Source of the DNA: Alphaproteobacteria bacterium
Lineage (GTDB): Bacteria; Pseudomonadota; Alphaproteobacteria; UBA828; JAPUJA01
NCBI GenBank assembly: GCA_963694715.1
Contig: CAVOEB010000001.1
Coordinates: 20,434-84,433, forward strand
Length of the DNA: 64,000 nucleotides
Reading direction: 5' to 3'
The translations under genes were made by a program, and so were the position numbers. Positions 1 to 64,000 of the stretch are shown here, one piece after another. Position 1 is the first letter of the stretch. The number at the start of each line of letters is the position of its first letter. The notes below the pieces were generated by a model that was not told the DNA's origin, did no database searches, and was given only the letters and a program-made list of their open reading frames with translations.

Positions 1-2528
1 GGGATTGCCACGGCTTGCCCATCGAGTGGCAGATCGAGCAGAGCTACCGCAAGGCGGGCAAGGATAAGGACGCGGTCCCCCTGGTCGACTTCCGAGAGGA
101 ATGCCGGGCCTCCGCGGCGCACTGGATCAAAATCCAGGCCGACGAATTCAAGCGTCTCGGCGTGCTTGGCGACTGGGAACACCCCTATACCACCATGAGC
201 TTCGACGCCGAGGCCCAGATCGTGCGCGAGCTGGGCAAGTTCTTGCTCGATGGCAGCCTGTACAAGGGCGCCAAGCCCGTCATGTGGTCCGTGGTCGAGA
301 AGACCGCGCTGGCCGAGGCCGAGATTGAGTACGAGGACCGCACCTCGACCACCATCCATGTCCGCTTTCCGGTCCTCCGCTCGAGCGAGCCTGCGCTCGA
401 CGGGGCGAGTGTGTTGATCTGGACAACCACGCCCTGGACCATTCCGGGCAACCGCGCCATCGCCTACAGCCCCGGTCTCGACTACGCGCTCATCGAGGTC
501 ACGGCCGCTATCGAACACAGCCTCGCTCGGGTCGGCGAGCGCCTGGTGATTGCCACCGAGTTGGTCGACGCCGTAGCCGGCGAGGCGGGATTCACGCCGA
601 AGTTGGTTACGACGCTTGCGGGCAAGGGCTTGGAAGGCGTTTTCTGCCGCCACCCCTTCCATGGTCAGGGCTACGACTTCGAGGTCCCGCTCTTGCCCGG
701 CGATCACGTCACCCTCGAACAGGGCACGGGGCTGGTCCACACGGCGCCTGGCCACGGCGCCGAGGATTTTGTGGTCGGCCAGAAATTCGGGATCGAGACA
801 CCGGACACGGTGTCCGGCGACGGCACTTACTTTGATCATGTACCGCTGTTTGCGGGCCAGCACGTCTTTAAGGTGGACGGCCCCATTGTCGAGACGCTTA
901 AAGTCGTCGGCGCGCTTCTGGCGACCAGCCCGCTGGTTCATTCCTATCCCCATTCCTGGCGCTCGAAGGCGCCGCTCATCTTCCGCAATACGCCCCAATG
1001 GTTCATCTCGATGGAGACCACGGGTTTGCGCGAGAAGGCGTTGGCCGCGATCGATGCGGTGCGCTGGGTGCCGCGCGCAAGCCAGGCGCGGATTCGCGCG
1101 ATGATCGAGACCCGGCCCGACTGGGTGCTTTCGCGCCAGCGAGTTTGGGGCGTGCCGCTCGCCGTGTTCGTCGATAAGGCGAGTGGCCAGCCGTTGCGCG
1201 ACGCGGCCGTCGTCGAACGCATCGCGGCAATCATCGAGGTCGAGGGGGCGGACGCCTGGTTTACCAGCCCGAACGAGCGTTTTCTGAACCCAGAGCATGA
1301 TCCGGACGGCTTCGAGAAGGTTACCGATATCCTCGACGTCTGGTTCGACAGCGGCTCGACCCATAGCTTCGTGCTGGAAGAGCGCGCCGATCTCGCCTCG
1401 CCCGCTTCGCTCTATCTGGAGGGCTCCGACCAGCATCGCGGCTGGTTTCACAGCTCGCTGCTGGAATCCTGCGGCACCCGGGGTCGCGCGCCCTACGAAG
1501 CCGTGCTCACTCACGGTTTCGTGGTCGACGGCGAAGGCCGCAAGATGTCTAAATCCACGGGCAACGTCGTCGCGCCCGACAAGGTGCTTAAAGAATTCGG
1601 CGCCGACATCCTGCGCCTTTGGGTGGTCAGCGCCGATTACACCGAGGACCTGCGCATCTCCAGCGACATCCTGCGCTACCAGGCGGACGCTTACCGTCGG
1701 CTGCGCAACACGATGCGCTACCTGCTCGGCAACCTCGACGGGTTCGACGCGGCGGAGCGTCTCGATTACGGCGAGCTTCCCGAGCTCGAGCGCTGGGTCT
1801 GTCACCGTTTATGGGAACTCAACGGCCGTGTTCGCCGGGCGCTCGCCGATTACGACTTTCACGACATGTACATCGCGCTGCACAATTTTTGCGCCGTCGA
1901 GCTCTCGGCCTTCTATTTCGACATTCGCAAGGACGCGCTCTATTGCGATGCGTCCGGCTCGATGCGCCGGCGCGCCGTGCGCACCGTGCTCGACCTCCTG
2001 TTTTCGCACCTCACGGCCTGGCTTGCGCCGATCCTCTGCTTTACCGCCGAGGAAGCCTGGCGCACCCGTTTTCCCGACGACGAGAGCGTGCATCTGCGCC
2101 TATTCCCCGATATCCCCGAGGCGTGGCGCGACGACGCGCTGGCCGAGCGCTGGACCCGGGTGCGTCACTTGCGCCGCGTGGTGACCGGGGGGCTCGAGGT
2201 CGAGCGGCGGGAAAAGCGCATCGGCTCCAGCCTCGAGGCGGCCCCGACGCTCTATGCGCCGGCCGCCGACCTGGCGGCGATCGAGGGGCTCGATTTTGCC
2301 GAAATAGCCATCACCTCCGATCTCACGCTCGCTGCCGAGGCGCCTCCCGAGGGCGCGTTTGCCCTCGAAGATGCCCCCGGCGTCGGTGTCGTGCCGGGCC
2401 GGGCATTGGGTGAAAAATGCGGCCGCTGCTGGCGCGTGCTGCCCGAGGTCGGCGAGCGGCCCGAACATGCCGACCTGTGCGGCCGCTGCGCTGATGCGCT
2501 CGGGGCGCCGGGTGCGGCGGCGGGCTGA
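1..2528 (+). CDS. ileS: Isoleucyl-tRNA synthetase, C-terminal about 838 aa (5' end lies outside the window)
   Basis: The reading frame is open from base 3 (translation ...DCHGLPIE...), so the gene continues upstream. It contains the class I KMSKS motif (KMSKSTGN) and a C-terminal Zn-binding CxxC...CxxC. Length and motifs are typical of IleS. Confidence 0.9.
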   Translation, partial: DCHGLPIEWQIEQSYRKAGKDKDAVPLVDFREECRASAAHWIKIQADEFKRLGVLGDWEHPYTTMSFDAEAQIVRELGKFLLDGSLYKGAKPVMWSVVEKTALAEAEIEYEDRTSTTIHVRFPVLRSSEPALDGASVLIWTTTPWTIPGNRAIAYSPGLDYALIEVTAAIEHSLARVGERLVIATELVDAVAGEAGFTPKLVTTLAGKGLEGVFCRHPFHGQGYDFEVPLLPGDHVTLEQGTGLVHTAPGHGAEDFVVGQKFGIETPDTVSGDGTYFDHVPLFAGQHVFKVDGPIVETLKVVGALLATSPLVHSYPHSWRSKAPLIFRNTPQWFISMETTGLREKALAAIDAVRWVPRASQARIRAMIETRPDWVLSRQRVWGVPLAVFVDKASGQPLRDAAVVERIAAIIEVEGADAWFTSPNERFLNPEHDPDGFEKVTDILDVWFDSGSTHSFVLEERADLASPASLYLEGSDQHRGWFHSSLLESCGTRGRAPYEAVLTHGFVVDGEGRKMSKSTGNVVAPDKVLKEFGADILRLWVVSADYTEDLRISSDILRYQADAYRRLRNTMRYLLGNLDGFDAAERLDYGELPELERWVCHRLWELNGRVRRALADYDFHDMYIALHNFCAVELSAFYFDIRKDALYCDASGSMRRRAVRTVLDLLFSHLTAWLAPILCFTAEEAWRTRFPDDESVHLRLFPDIPEAWRDDALAERWTRVRHLRRVVTGGLEVERREKRIGSSLEAAPTLYAPAADLAAIEGLDFAEIAITSDLTLAAEAPPEGAFALEDAPGVGVVPGRALGEKCGRCWRVLPEVGERPEHADLCGRCADALGAPGAAAG

Positions 2529-2534
2529 GCGAGG

Positions 2535-3035
2535 GTGAGCGTCCGTCGACTCGCCTCCGCCCGTAGCGCCCTCGAGCTGGGAGCTGGCCTGGCCGGTCTC
2601 GTCGTCCTGCTCGATCAACTCACCAAGCTCTGGGCGGTGGGCGCGCTCGACAATCCGTCCCGCGTCATCGAGCTGCTCGGGTTTCTCGATCTCGTGCTAG
2701 TCTGGAATCGGGGCATCAGCTTCGGGCTGTTCGGCAGCGGCGACGCCGGGGTCTGGCCGTTCGTCGCGCTCGCCGTCGTCATTTCGATCGGGCTCGGGTT
2801 CTGGCTCGCGCGCCTGCGCCGCGTCCTGATGGTGTTGGCGGTCGGCTTGATCCTGGGCGGCGCGCTGGGCAACGTGATCGACCGCCTGGTCTACGGCGCG
2901 GTGATCGATTTCGTCGATCTGCATGCGGGCGGCTGGCACTGGCCGGCGTTTAACCTCGCCGATGCCGCAATTACCGTCGGCGTCGTGGTTCTGGCCGTTG
3001 ACGCCTTGCTGAATCCCTGGAAAAGACATAGATAA
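2535..3035 (+). CDS. lspA: Lipoprotein signal peptidase (signal peptidase II)
   Basis: 166 aa with a GTG start and multiple TM segments. LspA-like motifs are present (VWNRGISFGLF, NLAD). The conserved ileS-lspA synteny supports the call. Confidence 0.85.
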   Translation: MSVRRLASARSALELGAGLAGLVVLLDQLTKLWAVGALDNPSRVIELLGFLDLVLVWNRGISFGLFGSGDAGVWPFVALAVVISIGLGFWLARLRRVLMVLAVGLILGGALGNVIDRLVYGAVIDFVDLHAGGWHWPAFNLADAAITVGVVVLAVDALLNPWKRHR

Positions 3036-3040
3036 ATACC

Positions 3041-3670
3041 ATGGTTTCAAATCTTCGCCCCTCACCAACCACGGCAGTCCTGATAGCGCTCGGCGCGCTT
3101 GTCTTGGTGGGCGCGTTATCGGCTTGCCAGTCCGCGGGCGAGATGCTTGGCATGTCCAAGGCGCTGCCCGACGAATACGCTGTGACCGTAGGGCCTAACC
3201 TGGCCGTGCCGCCCGATGTCGGGCTTCGCCCGCCGAGCGCGGGCAGCGAAACGTCGGCGGGGGCCGACGGCGCCGCCATCGTGTTCGGCGGCGCCGACGT
3301 AGCCGTTGGGACGTCTTCGAATCCCACCACGCTCACCAATCTCTCGGCCGGCGAATACGCCTTGCTCGAGCAGGCCCATGCGATCACCAGCAACGCGGCG
3401 ATTCGCCAAATCCTTGGAGAGCCCCTGCCTCCGGCCATAGTGCCGGGCGCCGGCGCCGAATTCGTGCCCTCCGGTCCCGCCTCCGACAAGGTCATCGACG
3501 ATTTCTTCGACGATCTAATGTTCTGGGAGGGCGCGACCGGCGACCTCCGCGACGATGCCGTTATCGATGCCACGCGCGAGGCCGAACGGCTCGAACAGAA
3601 TGCCGCCGAGGGCAGGTACGCGACCGAAGGCGCCACGCCGGTCCTGTCCGACGGCGAATCGAGCCCCTAG
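3041..3670 (+). CDS. Putative lipoprotein (DUF3035-like); function unknown
   Basis: It has an N-terminal signal peptide with a lipobox (LVGALSAC). The rest is Ala/Gly/Pro-rich and acidic. Its position directly after lspA matches a common alphaproteobacterial arrangement. Confidence 0.5.
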   Translation: MVSNLRPSPTTAVLIALGALVLVGALSACQSAGEMLGMSKALPDEYAVTVGPNLAVPPDVGLRPPSAGSETSAGADGAAIVFGGADVAVGTSSNPTTLTNLSAGEYALLEQAHAITSNAAIRQILGEPLPPAIVPGAGAEFVPSGPASDKVIDDFFDDLMFWEGATGDLRDDAVIDATREAERLEQNAAEGRYATEGATPVLSDGESSP

Positions 3671-3673
3671 GAG

Positions 3674-5056
3674 ATGACCGTTTCGGCGGACGCGGGCGGA
3701 TTTACGTTTTGCCATCGCGTGGCGGCGCTCAGCGTCTTGACGCTTTTGGCGGTCGGCTTCATTGCGCTGGGCCTGTGGACGGAGAGACCCCGCGTGTTCG
3801 GGGCCGAGACCTTCACCCTTGCCAACGGCCTTGAGGTCATCGTCGTCGAAAATCACCGCGCACCGGTCGTCTTTCACAGCGTCTGGTACCGCATCGGTGC
3901 CGCCGACGAACCGCCTGGAAAATCGGGTATCGCCCATTTTCTCGAACACCTCATGTTCAAGGGCACCGAGACCCGTGAGGCCGGCGAGTTTTCACATCTT
4001 GTTGCGCTCAACGGCGGGTCCGAGAACGCGTTTACCTCGCAGGATTACACCGGCTATTTTCAGAAAATCGCGCGCGACCGGCTCGAGCTAGTCATGGAGC
4101 TCGAGGCGGATCGCATGGCGAACCTCGTGCTCAGCGACGAGACGGTCCTGCCCGAGCGCGACGTTGTGCTCGAGGAGCGCGCCTCACGCACGGACAACGA
4201 CGCCGGCGCCCAGTTTGGTGAACGTTTCGCCGCCGAGCAGTTCCAGGTCCACCCCTACGGCATTCCCATCATTGGCCATGAGCACGAGATTGCGGCGCTC
4301 ACCACCGAGGATGCCATCGCGTTCTACCAGCGCTATTACGCGCCGAACAACGCGGCCTTGATTGTCGTCGGCGATATCACTGCTGATGAAATGCGAGTTC
4401 TCGCCGAGCGCTATTACGGTCCGGTTGCGGCGCGTGACGTGCCCGAGCGGGTTCGGGTCGTGGAGCCGGCGCCCGACGTAGCGCGCCGGCTCGAGGTGGT
4501 GGACGAGCGGGTGCGTCAGGCGGAATGGAGCCGCAGTTACCTGGCGCCGAGCCAGAACGCGGGTGAAACCGAGCACGCCTACCCGTTGATCGTGCTCTCG
4601 AACATCTTGTCTGGCACGACCGGACGGCTCTACCGCACCCTCGTGGTGGAGCGCATGTTGGCGGCCCATACGGGCGTTTATTACGACGACTTTTATTTCG
4701 ATAAGACCCAGTTTTACATCTATGCGACCCCGGCGCTGGGCGCCGATATAGCGGCTCTCGAAGCCGCGATCGACGCCGAGATCGACCGCGTGCTGCACGA
4801 GGGCGTGACGTCCGAGGAGGTTGAGAGCGCCAAGACGCGGGTCAAGGCCGAGGCGGTGTTCGCCAGCGACAGTCTTTATATGGTAGCCAATATATTCGGC
4901 GACGCTTTTACCTCGGGTGTCAGCGTCGAGGAGGTCGAGTCCTGGTTCGATCGTATCGACGCGGTGACGCCTGAGCAGATCAGCGCTGCCGCCCGCTCGG
5001 TGCTTCGCCCCGAACGCGCCGTAACCGGCGTTCTGCTACCCGCCGAGGTTGGTTAA
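3674..5056 (+). CDS. M16 family zinc peptidase (pitrilysin-like), catalytic subunit
   Basis: An inverted zincin motif HFLEHLMFKGT (HxxEH) lies near the N-terminus. The protein is 460 aa with an N-terminal hydrophobic segment, and a GGAG sits upstream of the ATG. Confidence 0.85.
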   Translation: MTVSADAGGFTFCHRVAALSVLTLLAVGFIALGLWTERPRVFGAETFTLANGLEVIVVENHRAPVVFHSVWYRIGAADEPPGKSGIAHFLEHLMFKGTETREAGEFSHLVALNGGSENAFTSQDYTGYFQKIARDRLELVMELEADRMANLVLSDETVLPERDVVLEERASRTDNDAGAQFGERFAAEQFQVHPYGIPIIGHEHEIAALTTEDAIAFYQRYYAPNNAALIVVGDITADEMRVLAERYYGPVAARDVPERVRVVEPAPDVARRLEVVDERVRQAEWSRSYLAPSQNAGETEHAYPLIVLSNILSGTTGRLYRTLVVERMLAAHTGVYYDDFYFDKTQFYIYATPALGADIAALEAAIDAEIDRVLHEGVTSEEVESAKTRVKAEAVFASDSLYMVANIFGDAFTSGVSVEEVESWFDRIDAVTPEQISAAARSVLRPERAVTGVLLPAEVG

Positions 5057-5060
5057 GCCT

Positions 5061-6380
5061 ATGTTCCGTATAGGACTGCTCATAACGCTTCTGCTTGTCG
5101 CTCTGCCGGGGCTTGCGCGTGCGACCGACGTGCAGCGGGTGGTCAGCCCCGGGGGCATCGAAGCGTGGCTGGTCGAGGAGCACGCGATTCCCCTGATCTC
5201 GGTCGAGGCGATGTTTCGCGGCGGCTCGGCGCTCGATCCTGAAGGCCGGGAGGGCTTGGCGACCCTGGCTTCGGCGTTGATCAACGAGGGCGCGGGCGAC
5301 TACGATTCCGAAGCCTTTCTTGTCCGGCTGGTGGATCGTTCGATCCGACTCGGCGCTAGCGCGACCCAGGATAACTTCACCGTCGAAGTCGAAACGCTGT
5401 CGCTCCATCGCGATGTCGCGTTCGAGATGTTGGGGTTGGCGCTCTCTGCGCCGCGCTACGATCCCGATGCCATAGAGCGAATGCGCCAGCAACTGCTCAT
5501 CGCAGTGGTGCAGAACGAGCGCGATCCGAATTGGATCGCTGCTATGACCTGGTACGAGACCGTCTATCCCGCCCATCCCTACGGCCGCTCCCTTGATGGC
5601 GCCGCCGCAAGCGTCGACGCCATCACCCGGGCCGATCTTCAGATCTTCGCGCGCGCTCGCTTCGCCCGGAATAACCTGATCGTCGCCGTCGTCGGGGACA
5701 TCACCCCGGCCGAGCTTGCACCGCTGCTCGATCAAACTTTTGCTGCGTTGCCCGCCGATGCGGCCCCGTGGGACCTCGACGAGGCGGGCTTTGCCAATGC
5801 CGGGGCGTTGCGTCTCGTTGCGCGCGATATTCCCCAGAGCGTCGCCTTTTTCGGCCTGCCCGGGATCAAACGGGCCGACCCGGATTTCTACGCGGCTTAT
5901 GTGATGAACCATATTCTGGGCGGCGGTAGTCTCACCTCGCGCCTGACCGACGAGATTCGCGAAAAACGCGGCCTCGCTTATTCGGTCTATACCTATCTCA
6001 GCCCGCTGCGCCATGGCGGACTCCATATCGGATCGGTCGGTACGCGCAACGACCGGGTCGCGGAATCCCTCGATTTGGTCCGGGCTGAGTTTGCCCGAAT
6101 GCGCCGCGACGGTGTCAGCGCCGAGGAACTGGCGGACGCTAAGACCCATTTGACCGGAGCGTTTCCGCTGCGCTTTGACAGCAACGACCGGGTCGCGCGA
6201 ACTCTGTTGTCGATGCAATACAATGATCTGGGAATCGACTATATCGATCAACGCAACGGGTATATCGAAGCCGTCACACTGGACGACGTAAACCGGGTTG
6301 CCCAGCGATTGCTGGTGTCCGAGGATCTAACGGTTGTGGTCGTCGGGACACCGGCAGGAGTTGAGCCGACGATGCCGTGA
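5061..6380 (+). CDS. M16 family peptidase-like protein (HxxEH absent; probable non-catalytic partner subunit)
   Basis: A signal peptide MFRIGLLITLLLVALPGLARA follows an ATG at 5061; the track's start at 5049 is an upstream TTG. It has M16 fold-like length and sits immediately after the first M16 gene. No HxxEH motif is present. Confidence 0.75.
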   Translation: MFRIGLLITLLLVALPGLARATDVQRVVSPGGIEAWLVEEHAIPLISVEAMFRGGSALDPEGREGLATLASALINEGAGDYDSEAFLVRLVDRSIRLGASATQDNFTVEVETLSLHRDVAFEMLGLALSAPRYDPDAIERMRQQLLIAVVQNERDPNWIAAMTWYETVYPAHPYGRSLDGAAASVDAITRADLQIFARARFARNNLIVAVVGDITPAELAPLLDQTFAALPADAAPWDLDEAGFANAGALRLVARDIPQSVAFFGLPGIKRADPDFYAAYVMNHILGGGSLTSRLTDEIREKRGLAYSVYTYLSPLRHGGLHIGSVGTRNDRVAESLDLVRAEFARMRRDGVSAEELADAKTHLTGAFPLRFDSNDRVARTLLSMQYNDLGIDYIDQRNGYIEAVTLDDVNRVAQRLLVSEDLTVVVVGTPAGVEPTMP

Positions 6381-6420
6381 CGGGCAGCGGTCGGGGTGCG
6401 TGTGCAAGGCCGGGGGGCCC

Positions 6421-7728
6421 ATGCTCTACAGCCAGGAAATTGATGGATGTCTGGACGCTGCGATCGGCGGGGCCGGCGTGTCCGACGCCGAGCTCGAAGG
6501 CGCCCTGAACGAGACGGCGCCTATTCTTGATCGCCTGCGCGCGCATCATGAAAAGGGCGAGATGTCGCTGCTCAGCTTGCCTTACGCGCGCGACGACCTG
6601 CCCGCGCTCGTTGCATTAGCCGGGCAGCTGCGCGAGGATTTCTGCCACCTCATCCTGCTTGGCACGGGGGGCTCGAGCCTGGGTGGGCGGGCCGTAATCG
6701 GTTTGCGTGGCCACCCGCTGGCGCTGGCCCAGGGCGGTATCGAGCTGCATTTCCTCGACAACGCCGATCCGCACAGCGTCGAGGGTGTGCTGGCGGCCGT
6801 CGATCTGTCCAAAACCGCGTTCCTGGTGATCAGCAAATCGGGGTCGACGCCAGAGACCCTGGCCCAAACCCTGCTCTGCCTCCAGGCGGTGCGCGTGGCT
6901 CTGTCCGATGCAGCGGCGGCCCGGCATTTTTACGCCATCACCGAGCCGGGCGAATCGCCGCTGCGCCGTTTGGCCGACCGCTTCGGCTTTTTCGTGCTCG
7001 ACCACGATCCCGGGCTGGGCGGTCGTTATTCGGTGTTTTCGGCGGTCGGCATGCTACCGGGGCTGGTCGTCGGGCTCGACGCTGAGGCGCTCCGCGCGGG
7101 CGCAGCTCAGGTGCTTGATCGTGCTGTAGGGGCTTCGAGCCCGGCGGATTGCCCGCCCGCCTTGGGCGCGGCCATCGCAGTGGCCCTACTCCGCCACCAC
7201 GCGGTCGATATCGGCGTCGTCATGCCCTACGCCGACCGGCTCGCCTCCTTTGGGTTCTGGTATCGCCAGCTTTGGGCGGAGAGTCTGGGCAAGGGCGGCA
7301 CCGGAATCACGCCGATCTCCGCGCTCGGCACGGTCGACCAACACAGCCAGCTCCAACTTTACCTCGATGGGCCATGCAATAAGATGTTCTCACTGGTTTG
7401 TTTTGACGATCCCGTCGCCAGCGTGTCGATCGACCCCGACCTAGCCGGTCACGCCGGGCTCGACTATCTCGACGGGCGGAGCATGAGCGATCTGGTTGCC
7501 GCCGAGGCCAGGGCGACGGGCGAGGCCCTGGTCGAGACCGGACGGCCGACCCGTCTGTTCCGGATCAACGCCATCGATGAACCGGTACTCGGCGCGCTGA
7601 TGATGCATTTCATGGTCGAGGTTATGGTCACGGCGCGCCTGTTAGGGGTCAATCCCTTTACCCAGCCAGCGGTCGAACGGAGTAAGGCGTTGGCACGCCG
7701 CTACCTGACGGAGATGCCGAAGCCGTGA
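6421..7728 (+). CDS. pgi: Glucose-6-phosphate isomerase (short bacterial/archaeal-type PGI)
   Basis: PGI motifs ISKSGSTPET and GLGGRYSVFSAVG are present. The ATG at 6421 avoids overlap with the upstream gene; the track ORF starting at 6334 includes a non-coding extension. Confidence 0.8.
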   Translation: MLYSQEIDGCLDAAIGGAGVSDAELEGALNETAPILDRLRAHHEKGEMSLLSLPYARDDLPALVALAGQLREDFCHLILLGTGGSSLGGRAVIGLRGHPLALAQGGIELHFLDNADPHSVEGVLAAVDLSKTAFLVISKSGSTPETLAQTLLCLQAVRVALSDAAAARHFYAITEPGESPLRRLADRFGFFVLDHDPGLGGRYSVFSAVGMLPGLVVGLDAEALRAGAAQVLDRAVGASSPADCPPALGAAIAVALLRHHAVDIGVVMPYADRLASFGFWYRQLWAESLGKGGTGITPISALGTVDQHSQLQLYLDGPCNKMFSLVCFDDPVASVSIDPDLAGHAGLDYLDGRSMSDLVAAEARATGEALVETGRPTRLFRINAIDEPVLGALMMHFMVEVMVTARLLGVNPFTQPAVERSKALARRYLTEMPKP

Positions 7729-9548
7729 GCATCCGCCGCCTGTCCGAAACGATGGTCAACCGCATTGCCGCGGGCGAGGTCGTCGAGCGGCCGGCGTCGG
7801 TGGTCAAGGAGCTGGTCGAAAACGCCGTCGATGCCGGGGCGACACGCGTCGACGTCGTGATCGAAGGCGGCGGGCGCGGCCTTATCTCCGTTAGCGACAA
7901 CGGCAGCGGCATCGCGTCCGATGAACTGGCGCTCAGCATCGAGCGCCACGCCACCTCGAAGCTGGGCGACGATGACCTCGACGCGATCGTCACGTTGGGC
8001 TTTCGCGGCGAGGCCTTGCCCTCGATCGCGTCAGTCAGCCGGTTTTGCCTGACCAGCCGCACTAGGGACGCGGAGAGCGCGTGGCAGATCGCAATCGAGG
8101 GCGGGCGTGTGGCCGAACCGGCGCCGGCGGCGCTCTCGGCGGGTACGCGGGTCGAGGTTCGCGACCTGTTTTACGCAACGCCGGCGCGTCTCAAGTTTCT
8201 CAAGCAGCCCCGCACCGAGGTCGGGCACGCGCTCGACGTGGTCAACCGGCTGGCGCTCGCCCGCCCCGACATTGCCTTTTCCGTGCAGGACGGTGGCCGC
8301 TCCGCCCTGCAATTGTCCGCCACCGCGGGCGACCTGCTCGACGCCCGGCTCGAACGCATCGCCCAGGTCATGGGCCGCGAGTTCGCCGAGAACGCCCTGC
8401 CCGTCGAGGCCGAGCGCAACGGCGTCCGTCTTTCCGGCTATGTCAGCCTGCCCACACTCAATCGGGCGACGGGGCAATATCAACATCTTGTCGTCAACGG
8501 CCGTCCCGTGCGCGATCGCATGCTGGTGGGTGCGTTGCGCGGCGCTTACCAGGATGTGCTGGTGTCGGGCCGCTTTCCGCTAGTGGTGCTATTTCTCGAC
8601 CTGCCGGCGGGTGAGCTCGACGTCAATGTCCATCCGGCTAAGACCGAGGTTCGCTTTCGCGACGCGGCAAACGTGCGCGGTCTATTGGTCGGAGGCATCC
8701 GCGCAGTGCTGACTGCGGCCGGACACCGCAGCGCGTCGAGTGTCGCGCAAGCGGCGCTCGGCGCCTTCCAACCCGAAGCGCCGGGTCCGGTGCAGTCGTC
8801 ACTGCAAGCCCGCGCTCCCGTGTCCGGCGGCGGCTACGTGGGGTACGCCCCAGGCTTTGGCCCCGGGCTTGCCGAGGCGGCGGCGTTCTACCAGGCGCCG
8901 CTGGGCGCGCCCGCGGCCCGTGCCGACGCTCCGTCCGAGGACGCGGATCCTGATGCGCCGGACGGCGGCTATCCTCTGGGCGCCGCGCGGGGCCAGTTGC
9001 ACGAAACCTATGTCGTGGCCCAGACCGCGGACGGGCTGGTCATCGTCGATCAGCACGCCGCTCACGAGCGGCTCACCCACGAGCGCATCCGGGGTGCGCT
9101 GGAGGCCGAGGGGGTGGCTCGCCAGGTCCTGCTCGTGCCCGAGGTGGTCGAGCTTGAAGCGAATGCCGTCGACCGGCTTCTCGAACGCCGGGCCGAGTTG
9201 GCCGAGTTGGGTCTCGTGATTGAAGCCTTCGGCCCGGGCGCGGTGGTGGTGCGCGAGACGCCTGCATTGCTGGGTGAGACCGACGCGATTGGGCTGGTGC
9301 GCGATCTGGCGGACGATCTCGCCGAGCTGGGCGAGGCTGTAAGCCTGAAGGATCGGCTCTCGGAGGTTTGCGCCACCATGGCCTGTCACGGCAGCGTCCG
9401 GGCGGGCCGCCGTCTTTCCCTCGACGAGATGAACGCCCTGCTGCGTCAGATGGAGACGACACCCCGTTCCGGCCAATGCAGCCACGGCCGGCCGACCTAT
9501 GTCGAACTCAAGCTCGCCGACATCGAAAAGCTGTTCGGGCGGCGCTAG
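7725..9548 (+). CDS. mutL: DNA mismatch repair protein MutL
   Basis: The N-terminal GHKL ATPase motifs are present (RIAAGEVVERPASVVKELVENAVDAGA, SVSDNGSGI). The C-terminal dimerisation region is typical. A GTG start overlaps the pgi stop. Confidence 0.9.
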   Translation: MSIRRLSETMVNRIAAGEVVERPASVVKELVENAVDAGATRVDVVIEGGGRGLISVSDNGSGIASDELALSIERHATSKLGDDDLDAIVTLGFRGEALPSIASVSRFCLTSRTRDAESAWQIAIEGGRVAEPAPAALSAGTRVEVRDLFYATPARLKFLKQPRTEVGHALDVVNRLALARPDIAFSVQDGGRSALQLSATAGDLLDARLERIAQVMGREFAENALPVEAERNGVRLSGYVSLPTLNRATGQYQHLVVNGRPVRDRMLVGALRGAYQDVLVSGRFPLVVLFLDLPAGELDVNVHPAKTEVRFRDAANVRGLLVGGIRAVLTAAGHRSASSVAQAALGAFQPEAPGPVQSSLQARAPVSGGGYVGYAPGFGPGLAEAAAFYQAPLGAPAARADAPSEDADPDAPDGGYPLGAARGQLHETYVVAQTADGLVIVDQHAAHERLTHERIRGALEAEGVARQVLLVPEVVELEANAVDRLLERRAELAELGLVIEAFGPGAVVVRETPALLGETDAIGLVRDLADDLAELGEAVSLKDRLSEVCATMACHGSVRAGRRLSLDEMNALLRQMETTPRSGQCSHGRPTYVELKLADIEKLFGRR

Positions 9549-9586
9549 CGCAAAATAGGGCGATATCTAATCGCCCCAATTTTGCG
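9549..9586. terminator. Imperfect 38-nt hairpin between convergent mutL and rsmD; possible bidirectional terminator
   Basis: The hairpin is cgcaaaat-agggcgat-atcta-atcgcccc-a-attttgcg. The outer 8-bp arms are perfectly complementary and the stem is A/T-flanked. There is no clean U-tract. Confidence 0.35.
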
Positions 9587-9683
9587 AGCCCGCAAGCATT
9601 GGCCGCCGCAGGGCAGGGGCTGGCGTGGGGCGCGGCCGGCCCCAACAAAAATGAGGCGAGAGCCTGCGCGGCGCTTGAGTGCG

Positions 9684-10250
9684 TCAAATTCCAACAAAGC
9701 GCAGAAAGCTGAACCGCGCGGTGCCGTAACGCCGTGCCTCCAGGATCTCGAAGCCTTCGGGCGGTGGGGCCTCGCCGCTCTCTTTAGCCGCCATTTCCAC
9801 GACCACGAGCGCACCGCTTGCAAGCCAACCACCTTGGGCCAACGCGGCCAGCGCGGGTTCTGCCAGGCCGCTCCCGTAGGGCGCGTCGAGAAACGCGATA
9901 TCGGCGGTACCGGTTGGGGGCGGCGGCCGGGTCGCGTCGGCCTGGATCAGGATCACCCGTTCTTCTTCGCCCAGCGCTTCGGCATTGGCCGCCAGGCAGC
10001 GGGCGGCCGCCCGATCGTTGTCCAGTGCGACGAGCCGCGCCGCGCCGCGCGAGAGGGCCTCGAGGCCGAGCGCGCCGGTGCCGGCGAAAACGTCGAGCAC
10101 CGTGGCGCCGGCCAGCGCGGGGCCGCCCAAGCGGCCGTGCTCGAGAATATTGAACAACGCCTCGCGGGCACGGGTCGCCGTGGGGCGGAGCCGCCGGCCC
10201 GCCGGCGCCTTGAGCGCGCGGCCGCGATGCTTACCGCCGACGATGCGCAT
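9684..10250 (-). CDS. rsmD: 16S rRNA (guanine966-N2)-methyltransferase
   Basis: 188 aa with a SAM-binding motif VLDVFAGTGALGLEALSRGA and an RsmD-like N-terminus MRIVGGKHRGRAL. Confidence 0.8.
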   Translation of the reverse strand: MRIVGGKHRGRALKAPAGRRLRPTATRAREALFNILEHGRLGGPALAGATVLDVFAGTGALGLEALSRGAARLVALDNDRAAARCLAANAEALGEEERVILIQADATRPPPPTGTADIAFLDAPYGSGLAEPALAALAQGGWLASGALVVVEMAAKESGEAPPPEGFEILEARRYGTARFSFLRFVGI

Positions 10251-10986
10251 CGGGTTTGGGCGGTGCCTCGGCGGCGACCTGCTCGGCCACCACCTTAGCG
10301 GGCACTTCGCGTAATTCCCCGGTTTCTAGCTTGCCCAGCTGGAACGGGCCGTAGGCGATCCGGATCAGCCGGTTGACCTGCCAGCCCAGATGCTCGAGCA
10401 CCCGGCGCACTTCACGGTTCTTGCCCTCGGCAAGCGCGATGGTCAGCCAGGCGTTATCGCCCCGCTGGCTATCGAGGGCAGCGCGGATCGGGCCGTAGCG
10501 CATGCCGTCCACGATTATGCCCTCGCCGAGCGTGGCGAGCTGGCGCGCCTCGGGGTGGCCGTGCACGCGTGCCCGGTAGCGCCGGATCCAGCCCGTCGCG
10601 GGCAATTCGAGCTTTCGCGCGAGGCCGCCGTCGTTGGTCAGCAGCAGCAGGCCCTCACTCCTAAGATCGAGCCGGCCGACCGATATCACCCGGCCGATCT
10701 CGCGGGGCAGGACCTCGAACACGGTCGGGCGGCCTTGCGGGTCGCGGTGGCTGGTGACCAGACCGAGCGGCTTGTGGTAGCGCCACAGGCGGGTCTTGCC
10801 CGCCTCGGGCAGGGGCGCGCCGTCGACGCTGACGCGCATGTCCGGAGTCACGTTGAGCGCCGGAGAGCTGATCGGTACGCCGTCGACGGCCACCCGTCCC
10901 GCGACGATCATCCGCTCGGCGTCGCGCCGCGAGCCCAGCCCGGCGCGCGCGATGCGTTTGGCGATGCGCTCGCCCACACCCGTCAT
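10231..10986 (-). CDS. Pseudouridine synthase of the RluB/RsuA family (S4 domain + catalytic domain)
   Basis: The S4 domain (GLGSRRDAERMIVAGRVAVDG) and the catalytic motif RLDLRSEGLLLLTNDG are present. The start is trimmed to the ATG at 10986. The upstream part of the 459-aa track ORF is Arg-rich and overlaps the upstream gene in another frame. Confidence 0.75.
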   Translation of the reverse strand: MTGVGERIAKRIARAGLGSRRDAERMIVAGRVAVDGVPISSPALNVTPDMRVSVDGAPLPEAGKTRLWRYHKPLGLVTSHRDPQGRPTVFEVLPREIGRVISVGRLDLRSEGLLLLTNDGGLARKLELPATGWIRRYRARVHGHPEARQLATLGEGIIVDGMRYGPIRAALDSQRGDNAWLTIALAEGKNREVRRVLEHLGWQVNRLIRIAYGPFQLGKLETGELREVPAKVVAEQVAAEAPPKPDAHRRR

Positions 10987-11714
10987 GGTGCGCGCGCCGC
11001 CTCGACGAAGGCGTGAAAAATCAACGTATCGCCGGGATCGATGGCGTATTCCGGGTGCCACTGGACGCCGAGGCAGAACCGCCGCGAAGGGTCCTCGATG
11101 CCCTCGACGACGCCGTCGGGCGCCCAGGCGTCGACCACCACGCCCGGGCCCGTCTCGCGCACCGCCTGATGGTGGGCGCTGTTCACCTCGAGCTTGTCCG
11201 CCTCGACGATGCGGTGAAGCAGGGTGCCGGGTTCGACGCGCACCGCATGGCCTGTTTCCGTGCGCGGATTGGGTTGTTCGTGGGCGAGCGCGTTTTCGAC
11301 CTCGTCGGGGATATGCTGGATCAGGGTGCCGCCGAGCGCGACGTTGAGCAACTGCTGGCCACCGCAGATCCCGAGCACCGGTATGTCGCGCGCCAGCGCA
11401 CCTTTGAGCACGCCCATTTCGAAGGCGGTGCGCGCATCTTTCGTGGTTACGCGGGCGTGGCGGCTGGTCGCGCCGAACAGGGCGGGGTCGACGTCGAACG
11501 CGCCGCCGGTGACGACCAGGCCGTCGATCAGCCCGAGATAGGCATCGGCCTGCCCGGCCTCGTGAGGCAGCAGTACTGGCAGGCCGCCGGCGCGGCTGAC
11601 CGCGGCGCAATAGTTCTCGCGCAGCGCATACCAGGGCATGTTCGAATAGCCGCCCGGCGGTTCGGAATCGAGGGTCAGGCCGATCACGGGGCGGGCGGTG
11701 GCGGGTCCGGTCAT
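10983..11714 (-). CDS. Class I glutamine amidotransferase-like protein (peptidase C26 / gamma-glutamyl-GABA hydrolase family)
   Basis: It contains GICGGQQLLN (catalytic Cys in a GxCxG context) and WHPE near the C-terminus. Its stop overlaps the downstream start as ATGA. Confidence 0.7.
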   Translation of the reverse strand: MTGPATARPVIGLTLDSEPPGGYSNMPWYALRENYCAAVSRAGGLPVLLPHEAGQADAYLGLIDGLVVTGGAFDVDPALFGATSRHARVTTKDARTAFEMGVLKGALARDIPVLGICGGQQLLNVALGGTLIQHIPDEVENALAHEQPNPRTETGHAVRVEPGTLLHRIVEADKLEVNSAHHQAVRETGPGVVVDAWAPDGVVEGIEDPSRRFCLGVQWHPEYAIDPGDTLIFHAFVEAARAP

Positions 11715-11804
11715 GGGGCGACTTTAGGGCCGCACCGGCCGGCTGGCAACGCCGCGCTCGGCTCGCTTGACGGGGCCGGGCCGAGAGGCCAAGCTCGGGC
11801 CGTC

Positions 11805-12260
11805 ATGAAGCCGCAATCAGGATATATGGACATCGCGCTCAATGCGGCGCGCGACGCCGCCAAGCGCGGCGAAGTGCCGGTCGGCGCCGTCGTCGTCTAC
11901 GGCCCGACGGGCGATGTCGTCGCAGCCGCCGCCAACCGAGTCGAGGAGCTGGGCGACCCCACGGCGCACGCCGAGATGATTGCGCTCCACTTCGCGCTCC
12001 GCGAGCTGGGCGCCAAGCGCCTCGTCGATCACGACATCTACGTCACGCTTGAGCCCTGTCCCATGTGTGCTGCCGCGCTGTCGTTCGCCCATATCCGCCG
12101 GCTTTATTACGGTGCGCCCGATCCCAAGGGCGGCGGCGTCGAGCATGGTGCGCGGGTCTACGACCACGAGACCTGCCATCATGCGCCCGAAGTCTATGGC
12201 GGGATTGACGAGGAACGCTGCGGGGCGATACTCAAGGAATTCTTCAAGGATAAGCGGTAG
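11805..12260 (+). CDS. tadA: tRNA-specific adenosine deaminase
   Basis: CMP/dCMP deaminase zinc motifs HAEMIAL and PCPMCAAAL are present, at about 150 aa. The upstream part of the 415-aa track ORF is treated as non-coding. An alternative start exists at 11826. Confidence 0.85.
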   Translation: MKPQSGYMDIALNAARDAAKRGEVPVGAVVVYGPTGDVVAAAANRVEELGDPTAHAEMIALHFALRELGAKRLVDHDIYVTLEPCPMCAAALSFAHIRRLYYGAPDPKGGGVEHGARVYDHETCHHAPEVYGGIDEERCGAILKEFFKDKR

Positions 12261-12266
12261 CGCCCA

Positions 12267-13535
12267 CTAGCGCGCCAGCGCACGCCAGCCGATATCGCGG
12301 CGGCAAAAACCCCCCGGCCAGTCGACCGCATTGATGCCTTCATAGGCTCGCGTTTGCGCCTCGGCGATGCCTGCTCCCAGCGCGGTCACGCCCAGAACCC
12401 GCCCACCGATCGCCAGGATACGCCCGTTCTCGCGCGCGGTGCCGGCGTGAAACACGGTGACGCCCTCAAGCCCGTCCGCCGCATCGAGGCCGCGGATCTC
12501 GCTGCCCTTTTTGTAAGTTCCCGGATAGCCTTGTGCCGCCAGCACGACGCAGAGCGCCGTCTCGTCGCGCCAGCGCAAGGAAATGTCGCCGAGCCCCCCC
12601 TCGCGCGCTGCCATCAGGGCGGGCAGCAGGTCGGAGCTGAGGCGGGGGATCAAGACCTGGCATTCGGGGTCGCCGAAACGGACGTTGATCTCGAGCAGCT
12701 TGGGCCCGCTTTCCGTCACCATCAGCCCGGCATAGAGCACACCCACATAGGGCGCGCCAGCCGCCGCCATGGCGGCGATCAGGGGGCGGATGATCTCGTC
12801 CATCGCGATCTCGCACAGCGCGGGCGTAAGCAGAGGCGCGGGCGAATAAGCGCCCATGCCGCCGGTGTTGGGGCCGATATCGCCTTCGCCCACCCGCTTG
12901 TGGTCCTGGGCGGTAGCCAGCGGGAGCGCGGTCGTACCGTCGACCAGGGCGAAGAAGCTCGCCTCCTCGCCGACCAGGCAGTCCTCGATCACGAGCTCGG
13001 CGCCGGCGTCCCCGAACTGGCCGTCCAGCATGGCTTCGGCGGCCGCCACCGCCTCGGCCACGCTCTCGGCCACTACCACGCCCTTGCCTGCCGCGAGGCC
13101 ATCGGCCTTGACTACGATGGGTGCGCCCTGGGCCTCGATATAGGCGCGCGCCGGCCCGATCTCGCGAAACCGTGCGTAGGCCGCGGTAGGCACGCCTGCG
13201 GTCTTACAGATCTCCTTCATGAAGGCCTTCGAGCCCTCGAGTTGCGCCGCTTTCGCGCTCGGCCCGAAGGCGGCGATCCCGGCGGCTTCCAGGCGGTCGA
13301 CCAGGCCGGCGACCAGCGGCGCCTCGGGCCCAACGACCACGAAGTCGACCGCCTCGTCCTTGCAATAACGCTCGATGCCTGCGAGATCGAGAGGATCGAG
13401 CGGCACGCAGGCGGCCACTTGCGCGATGCCGCCGTTGCCCGGTGCGCAGACCAGCGTCTCGACCAGTGGCGAGGCCTTGAGCGCCCAGCACAGCGCGTGC
13501 TCCCGTCCGCCCGACCCGATTACCAGAACTTTCAC
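12267..13535 (-). CDS. purD: Phosphoribosylamine--glycine ligase
   Basis: The N-terminus [15 protein letters not shown] is typical of PurD, with ATP-grasp motifs downstream. The start is a GTG at 13535 preceded by GAGGGAGAG. Confidence 0.9.
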
Positions 13536-13590
13536 GGCGCTCTCCCTCGCTTCTCTCTCCGGCGCGCCTCTTGTATCATGGTGCCAAGTC

Positions 13591-15123
13591 ATGAGCGAGA
13601 TGCCCCCAATCCCCGAGCCCGCCGGAAACGCCCCGGTCTACACCGTCAGTGAGCTGTCCGGCGCGCTCAAGCGAACAATCGAGGATCGCTTCGGCCGGGT
13701 CCGGGTGCGCGCCGAGGTTTCGGGCTTTAAGCGTGCCGCCTCGGGCCATCTCTACTTCACGCTCAAGGACAAAGACGCGATCCTGGCCTCGGTCTGCTGG
13801 CGGGGCATGGCGGCCAAGCTGACAGTCCAGCCCGAGGACGGTCTGGAGATCATCTGCTCCGGGCGGCTGACCACCTATCCCGGCCGCTCCCAATACCAGC
13901 TGATCGTGGATTCCGTCGAACTCGCCGGCGAGGGCGCGCTGCTTAAGCTGCTCGAAAATCGGCGCAAGGCGCTCGCCGCCGAAGGCCTGTTCGACGAAGC
14001 AAGAAAACAACCGCTGCCCTATCTCCCCGAGGTCATTGGCGTAGTCACCTCGCCCACCGGGGCGGTCATCCGCGACATCCTCCACCGCATCGCCGAGCGT
14101 TTCCCCCGCCACGTCCTGGTCTGGCCCGTGGTGGTGCAGGGCGAGCGCGCGGCGGGCGAAATCGCGGCGGCGATCGAGGGATTCAACCGCCTCGATCCCG
14201 CCGGCCCCGTGCCTCGGCCCGGGCTGCTGATCGTTGCGCGCGGCGGCGGCAGCCTCGAGGATCTGTGGGCGTTCAACGAGGAGGCGGTGGTTCGTGCCGC
14301 GGCGGCCAGCGCGATCCCTCTGATCTCGGCAGTCGGGCACGAGACCGACACTACCCTGATCGATTTTGCTGCCGACAGGCGCGCGCCGACCCCTACGGCG
14401 GCGGCCGAGATGGCGGTGCCCGTGCGCGTCAAACTGCTCGAGACCGTACGCACCCTCGACGTTCGCCTGCTCGGCACGATCAACCGCCGGCTCGGGGCCG
14501 AGCGCTCCGAGCTTCGCGGCCTCGCGCGCGGTCTGCCCGATCCGGCTTCGCTGCTCGATGTCGTAGCCCAGCGGCTTGACGACCGATTTGAGCGGCTGGT
14601 CAACGCGGCGGCTAACGAACTGGAGCGGCGCACCGGCCGGCTGGAATCGCTTTCGCGTGGCTTACGCCATCCGCGCGAACGGCTCAAGGAGCGCGAGGCC
14701 CGCATCAAAGCCGCCGGCCGGGCGCTCCGCGTGGGCATGCGGGCGCGCCTGGCTGCGGAACGCGACCGCTTGGGACGGCGTTCCGACCAGCTCGACGGGG
14801 TTAGCCTCCGCCTGGGGCGCGCCATGACCTCCGCCCTGGAGGCCCGCAACCAGGACCTCGCGGCGCGGGCCCGCCTCCTCGACGGCTTTTCCTATCAAAA
14901 GGTGCTCGAACGCGGCTTCGTGCTGGTTCGCGACGATGCTGGCGCGGCCCTCATCTTGGTCGCCGCTACCGCGCCGAATATGGCGGTCAGCCTGCGATTT
15001 TCAGACGGCGAAGCGGGTGCGAGGATCACTGATGGCCCACCCCCGCCCGCCGCCCGTCCGGCCAAGCCTGCGCGCAAGAAAGAACCCGCTGGTCCCGATC
15101 CCAGCCAGGGCGAGCTTCTGTGA
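13591..15123 (+). CDS. xseA: Exodeoxyribonuclease VII large subunit
   Basis: It has an OB-fold N-terminus (VYTVSELSGALKRTIEDRFGRVRVRAEVSGF) and a long coiled-coil C-terminus. The ATG at 13591 is divergent from purD. Confidence 0.85.
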   Translation: MSEMPPIPEPAGNAPVYTVSELSGALKRTIEDRFGRVRVRAEVSGFKRAASGHLYFTLKDKDAILASVCWRGMAAKLTVQPEDGLEIICSGRLTTYPGRSQYQLIVDSVELAGEGALLKLLENRRKALAAEGLFDEARKQPLPYLPEVIGVVTSPTGAVIRDILHRIAERFPRHVLVWPVVVQGERAAGEIAAAIEGFNRLDPAGPVPRPGLLIVARGGGSLEDLWAFNEEAVVRAAAASAIPLISAVGHETDTTLIDFAADRRAPTPTAAAEMAVPVRVKLLETVRTLDVRLLGTINRRLGAERSELRGLARGLPDPASLLDVVAQRLDDRFERLVNAAANELERRTGRLESLSRGLRHPRERLKEREARIKAAGRALRVGMRARLAAERDRLGRRSDQLDGVSLRLGRAMTSALEARNQDLAARARLLDGFSYQKVLERGFVLVRDDAGAALILVAATAPNMAVSLRFSDGEAGARITDGPPPPAARPAKPARKKEPAGPDPSQGELL

Positions 15124-15989
15124 TCGCCCGCCCGCCCGTTCGCCGCTGCACACCCTTGCTGCTCCTCGCCCTGCTTATCGTTGCGGCAGCGCTCCCGGCG
15201 CGCGCCGAGGGGCTCGCGCTCACCGGCGACGCCATCCAGGGCGGCTTGATGATCGGCCAGGTCGAGCCGGACAGCCGCGTCCGCCTCGAAGGAAATCCCA
15301 TTCGGGTGTGGCCCGACGGCCGGTTCCTGATCGGCTTCGGGCGCGAGGCGGCAGCGTCAGCCGTCCTCGATATCCGCTACCCCGACGGGTTTTCCGAGCA
15401 GCACCGCATCGAGGTCACTGCTCGCGATTACGAAACCCAGCGGATCGACGGTCTGCCTTCGAACATGGTCAGCCCCAGCGCCGAGACGCTGGCGCGAATT
15501 CGCGAGGAAAATAAGTGGATTGCCTCGGGCCGGGCGATCGATTCCGCCGAGCCTGCGTTCGATTCCGGGTTTGTCTGGCCACTGATCGGCCCCGTGACCG
15601 GAACCTATGGCACTCAGCGGATCTTGAACAGCGAGCCCCGCCAGCCCCATTACGGCGTCGATGTCGCCGTTCCCGAAGGCGCCCAAGTGTATGCGCCCGC
15701 CGACGGGGTCGTGGTGATGGCCGAACCCGATCTCTACTATACCGGCGGCACGGTGATGATCGACCATGGCTACGGGTTGACCTCGCTTTACTCCCATTTG
15801 AGCCGGCTCGACGTCAGCGTGGGGCAAGCGTTGGCCCAGGGCGACCCGATCGGCGGCGCAGGCGCGAGCGGCCGGGCGACGGGGGTTCATCTCGATTGGC
15901 GGGTCAACCTTCTCACCACGCGGCTCGATCCCGCGCTGCTCGTGGGGCCCATGCCCTCGCAGCCCGATCCGTGGGGCTCCCAGCCGTAA
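15120..15989 (+). CDS. M23 family metallopeptidase (peptidoglycan DD-endopeptidase-like)
   Basis: A signal peptide is followed by the M23 motifs HYGVD...DHGYGLTSLYSHLS...GVHLDW. The GTG start overlaps the xseA stop. Confidence 0.8.
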   Translation: MIARPPVRRCTPLLLLALLIVAAALPARAEGLALTGDAIQGGLMIGQVEPDSRVRLEGNPIRVWPDGRFLIGFGREAAASAVLDIRYPDGFSEQHRIEVTARDYETQRIDGLPSNMVSPSAETLARIREENKWIASGRAIDSAEPAFDSGFVWPLIGPVTGTYGTQRILNSEPRQPHYGVDVAVPEGAQVYAPADGVVVMAEPDLYYTGGTVMIDHGYGLTSLYSHLSRLDVSVGQALAQGDPIGGAGASGRATGVHLDWRVNLLTTRLDPALLVGPMPSQPDPWGSQP

Positions 15990-16069
15990 ATTAATTGGTC
16001 TCCAGCGCGAAACCCTGCGTGGCGATTGAACGCGTTCGGCTTTGCATTGCAAAGCTGAGTAAAAAAACC

Positions 16070-16954
16070 CTAGTCCGGCCAGCGGCGGTGCACCCAGAAC
16101 CACTGTTCGGGGTGCGCGCGGACCCAACCTTCGAGTATGGCCGTAGCCCGGCTCATGATGTCGGCGATATCGGCGTCGCGATCGCCTGTGGGGGTGATCT
16201 CCATGGGCGCGTCGATGATGATGCGAAAACGTGCGCCGCGCAGACGCACGACCCGCGCGGGCACGACCGGCACGTCGAATTTGAGCGCAAAACTCGCCAT
16301 CGCGACCATGGTCATGGCATCGCGCCCGAAGAAGGGCACGGGAATTCCCTCGTTGAGCTTCTGGTCGATCAACAAGGCCAGGTGGTCGCCCGCCTTCAGG
16401 TGCTTGACGAGCTGGCGCGCCCCCGGAGCGCCCTTGGCATAGCGTGTCACGCCGAGCGCACGGGTCCGGATGCGGTCGATAATGGGATTGATCAGCGGGT
16501 TGTTGGGCGCGCGATAGGCCTGGAACACGGGCACGCCACGCTGGGTTGCCGCCATGCAGCAAACCTCCCAGTTGGCGATATGGCCAGAAAAGAAAATCCC
16601 GGCGCGCCGGTCTTCGCGCAGCTCGTCGACGAACTCGGCGCCGATGACCTCGACGCGAGAGCCGCAGTAGCAGTCGAATTTGTGGAGATGGGGATATTCG
16701 GCGGTGACCCGGCCCAAATTGTCCCACATGCCGCGAATCACACCGTCGATCTCGCGTTCCGAGAGCTCGGGCAGTGCGCGCGCGATGTTGCGCCGAGCGC
16801 GACGGTTCATGGCGAGGCGGGGGCCGATTGTGCGCCCCAGCCAGCCGCCTAGCGCCGAGGCCGCGTCGAGGGGTAGTAACCCGAACAGGCCGAGCATCAA
16901 TCGTGCACCAACGGCCTGCAGCCGGTAGGCGAGGGTGATTGGGCGCTCGGTCAT
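16070..16954 (-). CDS. Lipid A biosynthesis lauroyl/myristoyl acyltransferase (LpxL/HtrB family)
   Basis: 294 aa with N-terminal TM segments and an LPLAT-family fold. It is the last gene of the msbA-kdtA-lpxK cluster. Confidence 0.7.
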   Translation of the reverse strand: MTERPITLAYRLQAVGARLMLGLFGLLPLDAASALGGWLGRTIGPRLAMNRRARRNIARALPELSEREIDGVIRGMWDNLGRVTAEYPHLHKFDCYCGSRVEVIGAEFVDELREDRRAGIFFSGHIANWEVCCMAATQRGVPVFQAYRAPNNPLINPIIDRIRTRALGVTRYAKGAPGARQLVKHLKAGDHLALLIDQKLNEGIPVPFFGRDAMTMVAMASFALKFDVPVVPARVVRLRGARFRIIIDAPMEITPTGDRDADIADIMSRATAILEGWVRAHPEQWFWVHRRWPD

Positions 16955-16963
16955 GACCCCGCC

Positions 16964-17956
16964 TCAACCCGCCTGCGCGATCACGGGATCGAGCAGGGCG
17001 TCGAGCGCATCGCTGTCGGCCCATTCGAGGCGCACGCGGAGCACGTCTATCCGCTCACGCTCGGCGGCAGGCAGGCGCACCGCGTCCTTTTCCGTGGTCA
17101 TGGCGCGCGCCCCGGCGGCATCCGCCTGGGCCACCATGCGGGTGAGCTCGTATTTCTTGTAGGGGTGATGATCGGCGAAGGCGTGGCGCGCCACTACGCG
17201 CGCACCGCCGTCGTCCAGGGTCTCGAAGAACTTGTCCGGGCGGCCGATCCCGGCGAACGCCACCACGGCCCGGCCTTCCAGTTCCGGTCCGCCCGGCGCC
17301 GGGGCGAGCCGGGCGCGCAGCAGCGCCATGCCCGCGCCAAACCGGGCCGCCACGTGGGTGCGGTCGTCGCCGATCAGCACCGCGGCTTGCGCCCGCGCGA
17401 GACCTCTAGCCACCGGCTCGCGCAAGGGCCCGGCGGGTATAACCCGGCCGTTGCCGAAGCCGAAGCCGCCATCGATGACGACAAGCGAGAAATCCTTGAC
17501 CAGCGACGGGTTCTGAAACCCGTCATCCATCACCAGGACCTGCGCGCCGGCGGCAACCGCCGCGCGGGCCGCAGCGCGTCGGTCGCTGCCGACCCAGGTC
17601 GGCGCCACTGCGCTCAACACCAGCGCCTCGTCGCCCACGGCGCGGGCATCGTGGTGCGCCGGGTCGACGTTGAGCGGCCCGGCCGCCTTGCCGCCATAGC
17701 CCCGGATCAGGACGTGGGCCTTGATCGAGCGGGCGCTCAGCCGCTCGATGATCGAGAGCACGCATGGCGTCTTCCCCGCGCCTCCAGCGGTCAGGTTGCC
17801 GACGCAGATCACCGGCACCCCGGCCTGCCAGGGCCGGGTCAGGCACTGGCGCGCGCAGCCGGCGATGCTGAACGCACCGCTTAAGGGGCTGAGCGCGCAG
17901 GCTATAAACCGTCCGCCCGGCCCGGCCTTAGAGCTCCAGAAATCAGGCGTGCGCAT
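16964..17956 (-). CDS. lpxK: Tetraacyldisaccharide 4'-kinase
   Basis: A P-loop GNLTAGGAGKTP is present. The N-terminus MRTPDFW is LpxK-like. The start is trimmed from the 431-aa track ORF and slightly overlaps the kdtA stop. Confidence 0.8.
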   Translation of the reverse strand: MRTPDFWSSKAGPGGRFIACALSPLSGAFSIAGCARQCLTRPWQAGVPVICVGNLTAGGAGKTPCVLSIIERLSARSIKAHVLIRGYGGKAAGPLNVDPAHHDARAVGDEALVLSAVAPTWVGSDRRAAARAAVAAGAQVLVMDDGFQNPSLVKDFSLVVIDGGFGFGNGRVIPAGPLREPVARGLARAQAAVLIGDDRTHVAARFGAGMALLRARLAPAPGGPELEGRAVVAFAGIGRPDKFFETLDDGGARVVARHAFADHHPYKKYELTRMVAQADAAGARAMTTEKDAVRLPAAERERIDVLRVRLEWADSDALDALLDPVIAQAG

Positions 17957-19244
17957 GGGCATCTTCTGCCGGCCTTGCCGAGGTGTTCGAAAGGAACGGC
18001 TCGAGGCGTTGCCAGACCCGATCGAGCGCACCGCCAAGCTCGACGGTGACCCGGCCTGCCCGGTCGGCGAGACGGGCTCGTCTCGCATCGTCGTCGAGCA
18101 AATCGCCGAGCGCATCGCCCAGCATCGAAGCCCGGGCCAGCTCGATGGCTCCGTCCGCTTCGTGCAATCGCGCCGCGGCCTCGTGGAAATTCTCCATATG
18201 GGGACCGTGCAGTACTGCGCAGCCGAGGCGCGCGGGCTCCAGGGGATTTTGTCCGCCATGAGGGATCAGCGAGCCGCCGACGAAAACGATGGGGCTCAGT
18301 CGGTAGAGCAGGCCGAGCTCGCCCAGCGTATCCGCGAGGTAGATCTCGGTGTCGGGTCCGACAGCCTCGCCTGCGCTGCGCTGCGCCAGGCGGAAACCCG
18401 CGGCGCGAAGCGCCCTGACGATTTCCGCGCCGCGCGGCGGATGGCGGGGCGCGATGACGGTCAGCAGATCGGAATGACGGGCGGCGAGGTGACGGTGCGC
18501 CGCCGCCGCCGCCGCTTCCTCACCTTCGTGGGTGCTGGCGGCAAGCCACAACCGGCGGTTCCCGAGGGCGGCCGTCAGGCTTGCCAATGCCGCCGGGTCC
18601 GCGGCCAGGGGCGGGGCGTCGTGCTTGAGATTGCCCACTGTCTCGGCGTCGCGTGCGCCGAGTTCACGCAACCGCGCCGCCGCATCGGCGCTTTGGGCGA
18701 GCACCAGGTCGAACGCGCCGAGCACACCCGATATCAGCCGCGGTGCGCGTCGCCAGCGATGATGCGAGCGCGACGACAGACGCGCATTGACCAGGGCGAG
18801 GGGCACGCCGCGCGCCCGGCTCATGGCGATCATGTTCGGCCACAGCTCCGATTCGATCCAGATAGCCCTGTCCGGCGCCCAGTAGTCAAGAAAGCGGCGA
18901 ACGGCGCCCGGCGTATCGACCGGCGCGTATTGGTGAAACGCCCGTTTGGGCAGCCGTTCGGCCATGATCCGCGCCGAGGTCACCGTCACCGTCGTAACCA
19001 AAACGTGCGTGTCCGGCCGGGTGTTGAGCAGGCGTTCGATCAGCGGCAGCGCCGAGACCGATTCGCCGACGCTCGCCGCATGCAGCCAGATCAGCTCGCC
19101 GGGCGGGCGCGCCCGATCGGCCCGCCCGGTTCGCTCGCCCTGACGAGCCGCCTCTTCCTTGCCGGCGGCGCGCCGCCGGCTCAGCCAGAGGCCGACCAGC
19201 GGCGCACCCAGCACCGTGGCCAGCCGATAAAGAGCGAGGCTCAT
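17943..19244 (-). CDS. waaA: 3-deoxy-D-manno-octulosonic acid (Kdo) transferase
   Basis: 433 aa starting MSLALYRLATVL, with Kdo transferase N- and C-domains. The 702-aa track ORF is a read-through into the upstream gene region in another frame, so I split it at this ATG. Confidence 0.85.
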   Translation of the reverse strand: MSLALYRLATVLGAPLVGLWLSRRRAAGKEEAARQGERTGRADRARPPGELIWLHAASVGESVSALPLIERLLNTRPDTHVLVTTVTVTSARIMAERLPKRAFHQYAPVDTPGAVRRFLDYWAPDRAIWIESELWPNMIAMSRARGVPLALVNARLSSRSHHRWRRAPRLISGVLGAFDLVLAQSADAAARLRELGARDAETVGNLKHDAPPLAADPAALASLTAALGNRRLWLAASTHEGEEAAAAAAHRHLAARHSDLLTVIAPRHPPRGAEIVRALRAAGFRLAQRSAGEAVGPDTEIYLADTLGELGLLYRLSPIVFVGGSLIPHGGQNPLEPARLGCAVLHGPHMENFHEAAARLHEADGAIELARASMLGDALGDLLDDDARRARLADRAGRVTVELGGALDRVWQRLEPFLSNTSARPAEDAHAHA

Positions 19245-19981
19245 TGGGTCGACGGGCTCGGCGCGGAGTCCGCGACGAGGGAGGCGGGCGGGGCCGGCGC
19301 AATGGTGGTCTGACCGACCAGGCGGTCGGCCTCTTCGGTCACGGCATTGAGGCGGGTTTCCAGCTCGGCGCGCGCCGTCTCGAGCGCTGCGCCGTCCGCA
19401 TCCGGGGCCACATCGAGCGGATAGCCCCAGACGAAAACGCCGCGCGCGAACGGCTTGGCGATCACGAACCGGTCCCAGCTGCCGAGCACCTTGCGGCGTG
19501 AGGTCGCGAAGGTGGCCGGAATGATCGGAACGCCGGCCAGGCGCGCGACGGTTACGGCGCCGGCATTCGCCCGCATCCGAGGCCCCCGGGGGCCGTCGGG
19601 CGTGATGCCCACATGGTCGCCTGCCTTGAGCGTACGGACCATCTGGCGTAGCGCTCCCGCGCCACTCTTGCCGCTCGATCCGCGCACCGTGCCGAGGTCG
19701 AAATGGCCGATCGTCTTGGCAATCAGTTCGCCGTCGCGGTGGTGAGAGATCAGCATGTTCATCGCGGCGCTCGAGCGCCAGCAATAGGGCATCAACAGCA
19801 GGCGGCCATGCCAGAATGCGAGAATGAAGGGGCGACCTTCGTCCCAGAAGCGGGCGGGAATATCGCCGCGAACGACTTGCCAGCGGCCAGTCGCGAAAAC
19901 GAGCCGGATATAGCACGCGCCCAGCCAGCACAGCGCCGAGCGGACCCGGTCGTTGGCGGCGATCCATTTGATTACGAACAT
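19241..19981 (-). CDS. DUF374/lysophospholipid-acyltransferase-like protein commonly found upstream of kdtA
   Basis: 246 aa. A 4-nt ATGA overlap joins it to kdtA. It sits between the msbA-like gene and kdtA, as in other alphaproteobacterial genomes. Confidence 0.55.
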   Translation of the reverse strand: MFVIKWIAANDRVRSALCWLGACYIRLVFATGRWQVVRGDIPARFWDEGRPFILAFWHGRLLLMPYCWRSSAAMNMLISHHRDGELIAKTIGHFDLGTVRGSSGKSGAGALRQMVRTLKAGDHVGITPDGPRGPRMRANAGAVTVARLAGVPIIPATFATSRRKVLGSWDRFVIAKPFARGVFVWGYPLDVAPDADGAALETARAELETRLNAVTEEADRLVGQTTIAPAPPASLVADSAPSPSTQ

Positions 19982-21723
19982 GGGGCGCCGCCTGCGAACT
20001 GCAGCGCGTAGAGCCTGGCATAGGCCCCGTTATTCGCCAACAGCTCGGCATGGGTGCCTGATTCGACGATCTGTCCCTGCTCGATGGTATAGATCCGGTC
20101 GGCGTCGATCACGGTGGATAGGCGATGGGCGATGACCAGGGTTGTTCTCTCGCGCATCAATTCGGCCAGCGCCTGTTGGACCTTGCGTTCGGATTCGCTG
20201 TCGAGTTCCGAGGTTGCCTCGTCGAGCAGCAGGATCGGCGCGTTCTTCAGCATCGCCCGGGCGATGGACAGGCGTTGACGCTGCCCGCCTGAAAGCTTCA
20301 CACCGCTTTCGCCGATCATGGTGTCGTAGCCGTCGGGCAATTGGGTAATGAAGTCGTGCGCCGCCGCACCCTGGGCGGCGGCTTCGATGTCGGCGTCGCT
20401 GGCGCCCGCGCGACCGTAAGCGATGTTGGCGCGCACGCTGTCGTCGAACAGCACGCTTTCCTGGCTGACCAGGGCCAGGGCGTCGCGCAGGCTTTCGAGC
20501 GTCACGTCGCGCACGTCCTGGCCGTCGATCCGGATGGAGCCCGCGCTGACATCGTAAAAGCGCGGGATCAGGTTGAGGATGGTCGATTTTCCCGCACCCG
20601 ACGGGCCGACCAGGGCGACCATCTTCCCCGCCGGGATAGCCAGCGACACGCTGGACAGCGCGGGCGCGTTCTCGTGATAGGCGAAGCTCACGCCCTCCAG
20701 TGCGACCGCCCCGCCTGAGATGACCAACGCCTTGGTTCCGGGGCCGTCCTTGATCGTCGGCTCCATGTCGAGCACATGAAACAGCCGCTGGCTTGCGGCC
20801 AGCCCCTCCTGAAGATTGGTGTTCAGGTTGGCGAGGCTCTTCATCGGCTTGTAGGCGAGCAACAGGGCGGTCACAAAGGAGAAGAAGGCGCCGGGCGTCA
20901 GGCTGCCGTCGATCACCTGCCAGCCGCCATAGAAGATGATCGCGGCAACCGCGATGCCGCCCAGGGTTTCCATGATCGGCGACGAGAGCGCGCGTACCCG
21001 GTACGACTTGTAGACGATACGGAACATGTTCTCGATGACGCTGGCCGTGCGCTCGGTCTCAAAACCTTCCCGGTTGTAGGCCTTGACGTGGCGCACCCCC
21101 TGGAAGGCCTCGTTGAGCCGGGCGGTGAAGCGGCCCGCCTCGCCCAGTACGTCGGTTGAGATTTTGCGCATCCGCCGCCCGATGCGTACGATCGGATAGA
21201 TCGCGGCAGGAAACACCACGAACGCGATCAGCGCCAGCTTCCAGTCCTTCTCGAACATCACGGCGAGGAGGAACGTCAGGGTCAGCGCATCCTTGATCAG
21301 GCCCGTCAGGATCTGCGAGACGGCGTTACGCATGGCGTTGATATCGTTCGTGAAGCGCGAGATCAGGCGTCCCGAGCCGGCGTTGTGAAAGAAGGCGAGG
21401 TCGAAACGGATCAGGTGGGCAAACAGTCTGGTCTGCAGATCGGCGATAATGCGCTGGCCGACATAGCCCATCAGCACGCCTTCGAAGTAGGCGGCCAAGC
21501 CCTTGATCAGGGCAATCGCTAATACGGTCACGGTGATCAGGACCAGGATGCTCTGGTCCTTGTCGATGAACACCCGATCGAGCACCGGCTCCATCAACTG
21601 GGCAAGCCCTGCGGTGGCGCCCGCCGCGATCGTCATGCACAGCATGGCGAGGCCGAGCCGGCCGAAGTAGGGGCGCACATGATTACGCACGAGGCGCGAG
21701 AGCAGCGCGCGCGTCGATGCCAT
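19972..21723 (-). CDS. msbA: ABC transporter permease/ATPase, MsbA-like lipid A exporter
   Basis: Six TM helices are followed by an NBD with Walker A (GPSGAGKST), the ABC signature (LSGGQRQR) and Walker B (ILLLDEATS). The start is trimmed to the ATG at 21723. Confidence 0.8.
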   Translation of the reverse strand: MASTRALLSRLVRNHVRPYFGRLGLAMLCMTIAAGATAGLAQLMEPVLDRVFIDKDQSILVLITVTVLAIALIKGLAAYFEGVLMGYVGQRIIADLQTRLFAHLIRFDLAFFHNAGSGRLISRFTNDINAMRNAVSQILTGLIKDALTLTFLLAVMFEKDWKLALIAFVVFPAAIYPIVRIGRRMRKISTDVLGEAGRFTARLNEAFQGVRHVKAYNREGFETERTASVIENMFRIVYKSYRVRALSSPIMETLGGIAVAAIIFYGGWQVIDGSLTPGAFFSFVTALLLAYKPMKSLANLNTNLQEGLAASQRLFHVLDMEPTIKDGPGTKALVISGGAVALEGVSFAYHENAPALSSVSLAIPAGKMVALVGPSGAGKSTILNLIPRFYDVSAGSIRIDGQDVRDVTLESLRDALALVSQESVLFDDSVRANIAYGRAGASDADIEAAAQGAAAHDFITQLPDGYDTMIGESGVKLSGGQRQRLSIARAMLKNAPILLLDEATSELDSESERKVQQALAELMRERTTLVIAHRLSTVIDADRIYTIEQGQIVESGTHAELLANNGAYARLYALQFAGGAPCS

Positions 21724-21850
21724 GGGCTGTGGGGTAATATCCTGGCTCAAGGTGTGGGTGTGACCCTCGGGATTCTCACAAATCCTTGCGAACCATAGCA
21801 CGCAAGGCGCAGGCGGGCCAATCGGTTGCGCATCCGCTCGTGCCGGGGCG

Positions 21851-22666
21851 TCAGTTGGAGAGGCGTTTGATCAGGGCGTCCTGGATCAGACCGTTACTCG
21901 CGATGCAGCTAGGCAGTTTGGGCCGTGGACGGTTGTATTCCAGGGCCTCACCCTCGGCGGTCGAGGCCCGCCCCCCGGCCTCGGCGACCAGCAACTCGCC
22001 TGACGCGATGTCCCACTCGTGCTTGGGCCAGACGCTGATCAGGGCGTCGAAGCGCCCGGCGGCGACCAGGGCAAGCTTGTAGGCAATCGAGCTCACGCTG
22101 TGGATGGTGCATTCGGGAAAGCGCTCCGCCCAGGCCTTCTGCTGCATCTCGGTGCGTCCCGAGAGCAGGCGGGCGTCGGTCAGATCGGCTGCGGCGCTGA
22201 CCGTAAGCGCCTCGTCGTTGAGCCGGGCGCCGCCGCCCCGCATCGCCTCGAACATCTCGTCGGTTGCGGGGTTGAAAACCGCCGCGGCCACCGGCGTGGC
22301 GTCGACGATTAGCGCGCCCGCGACGGCGAACTCAGGCCGCCCGTTCAGGAAGCTCCGGGTGCCGTCGATCGGATCGACCACCCAGACCCGGGCCGCTGAA
22401 AGCCGCGCGATGTCGTCGACGGATTCCTCCGATAGCCAGCCGTAGTCGGGGCGGGCGCGGCACAGATGCTGGAACAGGCAGACTTCCGATGCGAGATCCG
22501 CCTCACTGACCAGGTTGCCAGGCGACTTCTCCCATTCTTCCGGCTGGTGACGGAAATGTCCGAGCGCAATGGCGCCGGCCTGGCGAACCGCCTCGACCAG
22601 CAGCTCGTGATCCTTGCGCAGCGTGTCGTCGGGTGGCGGGGCGACGTTCTCGGACGGCGCGCTCAC
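21851..22666 (-). CDS. Inositol monophosphatase / 3'(2'),5'-bisphosphate nucleotidase (CysQ-like) family protein
   Basis: IMPase motifs WVVDPIDGT and SEESVDD are present, at 271 aa. Confidence 0.75.
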   Translation of the reverse strand: MSAPSENVAPPPDDTLRKDHELLVEAVRQAGAIALGHFRHQPEEWEKSPGNLVSEADLASEVCLFQHLCRARPDYGWLSEESVDDIARLSAARVWVVDPIDGTRSFLNGRPEFAVAGALIVDATPVAAAVFNPATDEMFEAMRGGGARLNDEALTVSAAADLTDARLLSGRTEMQQKAWAERFPECTIHSVSSIAYKLALVAAGRFDALISVWPKHEWDIASGELLVAEAGGRASTAEGEALEYNRPRPKLPSCIASNGLIQDALIKRLSN

Positions 22667-24018
22667 AGGCCGGCCACCGTCATGCCGTCGATACGCAGCG
22701 TCGGCGCGTCGGTGCCGTAGCGGAGCTCCAGGTCGTTGGCCGGGGTGATGCCGGCGAACATGTCCTTGAGGTTGCCTGCGATGGTCACTTCGCTCACCGC
22801 GTGGGCCAGCTCGCCCTTGACGATGGCGCGCCCGCTCGCACCGCGGCTGTAGTCACCGGTCACGCCGTTGACCCCCATGCCGATCAGTTCGGTCACGTAG
22901 AAGCCGTCGTCGATCTCGCCGATCAGCGCTTCGGGCGTCTGGGTCCCCGGTTCGAGGGTCAGGTTGGTGGCGCCGGGACTGGGCGCCGAGGCGGTGCCGC
23001 GGCTGGCGTGACCCGTGGTTTCAAGCCCGAGCTGGCGGGCCGATCGCGAATCGAGCAACCAGGTGGTAAGCACGCCGTCGGCGATCAGCTCGCGCGCGCT
23101 CGTCGCCACACCCTCGCCGTCGAACGGACGCGAGCTCAGCCCGCGGGACCGCAACGGGTCCTCGCGTACGCTCAGGCCCGCTGCGAAGACGCGCTCGCCC
23201 AGGCGGCCCTTGAGAAAGCTCGTGCCCCGCGCGATCGCTGCGCCCGAGATCGCGCCCGCGAAATGGCGCAGCAGGCCGTTGGCGACCCGCGGGTCGTAGA
23301 CAATCGCGCGTTTGCCCGTGGTCATCTTCTGCGGCTTCAGCCGAGCCACGGTGCGCCGGCCCGCGCGGGTCCCCACCGCGGTGGGGTCTTCGAGGTCGGA
23401 TAGGTAGCGGGCCATGGCGTAGTCGTAGTCCCGCTCCATCGCCGTGCCTTCGCCGGCCAGCACCGAGACGCCGACCGAATTGCGTGACGCGGCGTAGGCG
23501 CCGGCAAAGCCGTTCGAGCCGACCAGCGCAATTGTGGTTCGGCTCCAGTCGGCTTCCGCGCCACCCGAGTTGGTCACACCCTCGACCGCCCGGGCCGCAT
23601 CCTCGCAGGCGCCCGCGAGCTGGGCCAACTGCGCGGGCTCGGGCTCGCTATCGTCGACCAGATCGAGGTCGGGGATGTCGGCGGCGAGACGATCGGGATC
23701 GGCCAGGCCACAATAGGGGTCGTCGGGCACGGCTTTCGCCATGGCGACGGCGCGTTCCGCCAGCTCGTCGAGTGCCGCGTCGGTCAGGTCGGTCGAGGAG
23801 ACGATGGCCTGGCGTTGGCCGACCATGACGCGTAGGCCCAGATCGCGGCTTTCGGCGCGCTCGATACCCTCCGAGGCGCCCAATCGCCAGGCGATCGAGA
23901 GGGAGCGGGAATCGAACAGCACCGCATCCGCGGCATCCGCGCCCAGCGCCTGCGCGCGGGCGATCAGACCGCCTAGGCGGTCGAGGGGATCGGTAAGGGA
24001 ATCACGGCTGGCGGCCAC
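22663..24018 (-). CDS. pmbA: TldD/PmbA family metalloprotease, PmbA (TldE)-like
   Basis: 451 aa with a TldD/PmbA fold. It is distinct from the TldD paralogue at 31.6-33.0 kb. Confidence 0.8.
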   Translation of the reverse strand: MAASRDSLTDPLDRLGGLIARAQALGADAADAVLFDSRSLSIAWRLGASEGIERAESRDLGLRVMVGQRQAIVSSTDLTDAALDELAERAVAMAKAVPDDPYCGLADPDRLAADIPDLDLVDDSEPEPAQLAQLAGACEDAARAVEGVTNSGGAEADWSRTTIALVGSNGFAGAYAASRNSVGVSVLAGEGTAMERDYDYAMARYLSDLEDPTAVGTRAGRRTVARLKPQKMTTGKRAIVYDPRVANGLLRHFAGAISGAAIARGTSFLKGRLGERVFAAGLSVREDPLRSRGLSSRPFDGEGVATSARELIADGVLTTWLLDSRSARQLGLETTGHASRGTASAPSPGATNLTLEPGTQTPEALIGEIDDGFYVTELIGMGVNGVTGDYSRGASGRAIVKGELAHAVSEVTIAGNLKDMFAGITPANDLELRYGTDAPTLRIDGMTVAGL

Positions 24019-24157
24019 GGCGGATCCGTATTCTTACCCACTATAAAAAAGAGAACTGCCCCGGGGGTTGCTGAGCCGGCGTGGCTGCACGAGGCTGTTC
24101 GTTCAGGGCTCTATATAGGACGTTTGCTGGACGTTTGCGAGCCCTGCGCGGGGTCGG

Positions 24158-25666
24158 CTATTTCCACACCGGCTTGCCCGAGCCGGGCAGGCCCAGCGCC
24201 GCCCATTTGCGCGTGACCTGCTCGATGGTCTCTTCGTCCATGCGGATCACCCGGCCCCACGGCCGCACTGTCTCGCCGTCGAGCTTGGTCGTGGCGTCGA
24301 GCCCGATCTTGCTGCCCAGGCCCTCGACCGGGCTTGCGAAGTCGAGATAGTCGATCGGCGTGTTCTCGATTACGGTGGCGTCGCGCGCGGGGTCCATGCG
24401 CGTCGAGATCGCCCACATCACGTCGGTCCAGCTTCGCGCGTCGATGTCGTCGTCCACCACGATCACCCACTTGGTGTACATGAACTGGCGCAAGTACGAC
24501 CACACCGCCATCATCACCCGCTTGGCGTGGCCGGGGTAAGCCTTCTTTATGGAGACCACCGCGATGCGGTACGAGCAGCCTTCGGGCGGCAGCCAGAAAT
24601 CGACGATCTCGGGGAACTGCTGGATGAGCAGCGGGATGAACAGCTCGTTGAGCGCTTCGCCCAGGATTGAGGGTTCGTCGGGCGGGCGCCCGGTATAGGT
24701 CGAGAGATAAATCGGCTCGCGCCGCCGGGTGATCGCCGAGATGGTAAAGACGGGAAACTTCTCGACCGCGTTGTAATAGCCCGTGTGATCCCCGAACGGC
24801 CCTTCGTCGCCGTAGTCGTCGAGGCTGACATGGCCTTCGAGTACAATCTCGGCCTGGGCAGGCACGCGCAAGGGCACGGTCTTGCAGGGCACGAGCTCGA
24901 CTTTGCGCCCGCGCAGCAGCCCGGCGAACTGGTATTCGGAGAGGGTATCGGGGACCGGCGCGACGGCGGCGAGTATGGTGCCCGGATCGGCCCCGATGAC
25001 CACCGCGCAAGGTAGTGGCTCGGTCTTCGCTTCGCCCCAGCGGCGGTGATGCTGGGCCCCGCCGCGATGACGCAGCCAGCGCATCAGCGTGGTATTGCGC
25101 CCCGTCACCTGCATGCGGTAGATGCCGAGATTGACCGCGTCCGTCGTTGCCCCGCCCGGGCCCTGGGTGACCACGAGCGGCCAGGTAATCAGCGGCGCGG
25201 GCTCGCCCGGCCAGCAGGTCTGGATGGGAAATTCAGCGAGGTCGACGGCGTCGCCCTCGATCACCACCTCCTGGCAGGGTGCCCGGCTGACCTCCTTGGG
25301 CTTCATCGCCATGGCGGTCTTGACCAGCGGCAGCAGGGAGAGGGCTTCGCGCCAGCCGCCTGGCGGCTCGGGCTGGCGCAGGAAGGCCAGCGTCTCGCCC
25401 AGCGCGCGTAAGGTTTCCGGCTCCCGGTCCATGCCCCAGGCGACCCGCTCGATGGTGCCAAACAGATTGACCAGGACGGGCATGGTGTAGGATGAGCCGT
25501 CGGCGCGCACGACGTTTTCAAACAGCACGGCGGGCCCGCCTTCGGCGATCAGCCGGGTCTGGATCTCGGTCATCTCGAGATGGGGCGAGACCGGCTCCGT
25601 GACGCGCACGAGCCGGCCCTCGGTCTCGAGGCGGGCGATGAAATCGCGAAGCGAGGAATAGGGCAT
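24158..25666 (-). CDS. ubiD: UbiD family decarboxylase (4-hydroxy-3-polyprenylbenzoate decarboxylase)
   Basis: 502 aa with a UbiD-typical N-terminus [14 protein letters not shown] and an acidic metal-binding region. Confidence 0.85.
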
Positions 25667-25716
25667 GGGGTCTCCCGCGAGGTCGCGCGCTGTGCTTGCG
25701 CTATAATAGAGGCTCC

Positions 25717-26604
25717 ATGAGCAAGGTCACGTCAAACCGCGCGGGCAAACCGGCGACAGATAAAGCGGCTGAAGCGACGTCGGACGAGCGGGCGCAGCAG
25801 ATTGCGCATGCGCTGGCCTATCCCTTCGCCCAGCCGGGCGCCTCGTTCGTCTTTGCCGGCGGGCGGGCATTTGAGATCGTCGAGCTGCCCGAGGGCGATT
25901 TCGCGCGCGCGCGGGTGCGCGCCGGGGGTGAAACCGTCGGGTTCGACGATCTATGCCGGGCCGAGGCGCTGGCGCCGCCGACCCCGCTTGTGGAGCGCAT
26001 CCCTGTCATTGCGCATGGCTCGAACGCGGCGCCCGGGCGCCTCGTGGAAAAATTCGGCGGCGTGGCGGAGGCGCAGGTGATTCCGGTGCTGCGCGCGCGG
26101 CTGGAGGATTTCGACGTGGTCTACGCGCCACATTTTTCGGCCTACGGCTCGATCCCCGCGACGCTGGAGCATTCGCCGGGCACCAGGGTCGAGATTTCGG
26201 TGACGTACCTCACGCCCGACCAAGTGTGCGCGATGGACGCGACCGAAATTCGTGCCGTGGGACCGACCTACGCGCGGGGAAACTTACGGGCGATCCGCTG
26301 TCATCTCGACGGCCAGGGGGTACTGAGCGAGGCGCAGGTTTATCTCGCTAAACGCGGCAGCCTACAGTTCGACGGCGTGCCTCGGGCGTTCGCGGCGCTT
26401 GGCGCGCAGGGCCGTCGCTTCGGGGCCCGCTCGCAGCCGGACAAGCAGGCTCGCGCCCGCGACGCCCTCGCTCCAGAGATGAAACTCGACGCGTTCATCC
26501 ACGAAAATATCCATGACGAGGCGCGCCGAAAACGGCGCAACGAGGCGCTCAGGGAGTGGGCGGTGGAGTTCTCTTATGGGGATTTCGAGATCGTCGAGGG
26601 CTGA
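25717..26604 (+). CDS. Hypothetical protein with a possible GGCT-like (AIG2/gamma-glutamyl cyclotransferase-like) domain
   Basis: The motif [12 protein letters not shown] resembles the YGSN...L core of the GGCT-like fold, and a downstream acidic residue lies in LDxxE-like context. An AGAGG sits 5 nt upstream of the ATG at 25717. No confident family assignment is possible. Confidence 0.45.
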
Positions 26605-26824
26605 ACTAGGGTCAGCGGAAGCGCCGCGAATGGTGCATATTCCAACCTCACCCGTTCTGGGTGGTTATCCGGCTTCATGCTGCTCAAGCCCTAAAATGGG
26701 CGTTCGGAGAGACCCCGGAGGGAACGAATCAAGTCATTGCGTATTCGGCAAAAGATTACGGCGTTTCCTGACGAAACGGAACGCGACGAGAGCCGCACCT
26801 CGCACCGGGCTTGGAACTATCGGG

Positions 26825-28033
26825 TTAGCGCACGACCAGTTCGCGCTGGACGCCGGTAGAGAGCATTTCGCAGCCGGTCTCGGTGACCGCGATGCTTTCC
26901 GAGAAGCCGGCGCCGTACTGGGCGGGCATGGAGTAGCAGTTGGCGAGATGGAAGCACATGCCGGGCTGCAGCTCGACCTCGATGCCGCGCGCGATATACA
27001 TGGGCGCCTCGGTCCAGCAGGGCTGGAAGGAAAGCCCGATGGAATAGCCGAAGGCGCCGTGGAAATAGGCGCCTTCGATGGCGTCGATCCGCTTCCAGCA
27101 TTCGCTGGCGAGCTCGTCGGCGGTGCGCCCGGGCTTGATGTTTTCGAGCAGCCACTGGACGTTATCGAGGCTGGCGTCGGCCAGGCGGCGGAGCCCGTCG
27201 GAGGGCTGGCCGATCACGGCGGTACGCATGTTGGGCGCATTGTAGCGCCCGGAGCAGCCGACGATCTCCATATAGGCGGGATCTCCCTTGGCGAGCTTGT
27301 GGTTCTTGAAGGTGGCAAGCGGTATGTAGCCTGCGCGCCGCCCGACCAGACAGGTCGCGTTGCCCGAGGGCGAATCGCCGCCGCCCGCGATCATCGCGCC
27401 TTCGGCCGCGCCGATCACCTGGTTGTCGGTGACCCCTTCGGCGATGGTGTCGATCGCGGCGGTCACGCCCAGAGCGGTAATTCTACCTGCCTTGCGGATC
27501 ATCTCGATCTCCGCTGGCGATTTGACGAGCCGGACATCAAGAACAAGGGTGGTGGCGTCGGTGAACTCGGCGTTGGGCAGCTCTTCCTGGTAGATCTCGA
27601 AGCTGCGCGCATCGAGCGGGCCGCCCGCGAAGGTCTCGGGATAAGCCTTCTCCACGCCGATACGCTTGCCGTCGTAGCCGCGGTCTTTAAGCAGCCGGGC
27701 GAGCTGGGTGCCGGGCTCGACACCGTCGGTCCAGCGATAGACCTGGACGTCCTCGATCGTGGAAAAGAGCAGCGCGCAAGGCGCCATCAGCTCGGCGCAG
27801 TGGATCCAGACCGGCCCTTCCGCGGGTACCAGGCCGATCGCGTAGGCCGACGCGAGCGCGGTGTCGTAGCCCGTGAGGTAACCCAGATTAGGGCGCAGCG
27901 AGAGGATGACCAGGTCGAGCCCCTGTCTTGCCATACTGGCCTGAACGCGCGCGACGCGAGCAGCATATTCCTCGGGCGCGAAGGCCAGCTCTCTTGGAAT
28001 CGGATCGTTTTTGATTTGGTCGACCAGTGCCAT
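26825..28033 (-). CDS. M24 family metallopeptidase with creatinase/prolidase N-terminal domain (Xaa-Pro aminopeptidase/creatinase/ectoine hydrolase-like)
   Basis: 402 aa. A creatinase-N-like N-terminus is followed by a pita-bread fold with metal ligands (HG...H...E...E pattern). Confidence 0.7.
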   Translation of the reverse strand: MALVDQIKNDPIPRELAFAPEEYAARVARVQASMARQGLDLVILSLRPNLGYLTGYDTALASAYAIGLVPAEGPVWIHCAELMAPCALLFSTIEDVQVYRWTDGVEPGTQLARLLKDRGYDGKRIGVEKAYPETFAGGPLDARSFEIYQEELPNAEFTDATTLVLDVRLVKSPAEIEMIRKAGRITALGVTAAIDTIAEGVTDNQVIGAAEGAMIAGGGDSPSGNATCLVGRRAGYIPLATFKNHKLAKGDPAYMEIVGCSGRYNAPNMRTAVIGQPSDGLRRLADASLDNVQWLLENIKPGRTADELASECWKRIDAIEGAYFHGAFGYSIGLSFQPCWTEAPMYIARGIEVELQPGMCFHLANCYSMPAQYGAGFSESIAVTETGCEMLSTGVQRELVVR

Positions 28034-28134
28034 GACATCTCCCTTTCCTCGCTAGTCGCGCGCGAGCCATCGCGGCGGCGGCGCAGCTTACAATGAAAGT
28101 GGAGGCGGATGGAATGGCGTGCTTTGGGCCCGTT

Positions 28135-29064
28135 TTAGGCGACCAACGCGCTGAGCAGCAGGCCGACAAAGAGGATCCAGCCGACCCAGGCGTTGGATTT
28201 GAATTTGGCGAGGCAATCGGCGGGCTCGTCGAGATAGACGAAGAGGATTTGCCAGGCGAAGGCCAGCGCGACGACGCCGAGGCTCGCATACCACGGCCAA
28301 GCCATGTTGCTGAGCGCGCCCGCGCCGGCGAGGAAGGCGAGCGACAGGCCGTAGAAGATGGCCAGCGCGCCGAGCGTGTTCTCGCCCAGCGCCAGGGCCG
28401 AAGACTTCACCCCGACCAGGGTGTCGCCTTTCTTGTCCTGGTGGGCGTAGATGGTGTCGTAACCCACGGTCCAGAAGATCGCGCCTAGATAAAGCAGCCC
28501 GGCGGGCCAGTCGAGGCCTCCGGTCGCCGCCGCCCAGCCCAGCAGCGCGCCCCAGTTGAAGGTCAGGCCGAGCATCGCCTGGGGCCACCAGGTCACACGC
28601 TTGGCGAAGGGATAGGCGGCAACGAGGACGAGCGAGCCCGCGCCGAGGTAGACCGTAAACCAGTTGAAGCTGAATAGGATGCCCGCACTGACCGCGAGCA
28701 GGGCGGCGAGAAAGAGGCTGGCGCCGAGCAGGCCGATCTCGCCCGAGGCGAGGGGGCGGGCGGCGGTGCGCGCGACCTGTGCGTCGATCCTGCGGTCGGC
28801 CATGTCGTTGACCACGCAGCCGGCCGCGCGCATGACCAGCGCGCCGAGTGCGAACAGCGCAAGCAGGCCGAGATCGGGCTTGCCACCGCCGGCCATGGCG
28901 AGGCTCCAGGCGCTGGGCCAGAACAGCAACCACACGCCGATCGGCTGATGGGCCCGGGCGAGCCGGAGATAGGGACGCACGGGCGCCGGCATATGCCGAT
29001 CGATCCAACTCGACGCACTGGTGCGGGGCTCGGGGGCCGTCTCGGTCATGGTAGGTGCAGCCAT
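28135..29064 (-). CDS. ubiA: 4-hydroxybenzoate polyprenyltransferase
   Basis: The UbiA motif NDMADRRIDAQVARTAARPLASG (NDxxDxxxD) is present, with about 8 TM segments. Confidence 0.85.
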   Translation of the reverse strand: MAAPTMTETAPEPRTSASSWIDRHMPAPVRPYLRLARAHQPIGVWLLFWPSAWSLAMAGGGKPDLGLLALFALGALVMRAAGCVVNDMADRRIDAQVARTAARPLASGEIGLLGASLFLAALLAVSAGILFSFNWFTVYLGAGSLVLVAAYPFAKRVTWWPQAMLGLTFNWGALLGWAAATGGLDWPAGLLYLGAIFWTVGYDTIYAHQDKKGDTLVGVKSSALALGENTLGALAIFYGLSLAFLAGAGALSNMAWPWYASLGVVALAFAWQILFVYLDEPADCLAKFKSNAWVGWILFVGLLLSALVA

Positions 29065-29150
29065 CCGCGATGGTGATAGACTCTGACCGGAATGAACTCA
29101 AGGACTGGTGTGAACCCTAGGACCTAGGTCACTTCAAGTCGGACCCGCGC

Positions 29151-29933
29151 ATGACAGTCGAACGCAAACCGCCCGCCGACCCGGGACGCATCCGTCTGTT
29201 CACGCCCCAGCCGCTGGCGGCGGGCGAGAGCGTGGCGCTCGACGGCGCCCAAGCCCATTACCTCGGCCGCGTGATGCGCAAACACCCGGGCGACGCGGTG
29301 CGCCTGTTCAACGGCCACGACGGTGAATGGCGCGCCGTAATCGCCGAGTTCGCGCGCAACCGGGCGAGCCTGCGTTGCGAGGAGCCTCTCGCGCCCCAAA
29401 CGACGGAGCCTGACCTGTGGCTTCTGTTCGCACCGATCAAGTTCGGGCGGATCGATTTTCTCGCCGCCAAGGCGACCGAGCTTGGGGTCGCGGCGCTGGG
29501 CGCGGTGATGACCGAGCACACGCGCGTCGCGCGGGTCAACGAGGACCGCTTGCGCGCCAATGCGATCGAAGCGGCGGAGCAGACCGGCCGGCTCTCGGTG
29601 CCCGAGATTTTGGCGACGCGATCGTTTGACGCGGTGTTCGCCGACTGGGCGCCCAAGCGCCGCTTGATGGTTTGCGACGAGACCGGGAGCGCGCCCATCG
29701 TCGAGGCGCTGCGCACGGTCCGGGAGAGCGGCGTGAAGGTTGGGCCTTGGGCGGTGCTGATCGGCCCCGAGGGCGGTTTCTCCAGCACCGAGCTTGGCGC
29801 GCTCCATGAACGGCCCGAGGTGCTCCGGGTTTCGCTCGGACCGCGCCTGCTGCGCGCCGACACGGCGGCACTTGCCGCGCTTGCCTGCTGGCAGGCGGTC
29901 CTGGGCGATTGGCCCGGCGCTGGTCCCGATTAA
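29151..29933 (+). CDS. rsmE: 16S rRNA (uracil1498-N3)-methyltransferase
   Basis: 260 aa with a PUA-like N-terminus and a SPOUT C-terminus (LIGPEGGFS). Confidence 0.8.
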   Translation: MTVERKPPADPGRIRLFTPQPLAAGESVALDGAQAHYLGRVMRKHPGDAVRLFNGHDGEWRAVIAEFARNRASLRCEEPLAPQTTEPDLWLLFAPIKFGRIDFLAAKATELGVAALGAVMTEHTRVARVNEDRLRANAIEAAEQTGRLSVPEILATRSFDAVFADWAPKRRLMVCDETGSAPIVEALRTVRESGVKVGPWAVLIGPEGGFSSTELGALHERPEVLRVSLGPRLLRADTAALAALACWQAVLGDWPGAGPD

Positions 29934-30012
29934 CGCGGCGCGGTGCGCGCTTGCCGGGCGGCCCTATTCGGTCTAATGGTTTAACCTCGTTGCCCTCCGC
30001 AAGGTTTGTTCG

Positions 30013-31377
30013 ATGTCTGGACCCACCCTCGTCAACGCCGAGCCCCTGACCGAGACACGCCAGCTGGTCGAATATCTGGCCGCGGGCTGCAAGCCGCGCG
30101 CGCGCTGGCGAATCGGCACCGAACACGAAAAATTCGGCTACCGGCTCGATGATTTCAGCACGGTGCCCTACGAGGGCGAGAGCGGCATCGGCGCGATGCT
30201 GGCGGGCCTGATGCGGTTCGGCTGGAAGCCGGTGCGCGAAGGCCGGAATATCATCGCCCTGACCATGGACGGCCAGTCGGTCACTCTTGAGCCGGGCGGG
30301 CAGTTCGAGCTTTCGGGCGCGCCCGTGCGCACGCTGCACGAGACCTGCGCCGAGGTGCACAATCATCTCAACCAGGTCAAGGTGGTCGCCGCCGAACTGG
30401 GGCTGGGCTTTCACGGCTTGGGCTTTCGCCCTAAATCGAGGCGCGACGAGGTCCACTGGATGCCTAAGGGGCGCTACGCCATCATGCGCCGCTACATGCC
30501 GACCAAGGGCAATCTCGGGCTCGATATGATGACCCGGACCTGCACGGTTCAGGTCAATCTCGATTTCGAGTCCGAAGCCGATATGGTGAAAAAATTCCGC
30601 GTCGGGCTGGCGCTCCAGCCCGTGGCGACCGCGTTGTTCGCGAACTCGCCCTTCGTCGAGGGCAAGCCCTCCGGCTATTTGAGCTATCGCAGTCATGTCT
30701 GGACCGACACCGACCCCGAGCGTTGCGGCACGCTGCCCGTCGTCTTCGAGGACGGCATGGGTTTCGAGCGTTATGTCGAGCATGTGCTCGACGTACCGAT
30801 GTATTTCGTCTATCGCGACGGCACCTATATCGACGCCTCGGGCCAGTCGTTTCGCGACTTCCTGGCCGGCGAGCTGCCGGCGCTTCCCGGCGAGCGGCCG
30901 CGGATGACGGACTGGGAAGATCACCTGACTACGCTGTTCCCCGAAGTGCGCTTAAAGCAATTTCTTGAAATGCGCGGCACCGATGGCGGCCCCTGGGGCC
31001 GGCTTTGCGCCCTGCCGGCGCTCTGGGTCGGGTTGTTCTACGACGCGGAATCCCTCGACGCCGCCTGGCAACTGGTCGAGGACTGGAACGCCGAGGAACG
31101 CGAGGTGATGCGCGAGGAGGTAACGAAAATTGGGCTTGCGACCCCGTTTCGTAACGCCACGGTGCGCGAGTTGGCGTTCGAGATGCTGACGCTGGCCCGT
31201 GCGGGCCTCGCACGACGCGCCATCATCGACGGCGCGGGGCGCGACGAATGCCACTTCCTCGATACCCTTGACGCCATCGCCGCCTCGGGCCGGACCCCGG
31301 CCGAGGACCTGCTCGACGCCTATCAGGGCCGCTGGAAACAGTCCGTCGACCCGCTGTTCACCGAACACGCTTACTAG
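30013..31377 (+). CDS. gshA: Glutamate--cysteine ligase (GCS2 family, plant/alphaproteobacterial type)
   Basis: 454 aa with an N-terminus GTEHEKFGY typical of GCS2. Confidence 0.85.
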
Positions 31378-31576
31378 AGTTCTTTGAGAACGCGCGGTAT
31401 TTTCGCTCACGGCAGCGAACCTGACGGTTTGCGCCTACGCGGGTGCGCCGCAGTAGCGGCGGACTGCGGCCGCAGCCTTAGCAGCTTGCGCCTTGTCTTT
31501 CAGTTGGGGCCGGCCGGATATTTCAATTTGCCCGCCGCCGCCCTTAGCCGACCCGGCAGGCACGCCAACCCCGGTC

Positions 31577-33010
31577 CTAGCCCTCGGTGCCGCCGACGGT
31601 GAGGTTTTCGATCAGAAGGGTGGGTAGGCCGACACCTACGGGCACGCCCTGGCCGGCCTTGCCGCAGGTCCCGATGCCCGGATCGAGCGCCATGTCGTTG
31701 CCGATGCCCGCGACCCGGGTGAGCACGTCGGGGCCATTGCCGATCAGGCTGGCACCCTTGACCGGGGCACCGATCTTGCCGTCCTCGATGCGGTAGGCCT
31801 CGGACGCGGAAAACACGAACTTGCCCGACGTGATGTCGACCTGGCCGCCGCCGAAGTTGACCGCGTAGAGCCCGTTCTTAACCCGCCCGATCAGCTCCTC
31901 GGGTTCGGCCTCACCGGCCAGCATGAAGGTGTTGGTCATGCGCGGCAGGGGCTGATGGGCGAAGCTCTCTCGCCGGCCGTTGCCGGTCGGCGCCATGCCC
32001 ATGAGGCGCGCGTTCATGCGGTCCTGCAGGTAGCCGCACAGGATGCCGTCTTCGATCAGTACCGTGCGCGAGGCGGGTGTGCCCTCGTCGTCGATGGTGA
32101 GCGAACCGCGCCGGGATTCGAGCGTGCCGTCGTCGACCACGGTGACTCCAGGGCTGGCGACCCGCTCGCCGATAAGCCCGGCAAAGGCCGAGGTTTTCTT
32201 GCGGTTGAAATCGCCCTCGAGGCCGTGGCCGATCGCCTCGTGGAGCAGGATGCCGGGCCAGCCGGGGCCGAGCACGACATCCATCTCGCCCGCGGGCGCG
32301 GGTGTGGACTCGAGGTTGACCAGGGCTTGGCGCAGGGCCTCGTCGGTCTGCGCCCGCCACCGCTCGGGGTCGAGGAATTCCGCGTAGCCGACCCGCCCGC
32401 CGACGCCGTGGCTTCCGGTTTCCTGGCGCTCGCCCTCGCCGACCACGACCGAGACGTTGAGCCGGACTAGGGGGCGGATATCGGCGAGGCGCTCGCCGCC
32501 CGCGTGGATGATCTGGACCGCTTGCCACGAGCCCGTGAGCGAAGCCATGACCTGGCGTACGCGGGGGTCTCTGACCCGGGCGTAGGCGTCGATGTCGGCC
32601 AAGAGCGCGGTCTTGGCCGCAACGTCAAGCTCGGCGAGCGGGCTTGCTTCGCTGTAGAGCGAGCGGTTGGTTGGCGCAGGCGCGGCCTCAAGGGTGCCGC
32701 CATGGCCGTCGGCGACGGCGCGCACCGTATCGGCGGCGCGCGTGAGCGCGGCCGCGGAAATCTCGGAGGCGTGGGCGTAGCCCGTGGCCTCGCCCGCCAC
32801 GGCGCGCAGGCCGAAGCCGCAAGTGGTATCGAAATTGGCGGTCTTGAGCCGGCCGTCGTCGAAGGCGAAGGATTCCGAGCGGCGGTATTCGAGGAACAGC
32901 TCGCCGTCGTCCGCCCCGGCGAGTGCGTCGTCCACCCGACGCACGACGGCGTCGGGCTCGAGCCCGGAGGGCGCAAAAAACAGCTCGTCGGTGGTGGCGA
33001 GATCGTTCAT
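31577..33010 (-). CDS. tldD: Metalloprotease TldD
   Basis: 477 aa starting MNDLATTDELFF. A TldD HExxxH-like region (HEAIGHGLEGD) is present. The start is trimmed to the ATG at 33010. Confidence 0.85.
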   Translation of the reverse strand: MNDLATTDELFFAPSGLEPDAVVRRVDDALAGADDGELFLEYRRSESFAFDDGRLKTANFDTTCGFGLRAVAGEATGYAHASEISAAALTRAADTVRAVADGHGGTLEAAPAPTNRSLYSEASPLAELDVAAKTALLADIDAYARVRDPRVRQVMASLTGSWQAVQIIHAGGERLADIRPLVRLNVSVVVGEGERQETGSHGVGGRVGYAEFLDPERWRAQTDEALRQALVNLESTPAPAGEMDVVLGPGWPGILLHEAIGHGLEGDFNRKKTSAFAGLIGERVASPGVTVVDDGTLESRRGSLTIDDEGTPASRTVLIEDGILCGYLQDRMNARLMGMAPTGNGRRESFAHQPLPRMTNTFMLAGEAEPEELIGRVKNGLYAVNFGGGQVDITSGKFVFSASEAYRIEDGKIGAPVKGASLIGNGPDVLTRVAGIGNDMALDPGIGTCGKAGQGVPVGVGLPTLLIENLTVGGTEG

Positions 33011-33551
33011 GGGAAAGACCTTCCTGGGATGCCCGTCCGGGCGGGGTGGCGTGCTCACTCTGTATATAGACGATTTGTGCGGCCGGGAAACCGCCAGGGC
33101 CTGCGAATCGCGCCGCGCAGGGGTGTTGTTCCGGCCTACGACAAATTGTCGCAGGCCCCGCCAGGGCCCAACGGATCGGGAAGGGCGCGCGGCGCAAGCG
33201 ATCCGGCCTCGGGCTGAGCAAAACCGGGGTGCGGGTTTGCCCGACGCACCGTCGGAGCGGGCCGTTGCAGGCGGAAGTACGGGGGAGACGGCGTTTTGAC
33301 CGGGTTGCCTCGTAGTCGGGACGCGAGGCTGCTTCGGGAACGGCCGGCGGCGTCCGGCGGAAGCCGCGCCGACGCTAGAATTTCCAGCGCTACCGTGGGT
33401 TTTCTCGGACTTGTGCTTCCCTGCTGCGATGTGTAGTTTCAGGGCCGCCGGGGGGACGGAGGAGGCTCCGACAATCCGGAGTGTATTGCGCCGGCGCGTA
33501 CGGGCCGGCGCGCGGGTGCTTGGTGCGGTTCAGTCACTGAAGGACGGTGCG

Positions 33552-34406
33552 ATGTCGTTCAAAAAGGGAATAGTCGGGCTCGTGGCCTTCGCCGCCGCCG
33601 CCCTCGCGGGTGCCGCGGGCGCCCTGGCCGGGAATGTGGGTGCGCCGGAGAACTGGCAGTGGAATTTCCAAGAGGCCGCGACACCGGTGATGGAGCGGAT
33701 GAACAGCTTCCACAACATGGTGCTTATAATCGCCGTGGCGATCACGGTGTTCGTGTTGTTGCTGCTCGCGATCATCGTGGTCCGCTTTAACGCCCGGGCC
33801 AATCCGACGCCGAGCAAGACGACCCACAACACGATGCTCGAGATGCTCTGGACCGGCGTGCCGGTGATCATCCTGATCGTCATCACGGTGCCGTCGTTCA
33901 AGCTGCTCTACTACCAGGATCGCACGCCCGAGGCCGACATGACCATCGAGGCAATCGGCAACCAGTGGTTCTGGTCCTATGAATATCCCGACTATGACGA
34001 ACTCTATTTCGACGCCATCATGCTTGAGGACGATGAGCTTGCCGAGGGCCAGCCCCGCATGCTGGCGACGGATTACAACGTCGTCGTGCCCGTCGATACT
34101 ACGGTGCGCGTGCTCGTAAGCGCGACGGACGTAATTCACTCCTGGTCGGTGCCCTCGTTCGGGGTGAAGATGGACGCGGTACCGGGCCGGGTGAACGAAA
34201 CCTGGTTCCGGGCGACCGAGGAAGGCATTTATTACGGCATGTGCTCGGAGCTGTGCGGCGTGCTGCATGGTTTCATGCCGATCGCGGTCGAGGTCGTCTC
34301 ACAGGATGCCTTTGCGGAATGGTTGGTCTGGGCCGAGGAGGAATTCGGGGCGCGGGAGCCCGAGGGCGTCACCATCGACGTAGCACTAGCCCCCGCCGGC
34401 AACTAG
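33552..34406 (+). CDS. coxB: Cytochrome c oxidase subunit II
   Basis: A signal peptide and two TM helices are followed by CuA ligands (H...CSELCGVLHGFM). The ATG at 33552 replaces the spurious N-terminal extension of the track ORF. Confidence 0.9.
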   Translation: MSFKKGIVGLVAFAAAALAGAAGALAGNVGAPENWQWNFQEAATPVMERMNSFHNMVLIIAVAITVFVLLLLAIIVVRFNARANPTPSKTTHNTMLEMLWTGVPVIILIVITVPSFKLLYYQDRTPEADMTIEAIGNQWFWSYEYPDYDELYFDAIMLEDDELAEGQPRMLATDYNVVVPVDTTVRVLVSATDVIHSWSVPSFGVKMDAVPGRVNETWFRATEEGIYYGMCSELCGVLHGFMPIAVEVVSQDAFAEWLVWAEEEFGAREPEGVTIDVALAPAGN

Positions 34407-34432
34407 GTTGAAGAGCCAAGAGGTAATCGACG

Positions 34433-36022
34433 ATGAGTGAAGCGAGCGCCCACGCGCACGAGAACGATCACAAGCCGACGGGGATCACCCGCTGGCTCTT
34501 TTCGACCAACCACAAAGACATCGGCACGATGTACATAGTGTTCGGCATCGTCGCCGGCCTGGTCGGGTTGACGCTCTCGATGCTGATACGCACCGAGCTG
34601 ATGTATCCTGGCGCCGGGATCCTGGGCGGCGATCACCACCTGTTCAACGTGCTGACTACCGGTCACGGCCTGATCATGGTGTTCTTCTTCGTCATGCCAG
34701 TGTTCATCGGCGGCTTCGGTAACTGGTTCGTGCCGCTGATGATTGGGGCGCCGGACATGGCCTTCCCGCGCCTGAATAATATCAGCTTCTGGCTGCTTAT
34801 CCCGTCCGCCTGTCTGCTCTACGGCTCGGTGTTCGTGGATGGCGGGGTCGGCGCGGGCTGGACAATATATGCGCCGCTCTCGACATCGGGCCATCCGGGC
34901 GCTTCGGTCGACATGGCCATCCTTGCGCTCCATCTCGCGGGCGCCTCGTCGATCCTGGGCGCGGCAAACTTCATCACCACCATTTTGAACATGCGCGCGC
35001 CGGGCATGACCATTCATAAAATGCCGCTGTTCGTCTGGTCGATGCTGGTGACCGCGTTCCTGCTCCTGCTCTCGTTGCCCGTGCTGGCCGGCGGCATCAC
35101 CATGCTGCTGACCGACCGCAACTTCGGCACCGCGTTCTTCGACGCCGCGCAGGGCGGCGATCCGATCCTCTACCAGCATCTGTTCTGGTTCTTCGGCCAC
35201 CCGGAAGTCTACATCCTGATCCTGCCGGGCTTCGGCATCGTCAGCCACGTGGTCTCGACCTTCTCGAAGAAGCCTGTGTTCGGCTATCTCGGCATGGCCT
35301 ACGCCATGGTCGCAATCGGCTTCATCGGCTTCATCGTCTGGGCTCACCACATGTACACAGTGGGCTTCGATACCAACACCCGGGCCTATTTTCTGGCTGC
35401 GACGATGGTTATTGCCGTGCCCACGGGGATCAAGATCTTCAGCTGGATCGCCACCATGTGGGGCGGTTCGCTGACCTTCCCGACGCCCATGCTCTGGGCG
35501 ATAGGCTTCATCTTCCTGTTTACGGTCGGTGGCGTGACCGGCGTGGTGCTGGCCAACGCCGGACTGGACGTGCCGCTGCACGACACCTACTACGTCGTCG
35601 CCCATTTCCATTACGTGCTCTCGCTGGGCGCGACCTTCGCGGTGTTCTGCGGCTTCTATTACTGGATCGGCAAGATGAGTGGCCGGCAGTATCCGGAAAC
35701 GCTGTCCAAGATCCATTTCTGGATCACCCTGGTCGGCGTGAACCTGACTTTCTTCCCGATGCATTTCGTTGGGTTGGCGGGCATGCCGCGGCGAATTCCG
35801 GATTATCCGGACGCTTTCGCGGGCTGGAATTTGATAGCGTCGATCGGCTCCTACGTGACCGCGGCGGGCGCCGCGCTGTTCCTCTATATCCTCTTCCACA
35901 CGCTGGTCTACGGCAAGAAATGCCCGGCCAACCCGTGGGGTGAAGGGGCTACCAGCCTGGAGTGGAGCGTGCCCTCGCCGGCGCCGTTCCACACCTTCGA
36001 GCAGCAGCCGCGGATCAAGTAG
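34433..36022 (+). CDS. ctaD: Cytochrome c oxidase subunit I
   Basis: 529 aa with 12 TM helices and heme/CuB His ligands. Classic COX1 sequence ([17 protein letters not shown]). Confidence 0.95.
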
Positions 36023-36054
36023 AGCGTGGCGGATAACGGGGGAGAGATGGGGTC

Positions 36055-36957
36055 GTGACAGACACCTCGATTGGCACAGCGGCGGAGGGAACAAGCGCGC
36101 GCGTCGTCGACTTCGTGGCGCTGCTCAAGCCACGGGTGATGTCGCTCGTGCTGTTCTCGGGGTTGGCCGGGCTGCTCGTGGCACCCGGCGAGCTTCACCC
36201 CGTGCTCGCGTTCGTGGCCCTGCTCTGCATCGCAGTCGGCGCGGGCGCGTCGGGCGCGATCAACATGTGGTACGAGCACGATATCGACCGACTCATGAGT
36301 CGAACCAAGTTGCGCCCGATCCCGCAAGGCCGGATTGATCCGGCCACTGCGCTAGGCTTCGGCGTCGCTCTGGCGGTCGCCGCGGTCGTGGTGATGGGGC
36401 TGGTGGTCAATTTTGTGGCCGCCGGCGTGCTGGCGCTGACCATCGGGTTCTACGTCTTCGTTTACACCATGTGGCTGAAGCGCCGCACACCGCAGAACAT
36501 CGTCATTGGCGGCGCGGCCGGCGCGTTTCCGCCGGTGGTCGGCTGGACGGCGGTGACCGGCGACGTGACCGTGGTACCGCTGTTGCTGTTCGCCATCATC
36601 TTCCTGTGGACGCCGCCGCATTTTTGGGCGCTGGCGCTCTATCGCTCGGCGGACTACGCCCGTGCGGGCGTGCCCATGATGCCGGTGGTGGCGGGTGCGG
36701 CGGCGACCAAGCGCCAGATGCTGCTCTACACCCTGCTGCTCGCCCCGGCGGCGCTGTCGCCGTGGCTGATCGGATTCTCGGGCTGGCTCTACGGGGCCGG
36801 CGTCGCGGTCCTGAGCGCGGCTTTCATCGGCCACGTGGTGCTTGTGCTGCGTGATACGACCCATGCGGCGGCGCGGCGCATGTTCGGCTTTTCGATCCTT
36901 TACCTATTCCTGCTGTTCGCACTTCTCGTGGTGGACCACTTTGTCGTTGCCGGTTGA
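36055..36957 (+). CDS. ctaB: Protoheme IX farnesyltransferase (heme O synthase)
   Basis: UbiA-superfamily member with the CtaB motif [17 protein letters not shown] and a GTG start. Confidence 0.9.
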
Positions 36958-36958
36958 T

Positions 36959-37078
36959 ATGACCAAGAGCGAACGCCATCGGAGAATGCGCGGGCGCAAC
37001 TACGCGCTCGTCGCCGTGCTGTTCTCACTCGTCATCCTGTTCTTCGTCGTCACGCTGGTGAAGTTGGGGAGCAACTGA
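36959..37078 (+). CDS. Small single-TM protein (39 aa) between ctaB and ctaG; CoxF-like small oxidase-cluster ORF
   Basis: The ATG at 36959 gives MTKSERHRRMRGRNYALVAVLFSLVILFFVVTLVKLGSN: a basic N-terminus then one hydrophobic helix. The position matches the small ORF conserved between ctaB and ctaG in alphaproteobacteria. Confidence 0.4.
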   Translation: MTKSERHRRMRGRNYALVAVLFSLVILFFVVTLVKLGSN

Positions 37079-37081
37079 GCG

Positions 37082-37738
37082 ATGGATAAATTACGCCGCA
37101 GGAAGAGGATGACCGCGGTGCTTCTGGCCGGCTGTGTCGCCGGCATGGTCGGGCTGTCGTTCGCCGCGGTGCCGCTTTACAAGCTTTTTTGCCAGGCCAC
37201 CGGTTACGGCGGCACGCCCCAGGTTGCCGAGATGGCCCCCGATGTGGTGATCGATCGAACCATCGTCGTTCGCTTCAACGCGGACGTCGACCGCGAGCTG
37301 TCCTGGCGCTTCAAGCCCATGCAGAGATCGATCGAAGTTCGCCCGGGGGAAAGCCACCTTGCGTTTTACGAGGCGGCGAACGAATCGGATCACCCGATCC
37401 TGGGCCAGGCGGCGTACAACGTCACGCCGCAAAAGGCCGGGATCTACTTTACCAAGATCGAGTGCTTCTGCTTTACGGAGCAATACCTGGCGCCGGGCGA
37501 ACGGTCCGAAATGCCGGTCTCGTTCTTCATCGACCCGGCGTTGGTCGACGACCGCAACATGAACGACCTGGGTACCATCACCCTGTCCTACACGTTTTTC
37601 GATCTGGGGCAGGAAGCGCTCGACGATTATTTGACCGAGCGCGATCGTGTGGCGAGCCGTGCCACGGACGACGCCGTGGACAGCGCGAGCGCGGTGCTGA
37701 ATTTATTTTCCCGGCGGCGTGGCAACGCCGCCGGGTAA
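37082..37738 (+). CDS. ctaG: Cytochrome c oxidase assembly protein CtaG/Cox11
   Basis: An N-terminal TM is followed by the copper-binding CFCF motif (KIECFCFTEQ). Confidence 0.85.
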   Translation: MDKLRRRKRMTAVLLAGCVAGMVGLSFAAVPLYKLFCQATGYGGTPQVAEMAPDVVIDRTIVVRFNADVDRELSWRFKPMQRSIEVRPGESHLAFYEAANESDHPILGQAAYNVTPQKAGIYFTKIECFCFTEQYLAPGERSEMPVSFFIDPALVDDRNMNDLGTITLSYTFFDLGQEALDDYLTERDRVASRATDDAVDSASAVLNLFSRRRGNAAG

Positions 37739-37754
37739 AAGAAGGAGTGAGGCG

Positions 37755-38564
37755 ATGACGGACATCCATGCGGAGGGTCACCCCAAGAGCCATCCGTACC
37801 ATATGGTCAAGCCGAGCCCGTGGCCCGCGATGGGTGCGTTTTCGGCACTGGTGCTGGCTCCGGGATTCCTTCTCCTGATGAAGGCCGACCAGTGGTGGCT
37901 GTTCATCATCGGCGTCCTTTTGGTGCTCGCCACGATGTTCCTGTGGTGGCGCGACGTGATCAAAGAGGGCACCTTCGAGGGCGTTCATACGAAGATCGTG
38001 CAGCGCGGCCTGCGCTACGGCATGGCGCTGTTCATCGCTTCCGAGGTGATGTTTTTCGCCGCCTTCTTCTGGGCCTTCTTCAACGCCAGTATTCTCCCGA
38101 CTGAGGTGGTCGGCGGGGTCTGGCCGCCGATCGGCGTCGAGACCTTCAATGCCTGGGATATTCCGCTGATCAACACGATTATTCTGTTGACCTCGGGCGT
38201 GACCTGCACCTGGGCCCATCACGAGATCAAGCACGGCCACAACGAACGGGCCGCCTGGGCCTTGGTGCTGACCGTGACGCTGGGCCTCTGCTTTACGGCG
38301 TTGCAGATCTTTGAATATGCGCACGCCCATTTCGGCTTTCGCGAGGGCATCTACCCGTCGACCTTCTTCATGGCGACGGGCTTTCACGGCTTCCACGTGA
38401 TCGTGGGCACGTGTTTCCTGGCTGTCTGCATGGTTCGAGCGTTCAAGGGCCACTTCAAGCCCGACCAGCATGTCGGTTTCGAGGCGGCGGCCTGGTACTG
38501 GCATTTCGTTGATGTCGTCTGGCTCTTCCTGTTCGGTTGGATCTACTGGTGGAACGGCGGCTAA
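37755..38564 (+). CDS. coxC: Cytochrome c oxidase subunit III
   Basis: 269 aa starting MTDIHAEGHPKSHPYHMV, with 7 TM helices. A strong SD (GAAGGAG) sits 6 nt upstream of the ATG at 37755. Confidence 0.9.
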   Translation: MTDIHAEGHPKSHPYHMVKPSPWPAMGAFSALVLAPGFLLLMKADQWWLFIIGVLLVLATMFLWWRDVIKEGTFEGVHTKIVQRGLRYGMALFIASEVMFFAAFFWAFFNASILPTEVVGGVWPPIGVETFNAWDIPLINTIILLTSGVTCTWAHHEIKHGHNERAAWALVLTVTLGLCFTALQIFEYAHAHFGFREGIYPSTFFMATGFHGFHVIVGTCFLAVCMVRAFKGHFKPDQHVGFEAAAWYWHFVDVVWLFLFGWIYWWNGG

Positions 38565-38574
38565 GCCGCCGTTC

Positions 38575-38949
38575 ATGACGGGCGCGGGGTACCCACCGAT
38601 CTCGATCCTCAAGGCGGGGGTGCGATGCCGGTGTCCGCGTTGCGGGCAGGGCAAACTCTATTCGGGCTTTCTTGAGGTTGCCGAGGTTTGTGTCGCATGC
38701 GGCCTGACCTTGCGCGAAAATGACAACGGTGACGGCCCCGCGGTGTTCATTATCCTCATCATGGGATTTGTCGTCGTCGCAGGCGCCCTGGCTCTTGAAC
38801 TCGTGGCGGGACCGCCCATGTGGCTTCACATGTTGATATGGATTCCCATCATCATGATCGGCTCGGCGGCGCTGTTGCGCCCGTTTAAGGCAGTCTTTAT
38901 CGCGATTCAGTTCAAGCACAAGGTGCAGGGCTATGGCCGGACGGGCTGA
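38575..38949 (+). CDS. DUF983-like zinc-ribbon membrane protein
   Basis: 124 aa with CPRCGQGKL...CVACGL (4-Cys) followed by two TM helices. A conserved neighbour of coxC and surf1. Confidence 0.6.
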   Translation: MTGAGYPPISILKAGVRCRCPRCGQGKLYSGFLEVAEVCVACGLTLRENDNGDGPAVFIILIMGFVVVAGALALELVAGPPMWLHMLIWIPIIMIGSAALLRPFKAVFIAIQFKHKVQGYGRTG

Positions 38950-39685
38950 GTCCGGCTTGTTTCATACCCGCCCCACCCTGCGCATAAGCTTGGCCGCGGG
39001 CGCGGTGTTCCTGGTGCTGGTCGCACTTGGAAGCTGGCAGCTGCAACGCTTGGGCTGGAAACAGGACCGGATCGACGAACGCCAGGGCCGGGCGATGGGT
39101 GAAACAGTTGAGCTGACCGCATCGCTAGCGGGGCCGGGCTATTTTAATTTTCGCCCCGTCTGGCTGAGCGGGCAATTCCTGCACGAGAAGGAGCTGTTGC
39201 TCGCCGCGCGCTCGTTCGACCGGCGGGTCGGCTGGCAGGTGATCACCCCCCTGGCGCTCGAGGGCGGTGGCGCCGTGCTGGTAAATCGCGGCTGGATTCC
39301 CCACGACAAGCAGGACGCCGCGTTGCGCGCCGAGGGCCAGCTTGAGGGTGCGGTTCGCGTGAGGGGCCTTGTTCGCACCGAACAACCCCAAGGCACCTTC
39401 CAGCCCGACAACCGGCTTGAAGAGGGCGTCTGGTACTGGGTCGATATCGACGCGATGGGCGATGCCGTTGGTCTCGATGTTCTGCCCATTGTCGTGGAGG
39501 CGGACGCCACGGCCAATCCCGGCGGTCTGCCGATCGGTGGCCAGACCCGCCTCGAGGTGCCCAACGACCATTTACAGTACGCGCTCACCTGGTACGCGCT
39601 GGCATTCATATTGGCGGTAATCTTCGTGGTGTTTCATCGGCGCAAGCCCGGTGCCAAGACGACCGAGGAAGGCGGAACCTCTTGA
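38933..39685 (+). CDS. SURF1 family cytochrome oxidase biogenesis protein
   Basis: A TM segment is followed by the SURF1 core and a C-terminal TM (HLQYALTWYALAFILAV). Confidence 0.8.
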   Translation: MAGRAESGLFHTRPTLRISLAAGAVFLVLVALGSWQLQRLGWKQDRIDERQGRAMGETVELTASLAGPGYFNFRPVWLSGQFLHEKELLLAARSFDRRVGWQVITPLALEGGGAVLVNRGWIPHDKQDAALRAEGQLEGAVRVRGLVRTEQPQGTFQPDNRLEEGVWYWVDIDAMGDAVGLDVLPIVVEADATANPGGLPIGGQTRLEVPNDHLQYALTWYALAFILAVIFVVFHRRKPGAKTTEEGGTS

Positions 39686-41211
39686 GCGGCGTGCGAGCGC
39701 CGGCCGAGGGCGTCTATGGCGAACTCGAACGCCGTTTTGCGCAGCTTTCGGGGCTGGACGGTGCGCTTGCGGTGCTGACCTGGGACCAGGCAACGCTGAT
39801 GCCGACGGGCGGTGGCGCGGCGCGGGCCGAACAGCTGGCGACACTGGAGACGCTGCGCCACGAGATCCTGACCGAGCCGGCGTTCGTGGGGCTGATCGGC
39901 GAGGCCGAGGCCGACACTGGCCGGCTCGACGAATGGCAGGCGGCCAATCTGGCCCGAATGGCGCACAGCGCGCGCCGGGCCGCGGCGTTGCCCGGCGATC
40001 TTGTCGCCGCGCTCAGTCGGGCGCGCTCGGCCTGTGAGCTGCGCTGGCGCGAGGCCCGCGTGGCGGACGATTACGCGGCCTTCGCCGAGCTCTTCGAGCC
40101 GCTTCTCGGCCTGGTCCGGGAATCCGCGGCGGCCTGGGGTCAGACCCTGGGGCTCGACCCTTACGATGCTCTGATCGACGCCTACGAGCCGGGCATGGGA
40201 GCTGAGCAGATCGATCCGCTGTTCGATGACCTCGCGGGTTTTTTGCCGGAATTTCTGGGCCAGGCGCTGGAGCATCAGGCAGCTAAACCGTCCCGGCTTC
40301 GCTTCGAGGGCCATTTCCCGGTCGCCTTGCAGGAGGCAGTATCGCGCAAGCTGATGGCCTGCCTTGGGTTCGATTTCGAGCGCGGCCGACTCGACGTGAG
40401 CCATCACCCCTTTTGCGGCGGGGTACCCGACGACGTGCGGATCACGACCCGCTACGACGAAGCCGACTTCACCTCGGCCCTGATGGGTGTGCTGCACGAA
40501 ACCGGCCACGCCCTGTTCGAGCGCGGCCTGCCCGCGGCGTGGCGGGATCAGCCCGTGGGCGAGGCGCCGGGCATGGCCGCCCATGAGAGCCAGTCGCTGC
40601 TGGTGGAGATGCAGGTCTGCCGGGGCCGTGCGTTTCTCGAGTTTGCCGCACCGCTCATCGCCGAGGCGTTTGCCTCGTGCGCAGACACCACGGGGCCTGC
40701 CTGGACCGTGGACAACCTGGAGCGCCATGCCCTGTGGGTCGAGCCCAGCCGGATCCGGGTCGATGCCGACGAGGTAACCTACCCCGCCCATATCCTGCTG
40801 CGTACCCGGTTGGAAAAAGCCATGATCGCGGGCGAACTGGGCGTTGCCGATTTGCCCGGCGCGTTCGACGATGGGCTTAAGGCGTTACTCGGGGTTAGCC
40901 CCGAGCGCGCGCGCAACGGCTGCCTACAGGACGTTCACTGGCCCGAGGGGCTGTTCGGCTATTTCCCCTGCTATACGTTGGGCGCGCTGGCCGCCGCGCA
41001 GATTTATGCTGCCGCCTGCGCGGCGGTGCCGGGCATCTCCGAGGCGATCGCGCGAGGCGATTTTACGCCCCTGATGGGTTGGCTGGGCGAGCAAATCCAC
41101 GGCCAGGGCTCGCGCGTCGCGACGCCCGAGTTGATCGCCCGCGCGACGGGTGCGCCGCTGGGTACGGCGGCGTTCAAGACCCACCTCACGCAGCGTTATC
41201 TCGGCGGATGA
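39682..41211 (+). CDS. M32 family carboxypeptidase (Taq-type)
   Basis: Motifs HETGHALFE (HExxH), HESQS and a DxRxT-like region are present. The N-terminus LERRFAQLSGLDGALAVLTWDQATLMP is typical of M32. A TTG start overlaps the surf1 stop. Confidence 0.8.
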   Translation: MSGVRAPAEGVYGELERRFAQLSGLDGALAVLTWDQATLMPTGGGAARAEQLATLETLRHEILTEPAFVGLIGEAEADTGRLDEWQAANLARMAHSARRAAALPGDLVAALSRARSACELRWREARVADDYAAFAELFEPLLGLVRESAAAWGQTLGLDPYDALIDAYEPGMGAEQIDPLFDDLAGFLPEFLGQALEHQAAKPSRLRFEGHFPVALQEAVSRKLMACLGFDFERGRLDVSHHPFCGGVPDDVRITTRYDEADFTSALMGVLHETGHALFERGLPAAWRDQPVGEAPGMAAHESQSLLVEMQVCRGRAFLEFAAPLIAEAFASCADTTGPAWTVDNLERHALWVEPSRIRVDADEVTYPAHILLRTRLEKAMIAGELGVADLPGAFDDGLKALLGVSPERARNGCLQDVHWPEGLFGYFPCYTLGALAAAQIYAAACAAVPGISEAIARGDFTPLMGWLGEQIHGQGSRVATPELIARATGAPLGTAAFKTHLTQRYLGG

Positions 41212-41265
41212 CGGCGGCGCGGCCAGCTTGCGTGTGCATCGACCCGTGCTAAGTTTAGCGAAGCC

Positions 41266-42726
41266 GTGCGTACCGCGTCGCAGCCCGCGCCTTCAGGAGT
41301 TGGTATCTTGCGTTATGTGAGCACCCGGGGAGACACCCCGGCCTGCGGATTCGAAGATGCGCTGCTGGCGGGGCTGGCCCCCGACGGCGGCCTCTTCCTG
41401 CCCGAGGCCTGGCCCACGCTCTCGGCCGGCGAGATCAAGGCGCTTGGGGGAAAATCCTATCCCGAACTCGCGGCCGTGCTGATGATGCCCTACCTCAACG
41501 GCGAGATTGGCGAGGATGTGTTCGCTGAGCTGGTAGCGGAGGCATACCGCGATTTCGAAGGCGAGGCGGTCGCCCCGCTCGTCGAGCTCGAACCGGGGCT
41601 CTGGCTGCTTGAGCTATTTCACGGACCGACCCTGGCGTTCAAGGACATTGCGCTGCAGGTGCTGGGCCGGTTGTTCGATCATGTGCTGAGCAAACGCGGC
41701 GAACGCGTGACCATCGTGGGCGCGACGTCGGGGGATACGGGCTCGGCCGCGATCGAAGCGTGCCGCGACCGCGCGGCGTTGACCGTTTTCATCCTCCATC
41801 CCCAGGGCCGTATCTCGGAGATACAACGCCGCCAGATGACGACGGTGGGGTCCGAGAATATCCACAACATCGCGATCGACGGTACGTTCGACGACTGCCA
41901 GGCGCTGGTCAAGGCGCTCTTCGCCGATGGGGCGTTTCGCACCGAGATACGTCTGGCGGCGATCAACTCGATCAACTGGGTGCGTGTGATGGCCCAGTGC
42001 GTCTATTATTTTTCTGCCGGGCTGGCGCTGGGCGCGCCGGAGCGTGAGGTGGTGTTTTCGGTTCCGACGGGCAATTTCGGCGACGTCTATGCGGGTCATG
42101 TGGCACGCCATATGGGCCTGCCCATCCGCCGCCTGCTGGTGGCGACCAACCGTAACGACATCCTGGCCCGCTTTTTTGAATCCGGGGTTTACCGCAAATC
42201 GACGGTCGAGCCTTCGTTGAGCCCGAGCATGGACATCCAGGTGGCAAGCAACTTCGAGCGCTTTCTGTTCGAGTTGCTGGGGCGAAACGGCGCGGCGGCG
42301 GCGGCCCTGATGGCGGATTTTTTGGAGCGCGGTGAATTCGCGCTCGACGCCCGGCGCATGGCCGAAGCCCAGGCGCTTTATCGCGGCTTCCGGGTGGATG
42401 ACGCGGCGACGCTGGCGACCATTGCGGCGGTGGCGCGCGAGAGCGGGCGCGTGGTCGACCCGCACAGTGCCACGGGGATCGCGGCGGCGAAGAGCCTGCG
42501 CGAGGGTGACGAGCCGGTGGTGTGTCTGGCCACCGCCCACCCGGCGAAATTTCCAGACGCGGTCGAACAGGCGACGGGTGAGCGACCGGTGTTGCCTGCG
42601 CGGCTTGCGGACCTGATGACCCGGCCCGAGTGGTGCAGCGCGCTGCCCAACGAATTGGGCGCGCTGCGCGATCATATTCGCAGTGCCGCGCGAGCGGGCC
42701 AGGGTTTGCGCGAGGGCGTGGCATGA
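41266..42726 (+). CDS. thrC: Threonine synthase (long form)
   Basis: It contains RYVSTRG near the N-terminus and the PLP-lysine region HGPTLAFKD. The start is uncertain (GTG at 41266 or TTG a few codons downstream). Confidence 0.85.
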   Translation: MRTASQPAPSGVGILRYVSTRGDTPACGFEDALLAGLAPDGGLFLPEAWPTLSAGEIKALGGKSYPELAAVLMMPYLNGEIGEDVFAELVAEAYRDFEGEAVAPLVELEPGLWLLELFHGPTLAFKDIALQVLGRLFDHVLSKRGERVTIVGATSGDTGSAAIEACRDRAALTVFILHPQGRISEIQRRQMTTVGSENIHNIAIDGTFDDCQALVKALFADGAFRTEIRLAAINSINWVRVMAQCVYYFSAGLALGAPEREVVFSVPTGNFGDVYAGHVARHMGLPIRRLLVATNRNDILARFFESGVYRKSTVEPSLSPSMDIQVASNFERFLFELLGRNGAAAAALMADFLERGEFALDARRMAEAQALYRGFRVDDAATLATIAAVARESGRVVDPHSATGIAAAKSLREGDEPVVCLATAHPAKFPDAVEQATGERPVLPARLADLMTRPEWCSALPNELGALRDHIRSAARAGQGLREGVA

Positions 42727-43982
42727 CGGTGCGCCTCGATCGTCTGGAGAACGGGCTGCGCGTGGTTACCCAGGATGCGCCCCACCTGGAGACGGCGGCG
42801 CTGGGCCTGTGGGTCGAGGCGGGGTCGCGCTTCGAGCCCGCCGAGATCAACGGCGTCTCGCACGTGCTCGAACATATGGCGTTCAAGGGCACGGCCCGGC
42901 GCAGCGCGAAGGACATCGTCGAGCAAATCGAAGCGGTGGGCGGTCACCTCAACGCCTACACCTCGCGCGAGCAGACCGCCTATCACGCGCGGGTGCTTAA
43001 GGACGATGTCGGGCTGGCGATCGATATCTTAGCGGATATTCTGCAGAATTCGGTGTTTGCCGAAGACGAACTCGCGCGCGAACGCGAGGTTATCGTGCAC
43101 GAGATCGGCGAGGCTCTCGACACGCCGGACGACCTGATTTTCGATCATTTCCAGGAAGCGGCCTATCCCGACCAGCCGCTTGGCCGCACGATCCTCGGGC
43201 CCGTGGAGATCGTCGCCGACATGTCGCGCGAGACCCTGCTCGACTACATGGCAGGTCATTACAGCGCGCCGCGTATGGTGCTCTCGGCGATGGGGCGGGT
43301 CGACCACGACGAGATCGTTGCGCAGGCGGCGGAAGCGTTCGGTGCGCTGGCGACGCGAAACGACGCCCGCCAGGCGCCGGCGAGCTATATCGGCGGCGAG
43401 CGGCGCACGACGCGCGAGCTGGAGCAGCTTCATGTGGTCATGGGTTTCGACGGCGTCGCTTACGGCGATGCGGACTACTACGCGCAGCAGGTCCTGGCGC
43501 AACTCCTGGGCGGGGGCATGTCGTCGCGGCTGTTCCAGGAAGTGCGCGAGAAGCGCGGGCTGGCCTATTCGGTGTTCTGCTTTGCCGCGTCCTATCTCGA
43601 CGGCGGTACGCTGGGGATCTATGCCGGGACCAGCGCGGGCCAGGTCGGCGAGCTAATTCCCGTGCTTTGCGGCGAGCTCTTGCGCTTGGGCGAGACGGTT
43701 ACGGAGGGGGAAATCGCCCGGGTGCGCGCCCAGATCAAGGCGTCACTGCTCATGGCGATGGAAAGCCCCTCGGCGCGCTGCGAGCAGATGGCCCGCCAGT
43801 TGCTGATTTTCGGCCGGCCACTCACGACCGAGGAGATTGTCGCGCAGATCGAGGCCATCGATACGACGGCGATTGCCTGCGTCGCGGCCCGGACCGTGGC
43901 GGGTGGGCCGGTCAGCCTCGCGACCCTGGGCTCGGTCGCCAAGGTCGAGAGTTACGATACCCTGCAGGCGCGCTTCGCCTGA
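42723..43982 (+). CDS. M16 family peptidase, mitochondrial-processing-peptidase-like
   Basis: HVLEHMAFKGT (HxxEH) is present, at 419 aa. Its ATG overlaps the thrC stop (ATGA). The conserved thrC-MPP-like pairing supports the call. Confidence 0.8.
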   Translation: MTVRLDRLENGLRVVTQDAPHLETAALGLWVEAGSRFEPAEINGVSHVLEHMAFKGTARRSAKDIVEQIEAVGGHLNAYTSREQTAYHARVLKDDVGLAIDILADILQNSVFAEDELAREREVIVHEIGEALDTPDDLIFDHFQEAAYPDQPLGRTILGPVEIVADMSRETLLDYMAGHYSAPRMVLSAMGRVDHDEIVAQAAEAFGALATRNDARQAPASYIGGERRTTRELEQLHVVMGFDGVAYGDADYYAQQVLAQLLGGGMSSRLFQEVREKRGLAYSVFCFAASYLDGGTLGIYAGTSAGQVGELIPVLCGELLRLGETVTEGEIARVRAQIKASLLMAMESPSARCEQMARQLLIFGRPLTTEEIVAQIEAIDTTAIACVAARTVAGGPVSLATLGSVAKVESYDTLQARFA

Positions 43983-44010
43983 GCCGGATGGTGGTGCGGG
44001 AGACGATGGG

Positions 44011-44235
44011 ATGATGCACAGGCTGGATGCGACGGGGCTCTCTTGTCCGCTGCCGGTGTTGCGGGCGAAGAAGGCGCTGCGCACGCTCGAGCCCGGCGAC
44101 AGCCTCGAGGTCCGGGCGACGGATCCGTCGGCGCCAAAGGACTTCGAAGCCTTCTGTGAGACCACACGAACGATCCTCGACTCCGTGACCGAGGAGGGTG
44201 CGGTGCTCGTCATCATCATCCGAAGGCCCGCGTGA
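44011..44235 (+). CDS. TusA-like sulfurtransferase (SirA/YedF/YeeD family)
   Basis: 74 aa with the signature CPLP (DATGLSCPLPVLRAKKAL). Confidence 0.75.
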   Translation: MMHRLDATGLSCPLPVLRAKKALRTLEPGDSLEVRATDPSAPKDFEAFCETTRTILDSVTEEGAVLVIIIRRPA

Positions 44236-44849
44236 GGAGCCTGTGGCACACCTCGTGCCGGAGCGCGCGTGGGGTGCGCCTTGAGGGCGCGCGGATATAT
44301 CTGCGCCCACCCGAGCGGCGGGACCGCGAAGCCTGGATCGGCTTGCGCCGCGCCTCGCGCGAGTTCTTGGAGCCCTGGGAGCCGACCTGGGCGCGGGATT
44401 CACTGAACGCCGCGACCTACCGCCTGCGCCTGCGCCGCCAGACCCAGGACGCCGAGGACGATACGGGCTACAGCTTGCTCATGTTTCGCCGCGAGGACGA
44501 AGCGCTGCTCGGCGGCACCACGCTCAGCCGCGTGCAGCGAAGCGTGGTGCAGTCGGCCCAGCTCGGTTACTGGACGGGGCAGCCGTTTGGGCGTCACGGG
44601 TACATGACCGAGGCGCTGCACTGCCTGCTGCCCCATTGCTTCGGCCGCCTCGCGCTGCGCCGCATCGAGGCCGCCTGCCTACCCAAAAACGAGGCCAGCC
44701 AGCGGCTGCTCGAGCGCGTGGGGTTTCGCCGTGAGGGCGAGGCCAAGGAATATCTTAAGATCGCAGGCCAGTGGCGCGATCACCTGCTCTACGCCCTGAT
44801 CGCCCACGAATACCGCTCGCCGGGAGAAAGAGTCACTCAGGTATCTTGA
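44232..44849 (+). CDS. GNAT family N-acetyltransferase (RimJ/RimL-like)
   Basis: An acetyl-CoA binding region is present (QLGYWTGQPFGRHGYMTEAL, then RIEAACLPKNEASQRLLERVGF). A GTG start overlaps the tusA stop. Confidence 0.7.
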   Translation: MRSLWHTSCRSARGVRLEGARIYLRPPERRDREAWIGLRRASREFLEPWEPTWARDSLNAATYRLRLRRQTQDAEDDTGYSLLMFRREDEALLGGTTLSRVQRSVVQSAQLGYWTGQPFGRHGYMTEALHCLLPHCFGRLALRRIEAACLPKNEASQRLLERVGFRREGEAKEYLKIAGQWRDHLLYALIAHEYRSPGERVTQVS

Positions 44850-45023
44850 TCGCGCTCAGTCGCCGCGCAGGCTGGCGCCACATAAGCAGCCCCCCCGAGT
44901 AACTATGACTGGCCGCATCCGCGGCCGGCGTGGGCTTGCGAAATCTACGAATCTTTCGCTAGCACAGCGACATCGTCTCGCGTTTCTGGGGTCGGGGAAA
45001 AACCAGATGTCGGCGAGTGCGGG

Positions 45024-45599
45024 TCAGGCGGTGCCGGACTCGGTCGAGAGCTTGGACAGGTCGACGCCGATTTTGTTGATCGCCTGGTGCCATTTCGAGC
45101 CGACGTCCTCGCCGAATACCAGATCTTCGTCGGCCGGAACCATGAGCCAGCCGTTGGCCTGAATCTCGGCGTCGAGCTGGCCGGGTGCCCAGCCGGCATA
45201 GCCAAGCGCCAGCAGGCTGCGGTTAGGCCCTTCGCCGCTTGCCATGGCCTTGAGCACGTCGACGGTTGCGGTGAGCGCGATGTTGTCGTCAACCATCATG
45301 GTCGCGTCGTGAACATAGTCGGTGGAATGGAGCACGAAGCCGCGCGCGGCTTCGACGGGACCGCCGAAATGGACCCTAATCTGGTCGTCGCGGTTCGGCG
45401 AGTCGAGGCCGAGTTGTTCAAGCAGATCGGGGAAGGTCAAAGAATCGAGGAGTTTATTGACGACCAGTCCCATCGCGCCGTCTTCGGTGTGAGCACAGAG
45501 ATAGACCACCGAGCGGGTAAACCGCTCGTCGATCATGGTCGGCATGGCCACCAGCATGTGGCCATCCAGATAGGGCGAAAGGGCTGTTTCTGTCTTCAC
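45024..45599 (-). CDS. YqgE/AlgH family protein (UPF0301)
   Basis: 191 aa; N-terminus LxGHMLVAMPTMIDERFTRSVVYLCAH... matches the family. Confidence 0.8.
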   Translation of the reverse strand: MKTETALSPYLDGHMLVAMPTMIDERFTRSVVYLCAHTEDGAMGLVVNKLLDSLTFPDLLEQLGLDSPNRDDQIRVHFGGPVEAARGFVLHSTDYVHDATMMVDDNIALTATVDVLKAMASGEGPNRSLLALGYAGWAPGQLDAEIQANGWLMVPADEDLVFGEDVGSKWHQAINKIGVDLSKLSTESGTA

Positions 45600-45878
45600 G
45601 TCACGTTTCCTTCACGAACAATCATACTCCTTGGCACCAGAACAGGATCAACAATTTTTCTTAACATCCGCTGACTTAATAAATTAAGGCGCAATATAGC
45701 GGTTGGGGAAACGTCGAAAAACAGTCACTATTTTAGCTGGTAAATTTTTTTCTTTGGAGGCAGCCGCATTGCGGCGTCAGCGCTGTGCGAGAGCCGGACC
45801 CGCGCTATATTGTAAGCATATAGCGGCGGCGTGCGCTGTCGATCCGGATAAACAAGACGATGAGAGAGGGAGAACGAG

Positions 45879-46364
45879 ATGACCATCAAGGTGGGGGATC
45901 GGCTGCCGTCGGCAAGCTTCGAGGTGATCGGCGAAGGTGGCGAGGGAGCGGTATCGACCGATACGCTGTGCCCGGGCAAGAAGGTTGTGCTGTTCGGCGT
46001 GCCGGGCGCGTTTACGCCGACCTGCTCGGCCGAGCATGTACCGAGCTTCAAGGCGAACGCGGCGGCGCTGCGCGCCAAGGGCGTGGACGCGGTGGGCTGC
46101 GTCTCGGTCAACGATGCCTTCGTCATGAAGGCCTGGGCCGACGAGCGCCAGACCGGCGAGGACGTCATGATGCTGGCCGACGGCAACGGCAGTTTTAGCG
46201 AAGCGACGGGGACAGCGCTCGATTGCTCGACCTGGGGCATGGGCCAGCGTTGTACCCGCTACGCCATGGTGGTCGATGACGGCGTCGTCACCCATATCGC
46301 CGTCGAGGACGATCCCGGGGTCATGACGGTGACCAGCGCCGAAGCGATTCTCGACGCGCTCTAG
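45879..46364 (+). CDS. Peroxiredoxin, Prx5-like (type 2 Prx) subfamily
   Basis: The motif VPGAFTPTCS carries the peroxidatic Cys. 161 aa, with SD GAGAGGGAG upstream. Confidence 0.85.
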   Translation: MTIKVGDRLPSASFEVIGEGGEGAVSTDTLCPGKKVVLFGVPGAFTPTCSAEHVPSFKANAAALRAKGVDAVGCVSVNDAFVMKAWADERQTGEDVMMLADGNGSFSEATGTALDCSTWGMGQRCTRYAMVVDDGVVTHIAVEDDPGVMTVTSAEAILDAL

Positions 46365-46517
46365 GGGCGTCGGTGAACTTGCGGGCCGGGCGCGGCGTCG
46401 GGGCCGCGGGGTTGTGCAGCGTTTTGGAGGATCCAAATGTTATCCACCATAAGGGCTGACCCCGGGGATAACTTGAGCTAGGGTCGGAGCATCTCCGCGA
46501 GACGTGCGAAGGACCAC

Positions 46518-46553
46518 GCCCGCCGGAGAAAACGCTGCTGCGGGCATTTTTTG
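46518..46553 (+). terminator. Putative Rho-independent terminator (GCCCGC stem, 16-nt loop, then T-tract)
   Basis: Sequence gcccgc-cggagaaaacgctgct-gcgggc followed by ATTTTTTG. It lies downstream of the peroxiredoxin gene and upstream of the small-ORF array. Confidence 0.35.
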
Positions 46554-46651
46554 TTCAAAATTCAGGGTTTGTCGAGTATCGCACCCCGCCGGCTGGGGTG
46601 CGTGGCGCATTTATTCTGCCATCAACGTATCTCCCAATAGGGAGAGAAATT

Positions 46652-47023
46652 ATGACATTCACGATCGACCCGCCGGGCGGCGGAAGCCGGCGCCCAAGAT
46701 CTGTGCCGCGCAACCCGGCGGGCGAACGGCTGCAGAAGCTGGAGAACGCGACCTTCGTGACAGGCGAGTTGGAGCGGTTTTCCCAGATGCTGAACGACGA
46801 ATTTGGGAAACAGGTGAACGACGGCAAGACGCGGGGTGCGGCGTTCTCCGAGGATGTGAAGCATCTAAGCTTGGGGCTGATCGACGACATGCTGGCCGGG
46901 ATCGAGACCCTGCCCAACGGGCGGCCCCGGATCGACGAAGTGGGGCGAGGCCGGTTCCGCGAGCGCGCCTGCGAGATGCTTAACCTCAAGCTCGACGAGG
47001 GCAAGAAGCTTCAGGCGCGGTAG
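46652..47023 (+). CDS. Hypothetical small protein P1 (123 aa), first member of a tandem paralogous array
   Basis: An excellent SD AGGGAGAG sits 7 nt upstream of the ATG. P1 shares the motifs ENATF.TGELERF...DEFG and LAGIETLP with P2 and P3. No family was recognised. Confidence 0.5.
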   Translation: MTFTIDPPGGGSRRPRSVPRNPAGERLQKLENATFVTGELERFSQMLNDEFGKQVNDGKTRGAAFSEDVKHLSLGLIDDMLAGIETLPNGRPRIDEVGRGRFRERACEMLNLKLDEGKKLQAR

Positions 47024-47076
47024 CGGAGCGCGACGCGCTTGGCACGCTGTCCGCCGTGGGTAAGGAGCTATCGGAA

Positions 47077-47334
47077 GTGGCAGGGCACAGGCCTGCCGAC
47101 TTCACCGTCATCCGCGAGAGCCTGGGGCGCGCGGTGGACGAGTTCACGGGCGTGTTCGGGCCTGCGCGCGAAGCGTCGACCCGGCGCAAGCTGGACGACA
47201 ATCTGTTCGTTAGAAAATTCAGGGGGTTGGCAGCGAGCGATCTCGACGGGGCCCTCGCGGAGCCGAACGATCCCGCCAACCTGCCGGAACACGGCGAGGA
47301 GGAGCGCGAAAAATTACGCGGGCAGCTGCGCTAG
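47077..47334 (+). CDS. Hypothetical small protein P2 (about 85 aa), paralogue of P1/P3
   Basis: A GTG start sits 9 nt after AAGGAG. Its motif ADFTVIRESLGRAVDEFTGV parallels ENFTAYRERIAGLPERGFAEV in P3 and ENATFVTGELERF..DEFG in P1. Confidence 0.4.
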   Translation: MAGHRPADFTVIRESLGRAVDEFTGVFGPAREASTRRKLDDNLFVRKFRGLAASDLDGALAEPNDPANLPEHGEEEREKLRGQLR

Positions 47335-47340
47335 ACGGCG

Positions 47341-48099
47341 GTGATTTCGCAGGAAGACCCGGCGTTCGCCGAGATGGACTGGCAGGAAGAGGAGATGGGG
47401 GTTCAAACGACCGAGGCGGCGCGGATCGGCGCGGCGTTGCTGGCGCTAAATGGCCGGATCACGCGGATCGAGGCGCTGCTGGCGAAAGATGAACGGCCGG
47501 AGCCGGAAGACGCGGGCGACCGCCGTGCGATGAGCGAGAATTTTACCGCCTACCGGGAGCGTATCGCGGGGTTGCCCGAGCGCGGGTTCGCGGAAGTAGG
47601 CTATGCGGGCCGGGTGGGGATGATCCCTGCACCGCTGGCCGACGAGATCGAGGGCGGACTGCCGGCGAAAGAACCGGCGATGCAGGTGGCGGCTGCGAAG
47701 CGCTTTACGCTTGTGGGCGATCAACTGCCCGCGCCCTGCCCCGAGGAAGTGTTCACGTTCGTGCCTTGCGCGAGAGCCACCGCCTTATTGGAAGCAACTC
47801 TCCACCCTCAGTATCGCATCCACCTATCTATGGGTCTCGGCAGCCGTCTGGTTCGTCGAGATCGCACCTGCGGCTTGGGGCAGATTCGAACACAACGCGT
47901 CGGCGGATTATTGCAACTATTCGGTGTCGGCGGAGAGCGCCAACTATCAGAGCGGGGATATGCCCTGCCTTATTACGCCGTGGTTCTATATCCAGCCCGG
48001 GTTGCTGCTGGTCATTTTGATCGGAGCGACTCAGGCGCCGGCCTATCTAAATTTTCTTGCGCGACACGTCCAACGTCGTCGATGTATGCTCCGATTTGA
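47341..48099 (+). CDS. Hypothetical protein P3; the N-terminal about 130 aa is paralogous to P1/P2 and the 3' half runs through a lower-GC insert (possible fusion or disrupted gene)
   Basis: The paralogue motifs ENFTAYRERIAGLPERGFAEVGYAGRVGMIPAPLADEIEGGLPAKEP are present. After about 47730 the composition changes and all three plus-strand frames stay open, so the true stop is uncertain. Confidence 0.3.
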   Translation: MISQEDPAFAEMDWQEEEMGVQTTEAARIGAALLALNGRITRIEALLAKDERPEPEDAGDRRAMSENFTAYRERIAGLPERGFAEVGYAGRVGMIPAPLADEIEGGLPAKEPAMQVAAAKRFTLVGDQLPAPCPEEVFTFVPCARATALLEATLHPQYRIHLSMGLGSRLVRRDRTCGLGQIRTQRVGGLLQLFGVGGERQLSERGYALPYYAVVLYPARVAAGHFDRSDSGAGLSKFSCATRPTSSMYAPI

Positions 48100-48124
48100 G
48101 GCCACATAAACAGTCCACCTCGCC

Positions 48125-48345
48125 CCGACAGGAATGATCCTCGCACCGCTGGCTCACGAGATCAAAGGCGGGTTTCTGGCGAAGGAGTCGGAGGAGCAGG
48201 TGGTAGCGGCGAAGCGGGACGGGGCGGGAGAGCTTTACCAGAGATAACGCTTCGTCGCTTGAGGCCGATCGCTTCGCCGCGGAAGTGAGTTACGCGGGCC
48301 GGATTGGAGGGACGCTGTGCCGGGCGAATCTCAGGCGGGGTCGAG
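48125..48345 (+). pseudogene. Frameshifted partial copies of the P3 repeat unit
   Basis: 48125-48246 encodes GMILAPLAHEIKGGFLAKESEEQVVAAKRDGAGELYQR*, about 80% nt identity to 47617-47710. 48259-48345 encodes ADRFAAEVSYAGRIGGTL..., homologous to 47585-47625, in a different frame. Neither piece has a start codon or SD. Confidence 0.35.
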
Positions 48346-48783
48346 CCCGGTGATCGCGTCGCGGGCAAGCTCGTCGGCGCGTTCGTTGCCGGCGTTGCCC
48401 GAATGGCCCCTGACCCAGTGAAACTCGACCTCGTGGCGGACGAGGGCCTCGTCGAGGCGCTGCCAGAGGTCGACGTTCTTGACCGGCTTTTTCGCAGCGG
48501 TTCGCCAGTTACGGCGCTTCCAGTCGTGAATCCAGGTGGTGATGCCGTCGCGCACATAGCGGCTATCGGTGTAGAGGTCGACGCGCGCGGGCCGGGTCAG
48601 GGTTTCGAGCGCGATGATCGCTGCCATCAATTCCATGCGGTTGTTGGTGGTGTCGGGCTCGGCGCCGGACAGCTCGCGGATCTGGCCTTGCGCGCTTAGC
48701 ACCACGCCCCAGCCGCCGGGGCCGGGATTGCCCCGGCAGGCGCCGTCGGTATGGATTTTGACCGCCGAGAGGGCCGCGGTCAT
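48331..48783 (-). CDS. rnhA: Ribonuclease HI
   Basis: 150 aa with catalytic motifs [17 protein letters not shown] (DEDD Asp10), MELMA (Glu48) and YTDS (Asp70). The ATG is trimmed from the Arg-rich N-terminal extension of the track ORF. Confidence 0.85.
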
Positions 48784-49751
48784 GCCGCCTCGTCGAGGCC
48801 GTAGGCGCCGGGCCCGGTGATGCCCCGATGGAAGCGCAGGATCTTGACGTAAACCATGGGATCGTGGGGCTTGACCATTGCGCCCTCGACCCGGTTGAGC
48901 CAGTCGTAGAGCCGGGTTAGCAGGAAGCGCACCGCAGCACCCCGGGCCAGCAGCGGCAGGGCGGCCAGCTCCTCGGCGCCCAGCGCGCGTTCCTTGCGGT
49001 AAGCGGAGAGCAGGGCGCGCGCCTTGGTGATATTGAAGCTGGCGTCGGTCTCGAAGCACCAGGCGTTGAGGCAGATAGCCAGGTCGTAGGCAAAGAAATC
49101 GTTACACGCGAAGTAGAAGTCGATCACGCCCGAGAGCTTATGGCTCTCGAAAAAGACGTTGTCCGGGAACATGTCGGCATGGATGACGCCCGCCGGCAAG
49201 GCATCGGGCCAGTCGCGCTCGATCTGGGACAGCTCGGTGCCAAGCTCCTCGGCAAGGCCCTCAGCGACCTCGTCGGCGCGAGGTGCGCAGGCGTCGAAGA
49301 GCGGGCGCCAGCCCGCGACCGAGAGGGCGTTCTCGCGGCGTCCGGGGAAATCCTGGCCCGCCTGGTGAAGACGTCCCAGGGCGCTGCCTAGCGCGCGGCA
49401 ATGCTCGGGCCCGATGCGCCGCGGCCAGGCGCCGGGCAGGAAGGTAGTGATCGCCGCCGAGCGATCGCACAGTTCGTGCAGGACCTTGCCGTCGCGGCCG
49501 TGAATAGGCATCGGGCAGGTCACGCCGCGCGCCGCCAGATGTTCGATCAACGACAGAAAAAAGGGCAGGTCGCTGCGTGCAACGCGCTTCTCGTAGAGGG
49601 TGAGAATATAGGGCGTTGTTTCGGTCAGCAGCAGGTAGTTTGTGTTCTCGACACCCTCGGCGATGCCTTTGAACGAGAGCACCCGGCCAATGTCGAACTG
49701 CTCCGCGAACGCGGCGATCTCGGTATCGGAAACTTCGGTGTAGACGGCCAT
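48780..49751 (-). CDS. thrB: Homoserine kinase (ThrB, aminoglycoside-phosphotransferase-fold type)
   Basis: 323 aa with the APH-like motifs [13 protein letters not shown] and D..D. Its stop overlaps the rnhA start (ATGA). thrB-rnhA synteny is conserved in alphaproteobacteria. Confidence 0.8.
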
Positions 49752-49894
49752 GGCGGCATCCTAGCGAATTCGCCGCCGCATCGCGAGGCCCGCCCGCCCC
49801 CCCCCTTGCCCGATCCACCGGCTCTGGCTACTCTCGCGGTCTCATCGATGGCCCGCCGGCAACGCGGCGCCAGCCTCAGCAAAGGACACCGAGA

Positions 49895-50134
49895 ATGGTC
49901 AACCCCGTGATCGCCCAAAAGGCCCCCTACGAAACCGAGGTCGAAGAGGGTAAGAGCTATTTCTGGTGCGCCTGCGGCAAGAGCGCCAAGCAGCCCTTCT
50001 GCGACGGCACCCACGCCGGCACCGGTATCCAGCCGCTCAAATACAAGGCCGAAAAATCGGGCCGCCTGTTCTTTTGTGGCTGCAAGCACAGCGCGCGCAA
50101 GCCACTCTGCGATGGTAGCCACAGCAAGCTCTAG
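49895..50134 (+). CDS. CDGSH iron-sulfur domain protein (two CDGSH-type motifs)
   Basis: 79 aa containing CACGKSAKQPFCDGTH and CGCKHSARKPLCDGSH. Confidence 0.8.
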   Translation: MVNPVIAQKAPYETEVEEGKSYFWCACGKSAKQPFCDGTHAGTGIQPLKYKAEKSGRLFFCGCKHSARKPLCDGSHSKL

Positions 50135-50227
50135 GGCGGGTTCGCCAAAGAGCGACGAAAATCGGTTGACCTAGCAACCCGCTCAACTACTATTTCCCTA
50201 TAAGATTTACCAATTCGATATAGGCAG

Positions 50228-50420
50228 ACGAAGCCTGCGGGAGAGATCGGCCCACCTACGCGAGGGGGGCCGGCGCCGAAGGAGCAACCGCCCCGGAAAC
50301 TCTCAGGCAACAGGGACCGCAGAGGGATGTCGCTCTGGAGAGAAGGGGCTACGCCCGCTGGGCGCGGCCCCTCACCGAAGGGGAACGCCGGCGCAGCCCG
50401 CAGACGGGCAGTCGGTTAAT
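50228..50420 (+). promoter_or_regulatory. Glycine riboswitch (tandem aptamers) in the gcvT leader
   Basis: Aptamer 1 is ...GGGAGAGATCGGCC...GCCGAAGGAGCAACCGCC...CTCAGGCAACAGGGAC.... Aptamer 2 is ...CTCTGGAGAGAAGGGG...CACCGAAGGGGAACGCC.... These match the conserved GGAGAG / ACCGAAGGGGCAA / CTCAGGCAAAAGGAC cores. It sits directly upstream of gcvT-gcvH-gcvP. Confidence 0.8.
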
Positions 50421-50511
50421 CTTTCAGGTGCCAAAGACAGAGGGGGCGGGCAACGCCGAGCGTAGCGTTTCTCCCGACCCGGCTGTTGGCAACCTGGAGG
50501 ATTCGGCGAGC

Positions 50512-51654
50512 GTGGCTCCGAACGGTTTTGCAAAACTTCCCGATGACGCGCCTCTCGCGCGCACGCCGCTTTATGCCCTGCACGAGGAACGGGGCGCGAA
50601 GCTGGTACCCTTCGCAGGCACGGCTCTGCCCGTGCGCTATGCGCCGGGTATCATCGCGGAGCATAACCACACGCGAAACGCGGCCTCGTTGTTCGATGTT
50701 TCGCATATGGGCCAGCTCCGCATCACAGGGTCGGACGCGACGGCGGCACTTGAAGCTTTGATGCCCGCTGATCTCGCCGGCCTAGCGCCGGGGCGGATGC
50801 GCTATTCCATGCTGACCAACGAAGCCTGCGGCATCCGCGACGATCTGATGGCCGCGAACCTCGGCGGCGACTGGTTCGTGGTGGTGAACGGCGCCTGCAA
50901 GAGCGCGGACATCGAGCATATCGTCGCGGGGCTCTCGGGCGACGCCACGCTCACGGTGCTGGAGGACAGCGCATTGCTCGCGCTGCAGGGGCCGGCGGCG
51001 GCCGACGCACTGGCCCGCCACGCGCCACAAGTGGCGGCGTTGCCGTTCATGGGGATCGCCGAAATGGACGTGGCGGGGTGCCCGGTAATCGTTTCACGTG
51101 CGGGCTATACGGGCGAGGACGGTTTCGAGATAGCGCTTCCTGCCGCCGATGCCGAGGCGTTTGCCAGGCGCCTCCTGGCGGAGCCCGAGGTTGAGCCGGC
51201 AGGCCTGGGGGCCCGTGACACCTTGCGCCTTGAAGCGGGTCTTTGCCTTTACGGTCACGATATCGACGAGACCACCACGCCCATCGAAGCCAGGCTGGCC
51301 TGGAGCATCGGCAAGCGGCGGCGTGCCGAGGGCGGATATCCGGGTGCCGACGTCGTTGCGACGCAGTTAGCCCAGGGCGCGTCGCGCCTTCGGGTCGGAC
51401 TGCTGCCCGATGGCCGGGCGCCTGCGCGCGAGGGCACGGCCGTGCTCGACGCAAACGGCGAAACAATCGGTCAAGTGACCAGCGGGGCCATGTCGCCGAC
51501 GCTGGGAGCACCGATTGCGATGGGCTATGTCCGCGCCGATTGCGCCGTGCCGGGCACCGCGCTTGGGCTTTTGGTGCGCGACGTGGTGCGGCCTGCCCGC
51601 ATTGCCCCCTTGCCCTTCGTTGCACACCGCTATTATAGATCTTCAAGCCACTGA
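50512..51654 (+). CDS. gcvT: Glycine cleavage system T protein (aminomethyltransferase)
   Basis: The sequence [27 protein letters not shown] is GcvT-typical. I placed the start at an in-frame GTG 10 nt after GGAGGA; the track ORF start at 50428 would lie inside the riboswitch. Confidence 0.85.
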
Positions 51655-51670
51655 CAGAGAGAGCTGCATC

Positions 51671-52048
51671 ATGGCCGGTCTGAGATACACCAAGGAACAT
51701 GAATGGATTCGCGTCGACGGCGACATTGCCACCGTGGGCATCTCGGATTACGCCCAGGAGCAATTGGGCGACGTGGTCTATGTCGAACTGCCGGAGCCGG
51801 GCAAGGCGGTCTCCCTCGGCAGCGAGGCGGCGGTGATCGAATCGGTCAAGGCGGCAAGCGATATCTATGCCCCGGTCAGCGGGGAGGTGACCGAGGTCAA
51901 CCCGAAGCTCGAAGACGAGCCTGAAACGGTCAACGGATCGCCGACCGGCGAGGGCTGGTTCATGAAAATCCGGCTCTCCGATCCCGGCGAGCTTGACGGG
52001 TTGATGGACGAAGCGGCCTACGACGCGTTTATCGAGACCATCGAATAG
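51671..52048 (+). CDS. gcvH: Glycine cleavage system H protein
   Basis: 125 aa with the lipoyl-lysine motif ESVKAASD and an N-terminus [17 protein letters not shown]. Confidence 0.9.
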
Positions 52049-52110
52049 AACAACAAGCCAGCACGGTGACGCGCGCTTCCACGGACGGGCGACAAAAAAA
52101 GGAGACCCGC

Positions 52111-55020
52111 ATGACGGGCGATACCAGGAGCCTCGACGAGCTGCAGTACCGGGATGAATTCATCAGCCGCCATATCGGGCCGCAACCCACTGACGTTGCG
52201 GACATGCTGGCAACTCTCGGATTCGAATCGCTCGACGAGCTGGTCCGGAACACAGTGCCTGAGGCGGTGCGCGGCGAACTGCCCGAAGATTTTCCAGCTG
52301 CCCTTCCCGAACGCGAGGCGCTCGAAGCGCTGGCCCGGATGGCGGCGCGCAACAAGCCGGCCTGCTCGATGATAGGGCTCGGCTATTACGACACCTTCAC
52401 GCCCCCGGTGGTCCAGCGCAGCGTGCTCGAAAGCCCGGGCTGGTATACCGCCTACACGCCTTACCAACCGGAGATCTCGCAAGGCCGCCTGGAGGCGCTG
52501 CTCAACTTCCAGACCATGGTGATGGAACTAACGGCGATGGACCTCGCCAACGCCTCGCTGCTCGATGAGGCGACCGCCGCGGCCGAGGCGATGACCATGA
52601 GCCAGGCCATCGCGAAGGGCGAACGCGCCCGCTATTTCGTCGCGGCAAGCTGCCATCCCCAGACTATCGCCGTGGTACGAACCCGGGCACGGCCGCTCGG
52701 AATCGAAGTCGAGGTCGGTGATCCCGAGCATGATTTTGACCCCGAGGCCTGCTTCGGCATTCTGCTGCAGTATCCGGCGAGCAACGGCGGCTTGCCGGAT
52801 TATGCTGGCCTCACGGAGCGCGCCCATGCGGCGGGCGCGCTGGTCACCGTGGCGAGCGACCTGCTATCGTTGGTTCTGCTTCGCCCGCCGGGTGAATTCG
52901 GCGCCGACATCGTGGTCGGCAATTCCCAGCGCTTTGGCGTTCCCATGGGCTTTGGCGGGCCGCATGCGGCGTTTTTCGCCGCACGCGAGGCTTATCGCCG
53001 CTACCTTCCGGGCCGCATCGTCGGTGTTTCGATCGATGCGGCCGGCCGCCCCGCGCTGCGCCTCGCGCTGCAGACGCGCGAGCAGCATATCCGGCGCGAA
53101 AAGGCGACCAGCAATATCTGCACCGCACAGGTCTTGCTCGCGGTGATCGCCGGGATGTACGCCGTCTGGCATGGGCCCGAGGGCCTGCGCACGATCGCGC
53201 TCCGGGTTCACCGCCTCACCTCGATCCTAGCGGCGGGCTTGAAAGAACAGGGGTTCGCACTGGTCAGCGACGGCTGGTTCGACACGCTAAGCGTCGAAGC
53301 GGGCGAGCGGGCCGGCGCTATCCTGACCCACGCCCGCGAATTCGGTATCAACCTCCGGGCGGCCGAGGATGGGCGCGTCGGGATCGCGCTCGACGAAACG
53401 ACGACGCCCCACGACATCGAACAGCTCTGGCGGGCGTTTGCCGGGCTGGGGACGATGGAATTGCAGGTGGACGGGGTCGACGAGGCCTTGCGCGATGACC
53501 CCCTGGCCGCGATTCCCGCCGCGCAGCGGCGCACCAGCGGTTATCTCAAACATCCCTGCTTTACAAGCCATCACTCGGAAACGGAGATGCTGCGTTATCT
53601 CAAGAGCCTTGAAAGTAAGGACGTGGCGCTCGATCGCTCGATGATCCCGCTGGGCTCCTGCACCATGAAGCTGAACGCGACCGCCGAGATGATCCCCATC
53701 AGCTGGCCCGGCTTCGCGCGTATGCACCCCTTTGCGCCGCTTGACCAGGCGGACGGCTATCGGGAGTTGATCGAGAGCTTAGAGCAGCGTTTGGCCCAAG
53801 CGACGGGATTTGCCGCCGTATCGTTGCAACCGAACGCGGGCTCGCAGGGCGAGTATGCGGGGTTGCTCGTGATCCGGCGCTGGCACGAGTCCCAAGGACA
53901 GGGCCATCGCTCGGTTTGCCTTATTCCAAGCTCGGCGCACGGGACCAACCCGGCCAGCGCGGTGATGGCGGGCTTGCGCGTGGTCGTGGTTGAGTGCGAC
54001 GAGCATGGCAATATCGACGTCGACGACCTGCGCGCCAAGGCGGACGCCCACCGGGACGATCTGGCGGCGCTGATGGTGACATATCCTTCGACCCACGGCG
54101 TATTCGAGGAAAGTATCATCGAGTTATGTAAAATCGTGCACCGCGCCGGCGGCCAAGTCTACATGGACGGGGCCAACATGAATGCGCTGCTCGGCCTTGC
54201 GCTTCCCGGCCGGTTCGGCCCGGACGTCGCGCACATGAACCTGCACAAGACGTTCGCCATCCCGCACGGCGGTGGCGGACCGGGGGTAGGGCCGATCGGC
54301 GTCGGCGAACATCTGGCACCCCACCTGCCCAACCATCCACTGCGCGCCGCAGCCGGCCCCGAGGACGGGATCGGCCCGGTGTCGGCCGCGCCCTGGGGCA
54401 GTGCGGGTGTGCTGCCGATCTCGTGGGCCTATATTGCGATGATGGGTCGGGAGGGGCTGACCCGGGCGAGCCAGGTAGCGATCCTAAATGCGAACTACAT
54501 GGCCCGCCGGCTGAGCCCTCATTTCAGCGTGCTCTATACGGGCATCAAAGGGTTCGTCGCGCACGAATGCATCGTCGATCTGCGCCCGCTCGAGAAGGAT
54601 ACGGACGTGACCACGGACGATATCTGCAAGCGGTTGATGGATTACGGCTTCCACGCCCCGACCATGCATTGGCCCGTTTCAGGGACGATCATGATCGAGC
54701 CGACGGAAAGCGAATCCCGCGCCGAGATGGATCGATTTTGCGATGCGCTGATCGCGATTCGCGAGGAGGTCCGCCGGATCGAGGCGGGCAAGAGCGATGC
54801 AGCCGACAATCCGCTCAAGCACGCGCCTCACACGGTCGACGAGGTGAGCGCCCTGGAATGGAGCCACGCCTACAGTCGCGAGGAGGCCGCGTGGCCCCTT
54901 GCCTGGCTGCGCGATGCAAAATACTGGCCGCCGGTCAAGCGGGTCGATAACGTCTATGGGGACCGCCACCTGGTCTGCTCCTGCGCGCCGCTCGACGATT
55001 ACCGGGCAGCGGTGGAATAG
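52111..55020 (+). CDS. gcvP: Glycine dehydrogenase (decarboxylating), single-chain P protein
   Basis: 969 aa with a PLP-lysine region and two aminotransferase-like halves. SD AAAAAGGAGA precedes the ATG at 52111. Confidence 0.9.
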
Positions 55021-55033
55021 GCGTGAGGGCATA

Positions 55034-55069
55034 AAAGAGGCCGCTGTCCTTGCGGCGCGGCCTTTCTTT
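55034..55069. terminator. Bidirectional terminator hairpin between convergent gcvP and atpF
   Basis: Sequence AAAGAGGCCGC-(11-nt loop)-GCGGCCTTTCTTT. It is a GC-rich stem with one bulge, with A-run and T-run flanks that suit termination in both directions. Confidence 0.45.
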
Positions 55070-55092
55070 GACGCGATGGATAACCGCTCGCG

Positions 55093-55581
55093 TTAGTTCA
55101 GCCTCTTGGAGAGATCCGCGATGGTCTGGTCGACAAGACTATCGCGCTGGGCGTCGCTCATGGATTCGCGCAAGACCCGGCCGGTGGCCGAGAGCGCGAC
55201 TTCGATGGCGGCGTTGCGCACCGCGTTGATCGCGTGGGCCTCGGCCTGGGCGACGTTTTGTTCCGCCATCTGGGTGCGCCGCTCGAGGTAGGCTTCGAGA
55301 TCCTTCTCGCCCTGCTCGGCCTTGCGCTCCGCCTCTTCGCGGGCCAGGGCGGCGATCGCCCCGGCCTCGCCCGCCGCCTCGCGCTGCTGGCGCTCATAGT
55401 TGGCAAGCAGCTCCTGAGCTTCCTCGTGAAACTTGCGGGCCTGGTCGAGCTCGTTTGCAATCTTCGCCGCGCGATCGTCGAGGATGGTGAGAATCTTGCG
55501 TCCGCCTTTCCAGGCGACGATGCCGAGGAAGGCCACGAAAGCGACGAGGATCCAAGTGTTGGGGTCTTCGATAATTCTCAT
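55093..55581 (-). CDS. atpF: ATP synthase F0 subunit b
   Basis: 162 aa with an N-terminal TM followed by a long charged coiled coil. Last gene of the F0 operon. Confidence 0.8.
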   Translation of the reverse strand: MRIIEDPNTWILVAFVAFLGIVAWKGGRKILTILDDRAAKIANELDQARKFHEEAQELLANYERQQREAAGEAGAIAALAREEAERKAEQGEKDLEAYLERRTQMAEQNVAQAEAHAINAVRNAAIEVALSATGRVLRESMSDAQRDSLVDQTIADLSKRLN

Positions 55582-55583
55582 GG

Positions 55584-56075
55584 TCAGTCCTTCCGGCCCA
55601 GCTCGGCGTCGACAGCGGTCTCGACCGTTTTGGAGTCCGGAGCTTTGCCCGCTAGTTTGGCGGTCGCCGAGGTCGCGACGTCGAGCGCCATCTCGCGGAT
55701 GTTCGCCATGGCCTTCTCGCGCGCCGCATCGATGCGGGTCTCGGCTTCCGCGATGCGCGTATCGAGCTGCGCCTCGAGCGCCGCCTTGCGTTCGGCAGCC
55801 TCGGCGTCGAGCTTCTTGCGGGTTTCGGCGATCATGGCCTGGGCGGTCGCACGCGCCTCGTCCAGCGCCTGCTGATAGGCGCTCAGGGCCTCGCCCGCTT
55901 CGCGTTTAAGCTCTTCGGCGCGGGCCAGATCATCCTCGATCCGCCGCCGACGTTCTTCAATAACCCCGCCGACGCGCGGCAGCGCCACCTTCCACATCAG
56001 CAGAAGGAGGATGATGAAGGTGACCGCCAGCCAGAACAGCTGGGTCGGCCAATCACCGGCTTCGAGTTGCGGCAT
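55584..56075 (-). CDS. atpF2: ATP synthase F0 subunit b' (second b-type subunit, alphaproteobacterial/photosynthetic type)
   Basis: 163 aa with a b-like architecture, adjacent to atpF. Confidence 0.8.
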   Translation of the reverse strand: MPQLEAGDWPTQLFWLAVTFIILLLLMWKVALPRVGGVIEERRRRIEDDLARAEELKREAGEALSAYQQALDEARATAQAMIAETRKKLDAEAAERKAALEAQLDTRIAEAETRIDAAREKAMANIREMALDVATSATAKLAGKAPDSKTVETAVDAELGRKD

Positions 56076-56138
56076 CCGTGTCTCCGGGGCTTATGCGCCG
56101 GCGTCTCTGCCGGAGCGCTCCTGAACCGTGCAGTTCAA

Positions 56139-56366
56139 TCAGCTGCCGAACATGATTAGGAAGGCCATCACGAGGGCGAACAGCGCCACCGCTTCGGAGA
56201 GCGCGAAGCCCAGCAACACGTTGCCGAAGAGCTTCGGCGCCGCAGCCGGGTTGCGCCCCGCGGCCGAGACGTAGCTGCCGAAGATGATGCCGATGCCGAC
56301 GCCTGAGCCCGCCACGCCAATGGTTGCAAGACCACCGCCGATCAACTTTGCCGCTTCGATATCCAT
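56139..56366 (-). CDS. atpE: ATP synthase F0 subunit c
   Basis: 75 aa, a two-helix hairpin with GxGxGxG ([14 protein letters not shown]) and a conserved carboxylate in helix 2 (ALSEAVALF). Confidence 0.9.
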
Positions 56367-56421
56367 GGTTCGGTTTCCTTCTTCAGACGAATGTCAAAAA
56401 ATCGATGAACGAGGGTGTGCC

Positions 56422-57165
56422 TCAATGATGCATGTGAATGGCGTCACGCAGATAGAGACAGGAAAGAATGGCAAATACATAGGCTTGCAGGAAGGCAACG
56501 ATCGATTCCAGCGCATAGAGCGCGATGATGAAAGCGAACGGCGCGAAGCCCAGGAACCCCAGCGCGAACACGAAGCCCCCGAAGACGTGGAGCATGGTGT
56601 GTCCGGCCATCATATTGGCAAACAGCCGAACCGCCAGGCTGATGGGGCGCGCGAGATAGGAGACGATCTCGATCGGCACCAGCAAGGGCATCAGGAAAAT
56701 CGGCACGCCCTGGGGCACGAAGAACAAGAAGAAACGGTGCTTGTGGATGATCAGGCCGATCAGGGTGACGCCAATGAATACAATCGCCGCGAACATGAAG
56801 GTGACGACGATGTGGCTGGTGTAGGTGAAGGCGTAGGGGATCAGCCCGAGTGCGTTCCCGAACAGGAGAAACATGAACAGGCTGAAGATGAAGGGGAAGT
56901 ACTTGCGCCCCTCGGGGCCAACATTGTCGTCCAGCATACGGGCGACCAATTCGTAGAGCGATTCCGCGATCGATTGCATCCGGGTGGGCACGAGCCGGCG
57001 GGTGCGCACGGACATGGTCATCAGCATGGTGATCGCGACCACGGCGATCACCATCATCATGGCCGAATTAGTGAACGACACGTCGAAGCCGCCCAGGTCG
57101 ATCTCGACGATGCGCTGGATGGAGAACTGGTCGAGCGGGCCGTGATGTTCTGCAGCTGCGGACAC
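56422..57165 (-). CDS. atpB: ATP synthase F0 subunit a
   Basis: 247 aa with 5-6 TM helices and the conserved Arg region LAVRLFANMMAGH. Confidence 0.9.
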   Translation of the reverse strand: MSAAAEHHGPLDQFSIQRIVEIDLGGFDVSFTNSAMMMVIAVVAITMLMTMSVRTRRLVPTRMQSIAESLYELVARMLDDNVGPEGRKYFPFIFSLFMFLLFGNALGLIPYAFTYTSHIVVTFMFAAIVFIGVTLIGLIIHKHRFFLFFVPQGVPIFLMPLLVPIEIVSYLARPISLAVRLFANMMAGHTMLHVFGGFVFALGFLGFAPFAFIIALYALESIVAFLQAYVFAILSCLYLRDAIHMHH

Positions 57166-57178
57166 GGGCGGTTATCCC

Positions 57179-57538
57179 CTATCGATCTTTTGAAGCGCCA
57201 TCGTCGCGACGGGATTCCAATTTTTGTTTCGCCTCGGCTTCGTCGAACTCGGCTTCCATTCGCCGCGCCGTCCGAAACGCATTTCTTAATCCCGCGGCCA
57301 CCCCGACCAGCAGGAAGGTCAACATAAGCCACGGTTTCGTACCGAGCCAGTCGTCCAGAAACCAGCCGATGCCCCCGCCAACAGCCAGTGCCGCAACCAT
57401 CTCGACCGCTATCTGAAGCGCTCGACCCAGGCCTGTCTGGGTGGTTCGCGGCTGCTCCGCCGCCTGACGTACGTTGCGTGCTTTCTGCAGACGGGAGCCA
57501 AATTCGTCAAGCGAGGAAGGGTCTCTTTTCTGCGCCAT
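57179..57538 (-). CDS. atpI: ATP synthase protein I (AtpI/AtpZ-like small membrane protein)
   Basis: About 119 aa from the ATG at 57538, with two TM helices, immediately upstream of atpB. The longer 149-aa track ORF would start inside the putative promoter. Confidence 0.5.
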   Translation of the reverse strand: MAQKRDPSSLDEFGSRLQKARNVRQAAEQPRTTQTGLGRALQIAVEMVAALAVGGGIGWFLDDWLGTKPWLMLTFLLVGVAAGLRNAFRTARRMEAEFDEAEAKQKLESRRDDGASKDR

Positions 57539-57592
57539 TCCTGCCCCTTCGGCTCCGGCGATTGCATAGAGCCCGCGCCGCTTGAGCGGTCG

Positions 57593-57622
57593 AAACATAC
57601 GAAGCGAATTACAGCCTGTCAA
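57593..57622 (-). promoter_or_regulatory. Putative sigma70-type promoter of the atpI-atpB-atpE-atpF'-atpF operon
   Basis: On the minus strand the sequence is TTGACA-N18-TATGTT, about 45-55 nt upstream of the atpI ATG, in an unusually AT-rich intergenic stretch. Confidence 0.35.
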
Positions 57623-57686
57623 GGCCAAAACTATAAGCTATAAGATATTGAAAAATAACAAACAAATGGCCGTCTGGCGAGGCTGA

Positions 57687-60600
57687 TCAGGCGCTTTCGC
57701 GCAGTTGCTCGGCGGCGCCCAGATCGACCGAGACAAGCTGGGAGACGCCACGCTCGGACATGGTGACGCCAAACAGCCGGTCGACGCGGGTCATGGTAAT
57801 CCGGTTATGGGTGATGACGAGGAAGCGGGTGCCCGTATCGCGGGCGATGGATTCGATTAGATCGCAGAAGCGCTCGACGTTCGCGTCGTCGAGCGGCGCG
57901 TCGGCCTCGTCGAGCACGCAGATCGGTGCCGGATTGGTGAGGAACACCGCGAACAGCAGGGTCAGTGCGGTCAACGCCTGTTCGCCGCCCGAGAGCAGCG
58001 AGAGCACGCGGGTCTGTTTGCCCGGCGGCGTGGCGATAAGCTCGAGCCCCGCTTCCAGCGGGTCATCGGATTCGACCAGCTCGAGGCGTGCGGTTCCGCC
58101 CCCAAAGAGCTGCGCGAAAAGCCGCTGGAAATGACCGTCGATTTCGGTGAATGCGCTGTTGATGCGCTCGCGGCCCTCGCGGTTAAGGCTGGTGATGCCC
58201 TGGTGGAGGCGGCCGATCGCAGCTTCGAGATCGGCGCGCTCGGATTGCAGGGTGCTGACCTGCTCCTCTGTCTCCGCCGCCTCGGCTTCGGCGCGCAAAT
58301 TGACGGGGCCCATAGTGTCTCGTTCGCGGAGCAGGCGCTCGACCCGGGTTTCCGCCTTCTCGCGCGCAGGCATCTCGTCGCCTTCGCCGATCTCTGCGAT
58401 GGCGGGTAGTTCGTCGGGTTCGACATCGAGTTTTTCCGCGATCTGCTCGGCTAGGGCGACTTGGGCCTCGCGGGCCTGGTCGAGGGTCGCATCCACACGC
58501 ACCCGCTCTTCGCGCGCCCCCGCGAGGGCCTGATCGGCTTCACGGCTGTGTGCGTCGAGGCGGTTGGCTTCGGCTTCCGCGTGGGCGAGGGCGTCAGCCG
58601 CCTCGCGCCGGCGGGCCTCGGCCGCTTCCAGGATTTCCAGCAGGCCCGCACGGCGCGCTTCAAGCTCGGCCGGACGCTCGGCGAGCGCGTCGAGGTCCGC
58701 CTGGCTTGCCTGGCGGCGCCCGTCGAGATCGCCCAACCGCTCGGCTGCTTCCTCGGCACGCTTTTGCCAGAGCTCAGATTCGCGGTCCACCGCGGCGAGG
58801 CGGTCGGCACGAATCTGGAGATCGCGCAGCACCCGGCTCTGGGCGGCCTGGGCTTCGGCCAGCGCGGCCCGGCGTTCGGTAACCGTTTCGCGTAAACCGT
58901 CGCGCTCGGCCCGGGCGGCATCGAGATCCGCCATATCCTCACGCGCCGCCTGGGCTTCCTTCTGCTGGGTCCTGGCTTCCGCCAGTTCGTCGCCGAGGCG
59001 GCGAGCGGTGTCGGCCAAGGCTTCGAGCCGCGAGCGTGCGGCAGCGCCCGCTTCGAGCTCGGCCTCGCGCAGTTCCTGGGCCTCGGAGAAATCGTTCTCG
59101 GCAATGCGGCCTGCGGCGCGGGCCCCGTCTTCGGCGCGCCGAGCGTTTGCCAGACCGGATTGCGATGGCACGTAGTCGTTGCTTGCCGCGGCAAAAGTGA
59201 ATTCGGCGCCGGTCAACTGGTCGCGGACTTCGATCAGACGGTTACGCTGACGCAGCCGGGTGGCGGATGCCACGGGCGCCTCGGCGGCGACGGTATAGCC
59301 GTCCCAGCGCCACAACGCCCCGTCGCGGCTGACCAGGCATTGTCCGGGCTGTAGGGTGCGGCGGAATTTTGCACCCTCCCCGCGCTCGACGACACCGATC
59401 TGCGACAGGCGGCGCGCCAACGCGGGGGGTGCCTGAACGACCTCGGACAGCGGCTGGACCCCGGGGGCAAGCGCCCTCGGCGTCGCGCCGTCGGCGAGGC
59501 GGACCCAGTGGATGGGCGCGTTTTCGTCGGTTGACGCGGAAAGCTCGTCACCAAACGCGGCGCCCAAGGCGGCTTCGAAGCCGGCGTCGACGCGGACATC
59601 GTCGAACACGGGTGGGCCAGAGGGGGTGGATCCGGTTTCGAGGATCGAGGCCAGCGCGGCCTCTTCGGCGCGCAACCGGTCGCGCAGCGTTTCGGCGGCC
59701 TGTAAGCCGTCGCGGGCGGTTCGCTCGGCGCTCTCGCAGGCCGTCCGTTCGGTCTCGGCCACGTCGAGTTTCTCACGCGCCGAATCGCGCCGGGCGCGGG
59801 CGCCGGCAGAGATTTTTTCGGCTTCGCGGAGGGCCTGGCGGTCGGCGCCCTGGCGTTCCAGCTCGGCGCCTTCGGCGGCGAGCTCGTCTAGTTTGGTATT
59901 CAGGCGCTGGTAGCGCGTTGCCGCCTCGGCCTGGCGGCGCACCAGGGCCATCCGCTCGGCCTCGCGACCGACGATGGATTCGGTCATCGCGGCGAACTCA
60001 TCCTCGACTTCGGCGAGGGCTGCTTGCGCCGCGTCGAGCGCCTCGGCGGCCTGCACGGCGGCGGCGGCGTCGTCTTCTTCTTCTTTGGAGCGGGCGAGGG
60101 AGGTGCGTTCCGCGGTAAGCCGGGCCATCGCCTCGGCGGCGTCGGTTTCAAGGGTTTTCTCGCGGGCAAGGTCGTGCGCGATCTGCTCGGTGCGCCGTGC
60201 CAGCTCGTTGCGCCGGGCGGTCAGGCGGGCTTCTTCCTCGGTGAGACCGTCGCGCTCGACCTCGAGGCGGTGGAACGCGGCAGCCGCTTCGGCTTCGGCC
60301 TGGCGGCGTTCGGGCAGGGTCTCGCTGGCGTTGACGCGCGCCGTGGCGGCGGCCGCGGCTTGACGGGTCAACCCCGTAACCGTGGTCTCCGCCGCGCCAA
60401 GCCGGGCCTGGGCGTCGGCGATGCGGGCCGTAGTTTCGAGCCAACGCAGGTGCAGCAGAGTCGCTTGGGCAACGCGGATATGACCGCTCAGGCGGCGATA
60501 GCGGTTGGCCTGGCGGGCCTGGCGCTTGAGCCCCTGAAGCTGGGTCTCGAAGGCGGCGATGACGTCGCCGAGCCGTTCGAGATTGGTTTCGGCGCCGCGC

Positions 60601-61151
60601 AGTTTGAGCTCGGCCTCGTGGCGGCGTGAATGCAGACCCGATATGCCCGCGGCTTCCTCGAGCAGGCGGCGGCGTTCGGAGGGCTTGGCGCGCACGATGG
60701 CGGAGATGTCGCCCTGGCTGACCAGCGCCGAGCTGTGGGCACCGGTGGCGACATCCGCGAACAGAAGCTGGACGTCGCGGGCGCGCATTTCGCGGCCGTT
60801 GATCCGGTAGAGCGAGCCCTGGTCGCGTCCAATCCGGCGCGAGACCTCGATCTCGGATTCGTCGTTGAACTGTGCGGGCGCGTCGCGCGCGGTGTTATGG
60901 AGCAGCAGCGAGACCTCGGCGACGTTGCGCGCAGGCCGGCTGGCGGTGCCGCCGAAAATGACGTCGTTCATCTCGCCGCCGCGCATCTTTTTGGCCGAAG
61001 CCTCGCCCATAACCCAGCGCAGCGCCTCGACCAAATTCGACTTGCCGCAGCCGTTCGGTCCGACGACGCCGGTCATACCGGATTCGATCGCCAACTCCGT
61101 CGAATCGACGAAGGACTTGAACCCAGTCAGGCGAAGTCTCGAGAATTGCAC
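57687..61151 (-). CDS. smc: Chromosome segregation protein SMC
   Basis: 1154 aa. The N-terminal Walker A is GPNGCGKSN. A long coiled coil flanks a hinge. The C-terminal ABC signature LSGGEQAL and Walker B VLDEADAPLD are present. Confidence 0.9.
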   Translation of the reverse strand: MQFSRLRLTGFKSFVDSTELAIESGMTGVVGPNGCGKSNLVEALRWVMGEASAKKMRGGEMNDVIFGGTASRPARNVAEVSLLLHNTARDAPAQFNDESEIEVSRRIGRDQGSLYRINGREMRARDVQLLFADVATGAHSSALVSQGDISAIVRAKPSERRRLLEEAAGISGLHSRRHEAELKLRGAETNLERLGDVIAAFETQLQGLKRQARQANRYRRLSGHIRVAQATLLHLRWLETTARIADAQARLGAAETTVTGLTRQAAAAATARVNASETLPERRQAEAEAAAAFHRLEVERDGLTEEEARLTARRNELARRTEQIAHDLAREKTLETDAAEAMARLTAERTSLARSKEEEDDAAAAVQAAEALDAAQAALAEVEDEFAAMTESIVGREAERMALVRRQAEAATRYQRLNTKLDELAAEGAELERQGADRQALREAEKISAGARARRDSAREKLDVAETERTACESAERTARDGLQAAETLRDRLRAEEAALASILETGSTPSGPPVFDDVRVDAGFEAALGAAFGDELSASTDENAPIHWVRLADGATPRALAPGVQPLSEVVQAPPALARRLSQIGVVERGEGAKFRRTLQPGQCLVSRDGALWRWDGYTVAAEAPVASATRLRQRNRLIEVRDQLTGAEFTFAAASNDYVPSQSGLANARRAEDGARAAGRIAENDFSEAQELREAELEAGAAARSRLEALADTARRLGDELAEARTQQKEAQAAREDMADLDAARAERDGLRETVTERRAALAEAQAAQSRVLRDLQIRADRLAAVDRESELWQKRAEEAAERLGDLDGRRQASQADLDALAERPAELEARRAGLLEILEAAEARRREAADALAHAEAEANRLDAHSREADQALAGAREERVRVDATLDQAREAQVALAEQIAEKLDVEPDELPAIAEIGEGDEMPAREKAETRVERLLRERDTMGPVNLRAEAEAAETEEQVSTLQSERADLEAAIGRLHQGITSLNREGRERINSAFTEIDGHFQRLFAQLFGGGTARLELVESDDPLEAGLELIATPPGKQTRVLSLLSGGEQALTALTLLFAVFLTNPAPICVLDEADAPLDDANVERFCDLIESIARDTGTRFLVITHNRITMTRVDRLFGVTMSERGVSQLVSVDLGAAEQLRESA

Positions 61152-61181
61152 AGTCGGCGCCCTGCCCCTGTCGTTCCGGCT

Positions 61182-61802
61182 CTAGACTTCGCCTAGGTGG
61201 CGATCGAGGATCGGCACGAGCTCGTCGAACGGGATTGCGCCGACATGCTTACGGCCCTCAATGATGAAGGTGGGCGTGTATTCGACCTCGTGCTCGGTCA
61301 TGCCTAAAAGCTGGTTGCCAAGCACAGCGGATTCGACTTGGACGTTGGCCAGGCAGGCATCGAACTGCGCGCGCGATACGCCGCCCAACGCCGCGATCTG
61401 GGCCAGCGCCGCCATGTTGTCGACGCCCGGCCCTGCCCAGAAGTCGAAGCCATCGAACAGGGTGTCGACGAAGGCGAAGTAACGGTCCTCGCCGGCGCAG
61501 CGGGCCAGCATGGCGGCACGCAGCGAGGGTTCGTTGTTGGGGAAATCCCGCGCGATGAAGCGGACCTTGCCCGTATCGACGTAGGCTTCCTTGAACGGCG
61601 TGAAGATATGGGCGTGAAAATCCCGGCAATGGCTGCAGCCAAGCGAGAAATACTCGATCACCGTGACCGGCGCGTCCGCTGGGCCCAGCGTCATCTCGCC
61701 CAGCGCCGGAACCATTTCGGCATGCGCCGGACGAGCCAGAGGCAGCAGCGCGAGCGCCGCGCCAATTCCCATCAGTGACAATACATCTCGTCGGTTAGGC
61801 AT
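61182..61802 (-). CDS. DsbA family thiol:disulfide oxidoreductase (thioredoxin fold), periplasmic
   Basis: A Tat/Sec-like signal (RRDVLSLMGIGAALALLPLARPAHA) precedes a CSHC active site in FSLGCSHCRDF. Confidence 0.75.
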   Translation of the reverse strand: MPNRRDVLSLMGIGAALALLPLARPAHAEMVPALGEMTLGPADAPVTVIEYFSLGCSHCRDFHAHIFTPFKEAYVDTGKVRFIARDFPNNEPSLRAAMLARCAGEDRYFAFVDTLFDGFDFWAGPGVDNMAALAQIAALGGVSRAQFDACLANVQVESAVLGNQLLGMTEHEVEYTPTFIIEGRKHVGAIPFDELVPILDRHLGEV

Positions 61803-61930
61803 GCCGGACCTCCCACATGTTGTGTCCGTTCCTCGTCACGCAGTATACGGAGCGCGTTTGGACGGGACAAGCGTCGTTTCAGTCGTTAGAACCCAGAATC
61901 GTCGCATTGAAACTGGGAATTGTGGGCATA

Positions 61931-62437
61931 TTATGACGTCTCATCATCGTCCGCCCGGCCTCGCGCGGCGGGCGGCGGTTGGCGCGCCAGCACCGCCCGG
62001 CCGAGCCGGTCTAGCGCCCGGCGCAGGCCCGGATCTGCCGTGGTTTCGAGGTCGGCGGCGAGGGCGGTCTCCTCGTTCGCGTCCAGGGCGCGCAGTTTAG
62101 GCAGTGCCGGGTCGGAGCGGGGCGGCAGGGGTCCCTGGACGAGTGAAATCCGCTGTACCGCGCGATAGCCGAAAAAGGTCGCGATCCGATCGAGCAGCTG
62201 AGGTTCGAGATGCTGCAGCTCGAGGGCGCGACCGCCCGCGACCCGGATGCGCAGGACGCCGTTCGCGCTGAGGCTTTCGGGCAGGCAATCGGCCGCGAGG
62301 TCGGGCCCGACGATGGCGGGCCAATCGGTCAGCACGCGGGCCTCGGCGAAGCCCTGACGCCCGAACGCCGTGCGGGTCACTTTGCCCACAGCCCGGGCGA
62401 GGCGGTGCAGGCCGTGGCGGGAGGTCGCATTGGTCAT
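61931..62437 (-). CDS. DUF721 (DciA-like) domain protein
   Basis: The segment WPAIVGPDLAADCLPESLSANGVLRIRVAGGRALELQHLEPQLLDRI follows the DUF721 pattern (W..IVG..LA....P..L..G.L.V.V.S.A.ELQ...P.LL..L). Confidence 0.55.
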   Translation of the reverse strand: MTNATSRHGLHRLARAVGKVTRTAFGRQGFAEARVLTDWPAIVGPDLAADCLPESLSANGVLRIRVAGGRALELQHLEPQLLDRIATFFGYRAVQRISLVQGPLPPRSDPALPKLRALDANEETALAADLETTADPGLRRALDRLGRAVLARQPPPAARGRADDDETS

Positions 62438-62453
62438 TTCGGTATCGGTCTTT

Positions 62454-62503
62454 CGCTAGCTTCGGGGCGCTACCGGCGTGCCCCGAAGCTTTCTATACTA
62501 GCG
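62454..62503. repeat. Strong palindrome (11-bp perfect stem AGCTTCGGGGC / GCCCCGAAGCT, extended by CGCTAG/CTAGCG) in the divergent DUF721-mutY intergenic region
   Basis: Read directly: agcttcggggc-gctaccggcgt-gccccgaagct, flanked by cgctag ... ctagcg. The whole 92-bp gap between the divergent genes is dominated by this structure. Confidence 0.45.
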
Positions 62504-62529
62504 CCGCTTCGGTTGCATGGAAAACACGC

Positions 62530-63645
62530 ATGAGCTCCAAACAGCCTAAAATACCGGCCCCGTCCGGCGCGGTGGCGTCGGCGCGGGCACGCCGGCTGTC
62601 GGCCCGCCTGCTTGCCTGGTACGACGGCGCGGGCCGCCGCTTTCCCTGGCGCGCGGCGACCGGGACAGAGCCCGACCCCTACCGGGTGTGGCTCGCCGAG
62701 GTCATGCTGCAGCAGACCACGACCGCCGGCATGACACCCTATTTCGAGGCCTTTTTCGCACGCTGGCCCGATCTCGAATCGCTGGCCGGGGCAACCCTCG
62801 ACGATGTGCTCCACGCCTGGGCTGGGCTGGGCTATTACGCCCGGGCGCGCAACCTGCACGCCTGTGCGCGCCGGCTCGTGGCGGAGCATGGTGGGCGCTT
62901 TCCCGACGACGAGGCGGGGTTGCGCGCGCTGCCCGGGATCGGCGCCTACAGCGCCGCGGCGATCGCGGCCATCGCGTTCGAACGTTCCGCGGTGGTGATC
63001 GACGGCAACGTGACCCGGGTGTTGATTCGCCTCGCCGGGCTGGGCCGCCCCGCGGGCCAGGTGACCCGCGAGGTCCGCGCGCTCGCCGAACGCCTGACGC
63101 CCGCGCGCCGGCCCGGCGACTATGCCCAGGCGATCATGGATCTGGGGGCTACGGTGTGCACCCCGCGCCGTCCCGATTGCCCGCGCTGCCCGTGGCGTCG
63201 TTCCTGCGCGGGCCATGCCAAAGGGATCGCCGCAGACTTGCCACGCAAGGTGGCAAAACCTGTACGTCCGTTGCGCCACGCCGTCGCCTTCTGGGCGGTG
63301 CGACCGAGCGACGGGCACGTGCTGTTGCGTCGGCGTGCGGAGAAGGGGCTGCTGGGCGGCATGATGGAACTGCCCTCGACGGACTGGGTCGACGCGCCCT
63401 TGCGGCTTACGGATGCGCGGCGCAAGGCACCGGCCAAAGCGGCCTGGCGGCGCCTGCCCGGTACGGTGCGCCATGGCTTTACCCATTTCGAGATCGAGTT
63501 CGTGCTGCTGAAAGGTATGGTGGAAAAGGTGGGCGGGGTGGATGGCGTGTGGGTCGCGCCGGAACGCCTGGGCGAGCACGCCCTGCCGACCATGACGCGC
63601 AAGCTGATCCGCCACGCACACGCCGCTGGTAAAGACGCGCACTAG
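62530..63645 (+). CDS. mutY: A/G-specific adenine DNA glycosylase
   Basis: The HhH-GPD region (LPGIGAYSAAAIAAIAF) and the 4Fe-4S cluster loop C-x6-C-x2-C-x5-C (CTPRRPDCPRCPWRRSC) are present, with a NUDIX-like C-terminal domain. Confidence 0.85.
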   Translation: MSSKQPKIPAPSGAVASARARRLSARLLAWYDGAGRRFPWRAATGTEPDPYRVWLAEVMLQQTTTAGMTPYFEAFFARWPDLESLAGATLDDVLHAWAGLGYYARARNLHACARRLVAEHGGRFPDDEAGLRALPGIGAYSAAAIAAIAFERSAVVIDGNVTRVLIRLAGLGRPAGQVTREVRALAERLTPARRPGDYAQAIMDLGATVCTPRRPDCPRCPWRRSCAGHAKGIAADLPRKVAKPVRPLRHAVAFWAVRPSDGHVLLRRRAEKGLLGGMMELPSTDWVDAPLRLTDARRKAPAKAAWRRLPGTVRHGFTHFEIEFVLLKGMVEKVGGVDGVWVAPERLGEHALPTMTRKLIRHAHAAGKDAH

Positions 63646-64000
63646 TTAGCGCATCTCCTTGCGCAGCCGGTCGCGCAGCGTATCGATAGACTCGGGTTTA
63701 CCGTCTTCCTCGTAGAACCAGAAGGTCCAGCCGTTGCAGGACGGCGCGTCTTGCACTTTGGCGCCGATCCGATGGATCGAGCCGATGGTGCCGTCATGGT
63801 GATGCAGGCTGCCATCGGCTCGCACCTTTGCGCGGTGCTTGCGCGTGCGGTCCGTCAGCACGGTACCGGGGCGCAGCCAACCACGCTCGACCAGCGAGCC
63901 GAACGGTACGCGCGGCAGGTCGCGTTTGTTGGGTGTGGTGAGCAGGGCGTCCTCGGCCAGGGGCTCGACGCCTTCCAGCCGCGCCCGCGCCAGTGCGGCG
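63646..64000 (-). CDS. ccrM: C-terminal part of a CcrM-type N6-adenine DNA methyltransferase (gene start outside the window)
   Basis: The minus-strand translation PRVPFGSLVERGWLRPGTVL...KVRADGSL...GSIHRIGAKVQDAPSCNGWTFWFY...IDTLRDRL closely parallels the C-terminal domain of Caulobacter CcrM (PRVPFGTIVEAGLL...VRPDGSI...[24 protein letters not shown]). The frame is open to the window edge. Confidence 0.7.
   Translation of the reverse strand, partial: AALARARLEGVEPLAEDALLTTPNKRDLPRVPFGSLVERGWLRPGTVLTDRTRKHRAKVRADGSLHHHDGTIGSIHRIGAKVQDAPSCNGWTFWFYEEDGKPESIDTLRDRLRKEMR

Follow-up and report, generated by a model that had tools for sequence, protein, structure and literature searches.

A run of small genes between prx and rnhA in an alphaproteobacterium is probably the decaying copy of one large, phage-derived effector gene

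Do three small open reading frames that follow one another between a peroxiredoxin gene (prx) and an RNase H gene (rnhA) make up a gene array, or do they have another origin? They lie in a stretch of alphaproteobacterial DNA of 64,000 nucleotides (the window), and a preliminary description read them as a lineage-specific family of paralogous genes undergoing tandem duplication, decay and insertion. The three ORFs are indeed present on one strand, as P1 at 46652-47023 (123 aa), P2 at 47077-47334 (85 aa) and P3 at 47341-48099 (252 aa). However, their origin by tandem duplication is refuted by collinear alignment with one ORF, and the window probably carries a decaying copy of a single large, rare, mosaic, fast-evolving and phage-derived effector gene with a swappable C-terminal domain.

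The key comparison is with a related alphaproteobacterial MAG (L022), in which a single 882-aa ORF ends in a PBECR1 nuclease domain of RNase type, the sole Pfam domain found there (33.9 bits, cut-off 27.6). Because P1, P2 and P3 are collinear with residues 1-429 of this ORF, and also with two further relatives (P0002 and P0004), they are, judging by these alignments, consecutive pieces of one ancestral ORF of about 800-900 aa. That ORF is uninterrupted in the relatives, and the lesions that divide it in the window can be identified:

46652-47023, plus strand: fragment 1 (P1), 123 aa, ancestral residues 1-123, ending in TAG
47018-47026, plus strand: lesion 1, a CAG-to-TAG nonsense change and a 1-nt deletion (frameshift) at 47021, relative to L022 and L023
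47023-47337, plus strand: fragment 2 (linker and P2), ancestral residues 124-226, with an in-frame TAG (47335-47337) at its end
47335-47337, plus strand: lesion 2, the ATG (Met) of relatives changed to an in-frame TAG
47338-47787, plus strand: fragment 3 (the homologous part of P3), ancestral residues 227-429
about 47432-47465, plus strand: lesion 3, a 141-nt (47-codon) in-frame deletion, with L022 residues 263-309 missing

P1 is 62% identical to residues 1-123 of the L022 ORF and 76% identical to P0002, and the translation of fragment 2 (AERDALGTLSAVGKELSEVAGHRPADF...) is 70% identical to both L022 and L023 over 102-103 codons. When the L022 ORF is used in a tblastn search, a second frame spans the linker, P2 and P3 continuously (52%, residues 82-429, 4e-97), and the alignment passes through both window stop codons; P0002 and P0004 likewise read across the P1/P2 and P2/P3 junctions.

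The decay suggested by the preliminary description is borne out, with four kinds of damage visible against the relatives. At lesion 1 (alignment A3) the window has GCGCGGTA-GCGGAG where the relatives have GCGCGTCAGGCGGAA and GTGCGCCAGGCAGAG, and at lesion 2 (alignment A4) it has CTGCGCTAGACGGCG in place of CTGCGCATGACGGCT and CTGCGCATGATGGCG. Lesion 3 appears in the same alignment A4, and in a fourth lesion everything past residue 429 is exchanged for unrelated lower-GC sequence, so that the C-terminal approximately 450 aa are gone. The supposed spacers between small genes are thus two point lesions rather than intergenic DNA. Good ribosome-binding sites had been claimed for all three ORFs, and P1 has one (GGGAGA); for P2, both the start that is annotated (GTG 47077) and the SD-like AAGGAG that goes with it lie within ancestral coding sequence, the latter being Gly-Lys-Glu codons, and the GTG of P3 has no clear SD. 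From this damage, the locus would no longer make a functional effector, and it would still produce no more than the P1 peptide of 123 aa and the product of the membrane ORF described below.

The sequence that replaces the lost end begins within the P3 reading frame:

47788-48130, plus strand: variable lower-GC segment, in place of the C-terminal approximately 450 aa (linker and enzymatic domain)
47711-48109, plus strand: alternative-frame ORF of 132 aa with two hydrophobic segments (hydropathy peaks 1.35 and 1.66)

As first described, GC content is lower here (0.545-0.58 over about 47800-48200, flanks 0.65-0.70), the plus strand is largely open and the minus strand is closed. It is not an insert that splits an array, however, since the segment starts exactly where the variable C-terminal cassette begins, past VPCxRA[RT], and tblastn detects no homology to the L022 or L023 ORFs beyond 'VPCARATAL'. 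The same GC pattern is seen in L022, where the PBECR1 region has 0.50-0.55 and the upstream part 0.70-0.75. The P3 frame loses its coding signal from 47788 (GC3 0.53 there, versus 0.65 in the alternative frame), and gene callers picked the alternative frame in L020, L021 and L033. By its composition, then, 47711-48109 looks like the real reading frame and may encode a small two-helix membrane protein; its only start is a TTG without an SD. This ORF and a 149-aa signal-peptide ORF in L023, neither with a family match, are candidates for an immunity gene. The last 81 nt of the segment together with the adjoining fragment A are 79% identical, ungapped, to positions 9914-10083 of L028. As this match adjoins a transposase, an IS remnant was considered as the source of the lower-GC segment and rejected, because the L028 IS ends one base before the match (9913/9914) and the shared DNA is therefore not IS DNA.

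Two truncated extra copies of one P3 segment follow, as had been reported:

48131-48247, plus strand: orphan fragment A (GMILAPLAHEIKGGFLAKESEEQVVAAKR), 5'-truncated and duplicating residues 372-401, with an ATG at 48134
48253-48330, plus strand: orphan fragment B (ADRFAAEVSYAGRIGG), duplicating residues about 357-372 and matched at the nucleotide level over 48265-48307

Their swapped order and different frames are as first described; their identity is 72-77% rather than about 80%, and the claim that they lack start sites fails for fragment A, which gene callers annotate from its ATG as a 37-aa ORF. Fragment A matches 47617-47702 at 77% over 86 nt (48131-48216), scores z = 14 against shuffles when compared with P3 at the protein level, reaches 63% in tblastn to L022 residues 372-401, and ends with a unique 9-aa tail and a TAA stop. 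An orphan in L028 begins at the same point (GMIP...). Fragment B matches 47576-47618 at 72% over 43 nt (48265-48307), and unrelated sequence then continues up to the rnhA stop codon; it is probably what remains of another 5'-truncated cassette that was severed where the insertion ends on the right.

That the whole array is an insertion follows from its flanks:

45879-46364, plus strand: prx, a Prx5-type Redoxin/AhpC-TSA gene (Pfam Redoxin, 6.6e-35), native left flank outside the element
46365-46435, no strand assigned: junction, from the prx stop to the onset of element homology in other genomes
48331-48783, minus strand: rnhA (Pfam RNase_H, 7.4e-51), native right flank outside the element

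Pfam confirms the earlier identification of both flanking genes. Four close relatives, whose thrB genes are 95, 92, 91 and 78% identical to that of the window, have the same gene order and an empty site between conserved flanks, with rnhA and prx stop codons 213, 20, 27 and -4 nt apart, respectively. In the window this distance is 1,966 nt. Homology with the relatives stops exactly at both flanking stop codons: on the left, similarity to prx of L034, L035 and L037 ends at the prx stop (46364-46368), and on the right it resumes at 48331-48335. Because the relatives' stops are only -4 to 213 nt apart, the segment 46365-48330 (1,966 nt), which lies between the convergent prx and rnhA and includes the whole array, is an insertion specific to this lineage, and the accessory character proposed for the stretch is upheld by this synteny. 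The junction, where relatives have just -4 to 27 nt, probably includes a remnant of the native 20-27-nt prx/rnhA spacer. In the MAG with the intact gene (L022), that gene lies about 180 kb from its own empty thrB-rnhA-prx site; L022 and L034, which has the empty site, are both contigs of 558,293 nt. The peroxiredoxin neighbour, once thought meaningful, is incidental, as the homologous gene of relatives occupies other chromosomal contexts.

The insertion carries more than coding sequence, since a 5' region accompanies the gene:

46436-46651, plus strand: conserved 5' region, present in L022, L023 and L024
46456-46461, plus strand: promoter-like -35 (TTGACA in relatives)
46479-46484, plus strand: promoter-like -10, 17 nt from the -35
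within 46436-46651, plus strand: stem-loop 1
46518-46545, plus strand: terminator-like hairpin, with a T-run to about 46553
46581-46602, plus strand: stem-loop 3
46630-46646, plus strand: hairpin covering the P1 SD

The L022/L023 alignment turns conserved only from about 46436, and L022, L023 and L024 keep the region despite their differing genomic contexts. RNAalifold predicts 47 pairs, 7 of them with compensatory changes, from only three sequences. The promoter-like and terminator-like calls are based only on conservation and folding, sites on the plus strand being unflagged by a consensus scanner; a promoter and an attenuator are the roles that this pattern suggests. The 5' region has no Rfam match, and across 45000-49500 Rfam (E <= 1) returns only a chance-level Lambda_thermo match inside thrB. 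A DnaA box, TTATCCACC at 46440, was dropped as a candidate, as it is not conserved as such in relatives.

Is any part of the locus still at work? P1, P2 and the first part of P3 have intact codon signatures, and the promoter-like region, the leader and the P1 SD are conserved. GC3 is 0.83-0.85 in P1 and P2 (P1 0.85, fragment 2 0.83), the same as in host genes, and dN/dS against the relatives is 0.23-0.33 with dN of 0.18-0.26 (dN/dS 0.23-0.29 for fragment 2 and 0.32 for fragment 3), versus dN/dS of 0.07-0.14 and dN of 0.02-0.05 for thrB, rnhA and prx compared with the same MAG. Because of this host-like GC3 and dN/dS, the gene is, on codon-level evidence, a genuine and fast-evolving coding gene until recently. 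P1 may conceivably still be expressed, and conceivably functional. An AlphaFold model of P1 has three helices (pLDDT 81.8), for which Foldseek finds nothing significant in BFVD (best E = 0.059). The top three BFVD entries, all non-significant, are uncharacterised caudoviral proteins of 551-700 aa.

An alternative that builds on such signs is that P1 keeps or has gained a role, possibly with P2, P3 and the membrane ORF, the locus being a live mini-operon that encodes a regulator, an antitoxin-like fragment or an immunity gene against the effector of relatives. Its 5' signals are conserved and intact, P1 is predicted as a confident three-helix unit, many samples share one fixed, identical sequence, and the membrane ORF end and orphan-cassette junction are conserved in L028. 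Immunity genes are, moreover, commonly retained after toxin loss in polymorphic toxin loci. Host-like GC3 would also favour this alternative, but a recent pseudogene is equally expected to show such a codon signature. P3 has no credible RBS, the P2 start is inside ancestral coding sequence, the TTG-initiated membrane ORF has no SD, and SNPs accumulate in the region. Nor is there a conserved short form, because N-terminal stubs elsewhere (P0005, 79 aa, and P0007, 54 aa) break at different points. On balance we regard a functional split as unlikely.

An origin of P1, P2 and P3 as small paralogues by tandem duplication, accompanied by decayed further copies and an intervening insertion, is highly improbable. 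The three do share a strand and short strings that are acidic or contain Leu-Pro, and pieces of the P3 segment are indeed duplicated downstream. Nevertheless, the motifs that had suggested paralogy amount to local alignment scores of 23-28 where shuffles average about 28, so that pairwise Smith-Waterman similarity is no better than in 500 shuffles (z = -0.97, -0.10 and -0.19). In three relatives the ORFs correspond instead to parts of a single ORF that follow one another without overlap, and the 'intergenic' gaps are single lesions inside conserved coding sequence.

Programmed recoding, in which TAG read-through and a ribosomal frameshift at 47021 would yield a long P1-P2-P3 fusion, is barely credible. 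Both interruptions are TAG, and a single in-frame TAG parts P2 from P3; however, TAG is also the ordinary stop of prx here and in relatives, the P1/P2 junction (GCGCGGTAGCGG) lacks a slippery heptamer, the window has no tRNA gene (suppressor or other) or tmRNA gene, and a read-through product would still be without 47 internal residues and the effector end. Recoding was therefore rejected.

The chance that the stops and frameshift are assembly or sequencing errors, or that a chimeric join is involved, is negligible: several contigs end or diverge inside the region and some relatives come from low-coverage long-read assemblies, but more than 20 independently assembled metagenome contigs agree at 99.8-100% identity over the two lesions and the two junctions. 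These contigs represent different samples, assemblers and sources (MEGAHIT, JGI, Logan) and include ones of 107 kb and 731 kb. Because they carry the same sequence, the lesions are real and fixed in the population and not sequencing errors. Six of about nine population SNPs lie in 47348-48146. Many contigs stop within the region, or diverge there (L001, L019). With SNPs clustered and contigs ending or diverging in this way, the locus is relaxed or variable. The alternative haplotypes L001 and L019 break exactly within the family-conserved motifs RIEALLA and GGxLAK, and a tblastx search of their variant tails against all fetched loci gave only noise. What looked like a second allele, with a '234-aa' gene 60 nt past P2, is just another start-codon call on identical DNA.

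We return, then, to the decaying effector gene, and to the family from which it would derive. Beyond the N-terminal module of about 470 aa come VPCxRA[RT], a linker that is variable and lower in GC, and an enzymatic domain at the C-terminus. In L023 the latter is a GH108/PG_binding_3 muramidase end (50-60 bits, GH108 cut-off 21.2) in place of PBECR1, and two orphan 5'-truncated copies (12822-13346 and 14865-15086) lie in the same locus; its two full GH108 cassettes resemble each other and are not different warheads. Such orphan copies retain the conserved 300-470 region downstream of the intact gene, and orphan fragments occur in other genomes as well (P0009 in L028, and P0010). Residues 1-470 match no Pfam, NCBIfam, PHROG or PADLOC family and have no evident signal peptide, and scans of P1, P2, P3 and the alternative-frame ORF with Pfam, PHROG, NCBIfam and PADLOC gave nothing significant; as had been supposed, the family is lineage-restricted and its N-terminal part has no assigned domain. 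Only about six homologues were found among 1.84 billion representative proteins. The A2 profile search of proteins returned only three fragments, and a word-indexed search with P3 residues 1-130 gave back only P0001 and missed the window's own 252-aa product, so that the recall of this search is poor here. What is said here of the family draws on very few sequences, several of them from low-coverage long-read assemblies in which frameshifts may be errors.

In two places the N-terminal module is similar to large virion proteins from podovirus-like phages, from which the gene would be derived. Residues 9-144 of the L022 ORF match P0006 at 34% identity (7e-11); P0006 is part of an integrase/Toprim element and itself matches a PHROG 'head protein' family. 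Residues 297-444 match a 597-aa ORF (31% identity over 151 aa, 1e-9) located directly upstream of a T7-gp16-like internal virion protein with an endolysin domain (PHROG 342, 5e-126). Each of these similarities covers just a local stretch of about 140 aa, and the phage protein concerned is not the same in the two cases. A tblastn search with the N-terminal 480 aa found no match in 50,697 phage records, nor did a scan of viral contigs, and a PDB sequence search with the 882-aa protein found no relative of solved structure. The neighbours of the L022 gene are housekeeping or IS genes, without phage or T4SS genes.

A history consistent with these observations can be proposed. The effector gene inserted between prx and rnhA in this lineage, and a nonsense-plus-frameshift lesion and an in-frame nonsense codon have since split its ORF into P1, P2 and P3. 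Forty-seven internal codons and the whole effector end are gone, and in their place a putative two-helix membrane protein segment precedes two orphan stubs. In the intact family, we infer a swappable-warhead effector whose C-terminal cassettes would be exchanged by recombination within the conserved 300-470 region. More tentatively, the intact relatives could be previously undescribed stand-alone chromosomal effectors of marine Kiloniellaceae-like Alphaproteobacteria, with an N-module from podovirus ejection/head proteins, exchangeable nuclease, muramidase and membrane-active warheads, orphan cassettes and an attenuator-like leader; exchange might be ongoing, and the window copy would be a decayed allele that perhaps keeps an immunity gene.

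More than 20 public assemblies list P1, P2, P3 and the 37-aa stub as separate hypothetical proteins, where one pseudogene should be annotated; ORFs on one strand that have plausible RBSs can look like a gene array. The locus also points to a very rare effector family of phage-like ancestry with alternative nuclease and muramidase ends; in an uncultured clade of marine Alphaproteobacteria its gene changes chromosomal site with no visible mobility gene. If this is a real conflict system, toxin scaffolds derived from phage structural proteins would extend beyond MuF, and a natural population would be at hand for following gain, decay and cassette replacement.

By analogy, the family resembles a polymorphic toxin or a phage polyvalent protein. 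Polymorphic toxin loci such as Rhs, CdiA and MafB reportedly contain orphan C-terminal cassettes. Like them, this family has a conserved N-terminal part with a sharp switch to a lower-GC variable end past VPCxRA[RT]; PBECR1, GH108 or an unrelated lower-GC end in close homologues (3-5 sequences); 5'-truncated downstream copies that keep a conserved stretch (two in L023, two stubs in the window); a small hydrophobic ORF at the putative immunity-gene position; and frequent decay. Unlike them, it has no known trafficking domain (TPS, PAAR/VgrG, LXG, MuF or signal peptide), the L023 orphan cassettes carry the same domain type rather than different toxins, and its very few members are confined to a single clade of marine Alphaproteobacteria. 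In the MuF polymorphic toxins of temperate phages (Jamet et al. 2017, PMC5576092), an N-terminal region derived from a phage virion protein is similarly joined to variable C-terminal toxic domains, whereas here there is neither a Phage_Mu_F Pfam match nor a prophage context.

Polyvalent proteins of phages and conjugative elements have PBECR nuclease and lysozyme effector domains, PBECR being a MuF-C type domain, and packaging and injection are presumed for those of the phage type (Iyer, Burroughs, Anand, de Souza & Aravind 2017, PMC5512222). The present family differs in several ways: each protein has one recognisable effector domain instead of 2-15; zincin-like metallopeptidase (MPTase) and LPD (large polyvalent-protein-associated) domains, which often occur in polyvalent proteins, were not detected; the gene is solitary in the chromosome, away from any phage or conjugation genes; and a conserved leader of its own and orphan copies downstream go with it. 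In the window copy there is no effector domain at all (Pfam), the domain being present in relatives only. It agrees with polyvalent proteins in that relatives end in PBECR1 or in the lysozyme-type domain GH108, that N-terminal parts resemble virion proteins, and that the family is mosaic and rapidly evolving. The internal virion (ejection) proteins gp15/gp16 of T7-like podoviruses offer a last comparison, in which similarity is only local (the 31% over 151 aa given above); residues 297-444 nevertheless match an ORF in the gp15 position, and a peptidoglycan hydrolase end is common to both.

The region between the peroxiredoxin gene prx and rnhA is best read as carrying a single rare effector gene, mosaic and of phage origin, in a broken and truncated copy accompanied by cassette debris. 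A preliminary description had read it as a tandem array of paralogous small genes holding a low-GC insert, and much of what it recorded is present: three same-strand open reading frames (P1, P2 and P3) where it had placed them, downstream partial repeats that are genuine, with order swapped and frames differing, and a stretch at approximately 47800-48200 with a GC of 0.545-0.58 against 0.65-0.70 nearby.

45879-46364, plus strand: prx, peroxiredoxin (Redoxin, 6.6e-35)
46652-47023, plus strand: P1, ORF between prx and rnhA
47077-47334, plus strand: P2, ORF between prx and rnhA
47341-48099, plus strand: P3, ORF between prx and rnhA
47617-47702 and 48131-48216: first repeat pair, 77% over 86 nt
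47576-47618 and 48265-48307: second repeat pair, 72% over 43 nt
48331-48783, minus strand: rnhA (RNase_H, 7.4e-51)

The protein alignment of P3 with the first downstream copy, fragment A (48131-48247), gives a score of 86, where shuffled sequences average 25 (z = 14). P1, P2 and the first part of P3 carry a strong host-type codon signature, with a GC3 of 0.83-0.85 in P1, P2 and early P3 and of 0.83-0.87 in prx, rnhA and thrB. Past approximately 47730 this signature is gone from the P3 frame (GC3 0.53), and an ORF in an alternative frame (47711-48109) has a higher GC3 of 0.65. Within the neighbouring thrB coding sequence, an Rfam match to Lambda_thermo (48954-49026, minus strand) reaches 25.2 bits, below the gathering score of 50 (E = 0.013), and is most likely due to chance.

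The synteny check proposed around prx, rnhA and thrB showed the stretch to be an insertion. Contigs with homologues of the adjacent gene thrB at 95, 92, 91 and 78% identity provided the empty-site comparison, and all four share the order ATP synthase b/b′, gcvPHT, CDGSH, thrB, rnhA and then the prx side, which is convergent with rnhA and runs prx, DUF179, acetyltransferase, TusA, M16, thrC, M32. The stop codons of rnhA and prx lie 213, 20, 27 and -4 nt apart in these relatives, compared with 1,966 nt in the window, and blastn homology with three relative loci (L034, L035 and L037) ends at 46364-46368 and returns at 48331-48361. Gene order thus indicates that the stretch is a lineage-specific insertion. 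The nearest relative (thrB 95%, JGI 3300072015 contig) accounts for the 213-nt gap, in place of 20-27 nt; this insertion may have left a scar or a small remnant there. At the left junction, 46380-46395 matches 47604-47619, where repeat unit B ends (TGCGGGCCGGG...), in 14 of 16 positions, adjoining a recurrent GRVG|MIP breakpoint; integration may have used this match as microhomology, or GC-rich DNA may have produced it by chance.

The claim that P1, P2 and P3 are paralogues did not survive alignment, as their local scores (23-28) do not exceed the average from 500 shuffles (z = -1.0, -0.1 and -0.2), and none of the three was assigned a family in Pfam, PHROGs or NCBIfam. When one genome per species was scanned, a single relative emerged, a MAG labelled Alphaproteobacteria bacterium (locus L022), in which positions 8001-10649 form one uninterrupted ORF of 882 aa whose start matches the whole of P1 at 62% identity. 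With tblastn, this ORF aligns to the window in two collinear segments. Residues 1-123 correspond to P1, and residues 82-429, in the neighbouring frame, continue through the P1-P2 spacer, P2, the stop codon between P2 and P3, and P3 (52% identity, 4e-97), ending at 47787. An exhaustive HMMER search with P1 over 1.84 billion representative proteins found only six proteins; three are long, and all three read through both junctions (P0002, 370 aa, 76% identity; P0003, the L022 ORF itself; P0004, 433 aa, 63% identity). A word-indexed protein search with P3 residues 1-130 missed both the window's own 252-aa product and the 882-aa homologue, which are in related collections, and its negatives for this family should be treated with caution. 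DNA alignment located three lesions.

47021-47023: CAG changed to TAG, with one G lost
47335-47337: ATG changed to TAG
In-frame deletion of 141 nt, equivalent to L022 residues 263-309

Homology to the L022 ORF was not found past residue 429 (motif VPCARAT, window 47787), and the window copy is without the C-terminal approximately 450 residues of the intact protein. These alignments indicate that P1, P2 and P3 are pieces of one gene; the observation behind the tandem array was largely real, but its interpretation was wrong.

The lesions are not an artefact: across them, at least 20 contigs from different marine metagenomes and assemblers agree with the window at 99.8-100%, among them contigs 107 kb and 731 kb long. 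Samples containing this population include JGI 3300010883 and 3300009786 and the ERZ272476xx series. Among contigs compared over tens of kilobases, approximately six of nine single-base differences fall within 47348-48146 (47348, 47494, 47600, 47717, 47890 and 48146, in P3, the variable segment and the orphan region), and many contigs end between 47760 and 48217. One metagenome contig (L001, sample ERZ27247677) is 100% identical to the window over 1,531 nt and diverges completely after 47485, just beyond the conserved RIEALLA codons, while another (L019, sample 3300027839) is identical from rnhA to 48177 and diverges leftward inside GGxLAK. Both divergences point to alternative haplotypes, chimeras being less probable, and the L019 join suggests that the population contains a second arrangement of cassettes. 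The sequence of L001 at 1532-1661 is unrelated to the window and encodes an 81-aa product with a Cys-rich tail (RKCEHTW...CSRCETLD). In L019, 690 nt of unrelated sequence (888-1577) are joined in frame at GGxLAK, and the far end encodes the C-terminus of another small hydrophobic protein.

The intact L022 gene has PBECR1 as its C-terminal domain (residues approximately 760-882) and lies downstream of DHDPS and proline-racemase genes; since the L034 and L022 contigs agree at 558,293 nt, one MAG has both an empty prx/rnhA site and the intact gene approximately 180 kb away. The gene in L023, the contig of P0002, has the same context, and P0004 is in a third. The L023 gene has a frameshift at approximately residue 280, which may be an error because the contig is a 7x long-read assembly, and runs on into a GH108 muramidase domain; a PG_binding_3 match was sub-threshold (15-20 bits against a cut-off of 24.6). 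Downstream are two 5′-truncated copies, one of 473 aa that begins 'RDGRIARIEALLA' and has its own GH108 end, and a stub that begins 'LPAPCLEGVFT'. L023 10001-15349 holds the full GH108-ended gene, the 473-aa copy and the third stub, each with one RTX-like GGxGxD nonapeptide (e.g. GAGGNDSS, GEGGNDTLVGG), and an ORF of 149 aa with a signal peptide lies on the opposite strand between copies. Isolated pieces of the 300-470 region occur in two more genomes. P0009 (143 aa) lies between IS copies in L028, where positions 1-20432 form a dense field of DDE_Tnp_1_4 IS copies more than 99% identical to one another; P0010 is on the same 1.54-Mb contig as P0004. On that JGI contig, P0004 is followed by ORFs of 313, 123 and 32 aa.

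Family copies agree up to VPCxRA[RT] and have alternative sequences thereafter, and the variable end of L022 has a GC of 0.50-0.55 against 0.70-0.75 upstream, a pattern that the lower-GC segment of the window shares. Because of this switch point and the similar L022 end, what had been called a low-GC insert instead coincides with the position at which the exchangeable C-terminal cassette of the family starts. For the two out-of-order repeats, the simplest reading is that they are stumps of successive 5′-truncated orphan cassettes. The first residues of fragment A are GMI(L/P)APLA, exactly the start of the L028 orphan; fragment B (48253-48330) begins slightly before that point in the unit, and the insertion's right end truncates it.

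Across the lower-GC segment (47788-48130), the alternative-frame ORF 47711-48109 encodes two hydrophobic stretches (Kyte-Doolittle 19-residue means 1.35 and 1.66), its sole start codon is a TTG without an SD, and gene callers settled on this frame for every contig that starts within the region (L020, L021 and L033). It could encode a small membrane protein of the immunity type, or else be what was once a membrane-active C-terminal cassette and has since gone out of frame. Its last 21 codons and the fragment A junction match L028 at 79% over 170 nt without gaps. This shared sequence is not IS DNA, because the IS stops one base before the match (L028 9913/9914), abutting the conserved membrane-ORF tail.

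Between the window and L022/L034, treated as the same MAG, the three gene fragments have a dN of 0.18-0.26 and a dS of 0.69-0.80 (dN/dS 0.23-0.33), compared with 0.02-0.05 and 0.35-0.49 (0.07-0.11) for thrB, rnhA and prx. These ratios indicate that the effector gene was genuine coding sequence under purifying selection through most of its history, and on the scale of its divergence the disabling lesions must be recent. Its non-synonymous rate is approximately five times that of the housekeeping genes, and it has diverged more than the host genomes, which fits its different origin and location.

The gene takes approximately 215 nt lying 5′ of its start codon with it from one genomic context to another (window 46436-46651; L022 7790-8000; L023 9790-10000), with the following features.

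Plus strand: -35/-10-like pair (TTGACA in relatives, 17-nt spacer, TAGGGT)
Plus strand: stem-loop in a conserved region
46518-46553, plus strand: GC-rich hairpin and T-run, intrinsic-terminator-like, approximately 100 nt 5′ of the start codon
Plus strand: third hairpin, with compensatory changes
Plus strand: hairpin that includes and would sequester the SD

The leader matched no Rfam family, and a simple consensus scanner did not flag the promoter-like and terminator-like sites. From three sequences we reasonably infer attenuator-type control of the gene; candidate identities for the element are an attenuator, a riboswitch-like leader and a small RNA.

Family residues 9-144 are 34% identical (7e-11) to P0006, a protein of 702 aa with a hit to the PHROG 'head protein' family; the element around it also encodes an integrase and a Toprim primase. 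A 597-aa ORF aligns with residues 297-444 (31% identity, 1e-9), and the gene directly downstream of that ORF is a T7-gp16-like one for an 'internal virion protein with endolysin domain' (PHROG 342, 5e-126). Among the effector domains typical of phage polyvalent proteins are PBECR and lysozyme domains, and such proteins are thought to be packaged and injected (PMC5512222). With four homologues as input, AlphaFold models P1 as a confident three-helix unit (pLDDT 81.8, pTM 0.70). Foldseek gave it no significant match among viral structures (best E = 0.059); the top three matches are uncharacterised caudoviral proteins of 551-700 aa, a result weakly consistent with phage ancestry.

The window copy has probably ceased to function as an effector, although expression of P1 and the membrane ORF might persist. 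In itself the feature is ordinary gene decay; the uncharacterised family that it reveals is of mild interest. Polymorphic toxin loci have a conserved head, a sharp switch point, alternative ends, orphan copies and small downstream ORFs. The family shares all of these traits (on such loci, see also PMC5576092). It differs from polymorphic toxin and polyvalent systems in having no trafficking domain or verified immunity gene, a single effector domain, and no phage or conjugative context, and the window copy is without any effector domain. Because several defining features are lacking, the family is filed as a member of neither system; by analogy, it may be described as working like them.
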